Numbered from the stretch's first letter, positions 1-59,621 are shown. The stretch is 59,621 nucleotides of DNA from an uncultured Clostridia bacterium (GCA_947627475.1 CANQWE010000005.1:1-59621), one strand, 5' to 3'. Notes: generated by a model not told the origin, from the letters alone. Numbers and translations are program-made.

Positions 1-1001
1 CCGTCCTGGGAGAAGTATTTCACGCCGCAGCCGTAGTCGCCGCTCCATTCGTCCACCATAGCATTCTTGCAGAAGTCTACGGGAACAAATGCAAGCTCGT
101 TGAGCCATCCGGTAATGTTGCCCTGGCCGTCTACGTATCCGCCGGCCTCACTGGTACCCATTGCCACACCCAGCACGTTGGTATCGTCCAAATCCATAGC
201 GCCGGCAAGAGCGGTTACATCGCCGTCGTTTGCAACCTCCACCGGCACGTCGCCGATTTCCCCTGCCACATTGATGTACATATTTTTCACGTGCTTTTCA
301 AAGTCCTCGTCAGACACTTTTAGGAAAAGAGAAGCAATCATGATCTTGTTGTCGATGTAAACGCCTGCAGAGGAAACGCCGATAGCATCTACCCGGGGCA
401 TGTGGGAAGCCGCTGTCTTCATCGCGTCCAGAATTCCCTCGTAGTGATACATAGGATCTGACTGCAGCTTAGGAAACCAAACTACCTCTTCAGAATATAC
501 GGTTTCCCCGTCGATTACAGCGCTGACCTTCCGGTCGCTTCCGCCGGCGTCAAAACCGATGCGGCAGCCTTCCAGATGACGGCCTACCGGCGCTGCCGCC
601 TGGTAAGCCTTGGGAGCGTCCTTTACGTCAGCCACATACTCTACGGCAAAGGGCGCTTCATATACCCGTGCCATAAAGTCTGCGTCAAACTCTCTGGCGC
701 CGCCCTTCTGATATGCGGCTGCAATGCCTTCGTAAATCTTCCGGGATCCGGAGATGGTTACCTTATACCCGCCGTGGATCCACAAAAGCGTTTTTACAAT
801 CCGCTCTACGATATCATAGTTTTCCTCATCGTGGCCGGTTCCTTCCGGATAGACGTCCAGCTGGTAGGTGGAAACAAATCCCTTGTTCCGTTCTACGGCA
901 ATGGCCAGCGGTGCGCCGCCTGCCTCTGCCACAGCTTCTTTATATGCTTTCACCACCAGCGCCATAGGCTGGAACTGGGGATCGAGAATTGCATTAATCA
1001 T
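1..1001 (-). CDS. ROK/ASKHA-family sugar kinase (putative GlcNAc/glucose kinase of the nag cluster); C-terminus cut by the window edge
   Basis: Absent from the ORF track because it is open at the window edge. My translation of the minus strand from ATG 1001..999 gives MINAILDPQFQPMALVVKAYKEAV...GCRIGFDAGGSDRKVSAVIDGE...AIGVSSAGVYIDNK...EVANDGDVTALAG. DxGGS and NDG..A motifs are typical of ROK/ASKHA kinases. It lies directly downstream of nagA-nagB on the same strand. Confidence 0.6.
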   Translation of the reverse strand, partial: MINAILDPQFQPMALVVKAYKEAVAEAGGAPLAIAVERNKGFVSTYQLDVYPEGTGHDEENYDIVERIVKTLLWIHGGYKVTISGSRKIYEGIAAAYQKGGAREFDADFMARVYEAPFAVEYVADVKDAPKAYQAAAPVGRHLEGCRIGFDAGGSDRKVSAVIDGETVYSEEVVWFPKLQSDPMYHYEGILDAMKTAASHMPRVDAIGVSSAGVYIDNKIMIASLFLKVSDEDFEKHVKNMYINVAGEIGDVPVEVANDGDVTALAGAMDLDDTNVLGVAMGTSEAGGYVDGQGNITGWLNELAFVPVDFCKNAMVDEWSGDYGCGVKYFSQD

Positions 1002-1024
1002 TTTCTTTTTTCCCTTCCGTTTTA

Positions 1025-1816
1025 TTAAAGTGCCTTATATGCTTCCAGCGCAGATGCTGCTTCCTCATCCAAAATAAAGGTTACGTTCGGGTGCAGCTGC
1101 AGGATGGACGCCTGGCACCAGGGTGTGATTTCGCCTTCCAGGGCATCCTTGATGGCCTTTGCCTTTGCAGCGCCGTTTGCAACCAGAACGATCTGCTTTG
1201 CATTCATAATGTTGCCGATCCCCATGGAAAGGGCAGCACGGGGCACCTCGTCTTTGCTGTTGAACAGACGGGAATTTGCCTCAATGGTACTCTCGGTCAG
1301 CTCTACTCTGTGGGTTCCCCAAATAAAGGTGTCGCCTGGCTCATTGAAACCGATATGTCCGTTGTTGCCGATCCCCAGCACCTGCAGATCGATTCCCCCT
1401 GCAGCTTCGATAGCCGCATCGTAATCGCTGCATTCTTTTTCCCAGTCAGCAGCCTTGCCGTCCAGCACGTGGGTTTTGTTTATGTCGATGTTAATCTTGT
1501 GGAACAAGTTCTTGTTCATGAAATACCGGTAGGACTGATCATTCTCCGGATCAATGGGATAATACTCGTCCAGGTTGTAGGTGGTGACACCGGCAAAGTC
1601 GACTCTGCCTTCCTCGCAAAGCTGTGCCAGATTGCTGTAAAGTCCCAGCGGGGAGGTTCCCGTCGCCAGACCCAGCATAAAAGTAGGCTGGTTGCTGATC
1701 GCGCCTGCTACAATGGACGCAGCTTTTTTGGACAGGGCTTCATAACTGCCCGCTACAAATACCCGCACTCCGCTTTTCTTGCCGTTGCAATAAGCTTTTA
1801 CTTCATTTTCCCGCAT
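1025..1816 (-). CDS. nagB: Glucosamine-6-phosphate deaminase
   Basis: 263 aa ORF. LGLATGTSPLGLY, YNLDEYYP and GIGNNGHIGFNEPG motifs are typical of NagB. It overlaps the nagA stop by 19 nt, so the exact start is uncertain. Confidence 0.9.
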   Translation of the reverse strand: MRENEVKAYCNGKKSGVRVFVAGSYEALSKKAASIVAGAISNQPTFMLGLATGTSPLGLYSNLAQLCEEGRVDFAGVTTYNLDEYYPIDPENDQSYRYFMNKNLFHKINIDINKTHVLDGKAADWEKECSDYDAAIEAAGGIDLQVLGIGNNGHIGFNEPGDTFIWGTHRVELTESTIEANSRLFNSKDEVPRAALSMGIGNIMNAKQIVLVANGAAKAKAIKDALEGEITPWCQASILQLHPNVTFILDEEAASALEAYKAL

Positions 1817-2946
1817 ACTGTGTTTCCTCCAATGATTGTTTTTTGTATATTGAATTGATCATCAAAGATGATAATATCCGCACATTTCCCCGCTGCAAGG
1901 GAACCGATCTTGTCGTCCACGCCCAGCGCCTTTGCAGGGTTGAGGCTGGCGCATGCCACAGCCTCGGCAACAGACAGATCTGTATTCTCATACAGGTTGC
2001 GCACGCCCTCGTTCAGTTTCAGAACACTGGCGGCAATGGTGCCGTCCTCCAGCAGGCACTGGATACCCGATTTCTTTACAGGCTGACCGCCAAGGGTATA
2101 AATGCCGTCCGGCATACCGCCGGCACGCATACAGTCGGTAATTAGGCACAGCTTGTCTTTCTTGATTTTTGCAACCAGACCGAACAGGCCCTTGTTCACA
2201 TGGAAGGTATCTGCGATCAGCTCGCAGCTTACGTTATCCGAAGAAAGCGCCGCTCCCACCACGCCGGGATTTCTATGCATAAGAGGCGTCATGGCGTTGA
2301 ACAGGTGGGTGGCGTGGCGCACACCAGCCCCGATGCCTGCCATTGCTTCTTCGTAGGTAGCACCGGTGTGTCCCATGGAAACCAGCACTCGACCGTCTTC
2401 ATATACCTTCCGGATACATTCCAGTCCCCCGTCCATTTCCGGGGCTACGGTAAACACGGATACAATGTCCGCGTTATCCAGAATAAAGTCTGCATCGGGA
2501 CGCAGGATATGCTCTTCTGCCTGGGCGCCTTTTTTCGACGGATTAATAAAGGGCCCCTCACAGTTTACGCCCAGCACCTTTGCGCCATAGCAATCGGTGC
2601 GGCTCTTGACCCGACGCACCGTGTCAAACGCAGCCAGGATTTCCGCTTTGGAAACGGTCATCGTAGTGGGGCACCAGGACGTTACGCCGTTTTCAGCCAG
2701 CGCCTGACACATTTTAAGAAGGCCATCTTCCTTAGCGTCGGATGTGTCCTCCCCGGCATAGCCGTGGATATGCATGTCCAGAAGGCCGGGAGCCACATAC
2801 ATACCTGCAGCGTCGATCCCTTCATATTTGCTGACATCTACAGCGGATGCGTCTGCGATTTCCACGATGGTATCGTCAAACAGAAGCGCCTTGCCCTCCA
2901 CAACTGTATCTGGGAGAACAAGCTTTCCATTTATAATACATTTCAC
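1798..2946 (-). CDS. nagA: N-acetylglucosamine-6-phosphate deacetylase
   Basis: 382 aa. It has the amidohydrolase HIHG motif (LLDMHIHGYAG) and NagA-like length and order. GTG start at 2946 is preceded by GGAGG. Confidence 0.9.
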   Translation of the reverse strand: MKCIINGKLVLPDTVVEGKALLFDDTIVEIADASAVDVSKYEGIDAAGMYVAPGLLDMHIHGYAGEDTSDAKEDGLLKMCQALAENGVTSWCPTTMTVSKAEILAAFDTVRRVKSRTDCYGAKVLGVNCEGPFINPSKKGAQAEEHILRPDADFILDNADIVSVFTVAPEMDGGLECIRKVYEDGRVLVSMGHTGATYEEAMAGIGAGVRHATHLFNAMTPLMHRNPGVVGAALSSDNVSCELIADTFHVNKGLFGLVAKIKKDKLCLITDCMRAGGMPDGIYTLGGQPVKKSGIQCLLEDGTIAASVLKLNEGVRNLYENTDLSVAEAVACASLNPAKALGVDDKIGSLAAGKCADIIIFDDQFNIQKTIIGGNTVCGKMK

Positions 2947-2996
2947 TTTCTTTATACCTCCATGCTATATAATAGCCAAATCTTCCCTTATAAGAT

Positions 2997-3025
2997 ATTA
3001 TACTCACCTGTCTAGATAAAATCAA
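2997..3025 (-). promoter_or_regulatory. Sigma-A type promoter for nagA (TTGATT-17-TATAAT)
   Basis: The minus strand reads TTGATTttatctagacaggtgagTATAAT about 50 nt upstream of the nagA start. Confidence 0.6.
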
Positions 3026-3123
3026 TATGAAATGAAATTTTCTCCTTATTATTTTGGTTTATCATTCCAGACGTCAAAAGGAGAAAAGCATAGGCTCTTC
3101 CCTCAGTCACCATAACATCCTTT

Positions 3124-3215
3124 CTACGCCTCCCCTAATAAAGGGGAGGACGTAGATCGGGGAAGCCCCCTTGTGTAAAAAGGGGGGCAGCGCAGCTGAC
3201 GGGGGGATTGTTCCC
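3124..3215 (+). repeat. Mosaic GC-hairpin intergenic repeat, copy a (modules D-A-B)
   Basis: CTACGCCTCCCCtaataaaGGGGAGGACGTAG hairpin, then CCCCCttgtgtaaaaaGGGGGG hairpin, then CAGCGCAGCTGACGGGGGGATTG. This is near-identical to the minus-strand sequence at 36447..36490. Confidence 0.8.
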
Positions 3216-3299
3216 ATCTCTCTTTTTTCCTGTTGTGACACAGCCTTTTAGAAAAAGCCTCCCGCACGCTGCAAGAAGCCTTTTCATTTAAATGTTTTT

Positions 3300-4916
3300 T
3301 CACCGACGGCCGTTTTGTAAAAACTGAGGAGCAATGGCAAAAGCGACCATTCCAAGAAGCATGTCTACAAGGGCCACTCCTGCAAGTGCCGGAACCACCG
3401 CGTCAAAATTCAGGCCAATGATAATAATCACCACTGCCGGCAAAAGCCCTATGTATACCAGCAGCACCTGGATAATGGATTTTACTCCCTGGGAGACAGA
3501 CACCGGCAAAGACAGATCTGCCAGGGCCCCTGCATTGGCAGAAAAGAAATCCAGGGAAACGATAAAGAGTATGCCTGCCAGGGCCGGGAGCACCGCCCCC
3601 TGCCCCAGCAAAACTGCAGAAATAAGAACTGCCGGAAGCAGATCCAGCAGGCAGGCTACGCTGCCGGACAAAATCGTCCACCAAAACTTCTCATAGGCCC
3701 CGGCCGGCAGAGTCACAAAAAAGCTGGCTTTCAGTTCTTCTGCCAGCGGACTGCCCAGAGAGCGAAAATAGGCCATCACCCCCAGCACAGCGATTACCCA
3801 GTACATGCCCCCGGGCACTTGGGTTTTCTCCATCACAAACACAGTAAGCAGCGCCGCGAAAAGATACACTAGCATGGTGTTCGTAACAAACCCAAACCTG
3901 GAAAATCTTCTCCGGTTGTACATATTTTTATAAAACAGGGCGACAGCGCCGCTTCCGCCGATTTTCCCGTTTCGCAGCAGCCGTTCGCTGCGATCCTTCT
4001 TTCGGGTTACAACGCTTCCCTTTTCCTTCGCCTGTGCCAAAACCGCCGCTGTTTCCTCAGATTTGGCCATGGCGTCTTCATAAAAGTCTGCACGGATACG
4101 CCAGATTCCCGCAACAAGCAGCACAATCACGCCGATACAAAGGGCACCCATTCCTGCAGCTGCCAGAGAATTTCCTGCCAGAGAAAAGTCGATCACCCCT
4201 TTGATCCAGCCCCATATGGGAACAAACAGCGCCGCTTTTCCATTGAAGAAAGCAAAGGCGCTGTCCAAAAGCTCGCCCCCGCCCCTTTGCCAATAGGAGA
4301 GAAAGGACAGCGCCACTGCAGCACACAAAAGCAGCACTGCCGGGATAACATATTTACGCAGGCGCACATGGGTGGCGGTCACTGTATACACAAGCACAGA
4401 CAAAAGTTGACCTGTAATGAGCGTCAGCCCCCAAACTGCCAGAATGGCGATACATGCGCCAAGGGGGATACCCATATTGAGATATAAATTGGGGATCTGG
4501 AAAATCAGGTACAGCCCTGCGGCAATCAGCGCCCCCATTTTAAAAATCAGCCGAAACAAAAGCACCGACTGCGGCTTCATGGGAGCTTGGAACAACAGGT
4601 TTACATCTGCCATCTGAAAAATACCGGATCCGGACTTTTCTCCCGTCGCCACGTTCCAGAGCAGCACCACAAAAATAATACCGCCGCTGACCAGAGAAAT
4701 CATATTCGCTGTGAAAACCGGATCAATTTCTTCCCCCGTCTCCTCTGCCAGCGCATCCTGCGCCGTATCCTCTCCGGCGCCGCCGAAAAATGCGCCGGCA
4801 AGCCCACCTGCAAATCCGATAGCGGCACAAACCAAAATCACCACCACATAGGTTTTCATCAGCTTGCGGATCTGATTCCACAGAGTATGGGAGGCATAAT
4901 AGAAAAACGCCTTCAT
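3300..4916 (-). CDS. Multi-pass membrane protein, putative ABC exporter permease partner
   Basis: 538 aa and very hydrophobic, with many predicted TM segments. ATGA overlap with the upstream ABC ATPase gene (4913..4916) indicates translational coupling. Confidence 0.6.
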   Translation of the reverse strand: MKAFFYYASHTLWNQIRKLMKTYVVVILVCAAIGFAGGLAGAFFGGAGEDTAQDALAEETGEEIDPVFTANMISLVSGGIIFVVLLWNVATGEKSGSGIFQMADVNLLFQAPMKPQSVLLFRLIFKMGALIAAGLYLIFQIPNLYLNMGIPLGACIAILAVWGLTLITGQLLSVLVYTVTATHVRLRKYVIPAVLLLCAAVALSFLSYWQRGGGELLDSAFAFFNGKAALFVPIWGWIKGVIDFSLAGNSLAAAGMGALCIGVIVLLVAGIWRIRADFYEDAMAKSEETAAVLAQAKEKGSVVTRKKDRSERLLRNGKIGGSGAVALFYKNMYNRRRFSRFGFVTNTMLVYLFAALLTVFVMEKTQVPGGMYWVIAVLGVMAYFRSLGSPLAEELKASFFVTLPAGAYEKFWWTILSGSVACLLDLLPAVLISAVLLGQGAVLPALAGILFIVSLDFFSANAGALADLSLPVSVSQGVKSIIQVLLVYIGLLPAVVIIIIGLNFDAVVPALAGVALVDMLLGMVAFAIAPQFLQNGRR

Positions 4917-5614
4917 CGCTCGCCCTCCGTAATTTCAAAGAACAGATCCTCCAGGCTTTTGTCTCCATCCTCTACCTGGCTGCGGGTCACATTGGCGCGT
5001 ACCTGTCCGCCCTGCATGATCACAGTCCGGTCCCACAGCATATCCACGCTGTCGATCATGTGGGTGCTCACAAGCACGGCACGGCCCGCATCCCGCATTT
5101 CCTGCATCATCGTCTTGAGCTCTTTGATGGCATGGGGATCCAGCCCCACCATAGGTTCGTCAAAAAGCAGATACTTTGGTCTGGGCAAAAGCCCCAGGCA
5201 CAGACTCAGCTTCTGCTGCATTCCCTTGGACAGCTCGTCTCCGAATTTTTTTACTTTATCAGTCATTTCAAAGCGCTCCAGCAGCTGGTCCGCATAGGCC
5301 TTATAATCCTCCAGTTTATATACCCGGGCGATAAATTCCATATGCTCCCCAACCGTCAGATTAGGGTACAGGGCAGGCATCTCCGGCACATACCCCATGA
5401 GTCGCTTTGCCGCCACACTTTTGCTGGGCTGATTATCTACTGTGATGGTTCCGTTATACCGCAAAAATCCGGTGATCGATTTCATAATCGTGCTTTTGCC
5501 CGAACCGTTAGGGCCCAGAAGCACCGTAACGCTGCCCGGTTCCATCGTAAAGCTCACCTGATCGCAGGCTGTCACCTTCCCGTACCGCTTGATTACATCG
5601 CTTACTACCAACAT
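4913..5614 (-). CDS. ABC transporter ATP-binding protein
   Basis: 233 aa. Walker A GPNGSGKST, signature LSKGMQQKL, Walker B LLFDEP. Confidence 0.9.
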   Translation of the reverse strand: MLVVSDVIKRYGKVTACDQVSFTMEPGSVTVLLGPNGSGKSTIMKSITGFLRYNGTITVDNQPSKSVAAKRLMGYVPEMPALYPNLTVGEHMEFIARVYKLEDYKAYADQLLERFEMTDKVKKFGDELSKGMQQKLSLCLGLLPRPKYLLFDEPMVGLDPHAIKELKTMMQEMRDAGRAVLVSTHMIDSVDMLWDRTVIMQGGQVRANVTRSQVEDGDKSLEDLFFEITEGER

Positions 5615-5633
5615 ATATTGACTCCCAAACCTT

Positions 5634-6923
5634 TCAAATTTTTCCTTTTACGATGCAGCCGTCTCTTCCAACCGGATAGACAGGCAAAATCTGACCGGTG
5701 CAGTCCTGCTGCGTAGGAATTTCACACGGAACAAAATGTTCCGTGTGACCGGTTGTAATACCCGCTTCCCATTTTTCTGCCAGCACATATACCGGACGCG
5801 TCTCATGCTCTGCAATATACCGATCCAGGATCCCGTCCTGCACGTCTTTTTGCACGCCTGCCAAATACGCGCTCCGACGCTTTTTCTCTGCGGGGGCGAT
5901 TTGGTCCGGCATATCGGCCGCCTCTGTGCCGCTGCGCACAGAATAGGGAAAGATGTGTACGTGCAGAAACTCTGCCGTCCTGCAGAATGCTGCAGTCTTC
6001 AAAAAATCTGCTTCCGTCTCTCCGGGGAAGCCTACAATGATATCGGCGCTAAAGGTCAGACCGGGAATTTTCTCTCTGGCCCGCGCCATATTTTCCAGTA
6101 CCCTTTCGGCAGTGTACCGCCGACGCATCCGGTGTAGCGTACGGGTACACCCGGACTGTACCGACAGATGAAAATGGGGCAGCAGATGGGAAAGGGCGGC
6201 GGCATGCGCTAAAAAGGAAGGACGCAGAACCGTAGGATCCAGAGAGCCCAGGGCGATCCGGCGAATGCCGGGGACCTGGTCTACCAGTCCCAGAAGCGTT
6301 TCCAGATCCATATTTTCCAGATCCCTTCCGTAGGAACCGGTTTCAATCCCCGTCAAAATCACCTCGCAGCAGCCGGTACCAGCAATGACAGACGCCTCCG
6401 CCACCACCCGGTCCGCCAGCTTGGAGCGTACCCGTCCCCGGGCTGCCGGGATAATACAATAAGCGCATCGGTTTTCACAGCCGTCTTCAATTTTTATATA
6501 AGACCGGGCCCGCCGGGGCGCATGAATCTGCAAATCGTCCCAGTCTGCCGTCTGTATATCGGATACGGTACATCCCACGCATCCGCCCTGGACAAGGGTA
6601 TATGCAATGTCCGGGATCCTCCCTTTCTCTCCGTTGCCGACCACGGCATCGGCGCCCAAAGCGGCTGCAGCATCGGGAGAGACCTGGGCAAAGCATCCTG
6701 TAACGATGACAGCCGCGTTCGGCGCAGCTCCCGCCGCCCGCCGGATTAGCTGCCGGGACTTGCGGTCGCTTTCCCCGGTGACCGTACAGGTATTGATGAT
6801 CACTACGTCGCTGTCCGCTCCAAAGGGAACCATTGTAAAGCCTTTGTCCTGCAGACCTTCTCGTATCGCATCCGATTCATATTGATTGACTCTGCACCCC
6901 AGGGTGCAAATAGAAGCTTTCAT
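5634..6923 (-). CDS. mtaB: tRNA (N6-threonylcarbamoyl-A37) methylthiotransferase, radical SAM
   Basis: 429 aa. N-terminal MTTase domain (TLGCRVNQYESD) and radical SAM CAYCIIP motif. Length fits MtaB/YqeV. Confidence 0.85.
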   Translation of the reverse strand: MKASICTLGCRVNQYESDAIREGLQDKGFTMVPFGADSDVVIINTCTVTGESDRKSRQLIRRAAGAAPNAAVIVTGCFAQVSPDAAAALGADAVVGNGEKGRIPDIAYTLVQGGCVGCTVSDIQTADWDDLQIHAPRRARSYIKIEDGCENRCAYCIIPAARGRVRSKLADRVVAEASVIAGTGCCEVILTGIETGSYGRDLENMDLETLLGLVDQVPGIRRIALGSLDPTVLRPSFLAHAAALSHLLPHFHLSVQSGCTRTLHRMRRRYTAERVLENMARAREKIPGLTFSADIIVGFPGETEADFLKTAAFCRTAEFLHVHIFPYSVRSGTEAADMPDQIAPAEKKRRSAYLAGVQKDVQDGILDRYIAEHETRPVYVLAEKWEAGITTGHTEHFVPCEIPTQQDCTGQILPVYPVGRDGCIVKGKI

Positions 6924-7064
6924 ATAAAAGACGCCCTTTCGTGGGTATAAAAAGCGTTGTCACGGCAAATGACTGCGCCTGAAAAAAGTATAGCATACCG
7001 GAAAATCAAAGTAAAGAATATTCCACGCCTGTACTTGGATTCGTGCAATTTGTAGAAAATAGAC

Positions 7065-7093
7065 TTGCAATGACAGCTGCTGCCGTGTATAAT
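7065..7093 (+). promoter_or_regulatory. Sigma-A promoter for upp (TTGCAA-17-TGnTATAAT)
   Basis: TTGCAAtgacagctgctgccgtgTATAAT, with an extended -10 TG, about 70 nt upstream of the upp ATG. Confidence 0.6.
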
Positions 7094-7161
7094 ATGTAAA
7101 GAATAACATTTACAAATTCGGACAAAAAAATTCTTTTGCATAGCGCGGAAAGAGGAACAAT

Positions 7162-7791
7162 ATGGGGAAACTGCATATTATCGATCATCCTATGATCATG
7201 CATAAGCTGACACTGATGCGGGATAAGGACACTGGCGCCAAAGATTTCCGGCAGCTGTTGAATGAAATTTCCATGCTGATGGGATATGAGATCACCCGGG
7301 ATCTTCCCACAGAAGATGTTGCAATTGAAACGCCGGTGGCCCGGATGGCCGCAAAGAAAATCTCCGGTAAAAAGCTGGCCATCGTTCCCATTCTGCGGGC
7401 AGGTCTTGGCATGGTAGACGGACTTTTAAATCTGATCCCCGTTGCGAAAGTAGGCCATATCGGTCTATACCGGGATCCCGATACCCACACGCCTGTGGAA
7501 TATTACTGCAAAATGCCTCCGGATATCAACGAGCGGATCGTCATTTTGGCGGATCCTATGCTGGCTACCGGCGGCAGCGCTGCAGATGCCATTACCATGC
7601 TGAAAAAGCGGGGCTGCACCACCATCAAGCTGATGTGTCTGGTAGGCGCGCCGGAAGGCGCCGAGTTCGTGATGCAGCAGCACCCGGATGTAGATATTTA
7701 TATTGCCGCTATGGACGAGCGTCTGAATGAGCACAAATATATTATTCCCGGTCTGGGAGACGCCGGCGACAGACTGTTCGGCACAAAATAA
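7162..7791 (+). CDS. upp: Uracil phosphoribosyltransferase
   Basis: 209 aa. [25 protein letters not shown]-terminus and PRPP-binding [12 protein letters not shown] motif. Confidence 0.95.
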
Positions 7792-7825
7792 AAAGACGGC
7801 CGGGCAGATATTTATCGTAGTAAAA

Positions 7826-7850
7826 CCACCGGTCCCTGCCGGTGGTTTTC
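7826..7850 (+). terminator. Rho-independent terminator after upp
   Basis: CCACCGGtccctgCCGGTGG followed by TTTTC. Confidence 0.75.
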
Positions 7851-7879
7851 ACACTTTTCCCCGGACGAAAGGAACGCAT

Positions 7880-8875
7880 ATGCTCCGCATCACCCTGAAT
7901 AAAAACGACGGCGGCCAGCGCCTGGACAAATTTCTGCAAAAGTCCCTGCGGGGTCTGCCTACCGCCCTTATGTACAAGTATATCCGCAAAAAACGGATCA
8001 AAGTAAATGGAAAACGGGCAAAGGAAAATCAAATTCTAAGAGCTGGAGATCTGATTGAGCTGTATATCCCGGAGGAGTTCTCCAAAAATGAAGCGGATAC
8101 GGCAGAGCTGGATCGGGTCCGTACCCAGCCCCGGATCGTATACGAAGATGAAAACATTCTGATCTGCGACAAACGCCCGGGTATCCTCTCTCACACAGGA
8201 GACAGAAACGAGACAGGGGCAAAAAATATCGCCCAGCGGGAAACGCTGATTTTTATCCTGCAGGCATACCTGTACCGTCGGGGGGAATATAATCCAAAAG
8301 ACGAAACCTCCTTTGCACCCGCCTTGTGCAACCGGATCGACCGGAACACCGGCGGCATTGTAATCGCGGCCAAAAACGCTGTCGCCCTGCGGGAAGTAAA
8401 CCGGCTGATTCGGGAAGGAAATTTAGACAAACGATATCTTTGCGCCGTTCACGGCAGGCCAGATCCCCAAAACGCCGTACTGGACGGATATCTTTTCAAA
8501 AATTCCCGGACCAAAACTGTATCGGTTGTTTCCTCCCCCATACCGGGCGTCAAACGGATCGTCACCGGCTATCGCACCCTTTCCTATAATCGGGAGCAGG
8601 ATCTTTCCCTCTTGGAGATTCATCTGGAAACCGGGCGCACCCATCAAATCCGCGCCCACATGGCATGGGCCGGGCATCCCCTGTTGGGGGAAGGAAAATA
8701 CGGACACAATAAAGAGGATCGCGCCCTGGGATTTTCCCACCAGGCTTTATATGCCTATCAGGTCACTTTTACTGTACCGGACGGTCCCCTGGCATATTTG
8801 AATGGGAAAACCTTTTCGGTAAATAAAGAAAACATCGATTTTTTGAAATTATTTTCATGGAGAACAGAGCATTGA
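7880..8875 (+). CDS. RluA-family 23S rRNA/tRNA pseudouridine synthase with N-terminal S4 domain
   Basis: The track ORF starts at 7727, but the terminator at 7826 and the family N-terminus favour ATG 7880 (MLRITLNKNDGGQRLDKFL). Catalytic NRIDRNTGG motif. Confidence 0.85.
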   Translation: MLRITLNKNDGGQRLDKFLQKSLRGLPTALMYKYIRKKRIKVNGKRAKENQILRAGDLIELYIPEEFSKNEADTAELDRVRTQPRIVYEDENILICDKRPGILSHTGDRNETGAKNIAQRETLIFILQAYLYRRGEYNPKDETSFAPALCNRIDRNTGGIVIAAKNAVALREVNRLIREGNLDKRYLCAVHGRPDPQNAVLDGYLFKNSRTKTVSVVSSPIPGVKRIVTGYRTLSYNREQDLSLLEIHLETGRTHQIRAHMAWAGHPLLGEGKYGHNKEDRALGFSHQALYAYQVTFTVPDGPLAYLNGKTFSVNKENIDFLKLFSWRTEH

Positions 8876-10506
8876 AAACCGCCCCGGATACTATAGCAAA
8901 ACAAAAAGCACGGCTGCGCCCCGTGTTTTTGCTGTATGCCCTTTGCGGGATTCTGACCGCCTTGCCCATGGTCTTCCCGCCTTTGTGGATCCTCAGCTGG
9001 ATCGCCCCGGCGCCTGTATTTGCCGTATCCTTCCTTGCACCCCCAGTGAAAAAGCATCCTCTGCGACGGGCATATGGGAGGGGACTTTCCTTTTTCTACT
9101 GCTGGGGCCTTGTTGTTTTTTACTGGTTCATGGAACTGTATCCTCTGGATTTTGCCGGACTGGACAAATGGGGGTCCCTTGCCGTTATCCTGGTGGCATG
9201 GTTCGGTCTGCCCCTTTTGCAGGCTGTGTTCTCTGCCTTTGTATTTCTTTTTATACACATGCTCTCTGTAAAATACAAAGCACGTGGCCGCAGCCTCATT
9301 TTATCCCTTGCAGCGGCCAGTCTCTGGATCTTTTTCGAATGGATCCAAACGCTCACCTGGGCAGGAGTGCCTTGGGGCAAGCTGGCACTGACCCAAACCG
9401 GGTGGCTGCCCCTGATCCAAAGCGCGTCTTTGCTGGGCTCCTATGCCGTAAGCTTTCTCATCATTTTCTGTGCGTCCCTGCTGGGCTGTGCCTTACTGCA
9501 TTGGAACCGGCATCTCCTGAGGCGCGCGGCTGCCCTCTCAACCGCGGCTTTGTGTGTACTGGGGGGAAACCTCGCATACGGTTTGCTTCGCTGCAGCCTG
9601 TATCAGCCGAAGGGAGAGCCGGTCACTGTGGCGGCTGTCCAGGGAAATATCAATGCTTCAGAGAAGTGGGATGATAAAACAAACAGCACCTTGGATGTGC
9701 ACGAGACGCTGACGCTGGCGGCCGCTGCTGACGGTGCAGACCTGATTCTCTGGCCGGAGACGGCGCTGCCCTACGTATACAGCGCCGGAGGGCGTCTGGA
9801 CAAATATCTCACCGATCTGGCAGGGGAGGCAGGCGTTCCGATTCTGGCCGGCTTTTTCATCCAGGACAAGGAGCAAAACCTGTACAATGTGATCGGCAAG
9901 GTAGATCCGGATACAGGCGTGGGAGATACCTTTTATAAAAAGCGCCGCCTGGTTCCCTTTGGGGAATTTGTACCCATGCGGGACATTGTGATGTTCCTGA
10001 TCCCTCCCCTGTCTCAGCTGTCCGCTCTGGAGGACGACGTCACGCCGGGCACCGATCCGGAGCTGTTTGATACAGCCTATGGAAAGGTGGGATCGGTGAT
10101 CTGCTTTGATTCCATCTACGAGGCTTTGATTTTAGACAGCGTACGCTCTGGGGCAAATTTGCTCTGTATTTCTACAAACGATTCCTGGTTTGAAGATTCG
10201 GCTGCTGTATACGAGCACAACGCCCATGCAAAGCTGCGGGCAGTGGAGACAGGACGCTATGTAGTACGTGCCGCCAACACCGGCATTTCTTCTATCATTA
10301 CCCCCACCGGTAAAGTGACGAAAAGTCTGCCGCCTCTGGTGGAGGGATATATTTTGGATGAAGTATATATGATATCGGAAAATACATTATATACTATGGT
10401 AGGCAATATTCTTGTCCTGGCTGCAGGTGTATATGTGTCCGCTCTGCTCCTTTGGCCCCTGGCCGGCAAAAAAGACCGGGAGGCAGTCCATGACGATACA
10501 AATTGA
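8857..10506 (+). CDS. lnt: Apolipoprotein N-acyltransferase-like (multi-TM N-terminus plus CN-hydrolase domain)
   Basis: 549 aa. Hydrophobic N-terminal half. The C-terminal half has the nitrilase-superfamily E-K-C triad context (LILWPETALP, YKKRRLVPFGEF, GSVICFDSIYE). It overlaps both flanking genes. Confidence 0.75.
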   Translation: MENRALKTAPDTIAKQKARLRPVFLLYALCGILTALPMVFPPLWILSWIAPAPVFAVSFLAPPVKKHPLRRAYGRGLSFFYCWGLVVFYWFMELYPLDFAGLDKWGSLAVILVAWFGLPLLQAVFSAFVFLFIHMLSVKYKARGRSLILSLAAASLWIFFEWIQTLTWAGVPWGKLALTQTGWLPLIQSASLLGSYAVSFLIIFCASLLGCALLHWNRHLLRRAAALSTAALCVLGGNLAYGLLRCSLYQPKGEPVTVAAVQGNINASEKWDDKTNSTLDVHETLTLAAAADGADLILWPETALPYVYSAGGRLDKYLTDLAGEAGVPILAGFFIQDKEQNLYNVIGKVDPDTGVGDTFYKKRRLVPFGEFVPMRDIVMFLIPPLSQLSALEDDVTPGTDPELFDTAYGKVGSVICFDSIYEALILDSVRSGANLLCISTNDSWFEDSAAVYEHNAHAKLRAVETGRYVVRAANTGISSIITPTGKVTKSLPPLVEGYILDEVYMISENTLYTMVGNILVLAAGVYVSALLLWPLAGKKDREAVHDDTN

Positions 10507-11443
10507 CAAAATCGCTGCGGGGAAAACCATACGGGATTATCTGCGGGTAGATCTGGGATATTCCGGCGGCATGCTGAAGCGGCTGAAATTTATGGAAGGC
10601 GGAATCACGGTCAACGGCAAGTTTGTCACTGTGCGGTATGTGCTGCAGGAGGGGGACTGTCTGGGGCTTCGGATGGACGACCGCCCGGAGGACACCTGTC
10701 CCTATATGATTCCGGTAGATCTTCCCCTGAAAATCGCCTATGAAGACGCATATCTCACCGCTGTGGACAAGCCGCCTGCCATGCCGGCCCATCCTTCCCA
10801 TAGCCACCGGCTGGATACAGTGGCCAACGCCCTTGCGTTTCGCTATGCAGACGCCCCGTTTGTGTTTCGTCCGGTGAACCGGCTGGACCGGGACACCAGC
10901 GGGCTTATGCTCACTGCCCGTACCAAATTGGCAGCTTTCCAAATGTATCAGCATATGACCCGGGGAAACATCCGAAAATTATACATCGCCATTCTCTGCG
11001 GCACACCCATAGAACCGTGCGGCGAGATTTGCCTGTCCCTGTGCCGCTGCCCGGACAGCATTATCCAGCGTAAGGTTGCGCAGGAGGGGGACACAGGCGC
11101 AAAGGATGCGCGCACTGTATATCGGGTCCTGTACGCCGGGGAAACATATACTGCTGTTTTGGCAGCGCCGATTACCGGACGCACCCATCAGCTGCGGGTA
11201 CATTTTTCTGCGATAGGATGCCCCCTTGCGGGAGATACTATGTACGGCGGATCAGACGCAGACATCCCCCGGCACGCCCTGCACGCGGCGCACCTTTCTT
11301 TTCCCCATCCCCAGGACGGCAGGAATATTTCTCTGTATTCCCCGCTGCCTGACGATATGGCTGCCATTTGCCCTATGGCTCGGGATGCGCTGGAACAGGC
11401 AGTACAAAAGGAAGCAAAAAAGTATTTCCAAGATATACTATAG
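10490..11443 (+). CDS. RluA-family pseudouridine synthase
   Basis: ATG 10490 (MTIQIDKIAAGKTIRDYL) is chosen over the track start 10412. S4-like N-terminus, catalytic NRLDRDTSG, GRTHQLRVH motif. Confidence 0.85.
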   Translation: MTIQIDKIAAGKTIRDYLRVDLGYSGGMLKRLKFMEGGITVNGKFVTVRYVLQEGDCLGLRMDDRPEDTCPYMIPVDLPLKIAYEDAYLTAVDKPPAMPAHPSHSHRLDTVANALAFRYADAPFVFRPVNRLDRDTSGLMLTARTKLAAFQMYQHMTRGNIRKLYIAILCGTPIEPCGEICLSLCRCPDSIIQRKVAQEGDTGAKDARTVYRVLYAGETYTAVLAAPITGRTHQLRVHFSAIGCPLAGDTMYGGSDADIPRHALHAAHLSFPHPQDGRNISLYSPLPDDMAAICPMARDALEQAVQKEAKKYFQDIL

Positions 11444-11456
11444 TTAAGGAAAGATT

Positions 11457-12566
11457 ATGAAAGCCAAAGGAAAATTTCGCAGCTGGGTTCAAAAATATAT
11501 TTCTGCCCCTGCGCGGATTCTTTTTATTTTGTTTTTATGCTGCATTCCCCTGCAAGCCGCCTTTCGCCTATCCCCTGCTTTTGCCGATTTTTACAATCGG
11601 TATATCGGCGGCGCTCTGCGGACCCTGATGGCAAAAGCTACCGGGTGGATTCCCTTTTCTGTTGCAGAAGCCTTTTTATATTTTATCCCGGTACCGATCA
11701 TTCTATTTTGCATCCGGTTGTTTCGCCAAATCCGGGGAGAAAGTCGATTTTTTGTCCGTAAAATTTTCGGTCTGCTGTCCATCATTGCAGCCGCTAACAC
11801 CATTTTTACCTTGAACTTTGCCGCCGGGTATCACGGCACGCCACTGGCGGATAAACTGCAGCTGGAGGATCGGGCTGTGACAGCCCAGGAGCTGTACGAC
11901 ACTATCACCATCGTCATCGACCATGTAAACGAGACGGCCGGGAAAGTAACGTTCCATCCGGACGGTTCATCCGCCATGTCCTGGAATATTTTCACCTTAT
12001 CCGATGCACTTTGCGACGCATACCGACCATTATATGAGGAGTACCCGTTTCTCACTCCTATGGACAGCAGCATCAAGCCCATCGTTATCAGCCCCCTGAT
12101 GACCTACACCCACATCTCCGGCGTGTACTCCTTTTATACAGGAGAGGCCAATCTGAACACAAATTATCCGGATTACGTATGCGCGTATTCTGCAGCCCAC
12201 GAGTTGGCCCACCAGCGTGGGATCGCCAGGGAAGATGAAGCCAACTTCATCGCTTTTTTGGTATGTATCGGATCGACGGATCCCTATTTGCAGTACAGCG
12301 GGTATCTTTCTATGTACAGTTATCTCTCCTCCGCCCTCTATCAGGCAAATCCGGATCTGCACCAGCAGGCGGCGTCCAAGCTGGGAGATGCCGCTAAAGG
12401 AGAACTTGCCGCCTACAGCGTTTTCTTTGAAAAATATCGGGATAATGCGGCCTCGAAGGTATCCGATACGGTAAACGATGCATACCTGCAAAGTCAGGGT
12501 ACAGCCGGCTCCGTCAGCTATGGCATGGTGGTAGACCTGGCGGTATCCTATTACCTGGACAAATAG
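11457..12566 (+). CDS. DUF3810-like membrane-associated putative zinc metalloprotease
   Basis: 369 aa. N-terminal TM segments and HELAHQRGIAREDEANF (HExxH plus downstream E), as I recall for DUF3810. Confidence 0.6.
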   Translation: MKAKGKFRSWVQKYISAPARILFILFLCCIPLQAAFRLSPAFADFYNRYIGGALRTLMAKATGWIPFSVAEAFLYFIPVPIILFCIRLFRQIRGESRFFVRKIFGLLSIIAAANTIFTLNFAAGYHGTPLADKLQLEDRAVTAQELYDTITIVIDHVNETAGKVTFHPDGSSAMSWNIFTLSDALCDAYRPLYEEYPFLTPMDSSIKPIVISPLMTYTHISGVYSFYTGEANLNTNYPDYVCAYSAAHELAHQRGIAREDEANFIAFLVCIGSTDPYLQYSGYLSMYSYLSSALYQANPDLHQQAASKLGDAAKGELAAYSVFFEKYRDNAASKVSDTVNDAYLQSQGTAGSVSYGMVVDLAVSYYLDK

Positions 12567-12809
12567 TTTTCTCGACAAAAAGCGATGTTGTTTTTATTCT
12601 TTCGCCGTCAAATTTTGTAAAATGCACAGCACATTTCGCTACTTCAAAACATAAACTGTCTATTGAAGAGCGCTTGGCCGATTTGCTTCATTTTTGTGCA
12701 TTTTACATATTTTTATATGGACATATTTTGTATATTTCATATCCCGTGCACAACAATAAATTTAGATTGTAAAATATCAGGAAAAGCCCTTCCCTTTTCT
12801 GGGCTTTTC

Positions 12810-12818
12810 TGGTATAAT
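12810..12818 (+). promoter_or_regulatory. Possible extended -10 promoter for murA (TGgTATAAT)
   Basis: ctGGTATAAT lies about 135 nt upstream of the murA ATG. I saw no good -35. Confidence 0.35.
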
Positions 12819-12951
12819 AAACAATGAATAAATTTTGCTAATATACACATTTACTATATATTCTCAGCATTCGCAGCAAAATCGCTGCATTAGAATCGGT
12901 CTGGCGCCGAAAAAGAGCCCTCGGGGCTTTCACGAAAGGAATTCACCTTCA

Positions 12952-14250
12952 ATGGATAAAATTATAATAAATGGAGGCGTGCCGCTGCGGGGAACCGTGG
13001 AAGTCAGCGGCATGAAAAATGCTGCGCTCCCCATTATTTACGCATGCGTTTTGGTAGAAGATAAGTGTATCATTGAAAACATACCCAATGTGCGGGATGT
13101 ATCCCTTTCCCTGGATATCTTGCGGGATATGGGCGCGTCGGTGCGCACCATCAACAGAAGCACTGTAGAAATCGACTGTACCGGTGTCAGACAGGGAACC
13201 TCCAAGGTAGAGCAGGTTCAAAAAATTCGGGCGTCTTATTACCTCCTGGGGTCAGAACTTGGTCGGTTCGGGAAAGCCCATGTTGCATATCCGGGTGGGT
13301 GCGATTTCGGCGGCAGACCTATAGACCAGCACATCAAAGGTTTTGAGTCCTTGGGGGGTATTGTCAATACAGAAAGCGGTCACGTAGACGTTTCTACGGA
13401 AAACGGACCTGTCGGCGCGAATATTTTCTTTGATGTTGTCACAGTAGGTGCCACCATCAATATCATGCTGGCAGCTGTTTTGGCTGAAGGCACCACGATT
13501 ATCGACAATGCTGCGAGGGAGCCACATATCGTGGACCTTGCAAACTTTTTAAATACATGCGGCGCCAAAATCACCGGCGCCGGTACAGACATGATCAAAA
13601 TCAAAGGGGTAAACAAGCTGCACGGCTGCAGTTACGCCATTATCCCGGATATGATTGAAGCGGGTACCTTTATGGTAGCCGCAGCGGCCACCGGCGGCTG
13701 CGTGAAAATCACCAACGTAATTCCCAAGCACTTGGAGTCTGTCTCCGCGAAGCTGGAAGAGGCGGGTGCCATCGTAGATGAATTTGACGATGCAGTTGTG
13801 GTTACCGGGCGGTCGGTCATTCAAAAAGCCAACTTAAAGACCCATCCCTATCCTGGGTTTCCTACAGATATGCAGCCCCAGATGGCCGTGCTTTTATGCC
13901 TTGCAAACGGGGTGAGCTATGTATCAGAAGGGGTTTATGAAAAACGGTTCCGTTATGTGGAGGAACTGATCAAAATGGGCGCCACCATAAAGGTTGACGG
14001 ACGTACCGCCGTAATCGAAGGAGGCAAACCCCTCAGCGGCGCTCCGGTAATCGCGGTAGATTTGCGAGCGGGTGTCGCTATGGTCATCGCCGGGCTTGTT
14101 GCCGAGGGAACTACAGAAATATCCGATATTCACTTGATCGAACGTGGATACGATGATGTGGTGGGTAAACTGCACAGTTTGGGTGCGAATATCAAAAAAG
14201 TCAGCACTCCCGACCCGGAAAAAACTGCGTTTATAAAAAAAGCAAACTAA
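12952..14250 (+). CDS. murA: UDP-N-acetylglucosamine 1-carboxyvinyltransferase
   Basis: ATG 12952 (MDKIIINGGVPLRGTVEVSGMKNAALP) is preceded by GAAAGGAA. Active-site GGCDFGGRPIDQH. The track start 12835 is upstream in AT-rich leader. Confidence 0.95.
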   Translation: MDKIIINGGVPLRGTVEVSGMKNAALPIIYACVLVEDKCIIENIPNVRDVSLSLDILRDMGASVRTINRSTVEIDCTGVRQGTSKVEQVQKIRASYYLLGSELGRFGKAHVAYPGGCDFGGRPIDQHIKGFESLGGIVNTESGHVDVSTENGPVGANIFFDVVTVGATINIMLAAVLAEGTTIIDNAAREPHIVDLANFLNTCGAKITGAGTDMIKIKGVNKLHGCSYAIIPDMIEAGTFMVAAAATGGCVKITNVIPKHLESVSAKLEEAGAIVDEFDDAVVVTGRSVIQKANLKTHPYPGFPTDMQPQMAVLLCLANGVSYVSEGVYEKRFRYVEELIKMGATIKVDGRTAVIEGGKPLSGAPVIAVDLRAGVAMVIAGLVAEGTTEISDIHLIERGYDDVVGKLHSLGANIKKVSTPDPEKTAFIKKAN

Positions 14251-14340
14251 ATTTGTATACAGCTGCAGATTTTAGAAAATATAAAAATGGATCAACCATG
14301 CGGCAGGTCCGCTATGAAATAAAAGAAAGGAAATAGAAAT

Positions 14341-14547
14341 ATGGAAGTCACAAGAGAAACAGTTATCGGAGAAATTCTGGATTACGATATTGAAACAGCC
14401 CAGTTCTTTTTGGAAATCGGCATGCACTGTCTCGGCTGCCCGCACTCCAGAGGGGAAAGCATCGAGGATGCTTGCGCCGTTCACGGCACAGACGCCGATG
14501 AACTGGTTGCCAAAATCAACGATTATTTGGCAGGCAAGCAGGCATAA
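14341..14547 (+). CDS. DUF1858 / hybrid-cluster-protein-associated redox disulfide domain protein
   Basis: 68 aa. IGMHCLGCPHSRGESIEDACAVHG matches the CxxC small-protein family as I recall it. Confidence 0.7.
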   Translation: MEVTRETVIGEILDYDIETAQFFLEIGMHCLGCPHSRGESIEDACAVHGTDADELVAKINDYLAGKQA

Positions 14548-14568
14548 GCCGGCTGTACTATCTGACAG

Positions 14569-14606
14569 GACAAATAGGGCGGCGGATCCTCCGTCGCCCT
14601 ATTTGT
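14569..14606 (+). terminator. Strong hairpin after the DUF1858 gene (no clear T-run)
   Basis: GACAAATAGGGCGgcggatcctccgtCGCCCTATTTGTC, a 13 bp perfect stem. Confidence 0.4.
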
Positions 14607-14623
14607 CAGACTTGGAGTGCAAC

Positions 14624-15361
14624 ATGATAAATAAACCAAATCTGCTGTTGGACAGTCGCTTGGCTGCTGCCGCTTCCCTGGTGCGGGACGGCGCCGTGGT
14701 CGCTGACGTTGGTACAGATCACGGATATCTTCCCATCGCCTTGCTGCGGGAAAGAAAAATCTCCTTTGCCGCAGCGTCCGATCTACGAAGAGGACCGTTG
14801 CGCTGCGCCATGACCAATGCCCAAAAATATGGTGTACAGGACAGCATCCGTTTTTATTGTACCGATGGGCTGGAGGGAATTCCCTTGGCCGCGCTGCGTG
14901 TCACCGATATTGTAATCTGCGGAATGGGAGGCCAGCTGATCAGCCGGATTTTGTCTGAGTGCAGTTATACACAAAACGGTCAAATTCAGCTGATTCTCCA
15001 GCCTATGTCCGCTGTGGAAGAACTGCGTACATACCTTGCCGAAAACGGGTTTGCCATCCGGGAGGAACGCATCGCCTGCTCAAAGAACAAGCTGTATCAG
15101 TGTATTGCCGCCCGATTTGACGGAGCGTCTCATTTTTACACACCAGCCCAGCTTCTACTTGGCAAGCAGATCTTACAGCGTGGCGCGGCAGATCCGCTTT
15201 TTGCCCCCCTGCTGCAAAAGTATATTCAAAAAACCCAGCGGGAATTTGCAGGCAAAAGCAGGGGAGGAGACGATACCACAAAATCTCAGACGCTGCTGAC
15301 GGCGCTCATACAAATTGCAAAAAAGGAAGGCATCGATTATGCATGTACAGGAATTTTCTGA
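14624..15361 (+). CDS. trmK: tRNA (adenine22-N1)-methyltransferase
   Basis: ATG 14624 (MINKPNLLLDSRLAAAASLVRDGAVVADVGTDHGYLPIALL). It lies upstream of a Nif3 gene, the classic trmK-yqfO pairing. Confidence 0.85.
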   Translation: MINKPNLLLDSRLAAAASLVRDGAVVADVGTDHGYLPIALLRERKISFAAASDLRRGPLRCAMTNAQKYGVQDSIRFYCTDGLEGIPLAALRVTDIVICGMGGQLISRILSECSYTQNGQIQLILQPMSAVEELRTYLAENGFAIREERIACSKNKLYQCIAARFDGASHFYTPAQLLLGKQILQRGAADPLFAPLLQKYIQKTQREFAGKSRGGDDTTKSQTLLTALIQIAKKEGIDYACTGIF

Positions 15362-16103
15362 CGCGCTGGATGCGCTGTATCCAAAGATCCTCTCCTGTCC
15401 CTGGGACAACGACGGTCTTATGTGCTGTACTGACCCAGCCGCACAGATAAAAAAAGTACTGGTGGCGTTGGACGCCACCTGCAAGGTATTGGAGGAGGCG
15501 GCTGCCCGGCAGTTTGATCTGGTGCTCACCCATCATCCCCTATTATTTAAAGGGCCCAAAACGATTGTCCCTTCCACTGCCACCGGCACACGTATAATCG
15601 CTGCGGTGCAAAGCAATATTGCCGTACTGTCCCTCCACACTCGTCTGGATGCAGGAGAAGGCGGAGTAAACGACTGCCTCGCCGCCGCCTTGGGACTTGA
15701 CGGGCCGCTGAAAGTGTTCGGGGACAGCGAAAGCCCTACCTTGGGACGGATCGGCGCAACAGATATTTCTGATGGAAACGTCTTTGCCGCCCATGTAAAA
15801 GAAGCACTCCAGGCACCGGCTGTTTGCGCATACCTGTGCCGTCCGGTACGGAACGTGGCAGTTTGCGGCGGAAGCGGCGGTGATTTGGTATTTCCCGCAC
15901 TGGCTGCAGGGGCCGATACCCTTGTTACCGGGGAATGCGGGTATAATCTGTGTCTGGACGGTGCAGATTCCGGCATCAATATTATCACTGCAGGCCATTT
16001 TCATACAGAGCAGCCGGTGTGCCGGCGGCTGGCGCAGCTGGCCCAGGATATCGCCGGTGCCGATACAAGGATCATATCCAGCGATACAGGCGTGTTGCTG
16101 TAG
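15339..16103 (+). CDS. Nif3-like dinuclear metal centre protein (YqfO family)
   Basis: MHVQEFSDALDALYP...LTHHPLLFKG...AGHFHTE motifs. It overlaps the trmK stop. Confidence 0.85.
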   Translation: MHVQEFSDALDALYPKILSCPWDNDGLMCCTDPAAQIKKVLVALDATCKVLEEAAARQFDLVLTHHPLLFKGPKTIVPSTATGTRIIAAVQSNIAVLSLHTRLDAGEGGVNDCLAAALGLDGPLKVFGDSESPTLGRIGATDISDGNVFAAHVKEALQAPAVCAYLCRPVRNVAVCGGSGGDLVFPALAAGADTLVTGECGYNLCLDGADSGINIITAGHFHTEQPVCRRLAQLAQDIAGADTRIISSDTGVLL

Positions 16104-16136
16104 AAACAGGTGGAACATTCCACCTGTTTATTTTTT
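16104..16136 (+). terminator. Rho-independent terminator after nif3
   Basis: AAACAGGTGGaacattCCACCTGTTT followed by ATTTTTT. Confidence 0.85.
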
Positions 16137-16176
16137 AGCTTTGCCCCAGCAAAAGGCTTACGGAACATAAGGAGGA

Positions 16177-16252
16177 CTACCCCTACGGCGGCAAAGTCGC
16201 CACCACACGTTGTTTCTAAAAGTGAAACACAAACAAGGAAAGGATTGTCTCC
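16177..16252 (+). repeat. Mosaic intergenic repeat, copy b (module C plus nested GTTTC/GAAAC hairpin)
   Basis: CTACCCCTACGGCGGCAAAGTCGCCACCACACGTTGTTTCtaaaagtGAAACACAAACAAGGAAAGG. 16222..16238 is the exact reverse complement of 19914..19930. Confidence 0.75.
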
Positions 16253-16365
16253 GCCGAGGCAAAATCCGGAGGAATAGATATGTAGATAATTTTCCTGTCA
16301 ACCATTTGCCGGGGCTGAACCTTATTTTTTATTTTCTACAATATGACACGCGTTTTCAACAAGCA

Positions 16366-16394
16366 TTGACAAAGAAATTTGTGTGTTTTAAACT
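16366..16394 (+). promoter_or_regulatory. Sigma-A promoter for the ABC exporter (TTGACA-17-TAAACT)
   Basis: TTGACAaagaaatttgtgtgtttTAAACT, about 85 nt upstream of the start. Confidence 0.55.
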
Positions 16395-16480
16395 ATTTTT
16401 TCTATATTTTTCTAATTATATTGCGCAGTATAACAGTTCATGTTACCATATAGTATAAATAAATAAACTGGGAGATGCAT

Positions 16481-18265
16481 ATGAAGAAGCTAAAAAACAA
16501 TTGGTACATGATTCGCTTTGTTTTGCGGTATGCCCCTGGCATGTTCATCCTGAAAATCATAAACACACTTACCTCTCTTGTAGTCAGTGTGGCATTTAAT
16601 GTCTTTTTCTTAAAAAATGTCGTGGACTCTATGGAGTACGGCGGCGATTTCCAAAAGATCTTGCTTTTTATTGCAGCCATCGGCGCAATCATTATATTTA
16701 ACGGCATTTTGACAAGTATATTTCAGGAAAGAATCAGCCCCAAGGGCACGCTGAAAATACATAAAGGGATGCACAATCAGATATTTGATAAAGTCCAACA
16801 TGTAGAGCTGGAAAACTTTGACGATTCCGACTTTTATAACAGCTACATTTTAGCTGTAAACGAAGCAGACAACTGTGCGCTGCGCTCCTTCAATGTCGTT
16901 ACTTCCTTCATATCCAACGTACTTGCCGCGCTGTCCTTTTCCAGCATTGCCATATTTTACGATCCCATGCTGCTGGTATTTTCCATTGTACCGATTATTG
17001 CAACGACTTTTTTAGGGATTCGGCATAGTCATATTTCTGTGGCAAAAAGAGAAGAAAGCATCTATCCCGAAAGAAAAAGCGACTATTCGAAACGGGTGTT
17101 TTATCTGCAGCAGTATGCAAAGGAGCTGCGTCTCTATCCTTCCATGAACAAAAAGGCTGTGGACGAATTCAATGATTCTGTCCAGGACAGGGCCCATATC
17201 ATCGATAAATACAGTTTCAAAATGACAGCTATAAACTTCATATGTAGCAATTTTCAGGTTATCTTTTGTACTTTACTCATGTCCATATACATTTCCTGGC
17301 GCGTGATTGTGCAGGGATCCCTTTCCGCAGGCGTTTTTGTAGCGATGTTTACTGCCGTAAACAACTTCACCTATTCCATCGGCGCCATATTCAATTCCAT
17401 CCCCCAGATAACGGAAAATGGGCTATACGCAGAAAAGGTACGGAAGATCCTGGATTACCGGAGCAAAATGGAAAATCCCGATGCAGTGCCTGTGGAACCG
17501 GAAGCGTTTTTAGCGTCCTTTCGTGAGATCGAGCTGAGAAATGTCAGCTTCAAATATCCGGGCAGCGATACATTCGTGCTTCGGAATATCAATCTGAAAA
17601 TCCATGACGGAGAGCGGATCGCGCTGGTAGGATTTAACGGGGCAGGCAAGTCCACCTTGGTCAAGCTGATCATGCGGCTGTACGACCCCACGGAAGGGGA
17701 GATCCGGATCAACGGAGTCAATATAAAAGAATATAATGTGGAAACCTATCGGAAGCTGTTCCAGGTGGTGTTCCAGGACTTCCAGCTTTACGCCTTCTCG
17801 CTGGGCTCCAACATTATGATGCGGGATCCGGTGCCCGGCGACGATGGTGTCATCGACGATGCGCTGGACAAAAGTCATCTGGCTGATTTTAAAGATTTAA
17901 AAGAGAAAAACCTCACCAGAGAATTTGACAAGGACGGTCTGGTCCCCTCCGGCGGGCAGTCTCAGAAAATCGCCATTGCAAGGGCCCTGGCTGCAAACGA
18001 CGGACGGCTGGTGGTGATGGACGAGGCCTCCAGCGCCCTGGATCCTGTTTCAGAATACAACATCAACAAATCCATTTTTGACAATACGGCGGGCAAGAGC
18101 ATGATCATTATTTCCCACAGGCTGTCAACGGTGCAATATGCGGATCGGATTTACTATTTGAACGAAGGAGAAATCACAGAATCCGGCACCCATGAGGAAC
18201 TGATCCGGCAGCAGGGAAGCTACTGCGCTATGTATGAAAAGCAGGCGGAAAGCTATCGGTTGTGA
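16481..18265 (+). CDS. ABC exporter, fused permease/ATPase (MsbA/MdlB type)
   Basis: About 594 aa. N-terminal six-TM domain, Walker A GFNGAGKST, signature PSGGQSQKIAIARAL, Walker B VVMDEASS. GGGAG RBS favours the second ATG (16481). Confidence 0.9.
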   Translation: MKKLKNNWYMIRFVLRYAPGMFILKIINTLTSLVVSVAFNVFFLKNVVDSMEYGGDFQKILLFIAAIGAIIIFNGILTSIFQERISPKGTLKIHKGMHNQIFDKVQHVELENFDDSDFYNSYILAVNEADNCALRSFNVVTSFISNVLAALSFSSIAIFYDPMLLVFSIVPIIATTFLGIRHSHISVAKREESIYPERKSDYSKRVFYLQQYAKELRLYPSMNKKAVDEFNDSVQDRAHIIDKYSFKMTAINFICSNFQVIFCTLLMSIYISWRVIVQGSLSAGVFVAMFTAVNNFTYSIGAIFNSIPQITENGLYAEKVRKILDYRSKMENPDAVPVEPEAFLASFREIELRNVSFKYPGSDTFVLRNINLKIHDGERIALVGFNGAGKSTLVKLIMRLYDPTEGEIRINGVNIKEYNVETYRKLFQVVFQDFQLYAFSLGSNIMMRDPVPGDDGVIDDALDKSHLADFKDLKEKNLTREFDKDGLVPSGGQSQKIAIARALAANDGRLVVMDEASSALDPVSEYNINKSIFDNTAGKSMIIISHRLSTVQYADRIYYLNEGEITESGTHEELIRQQGSYCAMYEKQAESYRL

Positions 18266-18275
18266 AAAGGAAATT

Positions 18276-18320
18276 TGCAGGCCCTATCATCTTCTAAGAG
18301 ATGATAGGGCCTGCAGCTTT
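18276..18320. terminator. Hairpin terminator between the ABC exporter and the convergent PP-loop gene
   Basis: TGCAGGCCCTATCATCttctaagaGATGATAGGGCCTGCA, a 16 bp stem with T-rich flanks on both strands. Confidence 0.6.
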
Positions 18321-18426
18321 CTCAGCCGTCTGTCCAGCCATCAATATGTCCGCGCTCCATAGCGCCGACAATCCGACGGTACAGTCCACGGTGCTGTACA
18401 TCAAAAGTGTGCAGATTCTGCTTCAT

Positions 18427-19068
18427 TTATTCCCGCTGGGAATGCTTGTCCGCCGGGCAGGGGCTCTCCTCTACAGGCAGTCCCGCCGCCCGGACAAACC
18501 GTTTGATCTCCTTTTCTTCCGTCAGTACCAGGGGACGGATCATAGTTAAATCCTTTCTGGACAAATAGGTCACCGGGGAAAAGCATCCTGCCCGTCCCTC
18601 AAAAAACAAATTCAGCATAAAGGTCTCTGCCGCATCGTTATAATGATGTCCCAAGGCGATCTTATTGCAGCCCTGCTCCAGTGCAAGATCGTGGAGTATG
18701 CCTCTGCGCATTCTTGCACAAAGAGAGCAGGGGTTTGTCTCACGGCGCACATCAAATATGATTTTTGCCGTCTCTGTTTCCCGGACCACATAAGGTACAT
18801 GAAGCCTGCGGCAAAGCTCTGCAATTTCCCGATGATCGTTTTTTTTCGCCTGAATCCGCTGGGATTTTTCAAATCCCATATCCACTGTCACTGCGCAAAG
18901 GTCAAACTGGCGGGGCAAAAATCGGCGCAGTTCTGCCAGGGCACACAAAAGTGCCAGAGAATCCTTGCCACCGGACACTCCTACTGCAATTCGATCCCCG
19001 TCCTGTATCATATCATATCGTTCTACCGCCAGCCGCACCCGGCTGAGGACTTTCTGCAAGTCTTTCAT
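18427..19068 (-). CDS. PP-loop ATPase, TtcA-like tRNA 2-thiocytidine synthetase family
   Basis: 213 aa with an SGGKDS PP-loop motif (VGVSGGKDSLALL) and CSLCARMRRG. Confidence 0.75.
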   Translation of the reverse strand: MKDLQKVLSRVRLAVERYDMIQDGDRIAVGVSGGKDSLALLCALAELRRFLPRQFDLCAVTVDMGFEKSQRIQAKKNDHREIAELCRRLHVPYVVRETETAKIIFDVRRETNPCSLCARMRRGILHDLALEQGCNKIALGHHYNDAAETFMLNLFFEGRAGCFSPVTYLSRKDLTMIRPLVLTEEKEIKRFVRAAGLPVEESPCPADKHSQRE

Positions 19069-19189
19069 GTCGCTCTCTTTCCTTTTTGCATATACTGTAT
19101 CAAAGTAGCACGGGCAGTTCCCGTCTGCATCTTATTTATATAGTAGGTGCAGCACAGACTCCACCTACGTGAAACTTTTTTAGAAAGGC

Positions 19190-19762
19190 ATGGTTATAGG
19201 TATGGCAAAAATCTACATAGACCAAGGACACAACCCTGTAAATCCCAACTCCGGCGCCGAGGGAAACGGGTACAGAGAGCAGGATCTGGTTTTTGAAATC
19301 GGTGTGCGCACCGCGGAAATTCTCCGGGCCGCCGGTCAGGACGTCCGTCTCTCTCGTCCCACGCCTGAAACGCAGCTTGGCACCTCCAACGCATCTTCCC
19401 TGGCAGCCCGGGTCAACGACGCAAACGCCTGGGGGGCAGACTATTTTATCAGCCTCCATGCAAACGCTTCAGAAATCCCCACTGCCTCCGGCTCGGAAGC
19501 GTACGTTTACCAGCTGGGCACCACAGCCGAAACCCTGGCAGAAAATATTCTTCAGCAGCTTGCAATCAATACCGGGCTGCCAAACCGGGGCGTGTTTGCC
19601 CGGCCCACCCTGTATGTACTTCGCCGAACAAGAATGCCTGCCACACTCATTGAACTGGGCTTTATCACCAATGCATACGAAGCAGCGCTTATGGCCAATC
19701 AGCCGGAGCTTTTTGCACAGGGTGTTGCAAACGGGGTGCTGGCTTTTTTGGGAGAACTGTAA
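19190..19762 (+). CDS. N-acetylmuramoyl-L-alanine amidase (Amidase_3 family)
   Basis: IYIDQGHNPVNPNSGAEGNGYREQDL...DYFISLHANA...ATLIELGFITN. An alternative start is ATG 19202. No obvious signal peptide. Confidence 0.85.
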   Translation: MVIGMAKIYIDQGHNPVNPNSGAEGNGYREQDLVFEIGVRTAEILRAAGQDVRLSRPTPETQLGTSNASSLAARVNDANAWGADYFISLHANASEIPTASGSEAYVYQLGTTAETLAENILQQLAINTGLPNRGVFARPTLYVLRRTRMPATLIELGFITNAYEAALMANQPELFAQGVANGVLAFLGEL

Positions 19763-19769
19763 CTCCCCT

Positions 19770-19811
19770 AAAAAAGCAGCCGTTTCAGTCCGCTGATACG
19801 GCTGCTTTTTT
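19770..19811. terminator. Bidirectional Rho-independent terminator
   Basis: AAAAAAGCAGCCGTttcagtccgctgatACGGCTGCTTTTTT. Confidence 0.85.
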
Positions 19812-19907
19812 ATCAGGCTCTGCACAATAAGCAATGGTGGGAAAAGAGGAAAACACTTTTCCCGATAGCTATGCTGTCCCCATCGTCAGAGGGCTTAGAT
19901 TTTAAAA

Positions 19908-19976
19908 GGCTCTCCTTGTTTGTGTTTCACTTTGTGAAACACCGGGGTGGTAGCTTCACTACCGGAAGGGTAGACT
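19908..19976 (-). repeat. Mosaic intergenic repeat, copy h (inverted orientation)
   Basis: The plus strand reads GGCTCTCCTTGTTTGTGTTTCACtttGTGAAACACCGGGGTGGTAGCTTCACTACCGGAAGGGTAG. Its reverse complement aligns along its length with copy b. Confidence 0.75.
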
Positions 19977-20016
19977 GCTATGTCACTTTTTTCTTTCTTC
20001 TGCTGTGTCTGTACCT

Positions 20017-21477
20017 TCATTCTTTCTCCTCAGGATCCCGCACCACCTGTAATTCAAACCAGAATGTGCTTCCCTCTCCTTTTTTACTGGATACGCCGAA
20101 CGGCGCATTATGCAGTATAAGTGCGTTTTTCACGATTGACAGGCCAAGTCCTGTGCCTGCAATCCCCCGTTTATGGAAATCGCTTGCTTTATAATACCGG
20201 TCCCAAATAAGAGGCAGCTTTTCCTTGTCGATGCCCTCTCCCGTATCTGTTACAGAAATACGACAGGTCTCCCCATCCCGGGTTTGCTGTACGGTCACAC
20301 GCTTGTCTGGGCCCGTATAATTCACCGCATTGCAGATCAAATTATACAGCACCTGTAAAATCAGCACTTGGTCTGCCTCTACATAAACTTCCTCATCTGC
20401 CGCAAAGGAAAAACTGTATCCATCTCCTTCCCGCAGATGGGAAAATCGCTTTAGCGTATCCCGTACACACTGGGTCAGAGAAAACAGGGTTTTATTGGGC
20501 TTTCTGCTGCCGGAAGTGATCCTGGACAGATCCAGCATATCGTTCACCAAAGAGGAAAGCCGACGGGTCTCATCGATGATGATCTGCATGTTTTCCGGCG
20601 TAACTTCTCCAGGGATATCCCGCATCACTTCGCTGTAGCCGGATATCATAGTTAGGGGCGTACGCAGATCGTGAGAGATATTCGCAATCAGTTCCTTCTG
20701 GAGCGCATCCAGCTTGGAAAGCTCCTCTGCCGCATAGTTCAGCGTTCTTCCAAGCTCGGCCGTTTCACGAAACTCCCCGCCCTGAAAATTTACATCGTAG
20801 TTTCCAAGTGCCAGTTTTTTTGCCTCCCGGTTCATGGAAGCCACCGGGCTGGTCACCTTGCTGGAAATTACATATGCCATTATAGCGGATACTACCAACA
20901 GGATACCTGTGATCATAATCAGCTGAAACCGCAGCGTAGACACAGTGGCGCTGACTGGCTGAAGCTCCGCATTCAAAACTATCAATAAGGTGGTTTTCCC
21001 GTTATCTACCAGCTTCGCGCAAAGCATACTTTCAAACTCTACATTGATATCGTCCAATTGATATACAGATGTGTACAAATTTTCCTGCAGCGCTCCTGTA
21101 TATACGGCATTCAGTGTAGTGTCCGTCATCAGGGAGGAATGGATCATGCAGTTAGTCTGGGTGTGGGCCTGGATCAAAAGGGTACCGCTGCTTCCGGAAA
21201 TCTGATATACGCTTACACAGGTGTTATAGCGGGAAGCAATTTCGTAAACATCTTTTTCAAAGCTTTCCCGCCCTGACGCAGCAGCTACCTTTTGCGTTGC
21301 ACTCTTGATTTCCTGGGTTTTCGTCTGTCGGTAAATGTCGTTCAAAAAAACCGCCTGCAGCAGCCAAATCACCACAAGAACTATCATGGTAAAAAACGTC
21401 AGATATCCAAACATCTTAACACGCATGCCCTCAGGCTGCCGTTTTCTTTTACGATTCCGTATCAAAACGGTATCCAA
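20017..21477 (-). CDS. Sensor histidine kinase
   Basis: 486 aa. Two TM segments, H-box SHDLRTPLT, and a C-terminal HATPase (DTGEGI, GTGLGLSIV). The start is uncertain (TTG 21477 or internal ATGs at 21426/21414). Confidence 0.9.
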   Translation of the reverse strand: MDTVLIRNRKRKRQPEGMRVKMFGYLTFFTMIVLVVIWLLQAVFLNDIYRQTKTQEIKSATQKVAAASGRESFEKDVYEIASRYNTCVSVYQISGSSGTLLIQAHTQTNCMIHSSLMTDTTLNAVYTGALQENLYTSVYQLDDINVEFESMLCAKLVDNGKTTLLIVLNAELQPVSATVSTLRFQLIMITGILLVVSAIMAYVISSKVTSPVASMNREAKKLALGNYDVNFQGGEFRETAELGRTLNYAAEELSKLDALQKELIANISHDLRTPLTMISGYSEVMRDIPGEVTPENMQIIIDETRRLSSLVNDMLDLSRITSGSRKPNKTLFSLTQCVRDTLKRFSHLREGDGYSFSFAADEEVYVEADQVLILQVLYNLICNAVNYTGPDKRVTVQQTRDGETCRISVTDTGEGIDKEKLPLIWDRYYKASDFHKRGIAGTGLGLSIVKNALILHNAPFGVSSKKGEGSTFWFELQVVRDPEEKE

Positions 21478-22153
21478 CTCCTCTCAGAGTAACAATAAAT
21501 TTGGCGTAGGGGCCAAGACTTTTGCGCAGCAGCTTGATATGGGTATCCAAGGTGCGGTCATCTCCATAGTAATCGTACCCCCAAACCTGGGTAATCAGCT
21601 TCTCCCTGGACAGCGCAATGTTTTTGTTTTCCAGCATGTAAAACAAAAGATCATATTCCTTGGGGGAAAGCTCCACTCTGCTTCCGTCCACATACACGAT
21701 CCGTGCAGCCAGATCAATGCGCAGTCCCTCCAGCTGAAAAATCTGTCCAGGTGCGGCCTCCTTTTGCCCGGTACCGGTCGTATGATACCGATGGAGCACC
21801 GCATCCACCCGCAGCATCAGTTCCTTGGGCGAAAAAGGCTTGACCACATAATCGTCGATTCCCAGGCCAAAGCCGTTGATTTTATCGTACTCTTCCCCCC
21901 TGGCAGACAGCATAATAATGGGAATATCTGAAAATTTTCGGATTTCTCTGCAGGCAGAAAAGCCGTCCAGCTCTGGCATCATAATATCACAAATCATCAG
22001 GTCGAATTTCTCCTCCCTGCACATTTGCACTGCCTGCATCCCGTCAGCTGCCTCCGCTACGGTATGCCCCTCGAACACAGCATACTTAGCGATCAGACGC
22101 CGGATCATTTCTTCATCGTCCACAATCAAAAGCTTGTACATTATATAAACCAT
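21449..22153 (-). CDS. OmpR-family response regulator
   Basis: Receiver domain (LLIVDDEE...DIMMPELDG...VVKPF) plus winged-helix output (LRGVGYRF). The start may be ATG 22141. Confidence 0.9.
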   Translation of the reverse strand: MVYIMYKLLIVDDEEMIRRLIAKYAVFEGHTVAEAADGMQAVQMCREEKFDLMICDIMMPELDGFSACREIRKFSDIPIIMLSARGEEYDKINGFGLGIDDYVVKPFSPKELMLRVDAVLHRYHTTGTGQKEAAPGQIFQLEGLRIDLAARIVYVDGSRVELSPKEYDLLFYMLENKNIALSREKLITQVWGYDYYGDDRTLDTHIKLLRKSLGPYAKFIVTLRGVGYRFDTES

Positions 22154-22312
22154 GCCTTTCTCAGCATTTCCACCGCAGAAGCCGTTGCTTTTTCTTCATT
22201 ATATAAGCATTATACTACAAAAACACAATAAATCAACCGATACCCTCCCCTGGAAATGTAAAAAATCTTTTTATGGAAGGTTCAGTCAGCACAGAGGCTT
22301 GAAAACAATATG

Positions 22313-22416
22313 CTACCCCTCCGCCAAAACTTCGTTTTGGCACCTCTCCTTACCAGGGGAGGCTTTTCTGAGTTTTGCAATTCTCCTTCTTACGGCTTCC
22401 TTGTGTAAAGGGAAAG
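22313..22416 (+). repeat. Mosaic intergenic repeat, copy c (modules C-D-linker-A)
   Basis: CTACCCCTCCGCCaaaacttcgttttGGCACCTCTCCttaccaGGGGAGGCTTTTCTGAGTTTTGCAattctccttcttacggctTCCTTGTGTAAAGGGA. Confidence 0.8.
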
Positions 22417-22520
22417 TTTTTTATTCTGCTTCCATGATAAAATGCGATAAAATGAGAAAATGTAAGAAAAAGAAAGGAAATACCAGTTTTTTTGGCCATA
22501 GTTTAATCTTTTAAGTTATT

Positions 22521-22553
22521 TTTGACTTTCTTTGACTTTGACTTTCTCTGACC
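22521..22553 (-). promoter_or_regulatory. Two tandem CtsR operators
   Basis: The minus strand reads GGTCAGA-GAA-AGTCAAA and AGTCAAA-GAA-AGTCAAA. These match the published CtsR consensus RGTCAAA-NAN-RGTCAAA and overlap the -35 and spacer of the ctsR promoter. Confidence 0.85.
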
Positions 22554-22566
22554 TTTCAGGTATACT
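22538..22566 (+). promoter_or_regulatory. Sigma-A promoter of the ctsR operon (TTGACT-17-TATACT)
   Basis: TTGACTttctctgacctttcaggTATACT, about 115 nt upstream of ctsR. Confidence 0.75.
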
Positions 22567-22681
22567 ATCGTCAGAATAAAAAAGCGGATACGCGGCAAAA
22601 GATGAAAAAACGTCGGCAGCGATGCTCCCCCTGTATAACAGGGATACCGATTGTTATAGAAAGCGCAGAAAGGGTTAAATC

Positions 22682-23134
22682 ATGCTTTTATCCGAACATA
22701 TCGCAAAATTAATTGAACAAATGATTGAGGAAGGAGATGGAACCGCAAGTGTGCAGCGCAATGATTTGGCTGCAAAGCTGGGGTGTGTTCCAAGCCAGGT
22801 TAGTTATGTGATCTCCTCCCGATTTACACCCCAAAAGGGATACATCACTGAAAGCCGGCGGGGCGGCGGCGGATATATCCGGATCGTCCGGGCGCCAATG
22901 TCTAAAAACGGGTATTTGACCCATTTCTTCCATGCTCTTGGAGACAGCGTTTCAGAAGAAGAGGCACGGGCGTATATCCGCAACCTGCAAGACAACAAAA
23001 TTATTTCCCAGCGGGAGGCATCTGTCATTACCGCTGCTGTTTGTACCTCCGCTCTGGACTGTATACAGCCTTCTGGAAGAAATATGGTACGTGCCGACAT
23101 ATTGCGGCACATTCTCATGGCACTGATGCAGTAG
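22682..23134 (+). CDS. ctsR: Class III stress gene repressor CtsR
   Basis: 150 aa. SDHIAKLIE-like N-terminus, LGCVPSQVSYVISSRFT and ESRRGGGGYIRI motifs. Confidence 0.95.
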   Translation: MLLSEHIAKLIEQMIEEGDGTASVQRNDLAAKLGCVPSQVSYVISSRFTPQKGYITESRRGGGGYIRIVRAPMSKNGYLTHFFHALGDSVSEEEARAYIRNLQDNKIISQREASVITAAVCTSALDCIQPSGRNMVRADILRHILMALMQ

Positions 23135-23225
23135 GATAAGAGAGACGGCAGGAATACGGTTTTCTTATAATAAAGCCGCTGAGCGGCACGGATATATATA
23201 GAAAATATAGAAAGGAAAAAGAAAA

Positions 23226-23723
23226 ATGAAATGCACAAGATGTAACGCTAAGGAAGCAACTGTATTTTACAGAGAAATTGTCAACGGAAAAGAAACGAAG
23301 TATGCCCTGTGCAGTGACTGCGCGGCGGCCATGGAGAAAGAGAACAAAAGTCTGTTTGCTGATCCGTTTGGCGGCAATCTGCTGGGCAGTCTCTTCTCCA
23401 GTGTCCCACAGAAAATACAGCCCAGAAAAGAAGAAAAGAAATGCACTCTTTGCGGAGCAACCTTCCGGCAGCTTGCAGAAAGCGGTAAGGTGGGGTGTCC
23501 CGCATGCTATACCTCCTTTCGGGAAGAGCTTGCACCCACATTGAAGCGACTTCATGGCACAGCAGTACACAGAGGGCGTGCACCGGCAAAATATCAGGCC
23601 AAGCGATCGGCTATGGAAAAGCTGGCATCCCTGGAACAGAACCTGAAAAAGGCAATTGAAACGGAAGCTTATGAAGAGGCAGCAAAGCTGCGGGATGAAA
23701 TCCGCGCGCTGCGTGGACAGTAA
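23226..23723 (+). CDS. mcsA: McsA (zinc-finger/UVR-motif activator of McsB)
   Basis: 165 aa. CxxC pairs (CTRCN, CSDC, CTLCG, CPAC) and a C-terminal UVR motif (EEAAKLRDEIRALR). Confidence 0.9.
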   Translation: MKCTRCNAKEATVFYREIVNGKETKYALCSDCAAAMEKENKSLFADPFGGNLLGSLFSSVPQKIQPRKEEKKCTLCGATFRQLAESGKVGCPACYTSFREELAPTLKRLHGTAVHRGRAPAKYQAKRSAMEKLASLEQNLKKAIETEAYEEAAKLRDEIRALRGQ

Positions 23724-23743
23724 CAGGAATATAGACAGAAAGG

Positions 23744-24775
23744 ATGGAGAAATATATGCTTTGGTATGAAACGAAGGGACCGGAGGGCGATGTGTTTGTA
23801 TCCACCCGGGTACGGCTGGCCCGCAATCTAGTAGACTATCCTTTTGAACCACGCCTGAGTGAAGCAGGCGCAAGGGAGATCATAGAGAAGGTCAAATCAG
23901 CCCTTGGGGAGAAGGAAGGATATACCTATCTGGACTTTACGGGGGCAGATGACGCGAAAAAGCAGTCTCTGGTGGAAAAACATCTGGTTAGCCCGGAATT
24001 TGCAGAAAAGAGTACCCCTTGTGCGGTTGTAGAAAACGAGGACAAGCAAGTATACGTCATGATCTGCGAGGAAGATCATTTGCGTATCCAGTGTATACGT
24101 TCCGGATTTGATCCAGAGGGCGCTTTGGATGCCGCCAGAGCGGCAGACGCGGCTGTCGACGCCTCTCTCCATATCGCTTTCGATGAACAGCTGGGGTACC
24201 TTACCCACTGTCCCACCAATCTGGGTACCGGACTGCGGATCTCTGTCATGATGTTTTTGCCCGCTCTGACGATTACCGGCAGGATCAAAAGTATCCAAGG
24301 GCAACTTTCGAAAATCGGACTCACTGTCCGAGGCACAACCGGTGAGGGCAGCGCCGCCAAGGGATGTCTCTATCAGTTTTCCAACTGTGTGACCCAGGGC
24401 GTTACAGAAGAAGAAATTTTAAGCAACCTGCGGGAAGCAGTAGGCAGTATCGCCCGGGTGGAACGGGAAACAAGACGGCAGCTGCTGGAAAATAACGAGG
24501 ATACCCTGCGGGACCGGGTGATGCGTGCGCTGGGAACCATGCGCAGCGCATATATGGTCGACACAGAGGAATTGTACCGGCTATACGCCGATGTGCGTAT
24601 GGGGGTGGCAATGGGAATCTGCGACCAAGTCACCTATCCCCAGCTGGACACGCTGCTGATCCGGTGTATGCCTGCAACGCTCACCATAGAAGCAGGCAAA
24701 AGCTTGTCTGTACCTCAGCGGGATAAACTCCGGGCCCAAGTTCTTCGGACAAGTATGCAGCAGGCAGAAAAATAA
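23744..24775 (+). CDS. mcsB: Protein arginine kinase McsB
   Basis: 343 aa. Phosphagen-kinase-like core (RVRLARNL, EEDHLRIQ, CPTNLGTGLR). Confidence 0.9.
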   Translation: MEKYMLWYETKGPEGDVFVSTRVRLARNLVDYPFEPRLSEAGAREIIEKVKSALGEKEGYTYLDFTGADDAKKQSLVEKHLVSPEFAEKSTPCAVVENEDKQVYVMICEEDHLRIQCIRSGFDPEGALDAARAADAAVDASLHIAFDEQLGYLTHCPTNLGTGLRISVMMFLPALTITGRIKSIQGQLSKIGLTVRGTTGEGSAAKGCLYQFSNCVTQGVTEEEILSNLREAVGSIARVERETRRQLLENNEDTLRDRVMRALGTMRSAYMVDTEELYRLYADVRMGVAMGICDQVTYPQLDTLLIRCMPATLTIEAGKSLSVPQRDKLRAQVLRTSMQQAEK

Positions 24776-24793
24776 AGAAAGGAAAATCATTTT

Positions 24794-27241
24794 ATGAGCA
24801 ATAGATTTACACAAAAAGCGCAGTATGCGCTGAATCAAGCACTTGCAACCGCCCAAGAGATGGGGCACACCTATGTGGGCACAGAACATATCCTCATGGG
24901 CCTTCTGCTGACCCAGGACAGCATTGCCAGCCGTATTCTTACAGAACGGGGTGTGAGCGCTGAATCCACCAAGGAACTGATTGCCTCCTCTGTGGGAACC
25001 GGTTCTCCTTCTTCCGTTTCGGCAGCTGATATGACCCCCATGACCAAAAAGGTCATTGAAGAAAGCGCGTTTGTTTCCGCACGGATGTCCCATAACTACA
25101 TCGGAACGGAGCATTTGCTGCTTGCCATTATAAGCGAAACGGAAAGCTTTGCAAACAAGCTGATCCGCGCACAAAATGCATCTATCGCCGATATTAAAAA
25201 CGATTTGCTGGAATACTTTGGTGCCAGTTTCGAAGAAGAGCGGGGGGAAATGTCCCCCAAAACCGCCGCAAAGGGGGACAAAGATTCTATTCCCGGCGCA
25301 CCCACCCTGTCCAAGTTTGGCACAAACCTGTGTAAGCTGGCAAAGGACGGCCGAATCGATCCCATCATCGGGCGGGATAACGAAACGGAACGTGTAATCC
25401 AAATTCTGTCCAGAAGAACCAAAAACAATCCCTGTCTCATCGGTGAACCAGGTGTAGGAAAAACCGCCGTAGTAGAAGGTTTGGCCCAGCGGATTGCAGA
25501 TGGAGCCGTACCGGAAAATCTGCGGGACAAAATTATCGTAACCCTGGATATTTCCTCTATGGTTGCCGGGGCAAAATACCGGGGCGAATTTGAGGAACGG
25601 ATGAAGGGTGTTATGGAAGAAGTGGCCAAAGATCCCCGGATCATCCTTTTCGTAGATGAGATCCACACGATTATCGGCGCCGGCGGCGCAGAAGGGGCTG
25701 TAGACGCAGCCAACATCATCAAACCGGCACTGGCCAGGGGCGCTATGCAGCTAATCGGTGCTACCACCATCGACGAGTACCGTAAGCATATTGAAAAGGA
25801 TGCGGCCTTAGAACGCAGGTTCCAGTCTGTTATGGTAGGAGAACCTACGCCAGAAGAGGCGGTGCAGATTCTAATGGGACTGCGGGACAAATACGAGGCC
25901 CATCACAAGCTGAAAATCTCCGATGAAGCCATTGAAGCCGCCGTGCAGCTGTCTGTGCGGTATATCGGTGACCGATTTTTGCCGGACAAGGCTATCGATT
26001 TGATCGACGAAGCAGCGTCCCGTCTGCGGATCAAAGGGTTTACACCGACGCCAGAGGTGAAGGAACTGGAGGAGAAGCTGCGCGGCGTCACGGCGGAGAA
26101 GGAAGAAGCAATTTTAGGAGAAGACTACGAACGGGCCGCAAAACTGCGGGACAATGAGAAAGCCCTGCAGGAACAAATAGCGTCTACGCGAAAGGATTCG
26201 GGGCAAGCTGCAGACACCGTTGTGGGGCGAAGCGATATTGAAGATATCATCACCGCTTGGACAGGAATCCCCGTGAAAAAGCTGGCAGGAGAGGAAAGTG
26301 AGCGGATGCTCCATTTAGACCAGCTGCTCCGGGAACGGATCATCGGTCAGGACGCAGCGGTAGACGCAGTTGCCAAGGCGATCCGCCGGGGACGGACCGG
26401 ACTGAAGGATCCAAACCGGCCTGTAGGGTCCTTCATTTTCCTTGGCCCCACAGGGGTAGGAAAAACGGAGCTGACCAAGGCGCTGGCTGATGTGATGTTT
26501 GGCGACGAAAATGCCATGATTCGGGTAGACATGTCCGAATATATGGAAAAGCACAGCACATCCAAAATGATCGGCTCTCCTCCTGGATATGTGGGATATG
26601 ACGAAGGGGGACAGCTGACAGAAAAAATCCGCCGTCATCCCTATTCTGTGGTCCTGTTCGACGAAATTGAGAAAGCGCATCCGGATGTGTTCAACATTCT
26701 GTTGCAGATTCTGGAGGATGGGATCCTGACAGACGCCCAAGGCAGACGGGTAGATTTCAAAAATACCGTCATTATTATGACCTCCAACGTGGGAGCCGGC
26801 AGCATCGTGGAGCCGAAAAAGTTAGGCTTTGCACCGGACAGGGACAACGGAGATACGGACATGCGCCGGGATGTAATGGACGCCCTGAAGCGGACGTTCC
26901 GGCCGGAGTTTTTGAACCGTGTGGACGAAATCGTCATTTTCAATAAACTGACGGACACAGATATTCGGAAAATTGCCGGACTGATGCTTAGGGAAGTTGC
27001 CGCACGTATCGAAGCCCAGGGAATCCATATCGCCTTCGACGATGCCGTTACAGCCATGCTGGCCAAAGAAGGCTTTGATCCTGTATACGGTGCAAGACCG
27101 CTGCGCCGTGCAATCGTTCGCAAGATAGAGGATAGTTTTTCAGAAGAAATGCTCTCAGGCAGGATCCGGGAAGGAGACCGGGTGCGTGCCGTTTTGCGGG
27201 ACGGTGCGATTGCCTATGAAAAAGAGGGGGGAGACGTGTAA
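24794..27241 (+). CDS. clpC: ATP-dependent Clp protease ATP-binding subunit ClpC
   Basis: 815 aa. Clp_N repeats, two AAA+ modules (GEPGVGKT, GPTGVGKT) and a UVR linker (YERAAKLRD). Confidence 0.95.
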   Translation: MSNRFTQKAQYALNQALATAQEMGHTYVGTEHILMGLLLTQDSIASRILTERGVSAESTKELIASSVGTGSPSSVSAADMTPMTKKVIEESAFVSARMSHNYIGTEHLLLAIISETESFANKLIRAQNASIADIKNDLLEYFGASFEEERGEMSPKTAAKGDKDSIPGAPTLSKFGTNLCKLAKDGRIDPIIGRDNETERVIQILSRRTKNNPCLIGEPGVGKTAVVEGLAQRIADGAVPENLRDKIIVTLDISSMVAGAKYRGEFEERMKGVMEEVAKDPRIILFVDEIHTIIGAGGAEGAVDAANIIKPALARGAMQLIGATTIDEYRKHIEKDAALERRFQSVMVGEPTPEEAVQILMGLRDKYEAHHKLKISDEAIEAAVQLSVRYIGDRFLPDKAIDLIDEAASRLRIKGFTPTPEVKELEEKLRGVTAEKEEAILGEDYERAAKLRDNEKALQEQIASTRKDSGQAADTVVGRSDIEDIITAWTGIPVKKLAGEESERMLHLDQLLRERIIGQDAAVDAVAKAIRRGRTGLKDPNRPVGSFIFLGPTGVGKTELTKALADVMFGDENAMIRVDMSEYMEKHSTSKMIGSPPGYVGYDEGGQLTEKIRRHPYSVVLFDEIEKAHPDVFNILLQILEDGILTDAQGRRVDFKNTVIIMTSNVGAGSIVEPKKLGFAPDRDNGDTDMRRDVMDALKRTFRPEFLNRVDEIVIFNKLTDTDIRKIAGLMLREVAARIEAQGIHIAFDDAVTAMLAKEGFDPVYGARPLRRAIVRKIEDSFSEEMLSGRIREGDRVRAVLRDGAIAYEKEGGDV

Positions 27242-27319
27242 CTGGTTCCAGCTTATGCAGTGTCCACTAAAGCAAACAGCAACCTAGACACTGTTAGTAG
27301 AGTACCTTTCTATATAAAG

Positions 27320-27445
27320 CCTACGTCGGTGGAGCATAAAGCCTCCCCCTTTTCAGGGGAGGCTTTCCTAAGTTTTGTAGCTCTCCTCCACAACGACTCC
27401 CATGTGTAAAGGGAGCTGTCGGCAAAGCCGACTGTGGGATTGCTC
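27320..27445 (+). repeat. Mosaic intergenic repeat, copy d (modules D-linker-A-B)
   Basis: GCCTCCCCCttttcaGGGGAGGCTTTCCTAAGTTTTGTAgctctcctccacaacgacTCCCATGTGTAAAGGGAGCTGTCGGCAAAGCCGACTGTGGGATTG. Hairpin D plus TTTCC may terminate clpC. Confidence 0.8.
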
Positions 27446-27486
27446 TACTATCGCCTTGTTCCTTCTACAATAAAAATGTATACGTC

Positions 27487-27515
27487 CAAAACAGCCGGCC
27501 CCATCGGACCGGCTG
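27487..27515 (-). terminator. Rho-independent terminator after the SGNH hydrolase gene
   Basis: The minus strand reads CAGCCGGtccgatggggCCGGCTG followed by TTTTGG. Confidence 0.7.
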
Positions 27516-27524
27516 CCTGCGCTC

Positions 27525-28142
27525 TTATTTTTTGTAGTAAATATGGTCAAACGCATTGGCGTAAAGGGTGCCCATCAGCTTGCAGCTGTTCAGCGTGGGA
27601 TGCACCCCGTCCTCCGACCAATACTGCACATCCCGCTCCACGCAGGCCGCCGCAAATATACCGTCCAACGGAATAAACGCGTCTGCATACTGGCGTGCCA
27701 GCTTGCGGGTGATCAAAATTTTGGGAAATACATCCTCTCTGAAAAACTCCTTATCCTGAACCGGCAGCAAAAATTGCTCCATTATCAGAATTTTGGCGTT
27801 TGTCTTTCTTTTAATTTCTTCCAAAATAAACTGATAATTCTCTTCAAACTTTTCGTTTGGCAGCCATTCTTTCTTTTCAGCCCGGTGCCATGTGTCATTT
27901 ACCCCGATTAAAACAGATACGAAATCCGGCTGCAGATCTATACACTGTTCCTGCCAGCAGGCTACCAGGTCCCCGCTCTGTCTGCCGCTGAGCCCATAAT
28001 TCAAAAATTCCAGATCCAGATACGGATGCCGGTTTTGAATCTCCCTTGCTGCATAGTAGGCGTATCCGCCTCCCAAATGATGACAGTCGCTCCGGTCTCT
28101 TCCGCCGTCTGTTATAGAATCTCCCTGAAATAAAATCTTCAT
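27525..28142 (-). CDS. SGNH/GDSL-family hydrolase
   Basis: 205 aa. Block I GDSITDG at the N-terminus and DGVHPT near the C-terminus. Confidence 0.85.
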   Translation of the reverse strand: MKILFQGDSITDGGRDRSDCHHLGGGYAYYAAREIQNRHPYLDLEFLNYGLSGRQSGDLVACWQEQCIDLQPDFVSVLIGVNDTWHRAEKKEWLPNEKFEENYQFILEEIKRKTNAKILIMEQFLLPVQDKEFFREDVFPKILITRKLARQYADAFIPLDGIFAAACVERDVQYWSEDGVHPTLNSCKLMGTLYANAFDHIYYKK

Positions 28143-28156
28143 CGTTCTTTTTCCCC

Positions 28157-28663
28157 TTATTCAATGAAATTATTTTTGTTCTCCGGAATCGCACCAGCAC
28201 ATTGCAGCCCTGCAAAATTTTTCTGACGGAGCACCTCATACACCCCGATGGCAACCGCATTGGACAAGTTCAGACTGCGCAGTCCCTGCCGCATGGGAAG
28301 GCGCACGCACCGCCCGTAATGCTGCCGCAAAAAGTCTTCCGGCAGCCCTTTCGTTTCCTTGCCAAACATCAGAAATACCTCATCCGGGTAGACAACCTGG
28401 GTATAATCTTTTTCTGCTTTTGTAGAAAAGCAGAAAAAATCCGCATCGGGGTGCTTTGCAAAAAAGTCTGCCAGGTCCGTGTAATAATGGATATCCAGGC
28501 TGTGCCAGTAATCCAGACCCGCCCGCTTCAGCTTTGCATCATCAATCCGAAACCCCAGCGGCTCCACCAAATGAAGGGACGCGCCGGTTGCCGCGCAGGT
28601 GCGGGCGATATTGCCGGTATTTTGTGGAATTTCCGGTTCCACCAAAACGATATGAATGTGCAT
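28157..28663 (-). CDS. trmL: tRNA (cytidine/uridine34-2'-O)-methyltransferase (SpoU/TrmH class)
   Basis: MHIHIVLVEPEIPQNTGNIARTCAATG N-terminus. The track start 28681 is probably 6 codons too long. Confidence 0.85.
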   Translation of the reverse strand: MHIHIVLVEPEIPQNTGNIARTCAATGASLHLVEPLGFRIDDAKLKRAGLDYWHSLDIHYYTDLADFFAKHPDADFFCFSTKAEKDYTQVVYPDEVFLMFGKETKGLPEDFLRQHYGRCVRLPMRQGLRSLNLSNAVAIGVYEVLRQKNFAGLQCAGAIPENKNNFIE

Positions 28664-28906
28664 CGTATGATCATTTCCCATCTTATGTAATCTTCTCCAG
28701 AAGGATTATAGCATTGTACATATCTTTTGTCTATAGCCTATGCTGTAAATTTTTATTTTTTTCTTTACATTCGGGTGTAGTTGTTGTACAATAATTATGA
28801 TTATTGCATTATATTCATTTGGTTGACAGAAATGCGGCAACGCTGCAAATTCAGATTTCTGAACCTCGCCCGGCCTGCTGCCGGAGAAAGAAAGTGTGTT
28901 TGAAAC

Positions 28907-31669
28907 ATGGGTCTCATGACAAAAATATTCGGTACGTACAGTGACCATCAAATAAAAAAAATCATCCCCATCGTGGATAAAATAGAAGCTCTGGCGCCAA
29001 AATATAAAGAAATGTCCGATGAAGAAATGCGCGCTACCACCGATACACTGCGTGGGCAGCTCCAAAACGGCAGTACGCTGGACGATATTCTTCCCGAAGC
29101 CTTTGCCTTAGTGCGGGAAGCTGCCGACCGGGTGCTGGGTAAGCGTCCCTTCCGTGTCCAGCTCATGTGCGGCATTCTGCTCCACCAGGGCAGAGTCGCG
29201 GAAATGAAAACCGGTGAGGGGAAAACCCTTGTGGCTGTGCTTCCCTCTTATTTGAATGCCCTGGCCGGAAAAGGGGTGCATGTTGTCACCGTCAACGAGT
29301 ACCTGGCCAAAATGGGCCAGGAGGAGATGGGGCGGATCCATGAATTTTTGGGACTGACCACCGGTCTGATCATCCACGATCAGACAAAGGAAGAAAAACA
29401 GGCGGCCTACAACTGCGATATCACCTACGGCACCAACAACGAATTTGGATTTGACTATCTGCGGGACAACATGGCGACCTATAAGGAAGGCCAAACCCAG
29501 CGGGGGCATTTCTTTGCCATCGTGGACGAGGTGGACTCCATCCTAATCGACGAAGCCCGCACCCCTCTGATCATATCCGGTCACGGTACCAAAACAGACG
29601 ATCTGTATAAACGTGCAGAGGCCCTGGCTCGTACTATGTCCAAATTTGTAATCAAGGAATTGGACGCCAAGGTGGAAAACGATCAGGTGGAACAGGATTA
29701 TATCGTAGACGAAAAAGCCCGTTCCTGTACGCTTACCGCCAACGGTATCAAAAAGTCGGAAGCATTTTTCGGTATCGAAAATCTCTCCGATCCGGAGAAT
29801 GCAGATATCTCCCACCACATTTATCAGGCCATTCGTGCCCATGGTATTATGAAGCGGGATACGGACTACGTAGTAAATAATAACGAGGTCATGATCGTAG
29901 ATAGCTTTACCGGACGTATCATGCCGGGACGTCGGTATTCCGACGGACTGCATCAAGCCATTGAGGCAAAGGAAGGAGTGGAAATCCAGCGGGAAAACCG
30001 GACCATTGCTACCATCACCTTTCAGAACTATTTCAGAATGTATGATAAGCTGTCCGGTATGACCGGTACGGCCTTGTCTGAAGAAAACGAGTTTAGGGAA
30101 ATCTACAATCTGGACGTGGTAGAAGTCCCCACCAACAAGCCGATGATCCGTGTCGACCACAGCGATGTGGTGTATACCACTGTAGCCGGCAAGGACCGGG
30201 CCGTGATCCGGCAGATTGTAGCATGTCATGAGAAAGGCCAGCCGGTTCTGGTGGGTACCGTTTCCGTAGAGAAATCGGAGATGCTCTCTAAAAAGCTGAA
30301 GTCTGCCGGAATCCCTCATAACGTACTGAACGCAAAATATCATGAAAAAGAAGCGGAAATTGTAGCCCAGGCAGGGAAGCTGGGGGCTGTCACCATTTCC
30401 ACCAACATGGCAGGCCGTGGTACAGATATTATGCTGGGAGGCAACGCAGAATTTCTTGCCAAGCAGCAGATGCGCAAGGAAGGCTATGAAGAAGAGATTA
30501 TCATGCTGGCTACCGGTTCTTCCCAGTCAGTCTCCGATGAGGTGATGGAGGCAAGACAGCATTACCGTTCTCTGTATGATAAATATAAGGAAGAAATTCG
30601 TCCGGAGGCTGAAAGAGTAATCGAAGCCGGCGGTCTGTTCGTCATCGGTACAGAACGGCATGACGCACGCCGGATCGATAACCAGCTCCGCGGTCGGAGC
30701 GGACGACAGGGCGACCCAGGCGAATCCCGATTCTATCTGTCCCTGGAAGACGATCTAATGCGTCTGTTCGGCAGCGATCGTATTCTGGGAATGGTTTCCC
30801 GTCTGGGTATCACCGAAGACGATCCCATCGACGCCCGGATCCTTTCCAACTCCATTGAAAGTGCCCAAAAGCGGCTGGAAGATCAGAACTTTGAACGCAG
30901 AAAGAATGTGCTGGCCTACGACGACGTAATGAATCAGCAGCGTAAAGTCATCTATCAGCAGCGGCAGGAGGTACTGGAGGGCGGCTCTCTGCGGGATAAA
31001 ATGCTGGCAATGATTCAGTCTACCATCTCTGATTCCATCTCTCAGTTTCTGCACGAGGAGGACATCGCCCTTTGGGATATATCTGCGCTCAAGAATAAAT
31101 ATATGGGACTGCTTTGCCAGGAAAGCGACTTCCAAGATCTATCCGGAAACGCGGGGCAGGTGCGGGATGAAATTCGTTCCACGCTGCTGGACAGAGCGAT
31201 GAAGCTCTATGAGGAAAAGGAGCAGAAGCTTTTCGGGGAAGAAACCTTCCGGGAGGTGGAACGGGTCGTGCTGCTGCGCAACGTAGACTCCAAATGGATG
31301 GATCATCTGGAAGCCATGGATTCGTTGATGGACTCCATTGGGCTGCAGGCCTATGCCCAGCGTAACCCCATCAGCGAATACCGGATCGCCGGCGCAGATC
31401 TGTTTGATGAAATGATCACTATGATCCGGGATGACACCGTTCGTATGCTTTTGTCCGTCATGCCCCGTCCTCAGACTATGAAACGGGAACAGATCATCCA
31501 GCCTGTTTCCGCCGGATTTGCCGGCGCCGGAGACGGAACATTGAAGAAAAAGCCTGTGGTAAAAAAAGCTGCCGAAAAAATCGGGCGCAACGATCCTTGT
31601 CCATGCGGCAGCGGCAAAAAATATAAAAAATGCTGCGGAGCAGGTACAACAAAAAATGAAGACGCATAA
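28907..31669 (+). CDS. secA: Preprotein translocase ATPase SecA
   Basis: 920 aa. MKTGEGKTLVA Walker A, DEVDSILIDEARTPLIISG, and a C-terminal zinc motif CPCGSGKKYKKCCG. Confidence 0.97.
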   Translation: MGLMTKIFGTYSDHQIKKIIPIVDKIEALAPKYKEMSDEEMRATTDTLRGQLQNGSTLDDILPEAFALVREAADRVLGKRPFRVQLMCGILLHQGRVAEMKTGEGKTLVAVLPSYLNALAGKGVHVVTVNEYLAKMGQEEMGRIHEFLGLTTGLIIHDQTKEEKQAAYNCDITYGTNNEFGFDYLRDNMATYKEGQTQRGHFFAIVDEVDSILIDEARTPLIISGHGTKTDDLYKRAEALARTMSKFVIKELDAKVENDQVEQDYIVDEKARSCTLTANGIKKSEAFFGIENLSDPENADISHHIYQAIRAHGIMKRDTDYVVNNNEVMIVDSFTGRIMPGRRYSDGLHQAIEAKEGVEIQRENRTIATITFQNYFRMYDKLSGMTGTALSEENEFREIYNLDVVEVPTNKPMIRVDHSDVVYTTVAGKDRAVIRQIVACHEKGQPVLVGTVSVEKSEMLSKKLKSAGIPHNVLNAKYHEKEAEIVAQAGKLGAVTISTNMAGRGTDIMLGGNAEFLAKQQMRKEGYEEEIIMLATGSSQSVSDEVMEARQHYRSLYDKYKEEIRPEAERVIEAGGLFVIGTERHDARRIDNQLRGRSGRQGDPGESRFYLSLEDDLMRLFGSDRILGMVSRLGITEDDPIDARILSNSIESAQKRLEDQNFERRKNVLAYDDVMNQQRKVIYQQRQEVLEGGSLRDKMLAMIQSTISDSISQFLHEEDIALWDISALKNKYMGLLCQESDFQDLSGNAGQVRDEIRSTLLDRAMKLYEEKEQKLFGEETFREVERVVLLRNVDSKWMDHLEAMDSLMDSIGLQAYAQRNPISEYRIAGADLFDEMITMIRDDTVRMLLSVMPRPQTMKREQIIQPVSAGFAGAGDGTLKKKPVVKKAAEKIGRNDPCPCGSGKKYKKCCGAGTTKNEDA

Positions 31670-33059
31670 ACAAAAAAAAGATCCCCTGGGGCTATCCTGG
31701 ATCGGTGCCGGCATGATCTTCTTATTCAATCCGATGATTAATATCCTGGATATCCTGCCGGATTTTATCGGACTGCTTATGATCATGCACGGCCTGTCGA
31801 AAGCGGCCCAGGTCACCGACCATCTGGGGGATGCACGAGACTATTTTGCAAAGCTGGCGCTTGTAAGTGCTGTGCAGTTTGGCCTCGTTTTCACCCTGCC
31901 CTTCAATACAGACTCCTATACCATGCTAATGGCCTTTTCCTGCGCAGTAGTAAGTGCGATTTTCTTTGTGCCAGCCATGTCGAATCTATTTGCCGGTTTT
32001 TCCTACATCGCGCTGCGCGCCGGGGCGAAATCTCCCAGTGTAGTTCCTTCCAGAGGAGCGTTGCGGGGAAAAAGTACAAGATTTTCCAGCGTGACGGCAC
32101 TGCAGCTGCTCACTTATGTTGCTTTTATCATCCGTGCTGCAGGCTCTGTTCTTCCGCTGGTCCCCAGTATTTTTGTAAGCGATTATGTAGGTGTGCCGGG
32201 AGTAAACTGGGCACAGTATATCGGCGTTTTATATGCTGCATCCTGGGTTGTGGGCTTCGCAGTGAGCATCCCCTGGCTGCTCCGTTTTCGCCGATATATA
32301 AAAGGAATGTGTGTGGACACCGTATTGACCGACTTTCTTTGGCAGAAATATGCGCAGGAGATCCTGCCGAATAAAGGATACCTTGCTGCAAGAAAAATGC
32401 GTCCTGTTTTGATTCTGGCGATTATTGCGTGTGGTCTGTGCTTTTCCATGTACATCGACTTTGTAAATATTCTGCCAAATCTTTTTGCGGCAGCCTTTCT
32501 GATCGCCGTTTTTGTAAATTTTAAAAAAGATTACAAAAAACAGGCAATATGGGGTATTTCTCTCTGCGTACTTCTTGGCGTATGCTCCATTTTTACAGAA
32601 ATTTGGCTGTTTGACTATACCGGCGGAGTAAACAACTATACCCCTGCATCCTTTGCGCTGGGAGTCAAGCGGGCCTTAAGTATGTATCCGAAAATCATAA
32701 TTTCTTCTTGGGTGGAAGCCCTTTTGGGTATCGCCGCGTTTGCCCTGTGTCTGTATATCCTGCGGCAGGTGATTCTATCTCACATCCATGCATTCGCAGG
32801 ACGATTTTATAGAACACAGGAGCAGGCCGTGTCGGAAATCAGCCGTTTGGAGTCCGGTATACAAAAACGGATGCTGTTCGCCGCTATTGCCGGTGTCATA
32901 GCGCTGCTCCTTGGCGGGGCTTACTCCACCATCGCTCCCTGGGCGCCGGAAATTTGGATTTTAAACGGAGCAGCGGTGGGTGTATTCACGTATGGAATGT
33001 ACAGAATTTACGCCTATATAAATGAAAATCTGTATTTACGTATTCTGCGCAATTATTAA
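31656..33059 (+). CDS. Uncharacterised polytopic membrane protein overlapping the secA stop
   Basis: 467 aa, with roughly 10-12 hydrophobic segments by eye. I recognised no family motif. The ATG lies inside the last codons of secA (14 nt overlap). The RBS is weak, so the start is uncertain. Confidence 0.55.
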   Translation: MKTHKQKKDPLGLSWIGAGMIFLFNPMINILDILPDFIGLLMIMHGLSKAAQVTDHLGDARDYFAKLALVSAVQFGLVFTLPFNTDSYTMLMAFSCAVVSAIFFVPAMSNLFAGFSYIALRAGAKSPSVVPSRGALRGKSTRFSSVTALQLLTYVAFIIRAAGSVLPLVPSIFVSDYVGVPGVNWAQYIGVLYAASWVVGFAVSIPWLLRFRRYIKGMCVDTVLTDFLWQKYAQEILPNKGYLAARKMRPVLILAIIACGLCFSMYIDFVNILPNLFAAAFLIAVFVNFKKDYKKQAIWGISLCVLLGVCSIFTEIWLFDYTGGVNNYTPASFALGVKRALSMYPKIIISSWVEALLGIAAFALCLYILRQVILSHIHAFAGRFYRTQEQAVSEISRLESGIQKRMLFAAIAGVIALLLGGAYSTIAPWAPEIWILNGAAVGVFTYGMYRIYAYINENLYLRILRNY

Positions 33060-33088
33060 GGAAAGAGTTGTCGCAAAAACTACAGAAC

Positions 33089-33120
33089 AAAAAAGCTATC
33101 GGTAAACCGATAGCTTTTTT
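33089..33120. terminator. Bidirectional Rho-independent terminator
   Basis: AAAAAAGCTATCGGtaaaCCGATAGCTTTTTT, between convergent genes. Confidence 0.9.
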
Positions 33121-33127
33121 GACTGTC

Positions 33128-33946
33128 TCAAAACTGTGGCACAACAGCGCCCACATAGTTTTCTTCGATAAATGTCCGCACTTCCTCGCTGCAAGCAGCC
33201 TTTACCAGAGCCTGGATCTTTTCCTCATCTTCGCGGCCTTCCTTTACAACCACTGCGTTGGTGTAGGTTTTTGCCATGTCTGAATCTGCTGTCTCAGCGG
33301 CCAGTGCATCTGTAATTTTCAGTCCGCCGCCGATAGCATAGTTACCGTTGATCACCGCAATATCCACATCTTCCAGAGACCGCACCAGCTGTGCCGCCTC
33401 GATTTCCCGAATTTTCAATCCCTTTTTGTTTTCTGCAATATCCAGCACCGTTGCATCCAATCCCGCATCTTCCCGCAATTTGATCAGTCCCTGGACCTCC
33501 AGCAAAAACAATGCCCGCGCTTCGTTGGTAGTATCGTTGGGTACAGATACTACCGCACCGTCCGGCAGCGCATCCAGGGAATCGCACTTACCTGCATAAA
33601 TTCCCAGCGGCTCGTAGTGTACGTTTGCTACAGACACCAGATGCGTTTGATTTTCTGTATTAAAATCATCCAGATATTTCAAATGCTGAAAATAGTTTGC
33701 ATCCAATTCTCCACTTTCCACTGCTGTATTGGGTAGTACATAGTCGTTAAACTCCCGAATTTCCAGTGTGTAGCCTTCTTTGTCCAAAACCTCCTTTACC
33801 ACCTGCAAAATCTCTGCATGGGGTGTGGGGGAGGCCCCTATGGTAATGGTTTTATTGTCTTTTTCTGACTGGCCACAGGCAGCAAAGCCTGCAATGCTGA
33901 CGATCACAAGGGACAGCGCAGCAAAGAGAGAAAAAAATTTTTTCAT
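33128..33946 (-). CDS. metQ: Methionine ABC transporter substrate-binding lipoprotein (MetQ/NlpA family)
   Basis: 272 aa. Lipobox IAGFAAC and NlpA-family body (ITIGASPTPHAEIL). Confidence 0.9.
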   Translation of the reverse strand: MKKFFSLFAALSLVIVSIAGFAACGQSEKDNKTITIGASPTPHAEILQVVKEVLDKEGYTLEIREFNDYVLPNTAVESGELDANYFQHLKYLDDFNTENQTHLVSVANVHYEPLGIYAGKCDSLDALPDGAVVSVPNDTTNEARALFLLEVQGLIKLREDAGLDATVLDIAENKKGLKIREIEAAQLVRSLEDVDIAVINGNYAIGGGLKITDALAAETADSDMAKTYTNAVVVKEGREDEEKIQALVKAACSEEVRTFIEENYVGAVVPQF

Positions 33947-34087
33947 AATAATACTCTTTCCTTTCTAATATACATTTCCGTCGTAGGCGGTTAAAAGCAC
34001 AAGTAGCGTTTGTAAAACGTATTTTTGTTTCCTTGTCCTTTCGAAAAAATCAGCTTTAGAAATATTTCCCCCCAGCAAGCCGGGAAG

Positions 34088-34507
34088 TCAACAATTTCTA
34101 CGAATTTGCATCAGGCATAAGAGGTCGTTATATAAACAGTCTTTTTCCTTTAAATCAATCATCAACCACTTTTGTCCGTTTCCTTCCTGTGTCTGATTAT
34201 ATAAATCTTGCAATGCAACGGTACATTCTGTAAGCATTTCTTCAACAAACGGTTTTTCTTTTTTACCAACCACAATTAAAACTGTAAAATAGGATTCTTT
34301 TGGATATATGGTGCATAATGATTTCCCTGCTTTTTTGAATTTAATGTTCCATCCTTTTGCCAAACTACATGAACTGTATTCTATTTTTTCATTACATTTA
34401 TATGTGTCCTTAACTTTCGAATAAAATTGCATAAAGACAGGATTTCCAACATATTCGCTGATTTCCTCAATACACGGACAGATATTCCGATCTTGTAAGT
34501 CAATCAT
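34088..34507 (-). CDS. DUF3788-like small cytoplasmic protein
   Basis: 139 aa. KGWNIKFKKAGKSLCTIYPKESYFTVLIVVG resembles DUF3788 as I recall it. The gene is visibly AT-rich compared with the flanking met genes. Confidence 0.55.
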   Translation of the reverse strand: MIDLQDRNICPCIEEISEYVGNPVFMQFYSKVKDTYKCNEKIEYSSCSLAKGWNIKFKKAGKSLCTIYPKESYFTVLIVVGKKEKPFVEEMLTECTVALQDLYNQTQEGNGQKWLMIDLKEKDCLYNDLLCLMQIRRNC

Positions 34508-34543
34508 ATCGATATACTCCTTTCAATTGCGAAAATGCAAAAA

Positions 34544-35209
34544 TTATTTTTTTATGCGTTTGTCTGTTTTAAAAGCGATGCGCATGCCTACTTCCTGAAA
34601 AATCTGTACGATCACCACAAGAATCAAAACTGTAATCAGCATAACCTGATCATCGTAACGGTAGTACCCATAGTTGATAGCTATAGCGCCCAGTCCCCCG
34701 CCCCCGGTAAAGCCAGCCATGGCGGAATACCCCAAAATAGTTGTAATGGTAATAGCGCTGCCCACAATCAAGGAAGGCTTTGCCTCGGGAAGAAGCACTT
34801 TCCAGACAATCTGCATCGGGGACGAGCCCATAGATTCTGCCGCTTCCACTACACCGACGTCCACTTCCTTCAGAGAAGACTCCACCATCCGCGCCACAAA
34901 AGGGGCGGCAGCTACCACCAGAGGTACTATGGTGGCAGTGGATCCGATGGTCGTGCCCACTACCGCTCTTGTAAAGGGAAGAATCGCAACCAGGAGCACA
35001 ATAAACGGGACGGAACGCAAAAAATTTACAACGGCACCCAAAATTTTGTTTACAAGCTTATTTCTACAAATGCCGTTTTCGCTGGTTACATGCAAAACAA
35101 TCCCCACTGGAATTCCGATGGCATACGCTGCTGCCGTGGAAACCACAACCATGTACAGCGTCTCAAAAAGCCCTGTCAGCAGGGTTTGTATCATTCCACT
35201 GCTTAGCAT
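34544..35209 (-). CDS. metI: Methionine ABC transporter permease
   Basis: 221 aa. MetI-type EAA loop (EAAESMGSSPMQIVWKVLLPEAKPSL). GAGGAGGAA RBS lies inside the end of metN. Confidence 0.9.
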   Translation of the reverse strand: MLSSGMIQTLLTGLFETLYMVVVSTAAAYAIGIPVGIVLHVTSENGICRNKLVNKILGAVVNFLRSVPFIVLLVAILPFTRAVVGTTIGSTATIVPLVVAAAPFVARMVESSLKEVDVGVVEAAESMGSSPMQIVWKVLLPEAKPSLIVGSAITITTILGYSAMAGFTGGGGLGAIAINYGYYRYDDQVMLITVLILVVIVQIFQEVGMRIAFKTDKRIKK

Positions 35210-36206
35210 CGCCCGTTTCCTCCTCGCTATATTGTATTTTCTGGTCTGTCAAAAATGCCTGGACCCTGGCGCTGGCGGCGCTATCATTTGGCAACTGTAG
35301 AATCATTTGGCCAAAAACTTTTCCTCCGATATTTTGCGTGCTTGCCTGCAGAATATTTACTGGAGTCCTGCATTCCAGAATCAAATTGGACAGCATCGGA
35401 GAAAAGACGGATTGTCCGTCAAATACAAGGCGCAGCAGCGGGCCACTATCTATTTTTTGTACGGCCGCGTTATTTTTTGGAAGAATCAAGTCCCGGGCAA
35501 CTGCCGATTTAGGGGTAAGAAATACCTCCCGAACAAGGCCGCTTTCTACAATTCGTCCAGCCTCCATAACGGCTACCTTATTGCAGATTTGCTCCACCAC
35601 CTTCATTTCATGGGTAATCACCACAATGGTGACTCCAAGCTTTTGATTGATATCTCGTAGCAGGGACAAAATAGAGCGGGTGGTATTGGGATCCAGCGCA
35701 CTGGTGGCCTCGTCGCAAAGGAGCACCCCAGGATCCGTTGCCAAGGCTCGGGCGATCGCAACCCTCTGCTTCTGACCACCGGACAGCTGAGAAGGATACG
35801 CGCCTTCCCGGCCTGTTAGTCCCACCAATTCTAAAAGTTTGCGTGCTTTCTCGACGGCCTGCTGTCGGGGCACCTTACTGATTTCCAATGGATAACAGAC
35901 ATTTCGCAGCGCCGTCCGCTGGGACAACAAATTAAAGGACTGAAAAATCATCGACATGGATTTTCGGGTTCGCGCAAGGGCTCCTCTATCCAAGCCGGCC
36001 AGATCCACTCCCTGAAAGAGTACCTGTCCGGCAGTGGGTCGTTCCAAAAAGTTGATACACCGTACCAAGGTAGACTTGCCTGCCCCGGATAGGCCGATAA
36101 TCCCGTATATGTCTCCCCTTTCAATGGTCAAAGACACATCCCGTACTGCCTCTACCGGGCTGTCTGCCGTTTGAAATGTTTTGCTGACATTTTTCAGTTC
36201 GATCAC
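35163..36206 (-). CDS. metN: Methionine ABC transporter ATP-binding protein
   Basis: (V)IELKNVSKTF..., Walker A GLSGAGKST, LSGGQKQRVAIARAL, and a C-terminal NIL-like domain. GTG 36206 (or TTG 36209) follows GGGAGGG. The track ATG 36275 lies inside the repeat element. Confidence 0.9.
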   Translation of the reverse strand: MIELKNVSKTFQTADSPVEAVRDVSLTIERGDIYGIIGLSGAGKSTLVRCINFLERPTAGQVLFQGVDLAGLDRGALARTRKSMSMIFQSFNLLSQRTALRNVCYPLEISKVPRQQAVEKARKLLELVGLTGREGAYPSQLSGGQKQRVAIARALATDPGVLLCDEATSALDPNTTRSILSLLRDINQKLGVTIVVITHEMKVVEQICNKVAVMEAGRIVESGLVREVFLTPKSAVARDLILPKNNAAVQKIDSGPLLRLVFDGQSVFSPMLSNLILECRTPVNILQASTQNIGGKVFGQMILQLPNDSAASARVQAFLTDQKIQYSEEETGDAKQWNDTNPADRAF

Positions 36207-36269
36207 CAAACATCCCTCCCAATTAAAAAATATAAGACTCTGTTGCCACCAAAGGATGAGGGGCGAAGG

Positions 36270-36492
36270 CTGCACATCTCTCCCCCCGACAGGCTGCGCT
36301 GTCCCCCCCTCATCAGAGGAAGGGGGCTTTACGTTGTAAAAGTCTCCTCAAAGGGGCAATAAATCTATTGCCTCCCCTTTCTTTCCTAAGGGGAGGTGCC
36401 ACGCAGTAGCCGGGCGGAGGGGTAGTATGCGCGAAAGCAGCAAAACCAATCCCCCAGCAGCTGCGCTATCTTCCCCCCTTTACACAAGGGAC
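36270..36492 (-). repeat. Mosaic intergenic repeat, copy e (composite A-B-C-D-A'-B')
   Basis: The minus strand reads CCCTTGTGTAAAGGGGGGaagatAGCGCAGCTGCTGGGGGATTG...CTACCCCTCCGCCcggctactgcgtGGCACCTCCCCttaggaaagaaaGGGGAGGC...CCCCCTTCCTCTGATGAGGGGGGGACAGCGCAGCCTGTCGGGGGG. Confidence 0.8.
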
Positions 36493-36548
36493 TTTACGAA
36501 GTAGAAGTATCGCCAGTCCTTTGCAATAACTGAACCATATATAAATAT

Positions 36549-36586
36549 AAAAGAAAAGCCCGGGCGTTTAAAAAACTCCCGGGCAC
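36549..36586 (-). terminator. Rho-independent terminator after the 36-aa ORF
   Basis: The minus strand reads GCCCGGGagttttttaaacGCCCGGGC followed by TTTTCTTTT. Confidence 0.7.
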
Positions 36587-36622
36587 TTTTGTGCAGCAAT
36601 TTTTCTGTCGACTTCCAATCCA

Positions 36623-36733
36623 TCAAAAATAAAAGTACGCAGAAAACGCCCGCACATTTTTGTGTGTCCGGGAGTTCAGCATTCGACCGTAGCGGAAGTT
36701 TGCACGCAAAAGTTTGCCAAATAAATCCTGCAT
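36623..36733 (-). CDS. Candidate unannotated small protein, 36 aa (MQDLFGKLLRANFRYGRMLNSRTHKNVRAFSAYFYF)
   Basis: Below the ORF-track length cutoff. AGGAAGGAG RBS sits 7 nt before the ATG. It has its own TTGACA-17-TAGACT promoter and a downstream terminator. Confidence 0.45.
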   Translation of the reverse strand: MQDLFGKLLRANFRYGRMLNSRTHKNVRAFSAYFYF

Positions 36734-36771
36734 TTTTGTGCTCCTTCCTATCTTTCTTTTTGATTTACGAT

Positions 36772-36800
36772 AGTCTAACATGAATTATTAAAATTGTCAA
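36772..36800 (-). promoter_or_regulatory. Sigma-A promoter (TTGACA-17-TAGACT) driving the 36-aa ORF transcript
   Basis: The minus strand reads TTGACAattttaataattcatgtTAGACT. Confidence 0.6.
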
Positions 36801-36853
36801 GCTTATTTTAATAATTCCCAAGAAAAAAACATTTTAAAAATACGCGAATAAAA

Positions 36854-37813
36854 TCAAAATATAATAGATTCTCTCGATTTATCGGTGTTTTTGGCGTATT
36901 GTATCTGGGCAGTATATTTATAATCCAGACGAATGGGTCCATAGGAAAGCTTGGATCGGCGTAGCCCCTCCAGACCTAAATCTTCTTCCCGGTTTACATA
37001 AAGTACGTCGCCGTCAATGCTTCTCTGAAAGTCTCGGGAAAGCACCTGAAAGGCGCCTGCTTTTTCTTTGTCAGCCTTCTCCACATGCACATATACGGTG
37101 TCCCCATACACTTCCCCAATGGTAAATCCGCAGATTTCTCCCGCTGCCCGCAGCAGCATACCCTGCATACCGTAAAAGTCCGAAGCCTGCAAAATTCTGC
37201 ATACGGCGGGAAATTCCTGCCCGTCCATTGGCGAAGTTTCAGGATTGCGCAGGGCATACTGCTGAAAATATTCCAAAACCTGCCGGGCATTTTTTTCCTG
37301 AATCGCCTCACATGTATAATCCGGATTTTCCCGGATAAACCGGTTGATCAAATTTTTTTGCCTGTGATGCTTTCGACCAGCCGGATTTTCAAAGTCTTTT
37401 TTATAATAAATATAGTCCGCCCAGTCCCGATCCGCCCGCAAACTACTTTCTATAATATGATCCTGTCCGAAAACTGTTTCCACAAGCCCCGTGCTTTCCT
37501 GAGGAATCACAGACAGCGTTCCCGCTCCACGCTCTCGGATATGTTCCCGCAGCACTGCCAGCGCCTCCTTTTCATGCGGACCAAGCGGGTATAAATAGCT
37601 GCGCGGCGTGCCGTCCTCAAAGGCTGCACGAAAATATAAGTTTTCCCCATGAAATGCGTATTCCATATCATATGCCTGGTGCCACATTTTTATGGTTCCT
37701 GGGGCATAGTCACAAATCCGGTGTATGCCTGTATAGATCCAGCTTCTATATTCCTTGTAATATGCGTCTATTTGTGTAAAATTTGTTTCTGTAATGTTTT
37801 GAAAATGCAACAT
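36854..37813 (-). CDS. DUF2156-like protein (lysyl-phosphatidylglycerol synthase C-terminal-like / GNAT-like fold)
   Basis: 319 aa. DYIYYKKDFENPAGRKHHRQKNLINRF matches the DYIY...G.K...KRN..NRF pattern I recall for DUF2156. Confidence 0.6.
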   Translation of the reverse strand: MLHFQNITETNFTQIDAYYKEYRSWIYTGIHRICDYAPGTIKMWHQAYDMEYAFHGENLYFRAAFEDGTPRSYLYPLGPHEKEALAVLREHIRERGAGTLSVIPQESTGLVETVFGQDHIIESSLRADRDWADYIYYKKDFENPAGRKHHRQKNLINRFIRENPDYTCEAIQEKNARQVLEYFQQYALRNPETSPMDGQEFPAVCRILQASDFYGMQGMLLRAAGEICGFTIGEVYGDTVYVHVEKADKEKAGAFQVLSRDFQRSIDGDVLYVNREEDLGLEGLRRSKLSYGPIRLDYKYTAQIQYAKNTDKSRESIIF

Positions 37814-37879
37814 AAATCGATTACTCCTGCTTGCGACTTTTCTCGCTATTTACTGATTTTTGGGCGCAAAAACAAAGCT

Positions 37880-37987
37880 TGGTAATTATTACCAATTTAA
37901 TTCCGGCAAATTTGTTCATCTTTTTACATGGTAAATACTTGCAATAATTACCAAATTGTGGTAAAATTCAATTACCATAAATTACCA
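37880..37987. promoter_or_regulatory. ATTACCA / TGGTAAT repeat array in the spo0A upstream region (candidate operator cluster)
   Basis: TGGTAATtATTACCA perfect palindrome at 37880..37894. TGGTAAA at 37929. ATTACCAaattgTGGTAA at 37947..37964. Direct ATTACCA at 37971 and 37981, 10 bp apart and just before the RBS. Confidence 0.5.
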
Positions 37988-38005
37988 CATACGGAGAAAA
38001 TAACC

Positions 38006-38782
38006 ATGGACAAAATGAAAGTTTTAGTTGCAGATGAAAACACTGAGAGCAGAAGAATGTGCAAAGAGGCACTGATGCGTGCCGGGATCCGTTTTGTTGA
38101 TGAAGCCTCTAACGGAGAAGAAGCGCTGACCTACATTAACCGCAACCATCCTGACGTTGTCATCGCTGACGTATGGCTGTCCCGCCTGGACGGGATCGGA
38201 TTGATCCGACAGACAATGTCCCTTCATTTCGGCCAGGATAAAGCTCCGGCATTTATTATAGCGTCCTTTGTTACCAACCAGAACATCTTTGTAGAAGCGG
38301 CAAAGGCCGGCGCAGCCCTTTGCCTGCCCAAGCCCCTGGACTATACAAGCCTGTCCGAACATGTGATGTCCATTTACCGAGGCAGAGCGGACGGCTCTAT
38401 TTCAGTAGGGGCCATCAGCACCACGCCTCCGGACATTGAAGCCCAAGTGACAAAAATCATTCATCAAATCGGCGTGCCCGCTCATATTAAGGGTTACCAG
38501 TACCTGCGCACTGCCATTCTTCTTACAATCAGTGACAGCGATATTATTAATTCTGTAACAAAAGTGCTCTACCCCTCCGTTGCGAAGAAATACTCCACCA
38601 CAACTTCCAGAGTAGAGCGTGCGATCCGCCACGCCATTGAAGTGGCGTGGGATAGAGGAGATATCGACACACTTAATTCCTATTTCGGCTACACCATTCA
38701 AAATAACCGAGGCAAACCCACAAACAGCGAATTTATCGCCATGATCGCCGACAATCTCCGTTTAAAATACAAAATTCACTAA
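38006..38782 (+). CDS. spo0A: Sporulation master regulator Spo0A
   Basis: ATG 38006 follows GGAG. Receiver domain (KVLVADEN...[13 protein letters not shown]) and the diagnostic Spo0A C-terminal domain ([19 protein letters not shown]...[18 protein letters not shown]...[13 protein letters not shown]). Confidence 0.97.
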
Positions 38783-39660
38783 TCCTGCACAAGCCACAGA
38801 TCCTCTCCGTCCGTCGCAAAGATGATGCTTCCCATTTCATCGGTGCGCAGTACGGGGATTCCAAGCTCTCTGGTCCGATCCAGTGTTTGTTGATGCGGGT
38901 GTCCATAGGGATTGTTTCGTCCGCAGGAAGCAATACTCCAACGAGGGCTGACTGCGGCGAGAAATTCGGGCGTCGAGGATGTATGGGATCCATGATGTCC
39001 GAGTTTTAATATGTCCGCGTCCAGTTCCCCAGCGGTATATGTCTCCAGCATCAATCCCTCGGATCGGCTCTCAGCGTCTCCTGTCAGGATCAATGAAACA
39101 TCCCCATATTCCACTCGGGTCACAACGCTATATTCATTAAAATCGCCAAAATCCGCGAGAGGCGCCAAAATCTGCAGAACAATTCCGTCGGCATCATATG
39201 TATTGCCGACCTGCGCTTCAATGACGCGAACACCGCTGTCCTCAATGACACCGATCAGGCGGGAAAAGGTCACCACATCATTGGAAGCGTCTGTCATGAT
39301 CACATTTTCCACCTGCAAGTTGTTGATTACCTTTACAGCTCCTCCGATATGATCCTCATGGGGATGAGTCAAAATCATATAATCTATCGAATCCGTATAC
39401 CCACGAATATACCGAACCGTCTCTTCTGCCGCGTCTGTAGGACCTGCGTCAACCAGCACCGACGCGTCATCGGTAAGAATCAGCGTGCTATCCCCCTGCC
39501 CCACATCGATAAAATGAATCTCGCAGTCGGAGGCAAGCTGATGTACGTGGCCCCGGATCCAAACATCCCATACAAATATAACGGCAACAATGATAAAAAC
39601 AGCCGTCGCCAAAGGAGCGGCGGCCTTTTTTAATTTTTTGTTACCGAATTTGCGTTTCAT
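38779..39660 (-). CDS. MBL-fold hydrolase, ComEC/Rec2 C-terminal-domain-like, membrane anchored
   Basis: 293 aa. N-terminal [19 protein letters not shown] and GHHGS motifs. Confidence 0.75.
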
Positions 39661-40168
39661 AGATATCCAACTCCTTTTCCGCGGGCACTTCGTAAAGCAT
39701 CAGCGCATAAAGTATGCGGCATAACCACACTCCAGGAATACATAGAAAAAACCATACTATGGAATACACCAGCGAAATCTGTCCCAGCAGATGAAAACGC
39801 AATGCTGAATAGTCCCACACGTGCCAGCCAAGCAGCAAATTCACAATACTGCCGGCAGTAAATTCCAGCGCGGTAATCAACAGGCTTCCCTCCAGGCACA
39901 ATAGAAGCATCGGCTGTTTTCTTCCCTTTATCGTAATGATGAAAAGGCCGAGAAAGCAGGCGCCTCCTGTAACGCCCATCGTCCAGTGGGTATATCCCCG
40001 AAAAAGCGCTTCCAAAAAGCAATAATATAACCCGCCAAATATATATACAAGTCCATACGCCAGGAAGGGCAAAGGACGCTGTGCATACCGAACCGTCGAT
40101 ATCCCATCAAGGGTCTGCGGCTTTTTGGTAGATGCGTTCATTATATCATATTGTTTCCATTTTTTCAA
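39641..40168 (-). CDS. Small polytopic membrane protein (possibly the family annotated 'putative ABC transporter type IV')
   Basis: 175 aa with 4-5 TM segments. The WHVWDYS motif resembles that family. TTG start after AAGGGTGA. Confidence 0.4.
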   Translation of the reverse strand: MKKWKQYDIMNASTKKPQTLDGISTVRYAQRPLPFLAYGLVYIFGGLYYCFLEALFRGYTHWTMGVTGGACFLGLFIITIKGRKQPMLLLCLEGSLLITALEFTAGSIVNLLLGWHVWDYSALRFHLLGQISLVYSIVWFFLCIPGVWLCRILYALMLYEVPAEKELDIYETQIR

Positions 40169-40263
40169 ATATAATCACCCTTATATGGTTTTTCCATACA
40201 AGGGTGATCTATACCTGTTAAAATTTACGCGGCTGTCCCGCAGCTTATCTATTGTGCATCCTT

Positions 40264-41604
40264 TTACGAATCTTTTTCCGACTCAGTGTCTACAGTATAC
40301 AGCGCCTTCACTTCGTCCGCAATGCCGTTTATATTTCCGCTCAGCTCTTCATACCCGTAGAAAATACTGCCCTTGTAGGATGCCTTTTCCTTGGCATAGG
40401 CCACCTGCTCAGCCATGATTCCCTGCGGATCTTCCCAGTCCGAGTCATACCGATACGCCGCGTGACAAACCAGGAGACGCACATCCGTATCCTCTACCTG
40501 TTCTGCCCACCAATCGCATAGAACGTCATAGGGCGCGGCACTGTCTACCGTACGCCAGTAAATCTGGGGAGCAATATAGTCTACGTATCCCCCTTTGACC
40601 CATGCCAGCGTATCGCAATAAATATCTGAATAGGATTGGGCGCCTCTGGTCTCGCTTCCGCTTTCTCCGCCATACCCGTTTTTCCATACTCCAAAAGGCG
40701 CTACGCCAAACAAGCAATCCGCATCCGCCTCTTTTATCGTGTCGTAAACCAGGCGAATCATGCTGTTTACATTGTCCCGGCGCCAGTCACCCATGTCCTC
40801 ATAGCCTTCTCCATATTCAGAAAAGGTCTCCTCATCGGCAAAGGCCGCTATACTGGTTTCTCCATCCTCTCCCGTAACCGTTTTGGGATAGGGATAAAAA
40901 TAATCGTCAAATATGATTCCATCTACATCATAATTGTCCACAATTTCCTTTACGCCAGCGGCAATCAGTTCCCGCACCTGGGGAACACCGCAGTCGAAAT
41001 ACAGCTTTCCGTCGGCGTATTCCACCACCCACTCCGGATGCTGCACAGCAGGATGATCCTCTGGCAGCGTGTCTTTGCCAGACACCCCGCCGCCGGTCAC
41101 CCGGAGAGGATTGACCCAGGCATGGACAGATATTCCCGCCGCGTTTGCAGTTTCAATCATATACTCCAAAGCATCAAGAGTAAGCTCCCCGGACTGGGAT
41201 AAGTAGGCTGATACCGGAAAGATTTCAGAATCGTACAGAGCATCCGCACAGGGACGCACCTGAAAATATATGGTATTCAGGCCGAGTTCTGCCGTAGTTT
41301 CTACAATTGCATCAATTTCCTTTCGCAGTGCATCCGCATCCAAATCGGTTTTGCTGGGAAAATCGATATTGGTTACAGATGCGATCCAAACACCGGCAAT
41401 ATCCTCCTGCACCGCATCTTTTTCTTGCTCTTGTGTTTTATCTGATGTAAACAGAACAAGTACAATGGCCAGGGCAAAAACCAGGACAAAAGCGGCGCAT
41501 ATGGAAGTCACGACAATAAATGTTTTTCGATCCATTTTGCTCATGGTACCAAAATTCCTTTCTTTTGCTTTTTCCGAAAAGCCATAGAGCAGCTTCTGGA
41601 TCAT
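40264..41604 (-). CDS. Glycoside-hydrolase-like GHL10/YngK-family protein, membrane anchored
   Basis: 446 aa. N-terminal TM, VWIASVTNIDFPS...LNTIYFQVRPCADALYDSEIFP typical of GHL10. The start may be an internal ATG (41541). Confidence 0.7.
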   Translation of the reverse strand: MIQKLLYGFSEKAKERNFGTMSKMDRKTFIVVTSICAAFVLVFALAIVLVLFTSDKTQEQEKDAVQEDIAGVWIASVTNIDFPSKTDLDADALRKEIDAIVETTAELGLNTIYFQVRPCADALYDSEIFPVSAYLSQSGELTLDALEYMIETANAAGISVHAWVNPLRVTGGGVSGKDTLPEDHPAVQHPEWVVEYADGKLYFDCGVPQVRELIAAGVKEIVDNYDVDGIIFDDYFYPYPKTVTGEDGETSIAAFADEETFSEYGEGYEDMGDWRRDNVNSMIRLVYDTIKEADADCLFGVAPFGVWKNGYGGESGSETRGAQSYSDIYCDTLAWVKGGYVDYIAPQIYWRTVDSAAPYDVLCDWWAEQVEDTDVRLLVCHAAYRYDSDWEDPQGIMAEQVAYAKEKASYKGSIFYGYEELSGNINGIADEVKALYTVDTESEKDS

Positions 41605-41795
41605 TATACTTGTCCCATAAAAAAAATATGCCCGCTTGGTATGGAAAAAATAAAAACTGTTTTTATTCTACAAAAAATACCTGCTTTTGTCAATATAAGG
41701 CGGAACTGCTATTTTGCGCTTTGGCTAAGCTCCCCCAAGGGCACCCCTACATAGCTGTATAAGCGCAGGACGCAACAGCCTCCTTGTTTTGTCCA

Positions 41796-41843
41796 CAAAA
41801 AAGCTGACGCCTCTGCGAACCAGTTTTCGCAGAAGTCATCAGC
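41796..41843 (-). terminator. Rho-independent terminator after mscL
   Basis: The minus strand reads GCTGATGACTTCTGCGAAaactggTTCGCAGAGGCGTCAGC followed by TTTTTTGTGG. Confidence 0.8.
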
Positions 41844-41909
41844 CTTGCAGCGGTTTGAAATAGGGATCCCTGCTTGCCGGGAGAACTTCATTCTCGGATA
41901 ACTTTGCTT

Positions 41910-42326
41910 TTATTTTTTATCCACCGCTTCTTTTATAAGCTCCGACGTACAATGCGGACAGCGGGTCGCCTGAATGCTGATGGTACTCTGACAATACGGG
42001 CAAACTTTTGTCACAGGAGCTTCCGAAACATGTTTTTTGGCACCTAAGGAAGCCACTTTATTGACCGCTCGTAAAATGCAGAATAAAATAAAGGCCATTA
42101 TAATGAAGTTAACGACGGAACTTAAAAAATTGGAAGCAAACCCCCCCAGGTCCGCCCAGGAATACCGTTCGCCTGCCGTCAAAAACTTCAGAATTGGATT
42201 GATAAAGTTATCGGTCAAAGATGTAACGATCCCGGAAAAAGCACCGCCAATGAGCACACCAATGGCCATATCCATCACGTTGCCCCGCAAAGCAAATGTC
42301 TTAAATTCTTCCATAAATTTTTTCAT
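41910..42326 (-). CDS. mscL: Large-conductance mechanosensitive channel with C-terminal CxxC...CxxC tail
   Basis: 138 aa. FKTFALRGNVMDMAIGVLIGGAF is the MscL signature. The tail is CPYCQSTISIQATRCPHC. Confidence 0.9.
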   Translation of the reverse strand: MKKFMEEFKTFALRGNVMDMAIGVLIGGAFSGIVTSLTDNFINPILKFLTAGERYSWADLGGFASNFLSSVVNFIIMAFILFCILRAVNKVASLGAKKHVSEAPVTKVCPYCQSTISIQATRCPHCTSELIKEAVDKK

Positions 42327-42340
42327 ATGCGGTCTCCTTT

Positions 42341-42388
42341 AAAAAATTAGACACGTCATGGGAATTTCACCTAATATGACGTGTCTAA
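42341..42388 (-). terminator. Rho-independent terminator after the GGGtGRT gene
   Basis: The minus strand reads TTAGACACGTCATattaggtgaaattcccATGACGTGTCTAA followed by TTTTTT. Confidence 0.85.
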
Positions 42389-42429
42389 CGGATTTTTAAC
42401 AAAACAGAGGGTATACCTTAGAACTTGCC

Positions 42430-43428
42430 TTACTTGCTTGCTTCTTCAATTGCAACTGCCACAGCAACGGTCGCGCCGACCATGGGGTTGTTGCCCATGC
42501 CGATCAGGCCCATCATTTCCACATGCGCAGGAACGGAAGAAGAACCTGCAAACTGGGCGTCAGAATGCATACGGCCCATAGTATCCGTCATACCGTAACT
42601 TGCAGGACCTGCAGCCATGTTATCCGGATGCAGGGTACGGCCTGTGCCGCCCCCGGAAGCAACGGAGAAATAAGACTGACCGTTTTCCACACACCATTTC
42701 TTATAGGTGCCAGCCACAGGATGCTGGAAGCGGGTGGGGTTAGTGGAGTTACCAGTGATGGAAACGCCAACCTTTTCCAGCTTCATGATCGCAACGCCTT
42801 CCGGTACATTGTCCGCGCCGTAGCATTTTACATCCGCACGGGGGCCGTCAGAATAGGGAGTCTCGCTGATCACCCTCACCTGCTCGGTGTAAGGATCAAA
42901 TTCCGTCTTTACGTAAGTGAAGCCGTTGATTCTGGAAATGATGAAAGCAGCATCTTTGCCAAGGCCGTTCAAGATAACCCGTAGGGGCTTTTTACGTACT
43001 TTGTTAGCGTTCAGCGCGATTTTGATAGCGCCTTCTGCAGCGGCAAAGGACTCGTGACCAGCCAGGAAGCAGAAGCAATCGGTCTCTTCAGAAAGGAGCA
43101 TTGCTCCCAGATTGCCATGGCCCAGTCCCACTTTGCGGTTTTCCGCAACACTACCGGGAATGCAGAATGCCTGCAAGCCGATACCGATAGCAGCGGCAGC
43201 GTCGGAAGCCTTTGTACAGCCCTTTTTCAATGCGATTGCAGCCCCGACAGTATATGCCCACACTGCGTTTTCAAAGCAGATCGGCTGTGTTTCCCGCACG
43301 ATCTTGTCGCAGTCGATCCCCTTTGCCAGGGTGATTTCTTTGCATTCCTCAATAGAGGAAATACCATACTCGGCAAGAACAGGGGTGATTTTGTCGATTC
43401 TTCTTTCGTAACTTTCAAACAATGCCAT
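42430..43428 (-). CDS. GGGtGRT-family protein (conserved, function unknown)
   Basis: 332 aa with the literal motif SGGGTGRTLHPDN that names the family. AAGGAGGGGG RBS. Confidence 0.8.
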   Translation of the reverse strand: MALFESYERRIDKITPVLAEYGISSIEECKEITLAKGIDCDKIVRETQPICFENAVWAYTVGAAIALKKGCTKASDAAAAIGIGLQAFCIPGSVAENRKVGLGHGNLGAMLLSEETDCFCFLAGHESFAAAEGAIKIALNANKVRKKPLRVILNGLGKDAAFIISRINGFTYVKTEFDPYTEQVRVISETPYSDGPRADVKCYGADNVPEGVAIMKLEKVGVSITGNSTNPTRFQHPVAGTYKKWCVENGQSYFSVASGGGTGRTLHPDNMAAGPASYGMTDTMGRMHSDAQFAGSSSVPAHVEMMGLIGMGNNPMVGATVAVAVAIEEASK

Positions 43429-43442
43429 AGTCTTCCCCCTCC

Positions 43443-44141
43443 TTACTGCTTGCGCGGGTCAATATACTTGACCGCGTCAGCGAATCTGCCGTATGTACCA
43501 ATAGACTTTTCATAAGCCTCTGCAGGGCCGTCACCCTTTTTGATAAAGTCTGTCATCTTGCCCAGAGAAACGAACTCGTATCCGATAACCTGGTCATCCT
43601 TATCTAGTGCCATCCGGGTCACATATCCTTCTGCCATTTCCAAATAGCGCACGCCTTTGGCCTGGGTGCCGTACATGGTTCCCACCTGGGAACGGGCGCC
43701 TTTGCCCAGGTCCTCCAGTCCAGCCCCTACAGGCAGGCCGTTTTCGGAAAATGCAGACTGGGTACGGCCGTAAGCGATCTGCAGGAAAAGCTCCCGCATA
43801 GCGGTGTTGATGGCATCACATACAAGGTCAGTATTGAGTGCCTCCAGCAGCGTTTTTCCCGGAAGGATCTCCGCAGCCATTGCTGCAGAGTGGGTCATAC
43901 CGGAGCAGCCGATGGTCTCCACCAAAGCTTCCTCAATTATGCCGTCCTTTACGTTCAGCGTCAGCTTGCAGGCGCCCTGCTGGGGTGCACACCAGCCCAC
44001 ACCGTGGGTGAGGCCGGAGATGTCTGTGATTTGTTTTGTTTGTACCCATTTCCCCTCTTCAGGCAAGGGAGAAGGACCGTGGTTCGGTCCCTGGGCAACG
44101 CAGCACATGTTAGAAACTTCTTCAGAATATGCGATGCTCAT
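43443..44141 (-). CDS. NifU/IscU-like Fe-S scaffold N-terminal domain fused to an uncharacterised C-terminal domain
   Basis: ATG 44141 follows AAGGAG. GVGWCAPQQGACKLTLNVKDGIIEEALVETIGCSGMTHSAAMAAEILPGKTLLEAL resembles the IscU/NifU-N Cys pattern. The stop is 14 nt before the GGGtGRT start. Confidence 0.65.
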   Translation of the reverse strand: MSIAYSEEVSNMCCVAQGPNHGPSPLPEEGKWVQTKQITDISGLTHGVGWCAPQQGACKLTLNVKDGIIEEALVETIGCSGMTHSAAMAAEILPGKTLLEALNTDLVCDAINTAMRELFLQIAYGRTQSAFSENGLPVGAGLEDLGKGARSQVGTMYGTQAKGVRYLEMAEGYVTRMALDKDDQVIGYEFVSLGKMTDFIKKGDGPAEAYEKSIGTYGRFADAVKYIDPRKQ

Positions 44142-44263
44142 AGATTTATCTCCTTTAAGTTTATTTTTCAACAAATATCATTATAAATCTTTTTCTTTTG
44201 TTTTTCAAGTAAGAGAAGCAGAAATTTTTCGTAACCGGCGCCGTTTTTTCTTGTGCATCCTGA

Positions 44264-45235
44264 TCAGTCCTGCAAAATCTCCCGTACCTGGGCCAGGGTG
44301 CATGCCCGATTCAGTCCTTCCCGCATCCGTGCAGACCCACGCATTCCCCGGATAAAATGGGCGGCTCTTCCCCTGGATTCCCGCACGCCTGCTTCTTCTC
44401 CCTTGTCCTGTACAATGGCGGCCACCAGGTCCATTGCTGTTCGGCGAATCTCGTCCTCTGTGGGAGGAATATATGTCTGGCCGGCAAAAACCGCCCCAAC
44501 AGCAGCAAATATCCACGGATTGCCCAGTGCCTCTCTGCCGATCATGATTCCACTGCAGCCGGTCTCCTCCACCATAGCCAAAGCGTCTGCCACGCTGCGT
44601 ATATCCCCGTTTCCGATGACAGGAACATTTGCCGGCAGCGCTTGGCGAACGGAGCGAATCACACCGTTGTCAGAAGAAGGCGCGTACATTTGATTTCTGG
44701 TCCGCCCGTGAACGGCAATCTGGGCGGCGCCGTTTTCCACACAGGCTGCAGCCACCTCTACTGCATTGACATGCTCCTTATCCCATCCTGCCCGGATTTT
44801 TACTGTTACCGGAATCCGTACAGTCCGAACTACGGCAGCAACGACCTGCCCGCACAAAGCAGGATTTTGCATCAGCGCGCTGCCATCCCCAGAGGCAACG
44901 ATCTTGCGCACCGGGCAGCCCATATTGATATCAATAGCCACCGGAGGATGGGCATAGGACACGCCCGCATAGTCTCCCGATGCAAGCATGGCCGCCGCTT
45001 CACCCATCACAGCCGGATCATGTCCGAACAATTGAATGGCGCAGTGGTCATCCCCTTCCGGAATCTTTGCAAGAGTCGCCGTCTTCCGGTCTTTGTATAC
45101 CATTGCCTGGGCGGACACCATCTCCGTCACGGTTCGGTCCGCGCCAAGTCTGCGGCAAAGCAGCCGGAAGGGCGCGTCTGTAAATCCGGCCATGGGGGCC
45201 AATATGAGGGGCAGGGGTTCCATATTATTCATCAT
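44264..45235 (-). CDS. dusB: tRNA-dihydrouridine synthase
   Basis: [19 protein letters not shown]..., DINMGCP and KIRAGWD motifs. The start is one of ATG 45235/45232/45223, next to the lepA stop. The track start 45376 is too long. Confidence 0.9.
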
Positions 45236-47045
45236 CCAGCTTGAGCACCGCCATAAACGCTTCGGGAGACACCTGCACACTGCCAAGCTGGCGCATTTTC
45301 TTTTTGCCTTCCTTCTGCTTTTCGAGAAGCTTCTTCTTTCTGGTGATGTCCCCTCCGTAGCACTTCGCCAGCACATCCTTGCGCATGGCCTTCACCGTCT
45401 CTCTTGCGATGATTTTCGATCCAATGGCTGCCTGAATGGGAATCTCAAACAACTGTCTTGGAATATTATCCTTCAGCTTTTCTGCAATTTTTCTGGCCCT
45501 TGCATAGGCTTTATCCTTGTGTACAATAAACGTAAGGGCGTCTACAACATCGCCGTTGAGCAGAATATCCAGTTTCACCAGTTCGCTGGGTTCATATCCC
45601 TTAACCTCATAGTCCAGTGACGCATATCCCTTGCTCCGGGACTTGAGCGCGTCGAAGAAATCGTAAATAATTTCATTGAGCGGCAGGGTATAATGCAGTT
45701 CCACCCGCTGGGTATCCAGATATTTCATATCCAGATATACTCCTCTTCGATCCTGGCACAGATCCATGATCCCCCCTACGTACTCTGTAGGCGTAATAAT
45801 ACTGGCGGATACTACCGGCTCCGCCGCCGCTTCAATTTCCTCGGCGGCCGGGAAGTTGCTTGGGTTGTCGATACGCAGGGTGGTGCCGTCCCGCTTGGTG
45901 ATTTCATAAATAACACTGGGCGCCGTGGTGATCAGATCCAAGTTGAATTCCCGCTCCAGCCGTTCTTCGATGATCTCCATATGGAGCAGTCCCAAAAAGC
46001 CGCACCGGAACCCAAACCCAAGGGCCGCTGACGTCTCCGGTTCAAAGGTGAGGGCCGCATCGTTGAGACGCAGCTTTTCCAGGGCATCCTTTGTCTCGTT
46101 ATATTTGGCGCCGTCCGCAGGATAAATGCCCGCGTATACCATTGGCTGCACGCTTTTAAATCCAGGCAGCGCCGCGCTGCAAGGACGGTCCGCATGGGTG
46201 ATGGTGTCCCCCACCTGGGTATCGGACACGGTTTTGATAGAGGCAGTGATGTATCCTACGTCCCCCGCCTGAAGACAGTCCAGCTTGCGCATACCGAAAG
46301 CCTCCAAAGCGCCCACCTCGGTTACCTCAAACTGAGCACCGGTGCTCATCAGGCGGATTTTGTCTCCGGGTCGGACAGTGCCGTCCATCACGCGGATATA
46401 CACCACAACCCCCAAATAGGCATTGTATGCCGAATCGAAAATCAGGCACCGCAGGGGAGCGGTTTCATCTCCGTCCGGACAGGGGATCTGGGAGATAATT
46501 GCGTCCATCACATCCTGGATATTGAGCCCTGTTTTTGCGGACACGGCAGGGCATCCCTCGGCGGGAATCCCAATCACATCCTCGATCTCCTCCCTGCATT
46601 TTTCCGGCATAGCAGAGGCCAGGTCGATTTTATTGATCACCGGCACAATCTCCAAATCTGCATCTACAGCAAGATACGCATTGGCCAGGGTCTGGGCTTC
46701 GATCCCCTGGGTGGCGTCCACCACCAAAAGCGCCCCCTCGCAGGCGTTCAGCGACCGGGACACCTCATAGTTGAAGTCCACATGTCCGGGGGTATCGATC
46801 AAATTCAAAGAATAGGTCTCCCCAGAACGATCTTTATAATTGATACGGACTGCCCGGGCCTTGATGGTGATACCCCGCTCCCGTTCCAGGTCCATATCGT
46901 CCAGCAGCTGCGCCTCCATCTCCCGGGCCGTGACGGTGTTGGAAAATTCCAGAATCCGATCGGCCAGGGTGGACTTGCCGTGATCGATGTGGGCGATTAT
47001 GGAAAAATTGCGGATGTGCTTCTGCCGCTCTGAAAGTTCTGCCAT
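45225..47045 (-). CDS. lepA: Elongation factor 4
   Basis: [21 protein letters not shown]1 motif and LepA C-terminal domain. ATG 47045 follows GGAG. Confidence 0.97.
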
Positions 47046-47244
47046 ATATTGCTCCAATGCGCCGGGGCGCCCCTTTCTAAAAGGAATACATACTTTTTCA
47101 TGTTATAGTATATCATGTTTTTCATATGAAAGCAATTCTTTACAAAAAATTCGGAAGGCAAAAAAGTCGCCCCTGCCAAAGGCAAAAGATGCAGAGAGAC
47201 AGGTAGATGATTTTTCCATCAACCATTTTCGAGGACAGCCTCTA

Positions 47245-47291
47245 AAATAACAAAAACTCCTTGGGATTCTTTACAAAGAATCCCAAGGAGT
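47245..47291 (-). terminator. Rho-independent terminator after the M23 peptidase gene
   Basis: The minus strand reads ACTCCTTGGGATTCTTTgtAAAGAATCCCAAGGAGT followed by TTTTTGTTATTTT. Confidence 0.85.
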
Positions 47292-47326
47292 CTCTTCGTC
47301 CGAAAGAAACACAAATCTGCTGACAG

Positions 47327-48586
47327 TTAGCTACAGGTACACTCTCCATAGGAATTTAGGTACTCTGTTGCCCCGCATGCGTATACTCTGTACCTGCGAT
47401 GCGGATGCTCTGCATCAGGGTAAATTGCCACTTGGCTGCACGGTTCATAACCGCCCGTAAACTCTGTTGCGCCGCATGCGAACACTCTGGTTCTTGGGTG
47501 CGGATGGTTCCCGTCGTAGTAAAGCCCTACTTGGTTACACGGTTCTGTTTCTCCCGTGTAATGTCCCGTTGAGCAAATTTTACACGTGCCATAATATTTG
47601 TGGGAATGCGCCTTTTCGTAAAAAGTATTTGTATACGTAGCGGCGTATGTTCCCATCCCCCGCAAATCCCCGCAGGATGTACATTGCTCGTAATTCTGAT
47701 GGGGGTGCGCTCCTTCGTACCATACGAATTGGGAAGTATGCGTGTGCGAGCCTGAATACGACGGCGCGCCGGTCAGGTATGTGATGGGATTTTGGAGAAC
47801 TCCGTTTACCGTGACTTCTAAGTGAAGATGCGAGCCTGCGGATGGATTGGCAGGAGTTGGCGCAGGATATACGTTTCCTGTGTTTCCTACATATCCGATT
47901 ATTTGCCCCTGTGAAACCCATTGGTTTAATCCAACTGCAGGGGTGGACTTCATATGGGCATACAAAGTGGTATATCCGTTACCATGGTCGATTTTTACAT
48001 AGTTTCCCCACGAATTTACTCCCCCTGTTCCCAAAGACTCATTCCACGCAAGATAGCCAACAACCGTTCCGCTTGCCATCGCCCGAATTGGCGTTCCGTT
48101 TGGCTTATCAATATCAGTTCCACGATGGTTACCACCAAAATCCTGGGATATGTCTGAAGTCAAATTCATCCCATCTATTGGAAGTATATAGCCATATGTA
48201 TTTGCAGAAGCTGCCATTAAGCTGTTTGTATCGAATAGTCCGACAGACGGGGCATTTTGCAAAGGAATTTCCGCAAACGGTTCCAGAAGAGCATCAATGA
48301 CATATTCTCCAAATAATACATTATCATGGTAAATTTGGACAACCATACCTTCCTGCAATTCACCTTCCGCGATGGCTTCCCCATTATACATAATAACAGC
48401 GGTATCACCAACAAATGCAATATCGGAAAGCAGCGCTTCTATGCGGTTTCCTTCGTACACTCCCTCCAGCGCTTTGCTTTCTTCATCAAATTTATATAGC
48501 GTGTTATGTGGACATGACTGTGTCATCGTATCAATGGATTCGTCTGTATCACTTATTGGGGCTGTATATGCAGGGAAAATTATCAC
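47327..48586 (-). CDS. M23-family peptidase with a C-terminal His/Cys-rich repeat domain; the signal-peptide exon is out of frame upstream
   Basis: M23 core: HRGTDID...GNYVKIDHGNGYTTLYAHM...GNTGN...GSHLHLEV. The track ORF starts at GTG 48586, but an RBS plus ATG at 48630 in another frame encodes MKRKWKVLFK (see finding). Confidence 0.8.
   Translation of the reverse strand: MIIFPAYTAPISDTDESIDTMTQSCPHNTLYKFDEESKALEGVYEGNRIEALLSDIAFVGDTAVIMYNGEAIAEGELQEGMVVQIYHDNVLFGEYVIDALLEPFAEIPLQNAPSVGLFDTNSLMAASANTYGYILPIDGMNLTSDISQDFGGNHRGTDIDKPNGTPIRAMASGTVVGYLAWNESLGTGGVNSWGNYVKIDHGNGYTTLYAHMKSTPAVGLNQWVSQGQIIGYVGNTGNVYPAPTPANPSAGSHLHLEVTVNGVLQNPITYLTGAPSYSGSHTHTSQFVWYEGAHPHQNYEQCTSCGDLRGMGTYAATYTNTFYEKAHSHKYYGTCKICSTGHYTGETEPCNQVGLYYDGNHPHPRTRVFACGATEFTGGYEPCSQVAIYPDAEHPHRRYRVYACGATEYLNSYGECTCS
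47362..47559 (-). repeat. Tandem 99-bp coding repeat (2 units) within the M23 peptidase tail
   Basis: ACTCTGTTGCcCCGCATGCG at 47362 and ACTCTGTTGCgCCGCATGCG at 47461. Encoded units are PCNQVGLYYDGNHPHPRTRVFACGATEFTGGYE and PCSQVAIYPDAEHPHRRYRVYACGATEYLNSYG. Confidence 0.85.
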
Positions 48587-48662
48587 TGCTGCTATAATAA
48601 TTTAAAGAGAACTTTCCACTTCCTTTTCATTGTGAGCCTCCTTTTATTTCGTGAATCGTAAT

Positions 48663-49352
48663 TTAACACCAAATTCTAGCTTCTGAATCAGTCTCAATGG
48701 TTTCCGGATCATCATGATAAACAGTTATTTCAACATTATTGTACTTGAAGTTGAAATAGTACTTAAATGAAGTAACGATTTCATCTTTTCCCCAACGACA
48801 GTCTTGAATGCCTTCTATATTTTTAATATCAGAAACATCAAGAGGAAAAGCTGCATTAGAAAACAAATCTTTTGCTTTGATCTTGTTAATAGTTCTGCAC
48901 GCTATATCAGACTTTGGCAACTGTACTTCTTCAGCAATAATATTATGATTTTCATCTCTTGGAACAGGGTAGCCTTCTCTTTCTCCAAGCTCCCGTCCGT
49001 AATCTAACTCACTAAACCCCCAAATGTATGCACCATATCCATTTTCAAAGAAGTATCCAATACCACCTTCCACACCAATAAGTTCTGTAACTTTTCTCTC
49101 CCCTCGTTTTTCCACAAGCTGGGGATAAGTTAGCCCTATGTCAGAAAACAAATCTTCGTTGAGCGTAAGGGCAGCTGCAGACTCTGTAGTTTCCTCCGTG
49201 GTCTCTTCTGTGGTTATATTTTCCGTTGTCTGCGCTTCCGTTGTCTGTGCTGTAGATTCGTCCGGCGTTTTACTCGGCCCGTCATTTGCGCATGCCGTGA
49301 GAGATACAAGCATGATACATGCGAGGATTGCACTGATCCGTCTTGTTTTCAT
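48663..49352 (-). CDS. Hypothetical lipoprotein
   Basis: ATG 49352 follows AAGGAG. MKTRRISAILACIMLVSLTAC lipobox, then a T/E-rich linker. I recognised no family. AT-rich. Confidence 0.7.
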   Translation of the reverse strand: MKTRRISAILACIMLVSLTACANDGPSKTPDESTAQTTEAQTTENITTEETTEETTESAAALTLNEDLFSDIGLTYPQLVEKRGERKVTELIGVEGGIGYFFENGYGAYIWGFSELDYGRELGEREGYPVPRDENHNIIAEEVQLPKSDIACRTINKIKAKDLFSNAAFPLDVSDIKNIEGIQDCRWGKDEIVTSFKYYFNFKYNNVEITVYHDDPETIETDSEARIWC

Positions 49353-49392
49353 AGAAATACTCCTTATTTTGAATATGCTGACTATGCTGAAT

Positions 49393-49426
49393 AAAAAAGG
49401 CCGCAAAACAAGTGTTGTTTTGCGGC
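49393..49426 (-). terminator. Rho-independent terminator immediately after the 24-aa ORF
   Basis: The minus strand reads GCCGCAAAACAAcacTTGTTTTGCGGCC followed by TTTTTTAT. Confidence 0.8.
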
Positions 49427-49427
49427 T

Positions 49428-49502
49428 TTATATTGGTGAGATCATATGAAAAAATGATAAAGACAAAAATGCGGAATTACGATATGCGTAATAGGGCATC
49501 AT
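49428..49502 (-). CDS. Candidate small ORF, 24 aa (MMPYYAYRNSAFLSLSFFHMISPI)
   Basis: AAGGAGA RBS sits 7 nt before ATGATG. A consensus promoter lies 45 nt upstream and a terminator abuts the stop. The 76-aa track ORF 49428..49658 would contain its own promoter, so I prefer the short form. Confidence 0.4.
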   Translation of the reverse strand: MMPYYAYRNSAFLSLSFFHMISPI

Positions 49503-49547
49503 TGAACTGTCTCCTTTATTGATAGTCTTCTGTCTCCTTCTATCTTC

Positions 49548-49576
49548 ATTATATTGGATCATTTTTTCATTGTCAA
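49548..49576 (-). promoter_or_regulatory. Perfect-consensus sigma-A promoter (TTGACA-17-TATAAT)
   Basis: The minus strand reads TTGACAatgaaaaaatgatccaaTATAAT. Confidence 0.7.
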
Positions 49577-49788
49577 TAGAAAACAATATATTTCGATCCC
49601 GATTCGAAACAAAATGAGGCGGCGCCTTATTAAAAAGCAAACGCTGTCCTCGTGCCATATTTGCAGTATTATGTTTGCATACAGGTTTATTATGAAAAAT
49701 CCCGCTTCACTATTGTATAGAACCAAAAAATGTGATAAAATGACAATATATCACTGGATTATTTTATACATAGAGGTATCATGCATAT

Positions 49789-51315
49789 ATGTTAACCACT
49801 TCTCACTCTGCCAGTCTTCACGGGATCGACGGTTACATCGTCACCGTGGAGTGCAACGCCAGCCAGGATATTCCCGTTTTTGACATTGTGGGTCTGCCGG
49901 ACGCCGCTGTAAAGGAAGCCAAGCAGCGGGTGCGTGCCGCTATGACCAACAGCGACATCGACTTTCCCGAGTTGTCCATTATCGTGAACCTTGCTCCGGC
50001 AGATGTAAAAAAAGAAGGATGCGCATTTGACTTGGCTATATTTGTTGCCATCCTGCAGGCTGCAGGTACCATTCCCCAGCAGTGCGACCTTACAGGCCGG
50101 TGTTTTATCGGAGAGCTTTCCTTCTCCGGCGCCCTGCGAAGCGTGCCTGGTATTCTCTCTATGGTGATTGCCGCAAAGGAAGCGGGATATACAGAAGTAT
50201 ATGTGCCGAAGGCCTGTGGGCCCGAGGCTGCGGCAATAGAAGGAATCTGCATATACGCCGTAGAAGATGCGACGCAGATTGTGCGTCACCTTCAGGGGGT
50301 GGAGTCTCTCTCCCCCTTCATCGGCGCCAAATATGATCTGGAAAATTACAGTCTCACCGACTGTAATTTTTCCGATGTGAAAGGGCAGGAGCGAGCCAAA
50401 CGAGCCTTGGAGATCGCTGCAGCCGGCGGTCACAATGTACTGATGATCGGCCCTCCCGGCGCAGGAAAATCTATGCTGGCACGGCGTCTGCCTACCATTT
50501 TGCCGCCTATGTGTCTGGATGACGCAGTGGAAACCACCAAAATTCATTCTGTATCCGGCATTTTGAAGGAAGGCACCTCGCTGGTATGTCAGCGTCCCTT
50601 CCGCAGCCCCCACCACACCATGAGCATCGCCTCCCTTGTGGGCGGCGGCGCACGGCCAAAGCCGGGAGAAGTGTCTGCTGCCCATAATGGCGTCCTTTTT
50701 TTGGACGAGCTGCCCGAGTTTCCCAAAAACGTCATCGAAGGACTGCGTCAGCCCTTGGAGGACGGAGAAGTTACCATTACCCGGGCCGCAGGCAGAATCA
50801 CCTATCCCAGCCGGTTTATGCTGGTCTGCGCCATGAACCCCTGCAAATGCGGATATTTCGGTTCGCCGAAACGGAAGTGCACCTGCCGCAGGGAGGATAT
50901 CCAACGCTATCTTGCAAAAATCAGCGGTCCCTTGCTGGACCGGATCGACATTCAAATTGAAATTCCCGCGCTGGAATACAGCGAAATTTCCAATCCTGCC
51001 CCTGCAGAGGATTCCACTGTCATCCGCGAGCGGGTAATCGCCGCAAGAGAATTTGCCGGGCATCGGTTTGCCGGCGCCGTTTCCTGCAACGCAAACATGA
51101 CCGCCCAGCAGGTTCGAGAATTCTGTACGGTGGACGCAGCGGGAGACGCGATCATGAAAAACGCCTTTGAAAAATTCGGGATGTCTGCCAGAGGCCACGA
51201 CCGGGTTTTAAAGGTTGCACGGACAATTGCAGATCTGGATCACAGTGAGACGATCCGGGCAGCACATATTGCAGAAGCAGTACAGCTGCGCAGCCTGGAC
51301 CGCAAATACTGGTAA
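49789..51315 (+). CDS. comM: YifB/ComM-family Mg-chelatase-like AAA+ ATPase
   Basis: 508 aa. N-terminal Lon-like domain (GIDGYIVTVECN...GLPDAAVKEAKQRV), Walker A GPPGAGKSM, LFLDELPEF. Confidence 0.9.
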   Translation: MLTTSHSASLHGIDGYIVTVECNASQDIPVFDIVGLPDAAVKEAKQRVRAAMTNSDIDFPELSIIVNLAPADVKKEGCAFDLAIFVAILQAAGTIPQQCDLTGRCFIGELSFSGALRSVPGILSMVIAAKEAGYTEVYVPKACGPEAAAIEGICIYAVEDATQIVRHLQGVESLSPFIGAKYDLENYSLTDCNFSDVKGQERAKRALEIAAAGGHNVLMIGPPGAGKSMLARRLPTILPPMCLDDAVETTKIHSVSGILKEGTSLVCQRPFRSPHHTMSIASLVGGGARPKPGEVSAAHNGVLFLDELPEFPKNVIEGLRQPLEDGEVTITRAAGRITYPSRFMLVCAMNPCKCGYFGSPKRKCTCRREDIQRYLAKISGPLLDRIDIQIEIPALEYSEISNPAPAEDSTVIRERVIAAREFAGHRFAGAVSCNANMTAQQVREFCTVDAAGDAIMKNAFEKFGMSARGHDRVLKVARTIADLDHSETIRAAHIAEAVQLRSLDRKYW

Positions 51316-51327
51316 GGGAGATACGCC

Positions 51328-51759
51328 ATGCTGGATTTCAACCGATATTTTCTGCCGGACAGAAAAATCTTTTTAGACAATGTACAGTATGAGACGTTGC
51401 AGCTTCCCGATCCCGGCGGAGGAAGAAAACTCAACTGCAAGGATACGATTTTGGCGCAGCGGAGCGACAAATGGGTGAAAATCAATTTCAATCGCACGCT
51501 GACCTTTACGCCGGAAGGGGTATTTCGCCTGTCCGTCACTTTTGGGGCTTTGCTGCCGTTTAATCTGAGGACAAAAGACGAAATTGACTGGAAAGAGGTG
51601 GACCTGGCAGGGGCCTTCCGGGAGCACTGCAAGCCTCTGCTGACCACCCTTATGTCCCGCACATCCCTTTTGATCGCCCAGATCACCTCTTCCGCGGGGC
51701 AAACCCCTCTGGTGACGCCTGCCGCTCCGATAAACGAACCCATTACAGGGAAATCCTGA
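51328..51759 (+). CDS. Hypothetical protein, no family recognised
   Basis: 143 aa ORF starting 12 nt after the comM stop. Codon usage is similar to its neighbours and there is no TM segment. Confidence 0.5.
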   Translation: MLDFNRYFLPDRKIFLDNVQYETLQLPDPGGGRKLNCKDTILAQRSDKWVKINFNRTLTFTPEGVFRLSVTFGALLPFNLRTKDEIDWKEVDLAGAFREHCKPLLTTLMSRTSLLIAQITSSAGQTPLVTPAAPINEPITGKS

Positions 51760-51776
51760 GGAAAGGACATGTTGTT

Positions 51777-52352
51777 TTGAAAAAGCCTGTACTAAAAATT
51801 CAATATGATTCCCCTGTGATCCTAACCTTTGCCCTGCTGGGTCTTTTGGCCCTGCTTCTGAACGGATGGACAGACGGGTGGACAAACGCCCATCTTTTCA
51901 GTGTATACCGGTCTTCCCTGACAGATCCCCTGACCTATGTACGGATGCTATGCCATGTGCTGGGCCATGCGGACTGGTCCCATTTTTTTGGGAATATCTG
52001 TTTGATCCTGGTGCTGGGGCCGGTGGTGGAAAGCCGGTACGGCAGTTGGAATCTGCTTATTTCCATTTTGATCACCGCGCTGGTATCCGGGCTGGTTTAC
52101 TTTGTATTTTTTCCCGGCAATGCCCTGCTTGGCGCATCCGGCATTGTATTTCTGCTGATTTTTCTTTCCTCTATATCAGGGATTCGGGGAGGGAATATTC
52201 CCGTATCCTTGATTCTGGTGGCACTGATCTATCTGGGCGGGGAAATCTACGATATGATTTTCGTGGCGGACAGCGTATCGCAGCTGACACATATCATCGG
52301 TGGGATCTGCGGGATTGTGTGCGGTACCGCTATGGCACGGGGCAAGCGATAA
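51777..52352 (+). CDS. Rhomboid-family intramembrane serine protease
   Basis: 191 aa. GASG catalytic motif (LLGASGIVFLL) and downstream His (LTHIIGGICG). TTG start after GAGGAAAGGA. Confidence 0.8.
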   Translation: MKKPVLKIQYDSPVILTFALLGLLALLLNGWTDGWTNAHLFSVYRSSLTDPLTYVRMLCHVLGHADWSHFFGNICLILVLGPVVESRYGSWNLLISILITALVSGLVYFVFFPGNALLGASGIVFLLIFLSSISGIRGGNIPVSLILVALIYLGGEIYDMIFVADSVSQLTHIIGGICGIVCGTAMARGKR

Positions 52353-52391
52353 AATATGCCTTTTATATACAAACACCGTTAGGAGAAAACC

Positions 52392-52759
52392 TTGAAAATA
52401 GAACAAAAACAAATAACAATGTATCTGTTGCCGTTATCCGCCATGATACGCCTCTGATCACAGATGTGCAATCAGCCCTGGATCTGGTTATGACGGTAAA
52501 ATAGCAAACAAATTGTACAAATATTGCGATCAATAAAGAAACGTTTGCTGACCCGTTTTTCACATTAAGCACCTGTTTGGCGGGGAAAATATTGCAAAAG
52601 TTTATCAATTACGGGATCTGGATTGCCATCTATGGAGATTTTTCCAGCTATACGAGCAAACCCCTAAAAGACTTCATTTATGAAAGCAACAACGGAAACG
52701 ATATATTCTTCCAGCCGGATCGCAATCAGGCGGTGGAGAAACTGACCACAGTAAATTAA
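52392..52759 (+). pseudogene. DUF4180-like gene disrupted by a 5' frameshift and an in-frame TAG
   Basis: AGGAG-6-TTG 52392 encodes MKIEQKQ..., then the frame shifts within an A-run to ...NNNVSVAVIRHDTPLITDVQSALDLVMTVK, then TAG at 52502..52504, then the same frame continues QTNCTNIAINKETFADPFFTLSTCLAGKILQKFINYGIWIAIYGDFSSYTSKPLKDFIYESNNGNDIFF. Confidence 0.6.
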
Positions 52760-52771
52760 ATAGCTTTAAGT

Positions 52772-52804
52772 AGAAAGGCCGATAACTGCAGTTTCGGCCT
52801 TTCT
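52772..52804. terminator. Hairpin between convergent DUF4180 and DUF421 genes
   Basis: AGAAAGGCCGAtaactgcagttTCGGCCTTTCT. No long T-run on either side. Confidence 0.5.
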
Positions 52805-52810
52805 CTATAA

Positions 52811-53503
52811 TCATCCGCTGGTCTTTTCGGCCGCATACGGGAATGCATGCAGTATTCCCTCACTTACCGCTCCGTAAAAAACCTCCTTCGGAGAGCCGAT
52901 ATCCATCGCATGCAGTTGCTTGTCCAGCCACTTTTCATCCAGTCCTTCCTCCCGCAGCCGGTTCCAGTCCACAACACCATCCATAATCACTGCCGTGTAT
53001 AGTGTAGCCTTTTCTACGTTGATCCCCATATCCTGCGGTGTCAGCGGCCGATGCTGGGACTTTGGCATTATGCTCAGCTTCCCGTTGGCCTCCAAAATAA
53101 CGCTTTCCACTTGAGACAGATCAAAATAACCGCTGCTTCTGCAGTGCATGACAAATTCATCCACATCCAGCCGTGCCTTTTTAAAGCTCTTTTTTATAAG
53201 CTTTCCATTCCGCAGAAGGATCAGCGGCCTGCCATTGATAATGCCTGCAGCACGCCTGGATTTGTTTGTAATCCAGGCAAGCAGAATACTGATTCCGCCG
53301 TACACGATCATGGCAATCAAAGGATCTAAAATTTCATGGGGCATGGCAGTAGCCAGTTCCGCACCGATAGAGCCAATAGTGATTCCGTTTACATAGTCGA
53401 ACAAGCTCATCTGCGACATTTGCCGACATCCGATGCATTTTGTTATAATAAACATTGCAGTAATCGATAAAATTGCCGCAAGTACTGTTTGTAAATAGTC
53501 CAT
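52811..53503 (-). CDS. DUF421/YetF-family membrane protein
   Basis: 230 aa. N-terminal TMs, SLFDYVNGITIGSIGAELA and a C-terminal soluble domain typical of YetF-like proteins. Confidence 0.8.
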   Translation of the reverse strand: MDYLQTVLAAILSITAMFIITKCIGCRQMSQMSLFDYVNGITIGSIGAELATAMPHEILDPLIAMIVYGGISILLAWITNKSRRAAGIINGRPLILLRNGKLIKKSFKKARLDVDEFVMHCRSSGYFDLSQVESVILEANGKLSIMPKSQHRPLTPQDMGINVEKATLYTAVIMDGVVDWNRLREEGLDEKWLDKQLHAMDIGSPKEVFYGAVSEGILHAFPYAAEKTSG

Positions 53504-53598
53504 TGTATGTTCCTCTCCCTTCCATATACGCTGACGCTACCCATATTGTTGCCCTATACAGATATTTTCATCCACATTATGTTTTTTCAAATAGGCAC

Positions 53599-53626
53599 TT
53601 GCAAAAATTCAAAAAATATGTATAAT
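53599..53626 (+). promoter_or_regulatory. Sigma-A promoter for nrdR (TTGCAA-16-TGTATAAT)
   Basis: TTGCAAaaattcaaaaaatatgTATAAT. Confidence 0.6.
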
Positions 53627-53682
53627 AGAACTATGAGGTTTCCATTTTTAACCAACTTTTTTTGGAAAGGCAGAAAAGAACT

Positions 53683-54129
53683 ATGAAATGTCCGTCCTGT
53701 GGTTGTGAGGATATCAAAGTGGTAGATTCCCGTCCGGTAGAGGAAAACAATTCCATTCGCCGAAGGAGAGAGTGTCTCCGGTGTCACGGCAGATTTACCA
53801 CATATGAAGTAATCGATGCATTTCAGCCGGTAGTTGTAAAAAAAGACGGGTCAAAGGAACTGTTTGACAAAAACAAGCTTTTAGCCGGGCTTTTAAAAGC
53901 CTGCCAAAAGCGTCCTGTGAATGCAGAAGCCGTGGCCAATGAAATTGAAATTGAAATACAAAATTCCCTGCGCCGAGAGGTCTCCTCTTCTGAAATCGGA
54001 GACATGGCAATGGAAAAGCTTCGAATGCTGGACGCAGTGGCATATGTGCGCTTCGCGTCTGTGCACCGGGAATTCAAGGACGTGGAAACATTTATGAAAG
54101 AACTGCAAACTTTAAAGAATGGAAAATAA
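53683..54129 (+). CDS. nrdR: Transcriptional repressor NrdR
   Basis: MKCPSCGCEDIKVVDSR...RRRECLRCHGRFTTYE zinc ribbon plus ATP-cone. Confidence 0.95.
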   Translation: MKCPSCGCEDIKVVDSRPVEENNSIRRRRECLRCHGRFTTYEVIDAFQPVVVKKDGSKELFDKNKLLAGLLKACQKRPVNAEAVANEIEIEIQNSLRREVSSSEIGDMAMEKLRMLDAVAYVRFASVHREFKDVETFMKELQTLKNGK

Positions 54130-54261
54130 ACTCCGCTTATAGAGACTTGCCGCACGGCTTCCCTAAGTCTCACCAGTGTCAAACTTAAAATAAAGTATCT
54201 GGAAAGTCGGGGTGTGTAAAAGCATATTACAACCTCTCTCACTCCTTTGGGATGTTGAACT

Positions 54262-54310
54262 AAAAAAACGAAGAGCCCCCTTTCTCACGAAAGAGGGCTC
54301 TTCGTTTTAG
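54262..54310. terminator. Bidirectional terminator hairpin
   Basis: AAAAAAACGAAGAGCCCCCTTTCtcacGAAAGAGGGCTCTTCGTTTT. Confidence 0.8.
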
Positions 54311-55065
54311 TCCTCGTACTGCACTGCCCCGCTGGAAAAGTCAATATAGTCCGCAGGATTAACAGCAGTGCCATTTATCTGCAGTTCAAAATGCAGATGG
54401 GGTTCCTGTGCAACCTCTGCAAGTGCGCTTTCCCCTGCTGCTGCAATAATATCCCCTGCCTGTACGCTTGTCCCTACGGCGATTCCGGCAGGAAGCTCCT
54501 CATTCAGATTGGCATATGTGCTTACCCCGCCTCCTGCATGGGCGATAGAGAGGCACTTGCCCATCATAGGATCCTCCCAAATCTCCTGAACCACACCGTC
54601 CGCCGCAGCACAAATGCTCTCCCCGGCGCCTACGCTGATATCCACACCCTTGTGGGTGCGGTAATCATTCATTGTGGGAGAAAATACCGGCACCTCCACG
54701 CTGTAATTCTGTACAACACTCCCGCCGGTGGGATTGACAAACGTGGGTAGCTGTTCCGTTGCTTCCCCGTCCACACGGACAGTCGTATCTACGGAAGCGT
54801 CTTCCTTTGTCTCTCCATCCTTCTCGGCCAGTTCATCAGACCCGCTGTCCGTTTTGTCTTCCGGCTGGGCAAACGCATCGTCCGCGCTGTCCGGCTGGGT
54901 GGTTTCTTCCACACGGCCGGCTGGCTTGGTTGTTTCTGCCGCATCTGTATTCACATTGCGCACCACGGCGCCGGCGATCGCCACCACTACGGCGATCATC
55001 ATCAAAATGACAAGCAGTGTTACATACAGATTTGCTCTGGAATTTTCCTTGCTGTTATTGTTCAT
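54307..55065 (-). CDS. M23-family peptidase, N-terminally membrane anchored
   Basis: ATG 55065 (MNNNSKENSRANLYVTLLVILMMIAVVVAI). M23 core HKGVDIS...LSIAHAGGGVSTYANL...EPHLHFEL. The track start 55413 runs through the divergent promoter region. Confidence 0.85.
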   Translation of the reverse strand: MNNNSKENSRANLYVTLLVILMMIAVVVAIAGAVVRNVNTDAAETTKPAGRVEETTQPDSADDAFAQPEDKTDSGSDELAEKDGETKEDASVDTTVRVDGEATEQLPTFVNPTGGSVVQNYSVEVPVFSPTMNDYRTHKGVDISVGAGESICAAADGVVQEIWEDPMMGKCLSIAHAGGGVSTYANLNEELPAGIAVGTSVQAGDIIAAAGESALAEVAQEPHLHFELQINGTAVNPADYIDFSSGAVQYED

Positions 55066-55236
55066 TTTTCCTGCATCCTTTCGGTTATAGGTTTCGATGG
55101 TATTGTAGCCACCCCTGGGGATTTTATACAGGATTTTCTTCTTTTTCACAATTCCTTCATTTTTGTCTTTGGTTGACACCAAACTGCCTTTGTGATAAAA
55201 TAGTTGCACTACCCAAGAAAGGCTCGGATACAAAAA

Positions 55237-55875
55237 ATGATCAAAATAGAGAGAACCAGTGTAATGAACCTGGACAATGCCATACGCGGCGCAAGAAATC
55301 CTATGAACAGCTGGGGGAGAAGCGACAGCACCTACGATGAGAAGGGCGCTTTTATTTTGGGTCCAAACGACTTGAATCTGGCCCGCCAGCTGGCTGTCTC
55401 CGGTTCCGACCACCGCAAATACCTACGTATGGTTTTTGTATCCGTAGATATCACCGCCCCTCTGTACTGGTGGAAGGAATACGACACCTACAAGGTAGGC
55501 ACAGTGGCCAACTCTACCAGTACCATGCACAAAATTCACGCATCTCCCTTTTCCCGCAGCGATTTCAGCTGCGATCGTATGAGCGAAGGGGCCCTGGCCT
55601 GTCTGGACAACGTGATCGCATATCTGGAAGAGGCGCGGATGCGCTATAATGACACAAAGGACAAAGTCCACTGGCACGATATGATCCAGCTGCTTCCTGC
55701 CTCTTATAATCAAATGCGCACCTGCACCATGAATTATGAAAACTTGATTAACATATATTACGCCAGACGGGGGCACAAGCTGCCGGAATGGCACGTATTC
55801 TGTGAATGGATCGAAAATCTCCCGTATGCACAGCAGCTGATTCTTGTTAAAAGGGAAGATGCCGCTAAAAAATAA
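55237..55875 (+). CDS. ThyX-fold (Thy1-like) protein lacking the canonical RHR...S motif
   Basis: 212 aa. By eye it is collinear with ThyX (ITAPLYWWKEYDTYKVGTVANSTSTMH where ThyX has [24 protein letters not shown]; later LLPASYNQMRTCTMNYENLINIYYARRGH versus [25 protein letters not shown]). Confidence 0.5.
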   Translation: MIKIERTSVMNLDNAIRGARNPMNSWGRSDSTYDEKGAFILGPNDLNLARQLAVSGSDHRKYLRMVFVSVDITAPLYWWKEYDTYKVGTVANSTSTMHKIHASPFSRSDFSCDRMSEGALACLDNVIAYLEEARMRYNDTKDKVHWHDMIQLLPASYNQMRTCTMNYENLINIYYARRGHKLPEWHVFCEWIENLPYAQQLILVKREDAAKK

Positions 55876-55905
55876 TACGTTTTCAGCAGAAAGGATCTGT
55901 CACCT

Positions 55906-57075
55906 ATGAATCCGGACGCAGCAAAATCTCGGTTGGATGCCGGGAGACGGGCAGGTATTGTAGGGATCATCTGCAATATCCTGCTGTTTCTTATAAAAAT
56001 TACCACAGGCGTGCTCACCGGCAGCATGTCCATTGTAGCAGACGCGATCAATAACCTGTCCGACGCCGGAAGCTCCGTCTTCGTTTTAGTAGGATATGTG
56101 TTTGCAGCCCGTCCGGCAGACAAAGAGCACCCCTATGGTCATGCCAGGGCAGAATATCTTTGCGGACTCTTTATTTCTATCATCGTATGTGTTTTGGGAA
56201 TAGAATTGCTGCGCAGTTCCGTTCAGCAGCTATTTGACGGCGGCAGCGGTGCGGCGTTCAGTACCGTTTCCATTGTGGTTATGAGCGCAACTGTCGCTGT
56301 GAAGGGGGCCATGGCGCTGTACTACCATATGATTGCCCGGCGGATCGGTTCCCAGGCCCTGCGGGCTTCTGCTGTGGACAGCGTAGGAGATATGTGCGCC
56401 ACCGGCGCAGTGGTTGCCGCCATGTTTCTTTCCAAGATCACAGGCCCGCTTACAGACGCGGTGCTGGGCTGCATCATTGCCATCTATATTTTGGTACTGG
56501 GCATCAAGCTGACCAAAGAGGCCTCCGGAACCCTGCTGGGCACAGCGCCGGACAAGGAATTTACTGCCCAGATCATCCGCCGTATCCGGGAATATGAGGG
56601 CGTTTTGGGAATCCATGATCTGGTGATCCACAGCTATGGCAGAGACCGCTACTTTGTATCGGTGCACGTGGAAGTAGATGCGGAAAAAGACGTGATGATC
56701 TCTCACGACATGATTGATAATATTGAAGAAGATTTTCGCAGGGAGAGGGGAATCCACATGGTGATTCATATGGATCCTATCCAATATAAAGACGCCCATG
56801 TAAATGAAATCCGTGCCAAAGTTGCCGGGATCATCGGGCAGCTTTCGTCTCAGTATTCTTCCCCCGCTTCTATGCATGATTTTCGCGTGGTATCAGGGGT
56901 TACCCACTCCAATTTGATTTTCGACGTAGCAATTACCAACGACTTTCCCGTAGGAGATGAAGCACTCTGCACTGAATTGCAGGGAGAGATCAAAAAACTG
57001 GATCCCAGCTACAACGCGGTGATCACTGTAGACAGGGAATACTCCTCCAACCGGTTTGGAAATAAAATGGAATGA
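55906..57075 (+). CDS. Cation diffusion facilitator family transporter
   Basis: 389 aa. Six TMs with SIVADAINNLSDA and HARAEYL-type motifs, plus a C-terminal cytoplasmic domain. Confidence 0.85.
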   Translation: MNPDAAKSRLDAGRRAGIVGIICNILLFLIKITTGVLTGSMSIVADAINNLSDAGSSVFVLVGYVFAARPADKEHPYGHARAEYLCGLFISIIVCVLGIELLRSSVQQLFDGGSGAAFSTVSIVVMSATVAVKGAMALYYHMIARRIGSQALRASAVDSVGDMCATGAVVAAMFLSKITGPLTDAVLGCIIAIYILVLGIKLTKEASGTLLGTAPDKEFTAQIIRRIREYEGVLGIHDLVIHSYGRDRYFVSVHVEVDAEKDVMISHDMIDNIEEDFRRERGIHMVIHMDPIQYKDAHVNEIRAKVAGIIGQLSSQYSSPASMHDFRVVSGVTHSNLIFDVAITNDFPVGDEALCTELQGEIKKLDPSYNAVITVDREYSSNRFGNKME

Positions 57076-57081
57076 TTTTTC

Positions 57082-57112
57082 AGGGCGCTTTATGGAAGGC
57101 GCCCTTTGTTTT
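57082..57112 (+). terminator. Rho-independent terminator after the CDF gene
   Basis: AGGGCGCtttatggaagGCGCCCT followed by TTGTTTT. Confidence 0.75.
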
Positions 57113-57126
57113 AAAAAATTTGGCTC

Positions 57127-57290
57127 AGACACCCCCTCCGTCGCTGTCGCGGCCCCCCACACCGGTGTTTCGCAAGCGAAACACAAGACAGGGGAGGCTT
57201 AAAGCTTGGCAGAGTCCCCTTTTCCTTTGTGTAGGGGCAGGAGCTAAGATACATAGAGGGGGAGATCAGCATAGCTGCCGGGGAAGAGAC
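57127..57290 (+). repeat. Mosaic intergenic repeat, copy f (modules C-D with nested hairpin-A-B-like)
   Basis: ACACCCCCTCCGtcgctgtcgcGGCCCCCCACACCGGTGTTTCgcaagcGAAACACAAGACAGGGGAGGCttaaagcttggcagagTCCCCTTTTCCTTTGTGTAGGGGCAGG...GGGGGAGATCAGCATAGCTGCCGGGGAAG. Confidence 0.7.
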
Positions 57291-57410
57291 ATGCAGACCG
57301 GGTTTCAATCACCCTTCTGCTGAGACAGAGTTAAAAATTGATACAACTTTAAAACCAGGCAGATTTTTTGTCGAGATATTAGATAAGAGACAGAGAAAGG
57401 GAATACTGCT

Positions 57411-57974
57411 ATGGAAGATGAAAAAATCCTGTCGCTGTACTGGCAGCGGGATGAATCTGCGATACAGGAAACCAAAGACAAATATGGTCCCTATCTTTAC
57501 AAAATTGCGTACAACATTTTGTGCAGTCTTCAAGACAGCGAGGAAAGCGTAAACGACACCTACCTTGCCGCCTGGGATTCTATGCCGCCTCACAGACCCA
57601 ACGTATTATCCACCTATCTGGGTAAACTTACAAGAAGGATCTCCATTGACATCTTTCGGAGAAAGAATCGGGATAAACGCCAGGCATCGGAATATGCCCT
57701 TTCTCTGGATGAACTGGCAGACTGTATTTCTGCAAGGGACGGCGGTCCTGAACAGGTACTGGAAGCACAGCTGCTGGCAGATGCGATTGGAGATTTTCTC
57801 CGCTCGATTTCAGAAGACGCCCGCAATCTTTTTATAGGCAGATATTATTTTCTCGATCCGCTCAAAGAAACAGCCAGGTATTGCGGTATGAGTGAGAGCA
57901 AGGCAAAAAGCATGCTTTTTCGCACAAGATGCAGTCTCAGGGCCTATCTGGAAAAGGAGGGATTTGATCTATGA
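57411..57974 (+). CDS. ECF-type sigma-70 family RNA polymerase sigma factor
   Basis: 187 aa. Region 2 (ESVNDTYLAAW) and a region 4 HTH (ETARYCGMSESKAKSMLFRTRCSLRAYL). Confidence 0.9.
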   Translation: MEDEKILSLYWQRDESAIQETKDKYGPYLYKIAYNILCSLQDSEESVNDTYLAAWDSMPPHRPNVLSTYLGKLTRRISIDIFRRKNRDKRQASEYALSLDELADCISARDGGPEQVLEAQLLADAIGDFLRSISEDARNLFIGRYYFLDPLKETARYCGMSESKAKSMLFRTRCSLRAYLEKEGFDL

Positions 57975-58582
57975 GACAGAATAAACTCCACGACGCACTG
58001 GGCCTTCTGGATGACGATCTGATCGAAGCAGTAGAGAAACTAAGGAGCGGAGCTCCCAAAAAGCGGGTTTCCATGTATTGGATCTCTGCTGCTGCCTGCC
58101 TGTGCATTGCTGCAGTTGTCCTCTTCGCTGCAGAAAAGTTTGTACAGCCGCTCCTGGATAGGCAGAGCGCGGATGGACTGAAATATGAAGGCTATGACAA
58201 TGTAGCCAGTGTTGAAAGCGGCAATACAGATGAAAGCGGCGAGGCTGTTTTCTCTCTCTCTCTTCTGCTCAAAATAACATCTTGGAGAGAAAACGGTTTT
58301 ACAGGCACTGTAGCAGGCATTTTAGACACTGAGAGTTATACCGTTGGCACAGAGCTGACCGTTTTGTTTTCAGAGGATGTTTCCTATTATCCAGGGGAGG
58401 AATCCAGCGCCAAAGAGGGAGCGCCTACCAGTAAGGACTTCCCTGTCGGGACCACAGTTTGGGTACAATTTCATGGTGTTTCGGAAAACGCACCGGAAGC
58501 AGGGACGGAAGAAAGCATTTTGGTTGCCAAGAGCATCGGACCGGCCAGTTTGGCTTCCGCACCGGCAGATACAACCGAATGA
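57971..58582 (+). CDS. Single-pass membrane protein, putative anti-sigma factor
   Basis: 203 aa. ATGA overlap with the sigma gene. N-terminal LLDDDLIEAVEKL segment, then a TM (YWISAAACLCIAAVVLFAA). The role is assigned from position only. Confidence 0.5.
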   Translation: MRQNKLHDALGLLDDDLIEAVEKLRSGAPKKRVSMYWISAAACLCIAAVVLFAAEKFVQPLLDRQSADGLKYEGYDNVASVESGNTDESGEAVFSLSLLLKITSWRENGFTGTVAGILDTESYTVGTELTVLFSEDVSYYPGEESSAKEGAPTSKDFPVGTTVWVQFHGVSENAPEAGTEESILVAKSIGPASLASAPADTTE

Positions 58583-58601
58583 ATGAAAGGATGACACAAA
58601 A

Positions 58602-59621
58602 ATGAAAAGAAATCTGTTTGCAGCCACCGCGCTGATTCTCATACTGGCCACACTGTTCTCCATGGCAGGATGCGCCTCCGGTATACAGGCTAAAAACCTG
58701 ATGGAAGGGATCACACCGAGAGATGTAGACACTATAGAAAATCTGTTCGAATTAAGCGTCCCGATCACGGATTTTGCGATTCGTCTGTTTGCAGCCAACC
58801 AGGGAGAGGGGGAAAATACCCTGCTGTCCCCTTTGTCTGTGCTGTACGCACTGGCCATGACCGTCAACGGGGCCGGAGGCGAAACTCTTGCACAGATCCA
58901 GTCGGTGCTGGGTATGGAAAAACAAACGCTGAATCAGTACCTCCACCGTTATATGGAGCAGCTGTCCGGGGACGATACGAATGCATTATGCCTTGCAAAC
59001 TCCGTCTGGTTTACCGATGACGAGCGCTTTACCGTAAAGGAAGATTTCCTGCAGTGCAATGCGGATTACTACGGCGCCGATATTTACCGCGCGCCATTTG
59101 ACAGTTCCACATGCAAGGATATCAACAGCTGGGTAAAAAGGAAAACCAACGACAGGATCCCGGAAATTCTCGATGAGATCCCGGAAGATGCAGTGATGTA
59201 TCTTGTAAACGCTCTGACTTTTGATGCCCAGTGGAATGAGATTTACAAAAAAGACCAGGTCCGCAGTGATACATTTACCGCCGCAGACGGCACAGGCCAA
59301 CCGGCAGAATTTATGTACGGCGAAGAGACGGACTATCTGGAAGACGAATGGGCCACAGGCTTTATGAAATATTATAAAGACAAAAAATACGCTTTTGTCG
59401 CCCTGCTGCCCAGGGAAGATATCAGTGTAACAGATTATATTGCTTCTTTGAACGGAGCACATTTGCAAACGCTGCTTTCCAATCCACAGCAGACCGCCGT
59501 CAACACCGCTATTCCAAAGTTCGAAACCCAGTTCAGCATGGAAATGTCCACGGTTCTAAAAGCTATGGGAATGGAAAATGCATTCCACGAAGGGGCGGAT
59601 TTCAGCGGAATCGGATCATCC
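58602..59621 (+). CDS. Serpin-family protease inhibitor lipoprotein, 3' end cut by the window edge
   Basis: Not in the ORF track (open at the edge). My translation gives MKRNLFAATALILILATLFSMAGC (lipobox)...NTLLSPLSVLYALAMTVNGAGGETLAQI...ANSVWF...INSWVKRKTNDRIPEIL...LVNALTFDAQW...FVALLP, which is typical serpin. Confidence 0.85.
   Translation, partial: MKRNLFAATALILILATLFSMAGCASGIQAKNLMEGITPRDVDTIENLFELSVPITDFAIRLFAANQGEGENTLLSPLSVLYALAMTVNGAGGETLAQIQSVLGMEKQTLNQYLHRYMEQLSGDDTNALCLANSVWFTDDERFTVKEDFLQCNADYYGADIYRAPFDSSTCKDINSWVKRKTNDRIPEILDEIPEDAVMYLVNALTFDAQWNEIYKKDQVRSDTFTAADGTGQPAEFMYGEETDYLEDEWATGFMKYYKDKKYAFVALLPREDISVTDYIASLNGAHLQTLLSNPQQTAVNTAIPKFETQFSMEMSTVLKAMGMENAFHEGADFSGIGSS

Follow-up and report, generated by a model that had tools for sequence, protein, structure and literature searches.

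Short G/C-rich hairpins recur between the genes of a 59,621-nt stretch of clostridial DNA (59.6 kb, hereafter the window), and they raise the question of what kind of repeat they are and what has spread them. The window is chromosomal DNA of the Oscillospirales (Clostridia). Its genes include a ctsR-mcsB-clpC operon, ABC transporters and a two-component system, and the nearest species representatives of its ClpC protein are 'uncultured Ruminococcus sp.' MAGs, at 72% identity. A preliminary description of this DNA had proposed a mosaic of five modules dispersed through at least seven intergenic regions, and all of the modules were verified at the positions assigned to them.

Repeat copies in the window and the half-unit that they share

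The modules proved to be parts of one element, a half-unit of approximately 55 nt in which a conserved hairpin (CYCCC-TTGTGTAAA-GGGRG) is followed by a variable mini-hairpin and then by a G-rich tail (GRGGGATTGT). In the consensus full unit, the left part reads ACAACCCCTCCG - variable hairpin - CACCTCCCC TTACACA GGGGAGGC - linker, and the right part reads GGCYCCC TTGTGTAAA GGGRGCTG - variable hairpin - CTGRGGGATTGT. Since the two halves are diverged reverse complements of each other, modules C plus D and modules A plus B are two versions of the same half-unit, and the module orders C-D-A-B and A-B-C-D are different half-unit pairings. The proposed mosaic was thus correct in that the modules exist, but not in treating them as independent. 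The following copies, all of which lie outside coding regions, are present in the window.

c3, 3093..3214, plus strand: between two minus-strand genes; a conserved hairpin on its own (3128-3149) and, after it, a full right-type half-unit (3165-3211) with hairpin CCCCCTTGTGTAAAAAGGGGGG, mini-hairpin CAGCGCAGCTG and tail GGGGGGATTGT
c16, 16174..16251, plus strand: divergent, decayed left-type half-unit with a nested hairpin, GTTGTTTC..GTGAAACAC, within the conserved hairpin
c19, 19871..19975, minus strand: divergent nested-hairpin variant, immediately 3' of a histidine-kinase gene
c22, 22310..22425, plus strand: left-type half-unit (22313-22363), linker, a right half reduced to the conserved hairpin (22398-22413), then a T-run
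c27, 27313..27446, plus strand: 97 nt after the clpC stop codon; perfect hairpin AAAGCCTCCCC..GGGGAGGCTTT (27338-27366), the linker common to c22, then a complete right-type half-unit (27397-27442)
c36 full unit, 36274..36428, minus strand: upstream of a metN-like ABC ATPase gene; left-type half-unit (36424-36371) and degenerate right half (approximately 36326-36280)
c36 extra right-type half-unit, 36443..36507, minus strand: tail-to-tail with the neighbouring unit, with a 21-nt spacer
c57, 57127..57268, plus strand: full nested-hairpin-variant unit between the terminator of a cation-efflux gene and an ECF sigma-factor gene

A covariance model (R1) and its alignment (A1) were built from 35 canonical units of other genomes, with no window sequence included, and the search was run with filters off. 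R1 detected five sites: c27 (54.1 bits, E = 4.6e-14), c22 (match 22310-22466, 49.6 bits, E = 9.8e-13), c3 (48.0 bits, E = 2.9e-12), the c36 full unit (41.4 bits, E = 2.6e-10) and the c36 extra half-unit (match 36443-36573, 21.6 bits, E = 1.9e-4). Searches with nhmmer agreed with this picture, giving 44.2 bits for c3 and 20.4 bits for the extra half-unit. For c57, R1 gave 12.5 bits (E = 0.09), nhmmer gave 18.9 bits (E = 4e-4) and an HMM of the nested-hairpin variant, which is present in other genomes too, gave E = 5.2e-4 (57129-57204). Neither c16 (10.3 bits, E = 0.4) nor c19 (E = 1.5) was significant against the outside models, and their membership is by way of the chain from c16 to c19 to c57. 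In pairwise blastn comparisons of the window, c22 matched c27 (E = 1.3e-10), c16 matched c19 (E = 1.9e-8), c3 matched c36 (E = 1.7e-5) and c19 matched c57 (E = 2e-5); c16 and c19 also contain an inverted pair, I1 (16208-16242 and 19910-19944, 89%).

Two of the checks that the preliminary description had proposed, self-comparison and a covariance model, thus bore out a dispersed intergenic family of hairpin repeats. The copies resembled one another above chance (E = 1.3e-10 to 2e-5), and the outside model found c3, c22, c27 and two sites in c36 at E values from 5e-14 to 2e-4. All seven regions were confirmed, by R1 (five sites), by the variant model (c57) and by the pairwise chain (c16 and c19). 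Two further regions that had been put forward as possible degenerate copies, at 54150-54225 and 41730-41790, were supported by neither R1 nor nhmmer.

The predicted hairpins appeared in the DNA folds of the window copies (z from -5.3 to -2.2; c27, -5.3; c3, -4.1; c19, -2.3), with the exception of c16 (z = -1.3). In the fold of c36, the two facing tails paired with each other. No two of the window copies were near-identical, so there was no sign of recent movement within the window. The linker GGGGAGGCTTTNCTNAGTTTTG, specific to c22 and c27, had no match in genome_contigs and two chance matches in metagenome_contigs; the c22/c27 sub-type is lineage-specific.

RNAalifold recovered five helices in the full unit. 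Two-sided changes were present in 18, 19 and 13 of the 35 units at pairs 19/37, 124/138 and 101/117, respectively, which lie in the variable hairpins and the conserved right-hand hairpin. On the G-rich strand, the loops of the variable hairpins (262 distinct) were mostly GNA triloops, led by GAA (28), GCA (15) and GTA (11), and those on the opposite half were the complement, TNC. C(GNA)G triloops are unusually stable DNA mini-hairpins. The G-rich strand of each half-unit carried more G.T than A.C pairs (20 versus 2, p = 1e-4), which indicates that the halves of one unit use opposite strands; since these halves are inverted, the favoured strand switches within the unit. Such a switch would fit a structure formed in single-stranded DNA better than a structure formed in a single transcript.

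Distribution, array grammar and triplex-motif architecture

A gapped 19-base pattern derived from two modules, GGGGAGGC N20-50 TGTGTAAAGGG, was searched in contigs representing one genome per species. Among the matches listed, it occurred in at least 118 loci, nearly all of them in Oscillospiraceae, Acutalibacteraceae or other Clostridia MAGs, and two assemblies supplied dozens of loci each. In a control set of 80 ClpC loci (950 kb), repeats were present in one locus only, and there were none at ctsR-clpC in the two closest relatives of the window.

The repeat-bearing loci (816 kb) and the window were scanned with nhmmer, which yielded 297 non-overlapping matches, and genes were predicted with a gene caller scored by codon usage. 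Four of these matches fell within predicted genes. When each repeat-holding intergenic region was counted once, 24 were convergent, 45 tandem and 8 divergent; convergent regions were enriched (31% versus 17% in the background, in which tandem and divergent regions account for 66% and 17%, respectively). In the 45 tandem regions, the repeats had no orientation bias with respect to the genes (21 sense, 24 antisense), and no preference for a gene class was observed. Single half-units were the commonest arrangement (51), followed by tails-outward pairs (39), three alternating half-units (18) and tails-facing pairs (16). Orientation alternated at 161 junctions and was the same at 10, and the spacers formed two classes, tails-outward (92 junctions, median 19 nt) and tails-facing (69 junctions, median 10 nt). 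The flanks of approximately 40 distinct full units contained no visible target-site duplication.

This grammar agrees with the likeness to REP and BIME elements that had been noted earlier. BIMEs contain REPs in alternating orientation, as described by Nunvar et al. 2010 (PMC2817692), and the repeats studied here share with REP/BIME short imperfect palindromes, many copies, an extragenic location, alternating clusters and two spacer classes.

The half-unit has a further regularity. Its tail, GRGGG, is the mirror of the purine arm of the conserved hairpin, GGGRG, and in the left half CCCCTCC mirrors CCTCCCC. The blocks on the G-rich strand run in the order pyrimidine, complementary purine and mirror purine, which is the block order of intrastrand purine-motif triplex elements. 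A sequence-agnostic triplex-motif finder (k>=7, at most one mismatch) returned seven matches in the window, located in c3 (3098-3208), c22 (22316-22362) and c36 (four matches, 36280-36424) and nowhere else; c27, c57, c16 and c19 were not matched at the same stringency. Three-way covariation was scored in 193 distinct right-type half-units, kinship being ignored, and gave 119 with T/A/A, 60 with C/G/G and 14 mixed. This distribution is what the purine-motif triads T-A.A and C-G.G would lead one to expect, and it could also arise from shared sub-family ancestry. Covariation of the 5' C-block with the conserved hairpin in left-type halves was considered and rejected, as CCCTTCC variants were uncompensated; the triplex reading therefore rests on the right-type position.

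E. coli repeats of similar architecture, BoxC/PIT/TMECO, have been on record since the 1990s, with no established origin, spreading mechanism or function. The latest dedicated study, Holder et al. 2015 (PMC4666352), which cites the BoxC/PIT work of Hoyne et al. 2000, ties them to genomic instability only: TM loci showed more rearrangement, and the motif was not found to be associated with mobile elements. The TMECO consensus is CCCTCNCCC N3-6 GGGNGAGGG N3 GGGNGAGGG, and the 23 copies in K-12 are intergenic, without strand bias, and occur in inverted pairs of types A and B (PMC4666352). A triplex formed in vitro, the in vivo footprint gave no support for a stable triplex, and PIT elements had neither promoter nor terminator activity (PMC4666352).

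The clostridial repeat is like BoxC/PIT/TMECO in having the same three consecutive blocks, in being G/C-rich and intergenic without strand bias, and in forming inverted pairs of two sub-types at rearrangement-prone loci. Unlike TMECO, its blocks are CYCCCTT / AAGGGRG / GRGGGAT rather than CCCTCNCCC / GGGNGAGGG / GGGNGAGGG, its first loop is strongly conserved (GTGTA), its second loop is a mini-hairpin of 13-25 nt rather than 3 nt, and it occurs in Clostridia in longer, BIME-like arrays; no partner gene has been reported for BoxC/TMECO. Judged by sequence, it shares the architecture of BoxC/PIT/TMECO and not the sequence family, since the TMECO consensus was not matched. A full-text literature search with the core repeat sequence returned nothing relevant.

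A DUF559 gene between inverted half-units

When the 728 predicted proteins of the repeat-bearing loci were clustered, one small recurrent family stood out, that of a 122-aa protein. It matched Pfam DUF559 (E = 1e-30), the DUF559 structure PDB 3hrl (E = 1e-11) and, below the cut-off, the NCBIfam model of E. coli YcjD. DUF559 is a large family that includes YcjD; we know of no role for it, and to our knowledge it is not a known transposase. Among the matches listed, 7 of the 118 loci retrieved with the gapped pattern had the DUF559 gene adjoining the repeats. A separate set of 80 loci was picked by the DUF559 protein alone, from more than 587 matching stretches. A flanking half-unit was present in all 80 of these loci, on both sides in 75, and the triplex-motif finder matched every one of them, compared to 0.016/kb in control loci. 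In 70 of the 80 loci, the inverted half-unit began at exactly +342/343 of the 369-nt gene.

The layout of the locus is GCCTCCCTTGTGTAAAGGGAGGTG-GCACGGCGAAGCCGTGA-CGGAGGGATTGTn, followed by the gene, from ATG to GTA AAA CAA TCC CTC AGT CAG CTT CGC TGA, and then by CAGCTCCCTTTACACAAGGGAGCC. The 13 nt that precede the gene were CGGAGGGATTGTn in most loci, the Shine-Dalgarno sequence is that of the upstream repeat tail (GGAGGG), and the last nine codons (KQSLSQLR*) fall, with the stop codon, within the downstream inverted half-unit. The protein was intact in 77 of 79 loci, with its D..ExDGxxH motif kept, and was 73-88% identical between families; it was also found in Anaerolineaceae and Coriobacteriaceae MAGs. 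Together with its flanking half-units, the gene makes up a 0.5-kb unit whose genomic surroundings differ in nearly all species (147 flanking proteins gave 140 clusters), and most loci had no half-units within 5 kb beyond the two flanking ones. The flanks of the gene are two repeat tails, which elsewhere lie 7-10 nt apart in gene-less arrays. The tail-to-tail layout of c36 is the same arrangement with the gene absent, and there is no DUF559 gene in the 59.6-kb window. Phage carriage was considered and rejected, as the unit was rare on viral contigs (three only). A role as a defence system was considered and rejected, with PADLOC giving weak nuclease-domain similarities only.

In E. coli, a DUF559 gene adjoins a copy as well. 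The ycjD gene lies 168 nt from TMECO #9 (1,351,204-1,351,239; Holder Table 1), its stop codon is within a degenerate motif, CCCTCTCCC TGA AAG AGCGAGGGGG, and a 39-nt duplicate of its 3' end sits between the two. Eighty loci were picked by YcjD alone, 74 of which were analysable; the hosts were Enterobacterales, Alpha-, Beta- and Gammaproteobacteria, Melainabacteria, Elusimicrobiota, Marinimicrobia and Methylomirabilota. The triplex motif was located no more than 250 nt from the ends of the ycjD-type gene in 66 of the 74 loci. Among the 32 non-enterobacterial loci, 21 had a plus-strand motif upstream, 28 had a minus-strand motif at or after the stop codon and 20 had both, and the inverted-repeat score of the flanks had a median of 22, compared to 12 in displaced controls. 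In the 30 Enterobacterales loci, the stop codon was in a downstream motif in 23 and an upstream motif was present in one. YcjD-type C-termini such as PSPxxPLPxGEG are motif-encoded, and one alphaproteobacterial locus had a GNA mini-hairpin in the second loop, as in the Oscillospirales unit. The fabI-sapF interval was rejected as a clean empty site for E. coli ycjD: it differs in approximately 2,000 of 5,426 genomes, and in one genome inspected efflux genes abut sapF, which is not a simple gap.

The repeats therefore constitute a widespread BIME-like family with a triplex-motif architecture that is tightly coupled to a DUF559 gene in many lineages. That triplex-motif repeats have a DUF559 partner gene is a new result; no paper in the open-access literature was found to link DUF559/YcjD to these repeats, nor was anything found in this connection on Vsr-like nucleases, REP, REPIN or RAYT. 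The coupling spans Clostridia, Proteobacteria, Melainabacteria and other phyla in loci chosen by protein, so that the questions of where such repeats come from and what DUF559 does become experimentally testable.

The modules of the window are probably non-autonomous, partly decayed REP/BIME-like repeats whose half-units were spread by a nuclease, and the DUF559 protein may be the enzyme that spreads them. It would recognise half-units that are folded, in single-stranded or unwound DNA, and nick or cut them. Repair by copying from another copy, in a manner similar to homing or gene conversion, or else a transposition-like step, would spread and reshuffle the half-units and yield gene-less derivatives such as the window copies, which would now be mainly recombination-prone palindromes. 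The broader proposal, that BoxC/PIT/TM repeats across Bacteria have their missing partner enzymes in the DUF559/YcjD nucleases, that gene-less repeats are their derivatives and that the nuclease causes the instability of the loci, has in our judgement an even chance of being correct.

An alternative is that the host keeps the repeats for their own sake, for example as protein-binding sites, as punctuation for replication or recombination or as transcript-end hairpins, and that DUF559 is a separate selfish gene of the homing type that lands at the tail-to-tail junction and does not spread the repeats. The gene sits exactly at the position of the 7-10-nt tail-tail spacer of gene-less arrays, extra repeats are missing near most DUF559 loci, the c27 hairpin is well placed as a clpC terminator, and homing endonucleases exist in the related Vsr-like EDxHD family. 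One of these, I-Bth0305I (PMC3239194), is likewise a small nuclease of the same fold class (there is a weak match to PDB 3r3p, and the DUF559 protein matched the PADLOC homing-endonuclease model at E = 8e-4), and the DUF559 gene is, like it, apparently inside its own split, putative target. Unlike I-Bth0305I, the DUF559 gene is free-standing between palindromic repeats, with no intron or intein, and the putative target-like sequence occurs at numerous places in the genome. A landing gene leaves unexplained why the ribosome-binding site and the last nine codons are built from repeat in different phyla. Furthermore, no host function is indicated by the repeats, which have no orientation or gene-class preference, as is likewise the case for TMECO (Holder et al.). 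We regard this alternative as unlikely, although it is the strongest of the rivals.

If the broader proposal is correct, a nuclease gene of approximately 0.35 kb between inverted triplex-forming ends would represent a class of mobile or self-copying elements, very small in size, that has not been recognised before, and its gene-less derivatives would include both the window repeats and the 23 TMECOs of K-12. It would also be a second repeat-plus-enzyme system beside REP/RAYT.

Transcripts, transposases and variation among strains

The preliminary description had suggested that some of the hairpins act as terminators or mRNA stabilisers. The c27 hairpin (27338-27366), which is followed by a T-rich tail on the sense strand after clpC, ranked first among terminator-like sites between 20 and 40 kb, and it was the only hairpin that is well placed. 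By its sequence, the c22 hairpin passed a lenient terminator scan; no plus-strand gene lies upstream of it. As no hairpin of the family consensus is followed by a T-run and the repeats have no orientation preference, terminator or stabiliser activity appears to be a by-product at some sites, and some hairpins, such as that of c27, probably double as transcript-end structures. The suggestion may apply to c27; for the family, such activity would at best be incidental.

That the units are structured-RNA genes or cis-acting parts (an sRNA, leader, terminator or mRNA stabiliser) was judged to be highly unlikely. Compensatory changes in the hairpins, G.U-compatible changes in the closing stem, the two window copies that pass the lenient scan and the co-orientation of six of the seven window copies with a neighbouring gene are consistent with an RNA. 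However, adjacent half-units alternate, the tandem intergenic regions are without orientation bias, and wobble tolerance and GNA loops change strand between the halves of one unit. The missing T-run, together with the inactivity of PIT as promoter or terminator in Holder et al., also argues against an RNA. In Rfam 15, no copy was matched, either in the window (at the gathering threshold and at E<=10) or in eight canonical-copy loci (at E<=1), in keeping with the earlier remark that the family was not recognised from Rfam.

Still less probable is that these are classical REPs moved by a REP-associated Y1/HUH tyrosine transposase (RAYT) encoded elsewhere in the genome. The BIME-like grammar would suit such a system, and a single protein gene between inverted repeat units, which the clostridial repeat shares with REP/RAYT, is a hallmark of RAYTs in the account of PMC2817692. 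Nevertheless, the gene between the inverted units was DUF559 in 80 of 80 loci, by its sequence a PD-(D/E)xK/Vsr-like nuclease and not a Y1/HUH transposase. The recurrent clusters read among the 728 proteins were ABC-type ATPase, sigma-70-like, HTH-type regulators and DUF559, and the conserved GTAG-type tetranucleotide was not seen. The unit is also unlike a REP in consisting of two hairpins and a mirror tail, with the ribosome-binding site and C-terminus of its gene made from repeat. We rate the repeat as belonging with BoxC/PIT/TM by architecture and with REP/BIME by grammar; it differs from BoxC/PIT/TM in its consensus sequence and from REP/BIME in having no transposase partner. Similarly, it resembles MITEs in that gene-less derivatives of a longer unit have the same inverted ends and in that short-read assemblies break there, but it has no target-site duplication, single ends are the commonest form and the parent unit encodes no known transposase.

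The idea that the resemblance arises by chance from intergenic G/C runs and hairpins has almost no standing: it gains from c16 and c19, which were not significant against the outside models, and from the two unsupported extra candidates, but five sites had covariance-model E values of 5e-14 to 2e-4 with a model that contains no window sequence, triplex-motif matches in the window fell only in repeat copies, control loci were almost empty of them, and chance is refuted for c3, c22, c27, c36 and c57.

The number of units also varies among strains of the window's species, as was observed for one window copy, c22. The exact CtsR protein was found on same-species contigs, including the 2.47-Mb ERZ28758767:contig_8506, which is 99.94% identical to the window. 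At c57, no change was seen in those strain contigs in which called genes extend across the locus. Strain L285, which is 98-99% identical, has an additional 174 nt at c22, comprising a complete canonical unit (83.4 bits) and a second hairpin-linker-hairpin segment. Either recombination between two direct repeats of 71 nt would have left the c22 of the window, or L285 would carry a duplication. Short-read contigs from the same species ended inside c19 (at 19922 and 19973) and inside c22. For annotation, the repeats account for spurious ORFs, breaks in short-read contigs and length differences between strains at intergenic sites of the Oscillospirales.

Inverted motifs around DUF559 genes outside Clostridia

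Inverted triplex-type motifs, in which a pyrimidine block is followed by a purine block and its mirror, were found to bracket genes of the DUF559 nuclease family outside Clostridia as well, at YcjD-type loci from several phyla that were retrieved with the YcjD protein alone (L305-L384). At these loci the C-termini of the DUF559 proteins were often encoded by the motif itself. Dense clusters of motifs were observed at two loci from gammaproteobacterial metagenome-assembled genomes, with 11 further motifs in L354 and 21 in L356, in each case within 3 kb.

The ycjD locus of E. coli

In E. coli K-12 (L279; NC_000913.3 1347000-1355000) the stop codon of the DUF559 gene ycjD was located inside a degenerate copy of BoxC/TMECO, the E. 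coli triplex-type motif (L279 4170-4830). TMECO #9 of Holder et al. (2015, PMC4666352) lies 168 nt downstream of ycjD in inverted orientation, and in the interval between them 39 nt from the 3' end of ycjD are present a second time. At the other end of the gene, the GTG start codon is overlapped by a perfect 17-bp hairpin.

Among 5,426 complete genomes of E. coli, approximately 2,000 do not have the fabI-sapF interval arranged as in K-12. In E. coli strain 4/1-1 (L385), efflux-pump genes abut sapF at the position that is occupied by ycjD in K-12.

Repeat copies in and beside the window

Two window copies of the GC-rich hairpin repeat, c22 and c27, were shown to have a common 40-nt stretch that includes the linker (22364-22403 and 27364-27403; 83% identity), with a spacing of exactly 5000 nt. 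No match to this stretch was detected in the other genome or metagenome contigs searched. It looks like either a lineage-specific sub-family or sequence that was copied locally from one side of the ctsR-clpC operon to the other.

The nested hairpins of two other copies, c16 and c19, form a 35-nt inverted pair (16208-16242 and 19910-19944; 89%), which flanks a 3.7-kb segment carrying ABC transporter, PP-loop ATPase and amidase genes. The window closes with an ORF (58601-59621) that is the start of a serpin gene (PF00079); an additional half-unit of the left type, TCTCCCCCG-TCTCGCCTTCGGCGA-TCCCCCCTCTGACGAGGGGGGC, follows the serpin gene at 5490-5560 of the retrieved locus L298, approximately 1.2 kb past the right end of the window.

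Rfam matches in the window

A weak match to PrrB/RsmZ at 16013-16133 (+), which scored 30.1 bits and thus stayed below the gathering score (44), coincides in part with the terminator hairpin that follows the NIF3-family gene; this sub-threshold match is most likely a hairpin artefact. A fluoride riboswitch (RF01734) was matched at 41823-41904 (-) with 34.8 bits, just over the gathering score, upstream of a 446-aa minus-strand ORF (40264-41604).
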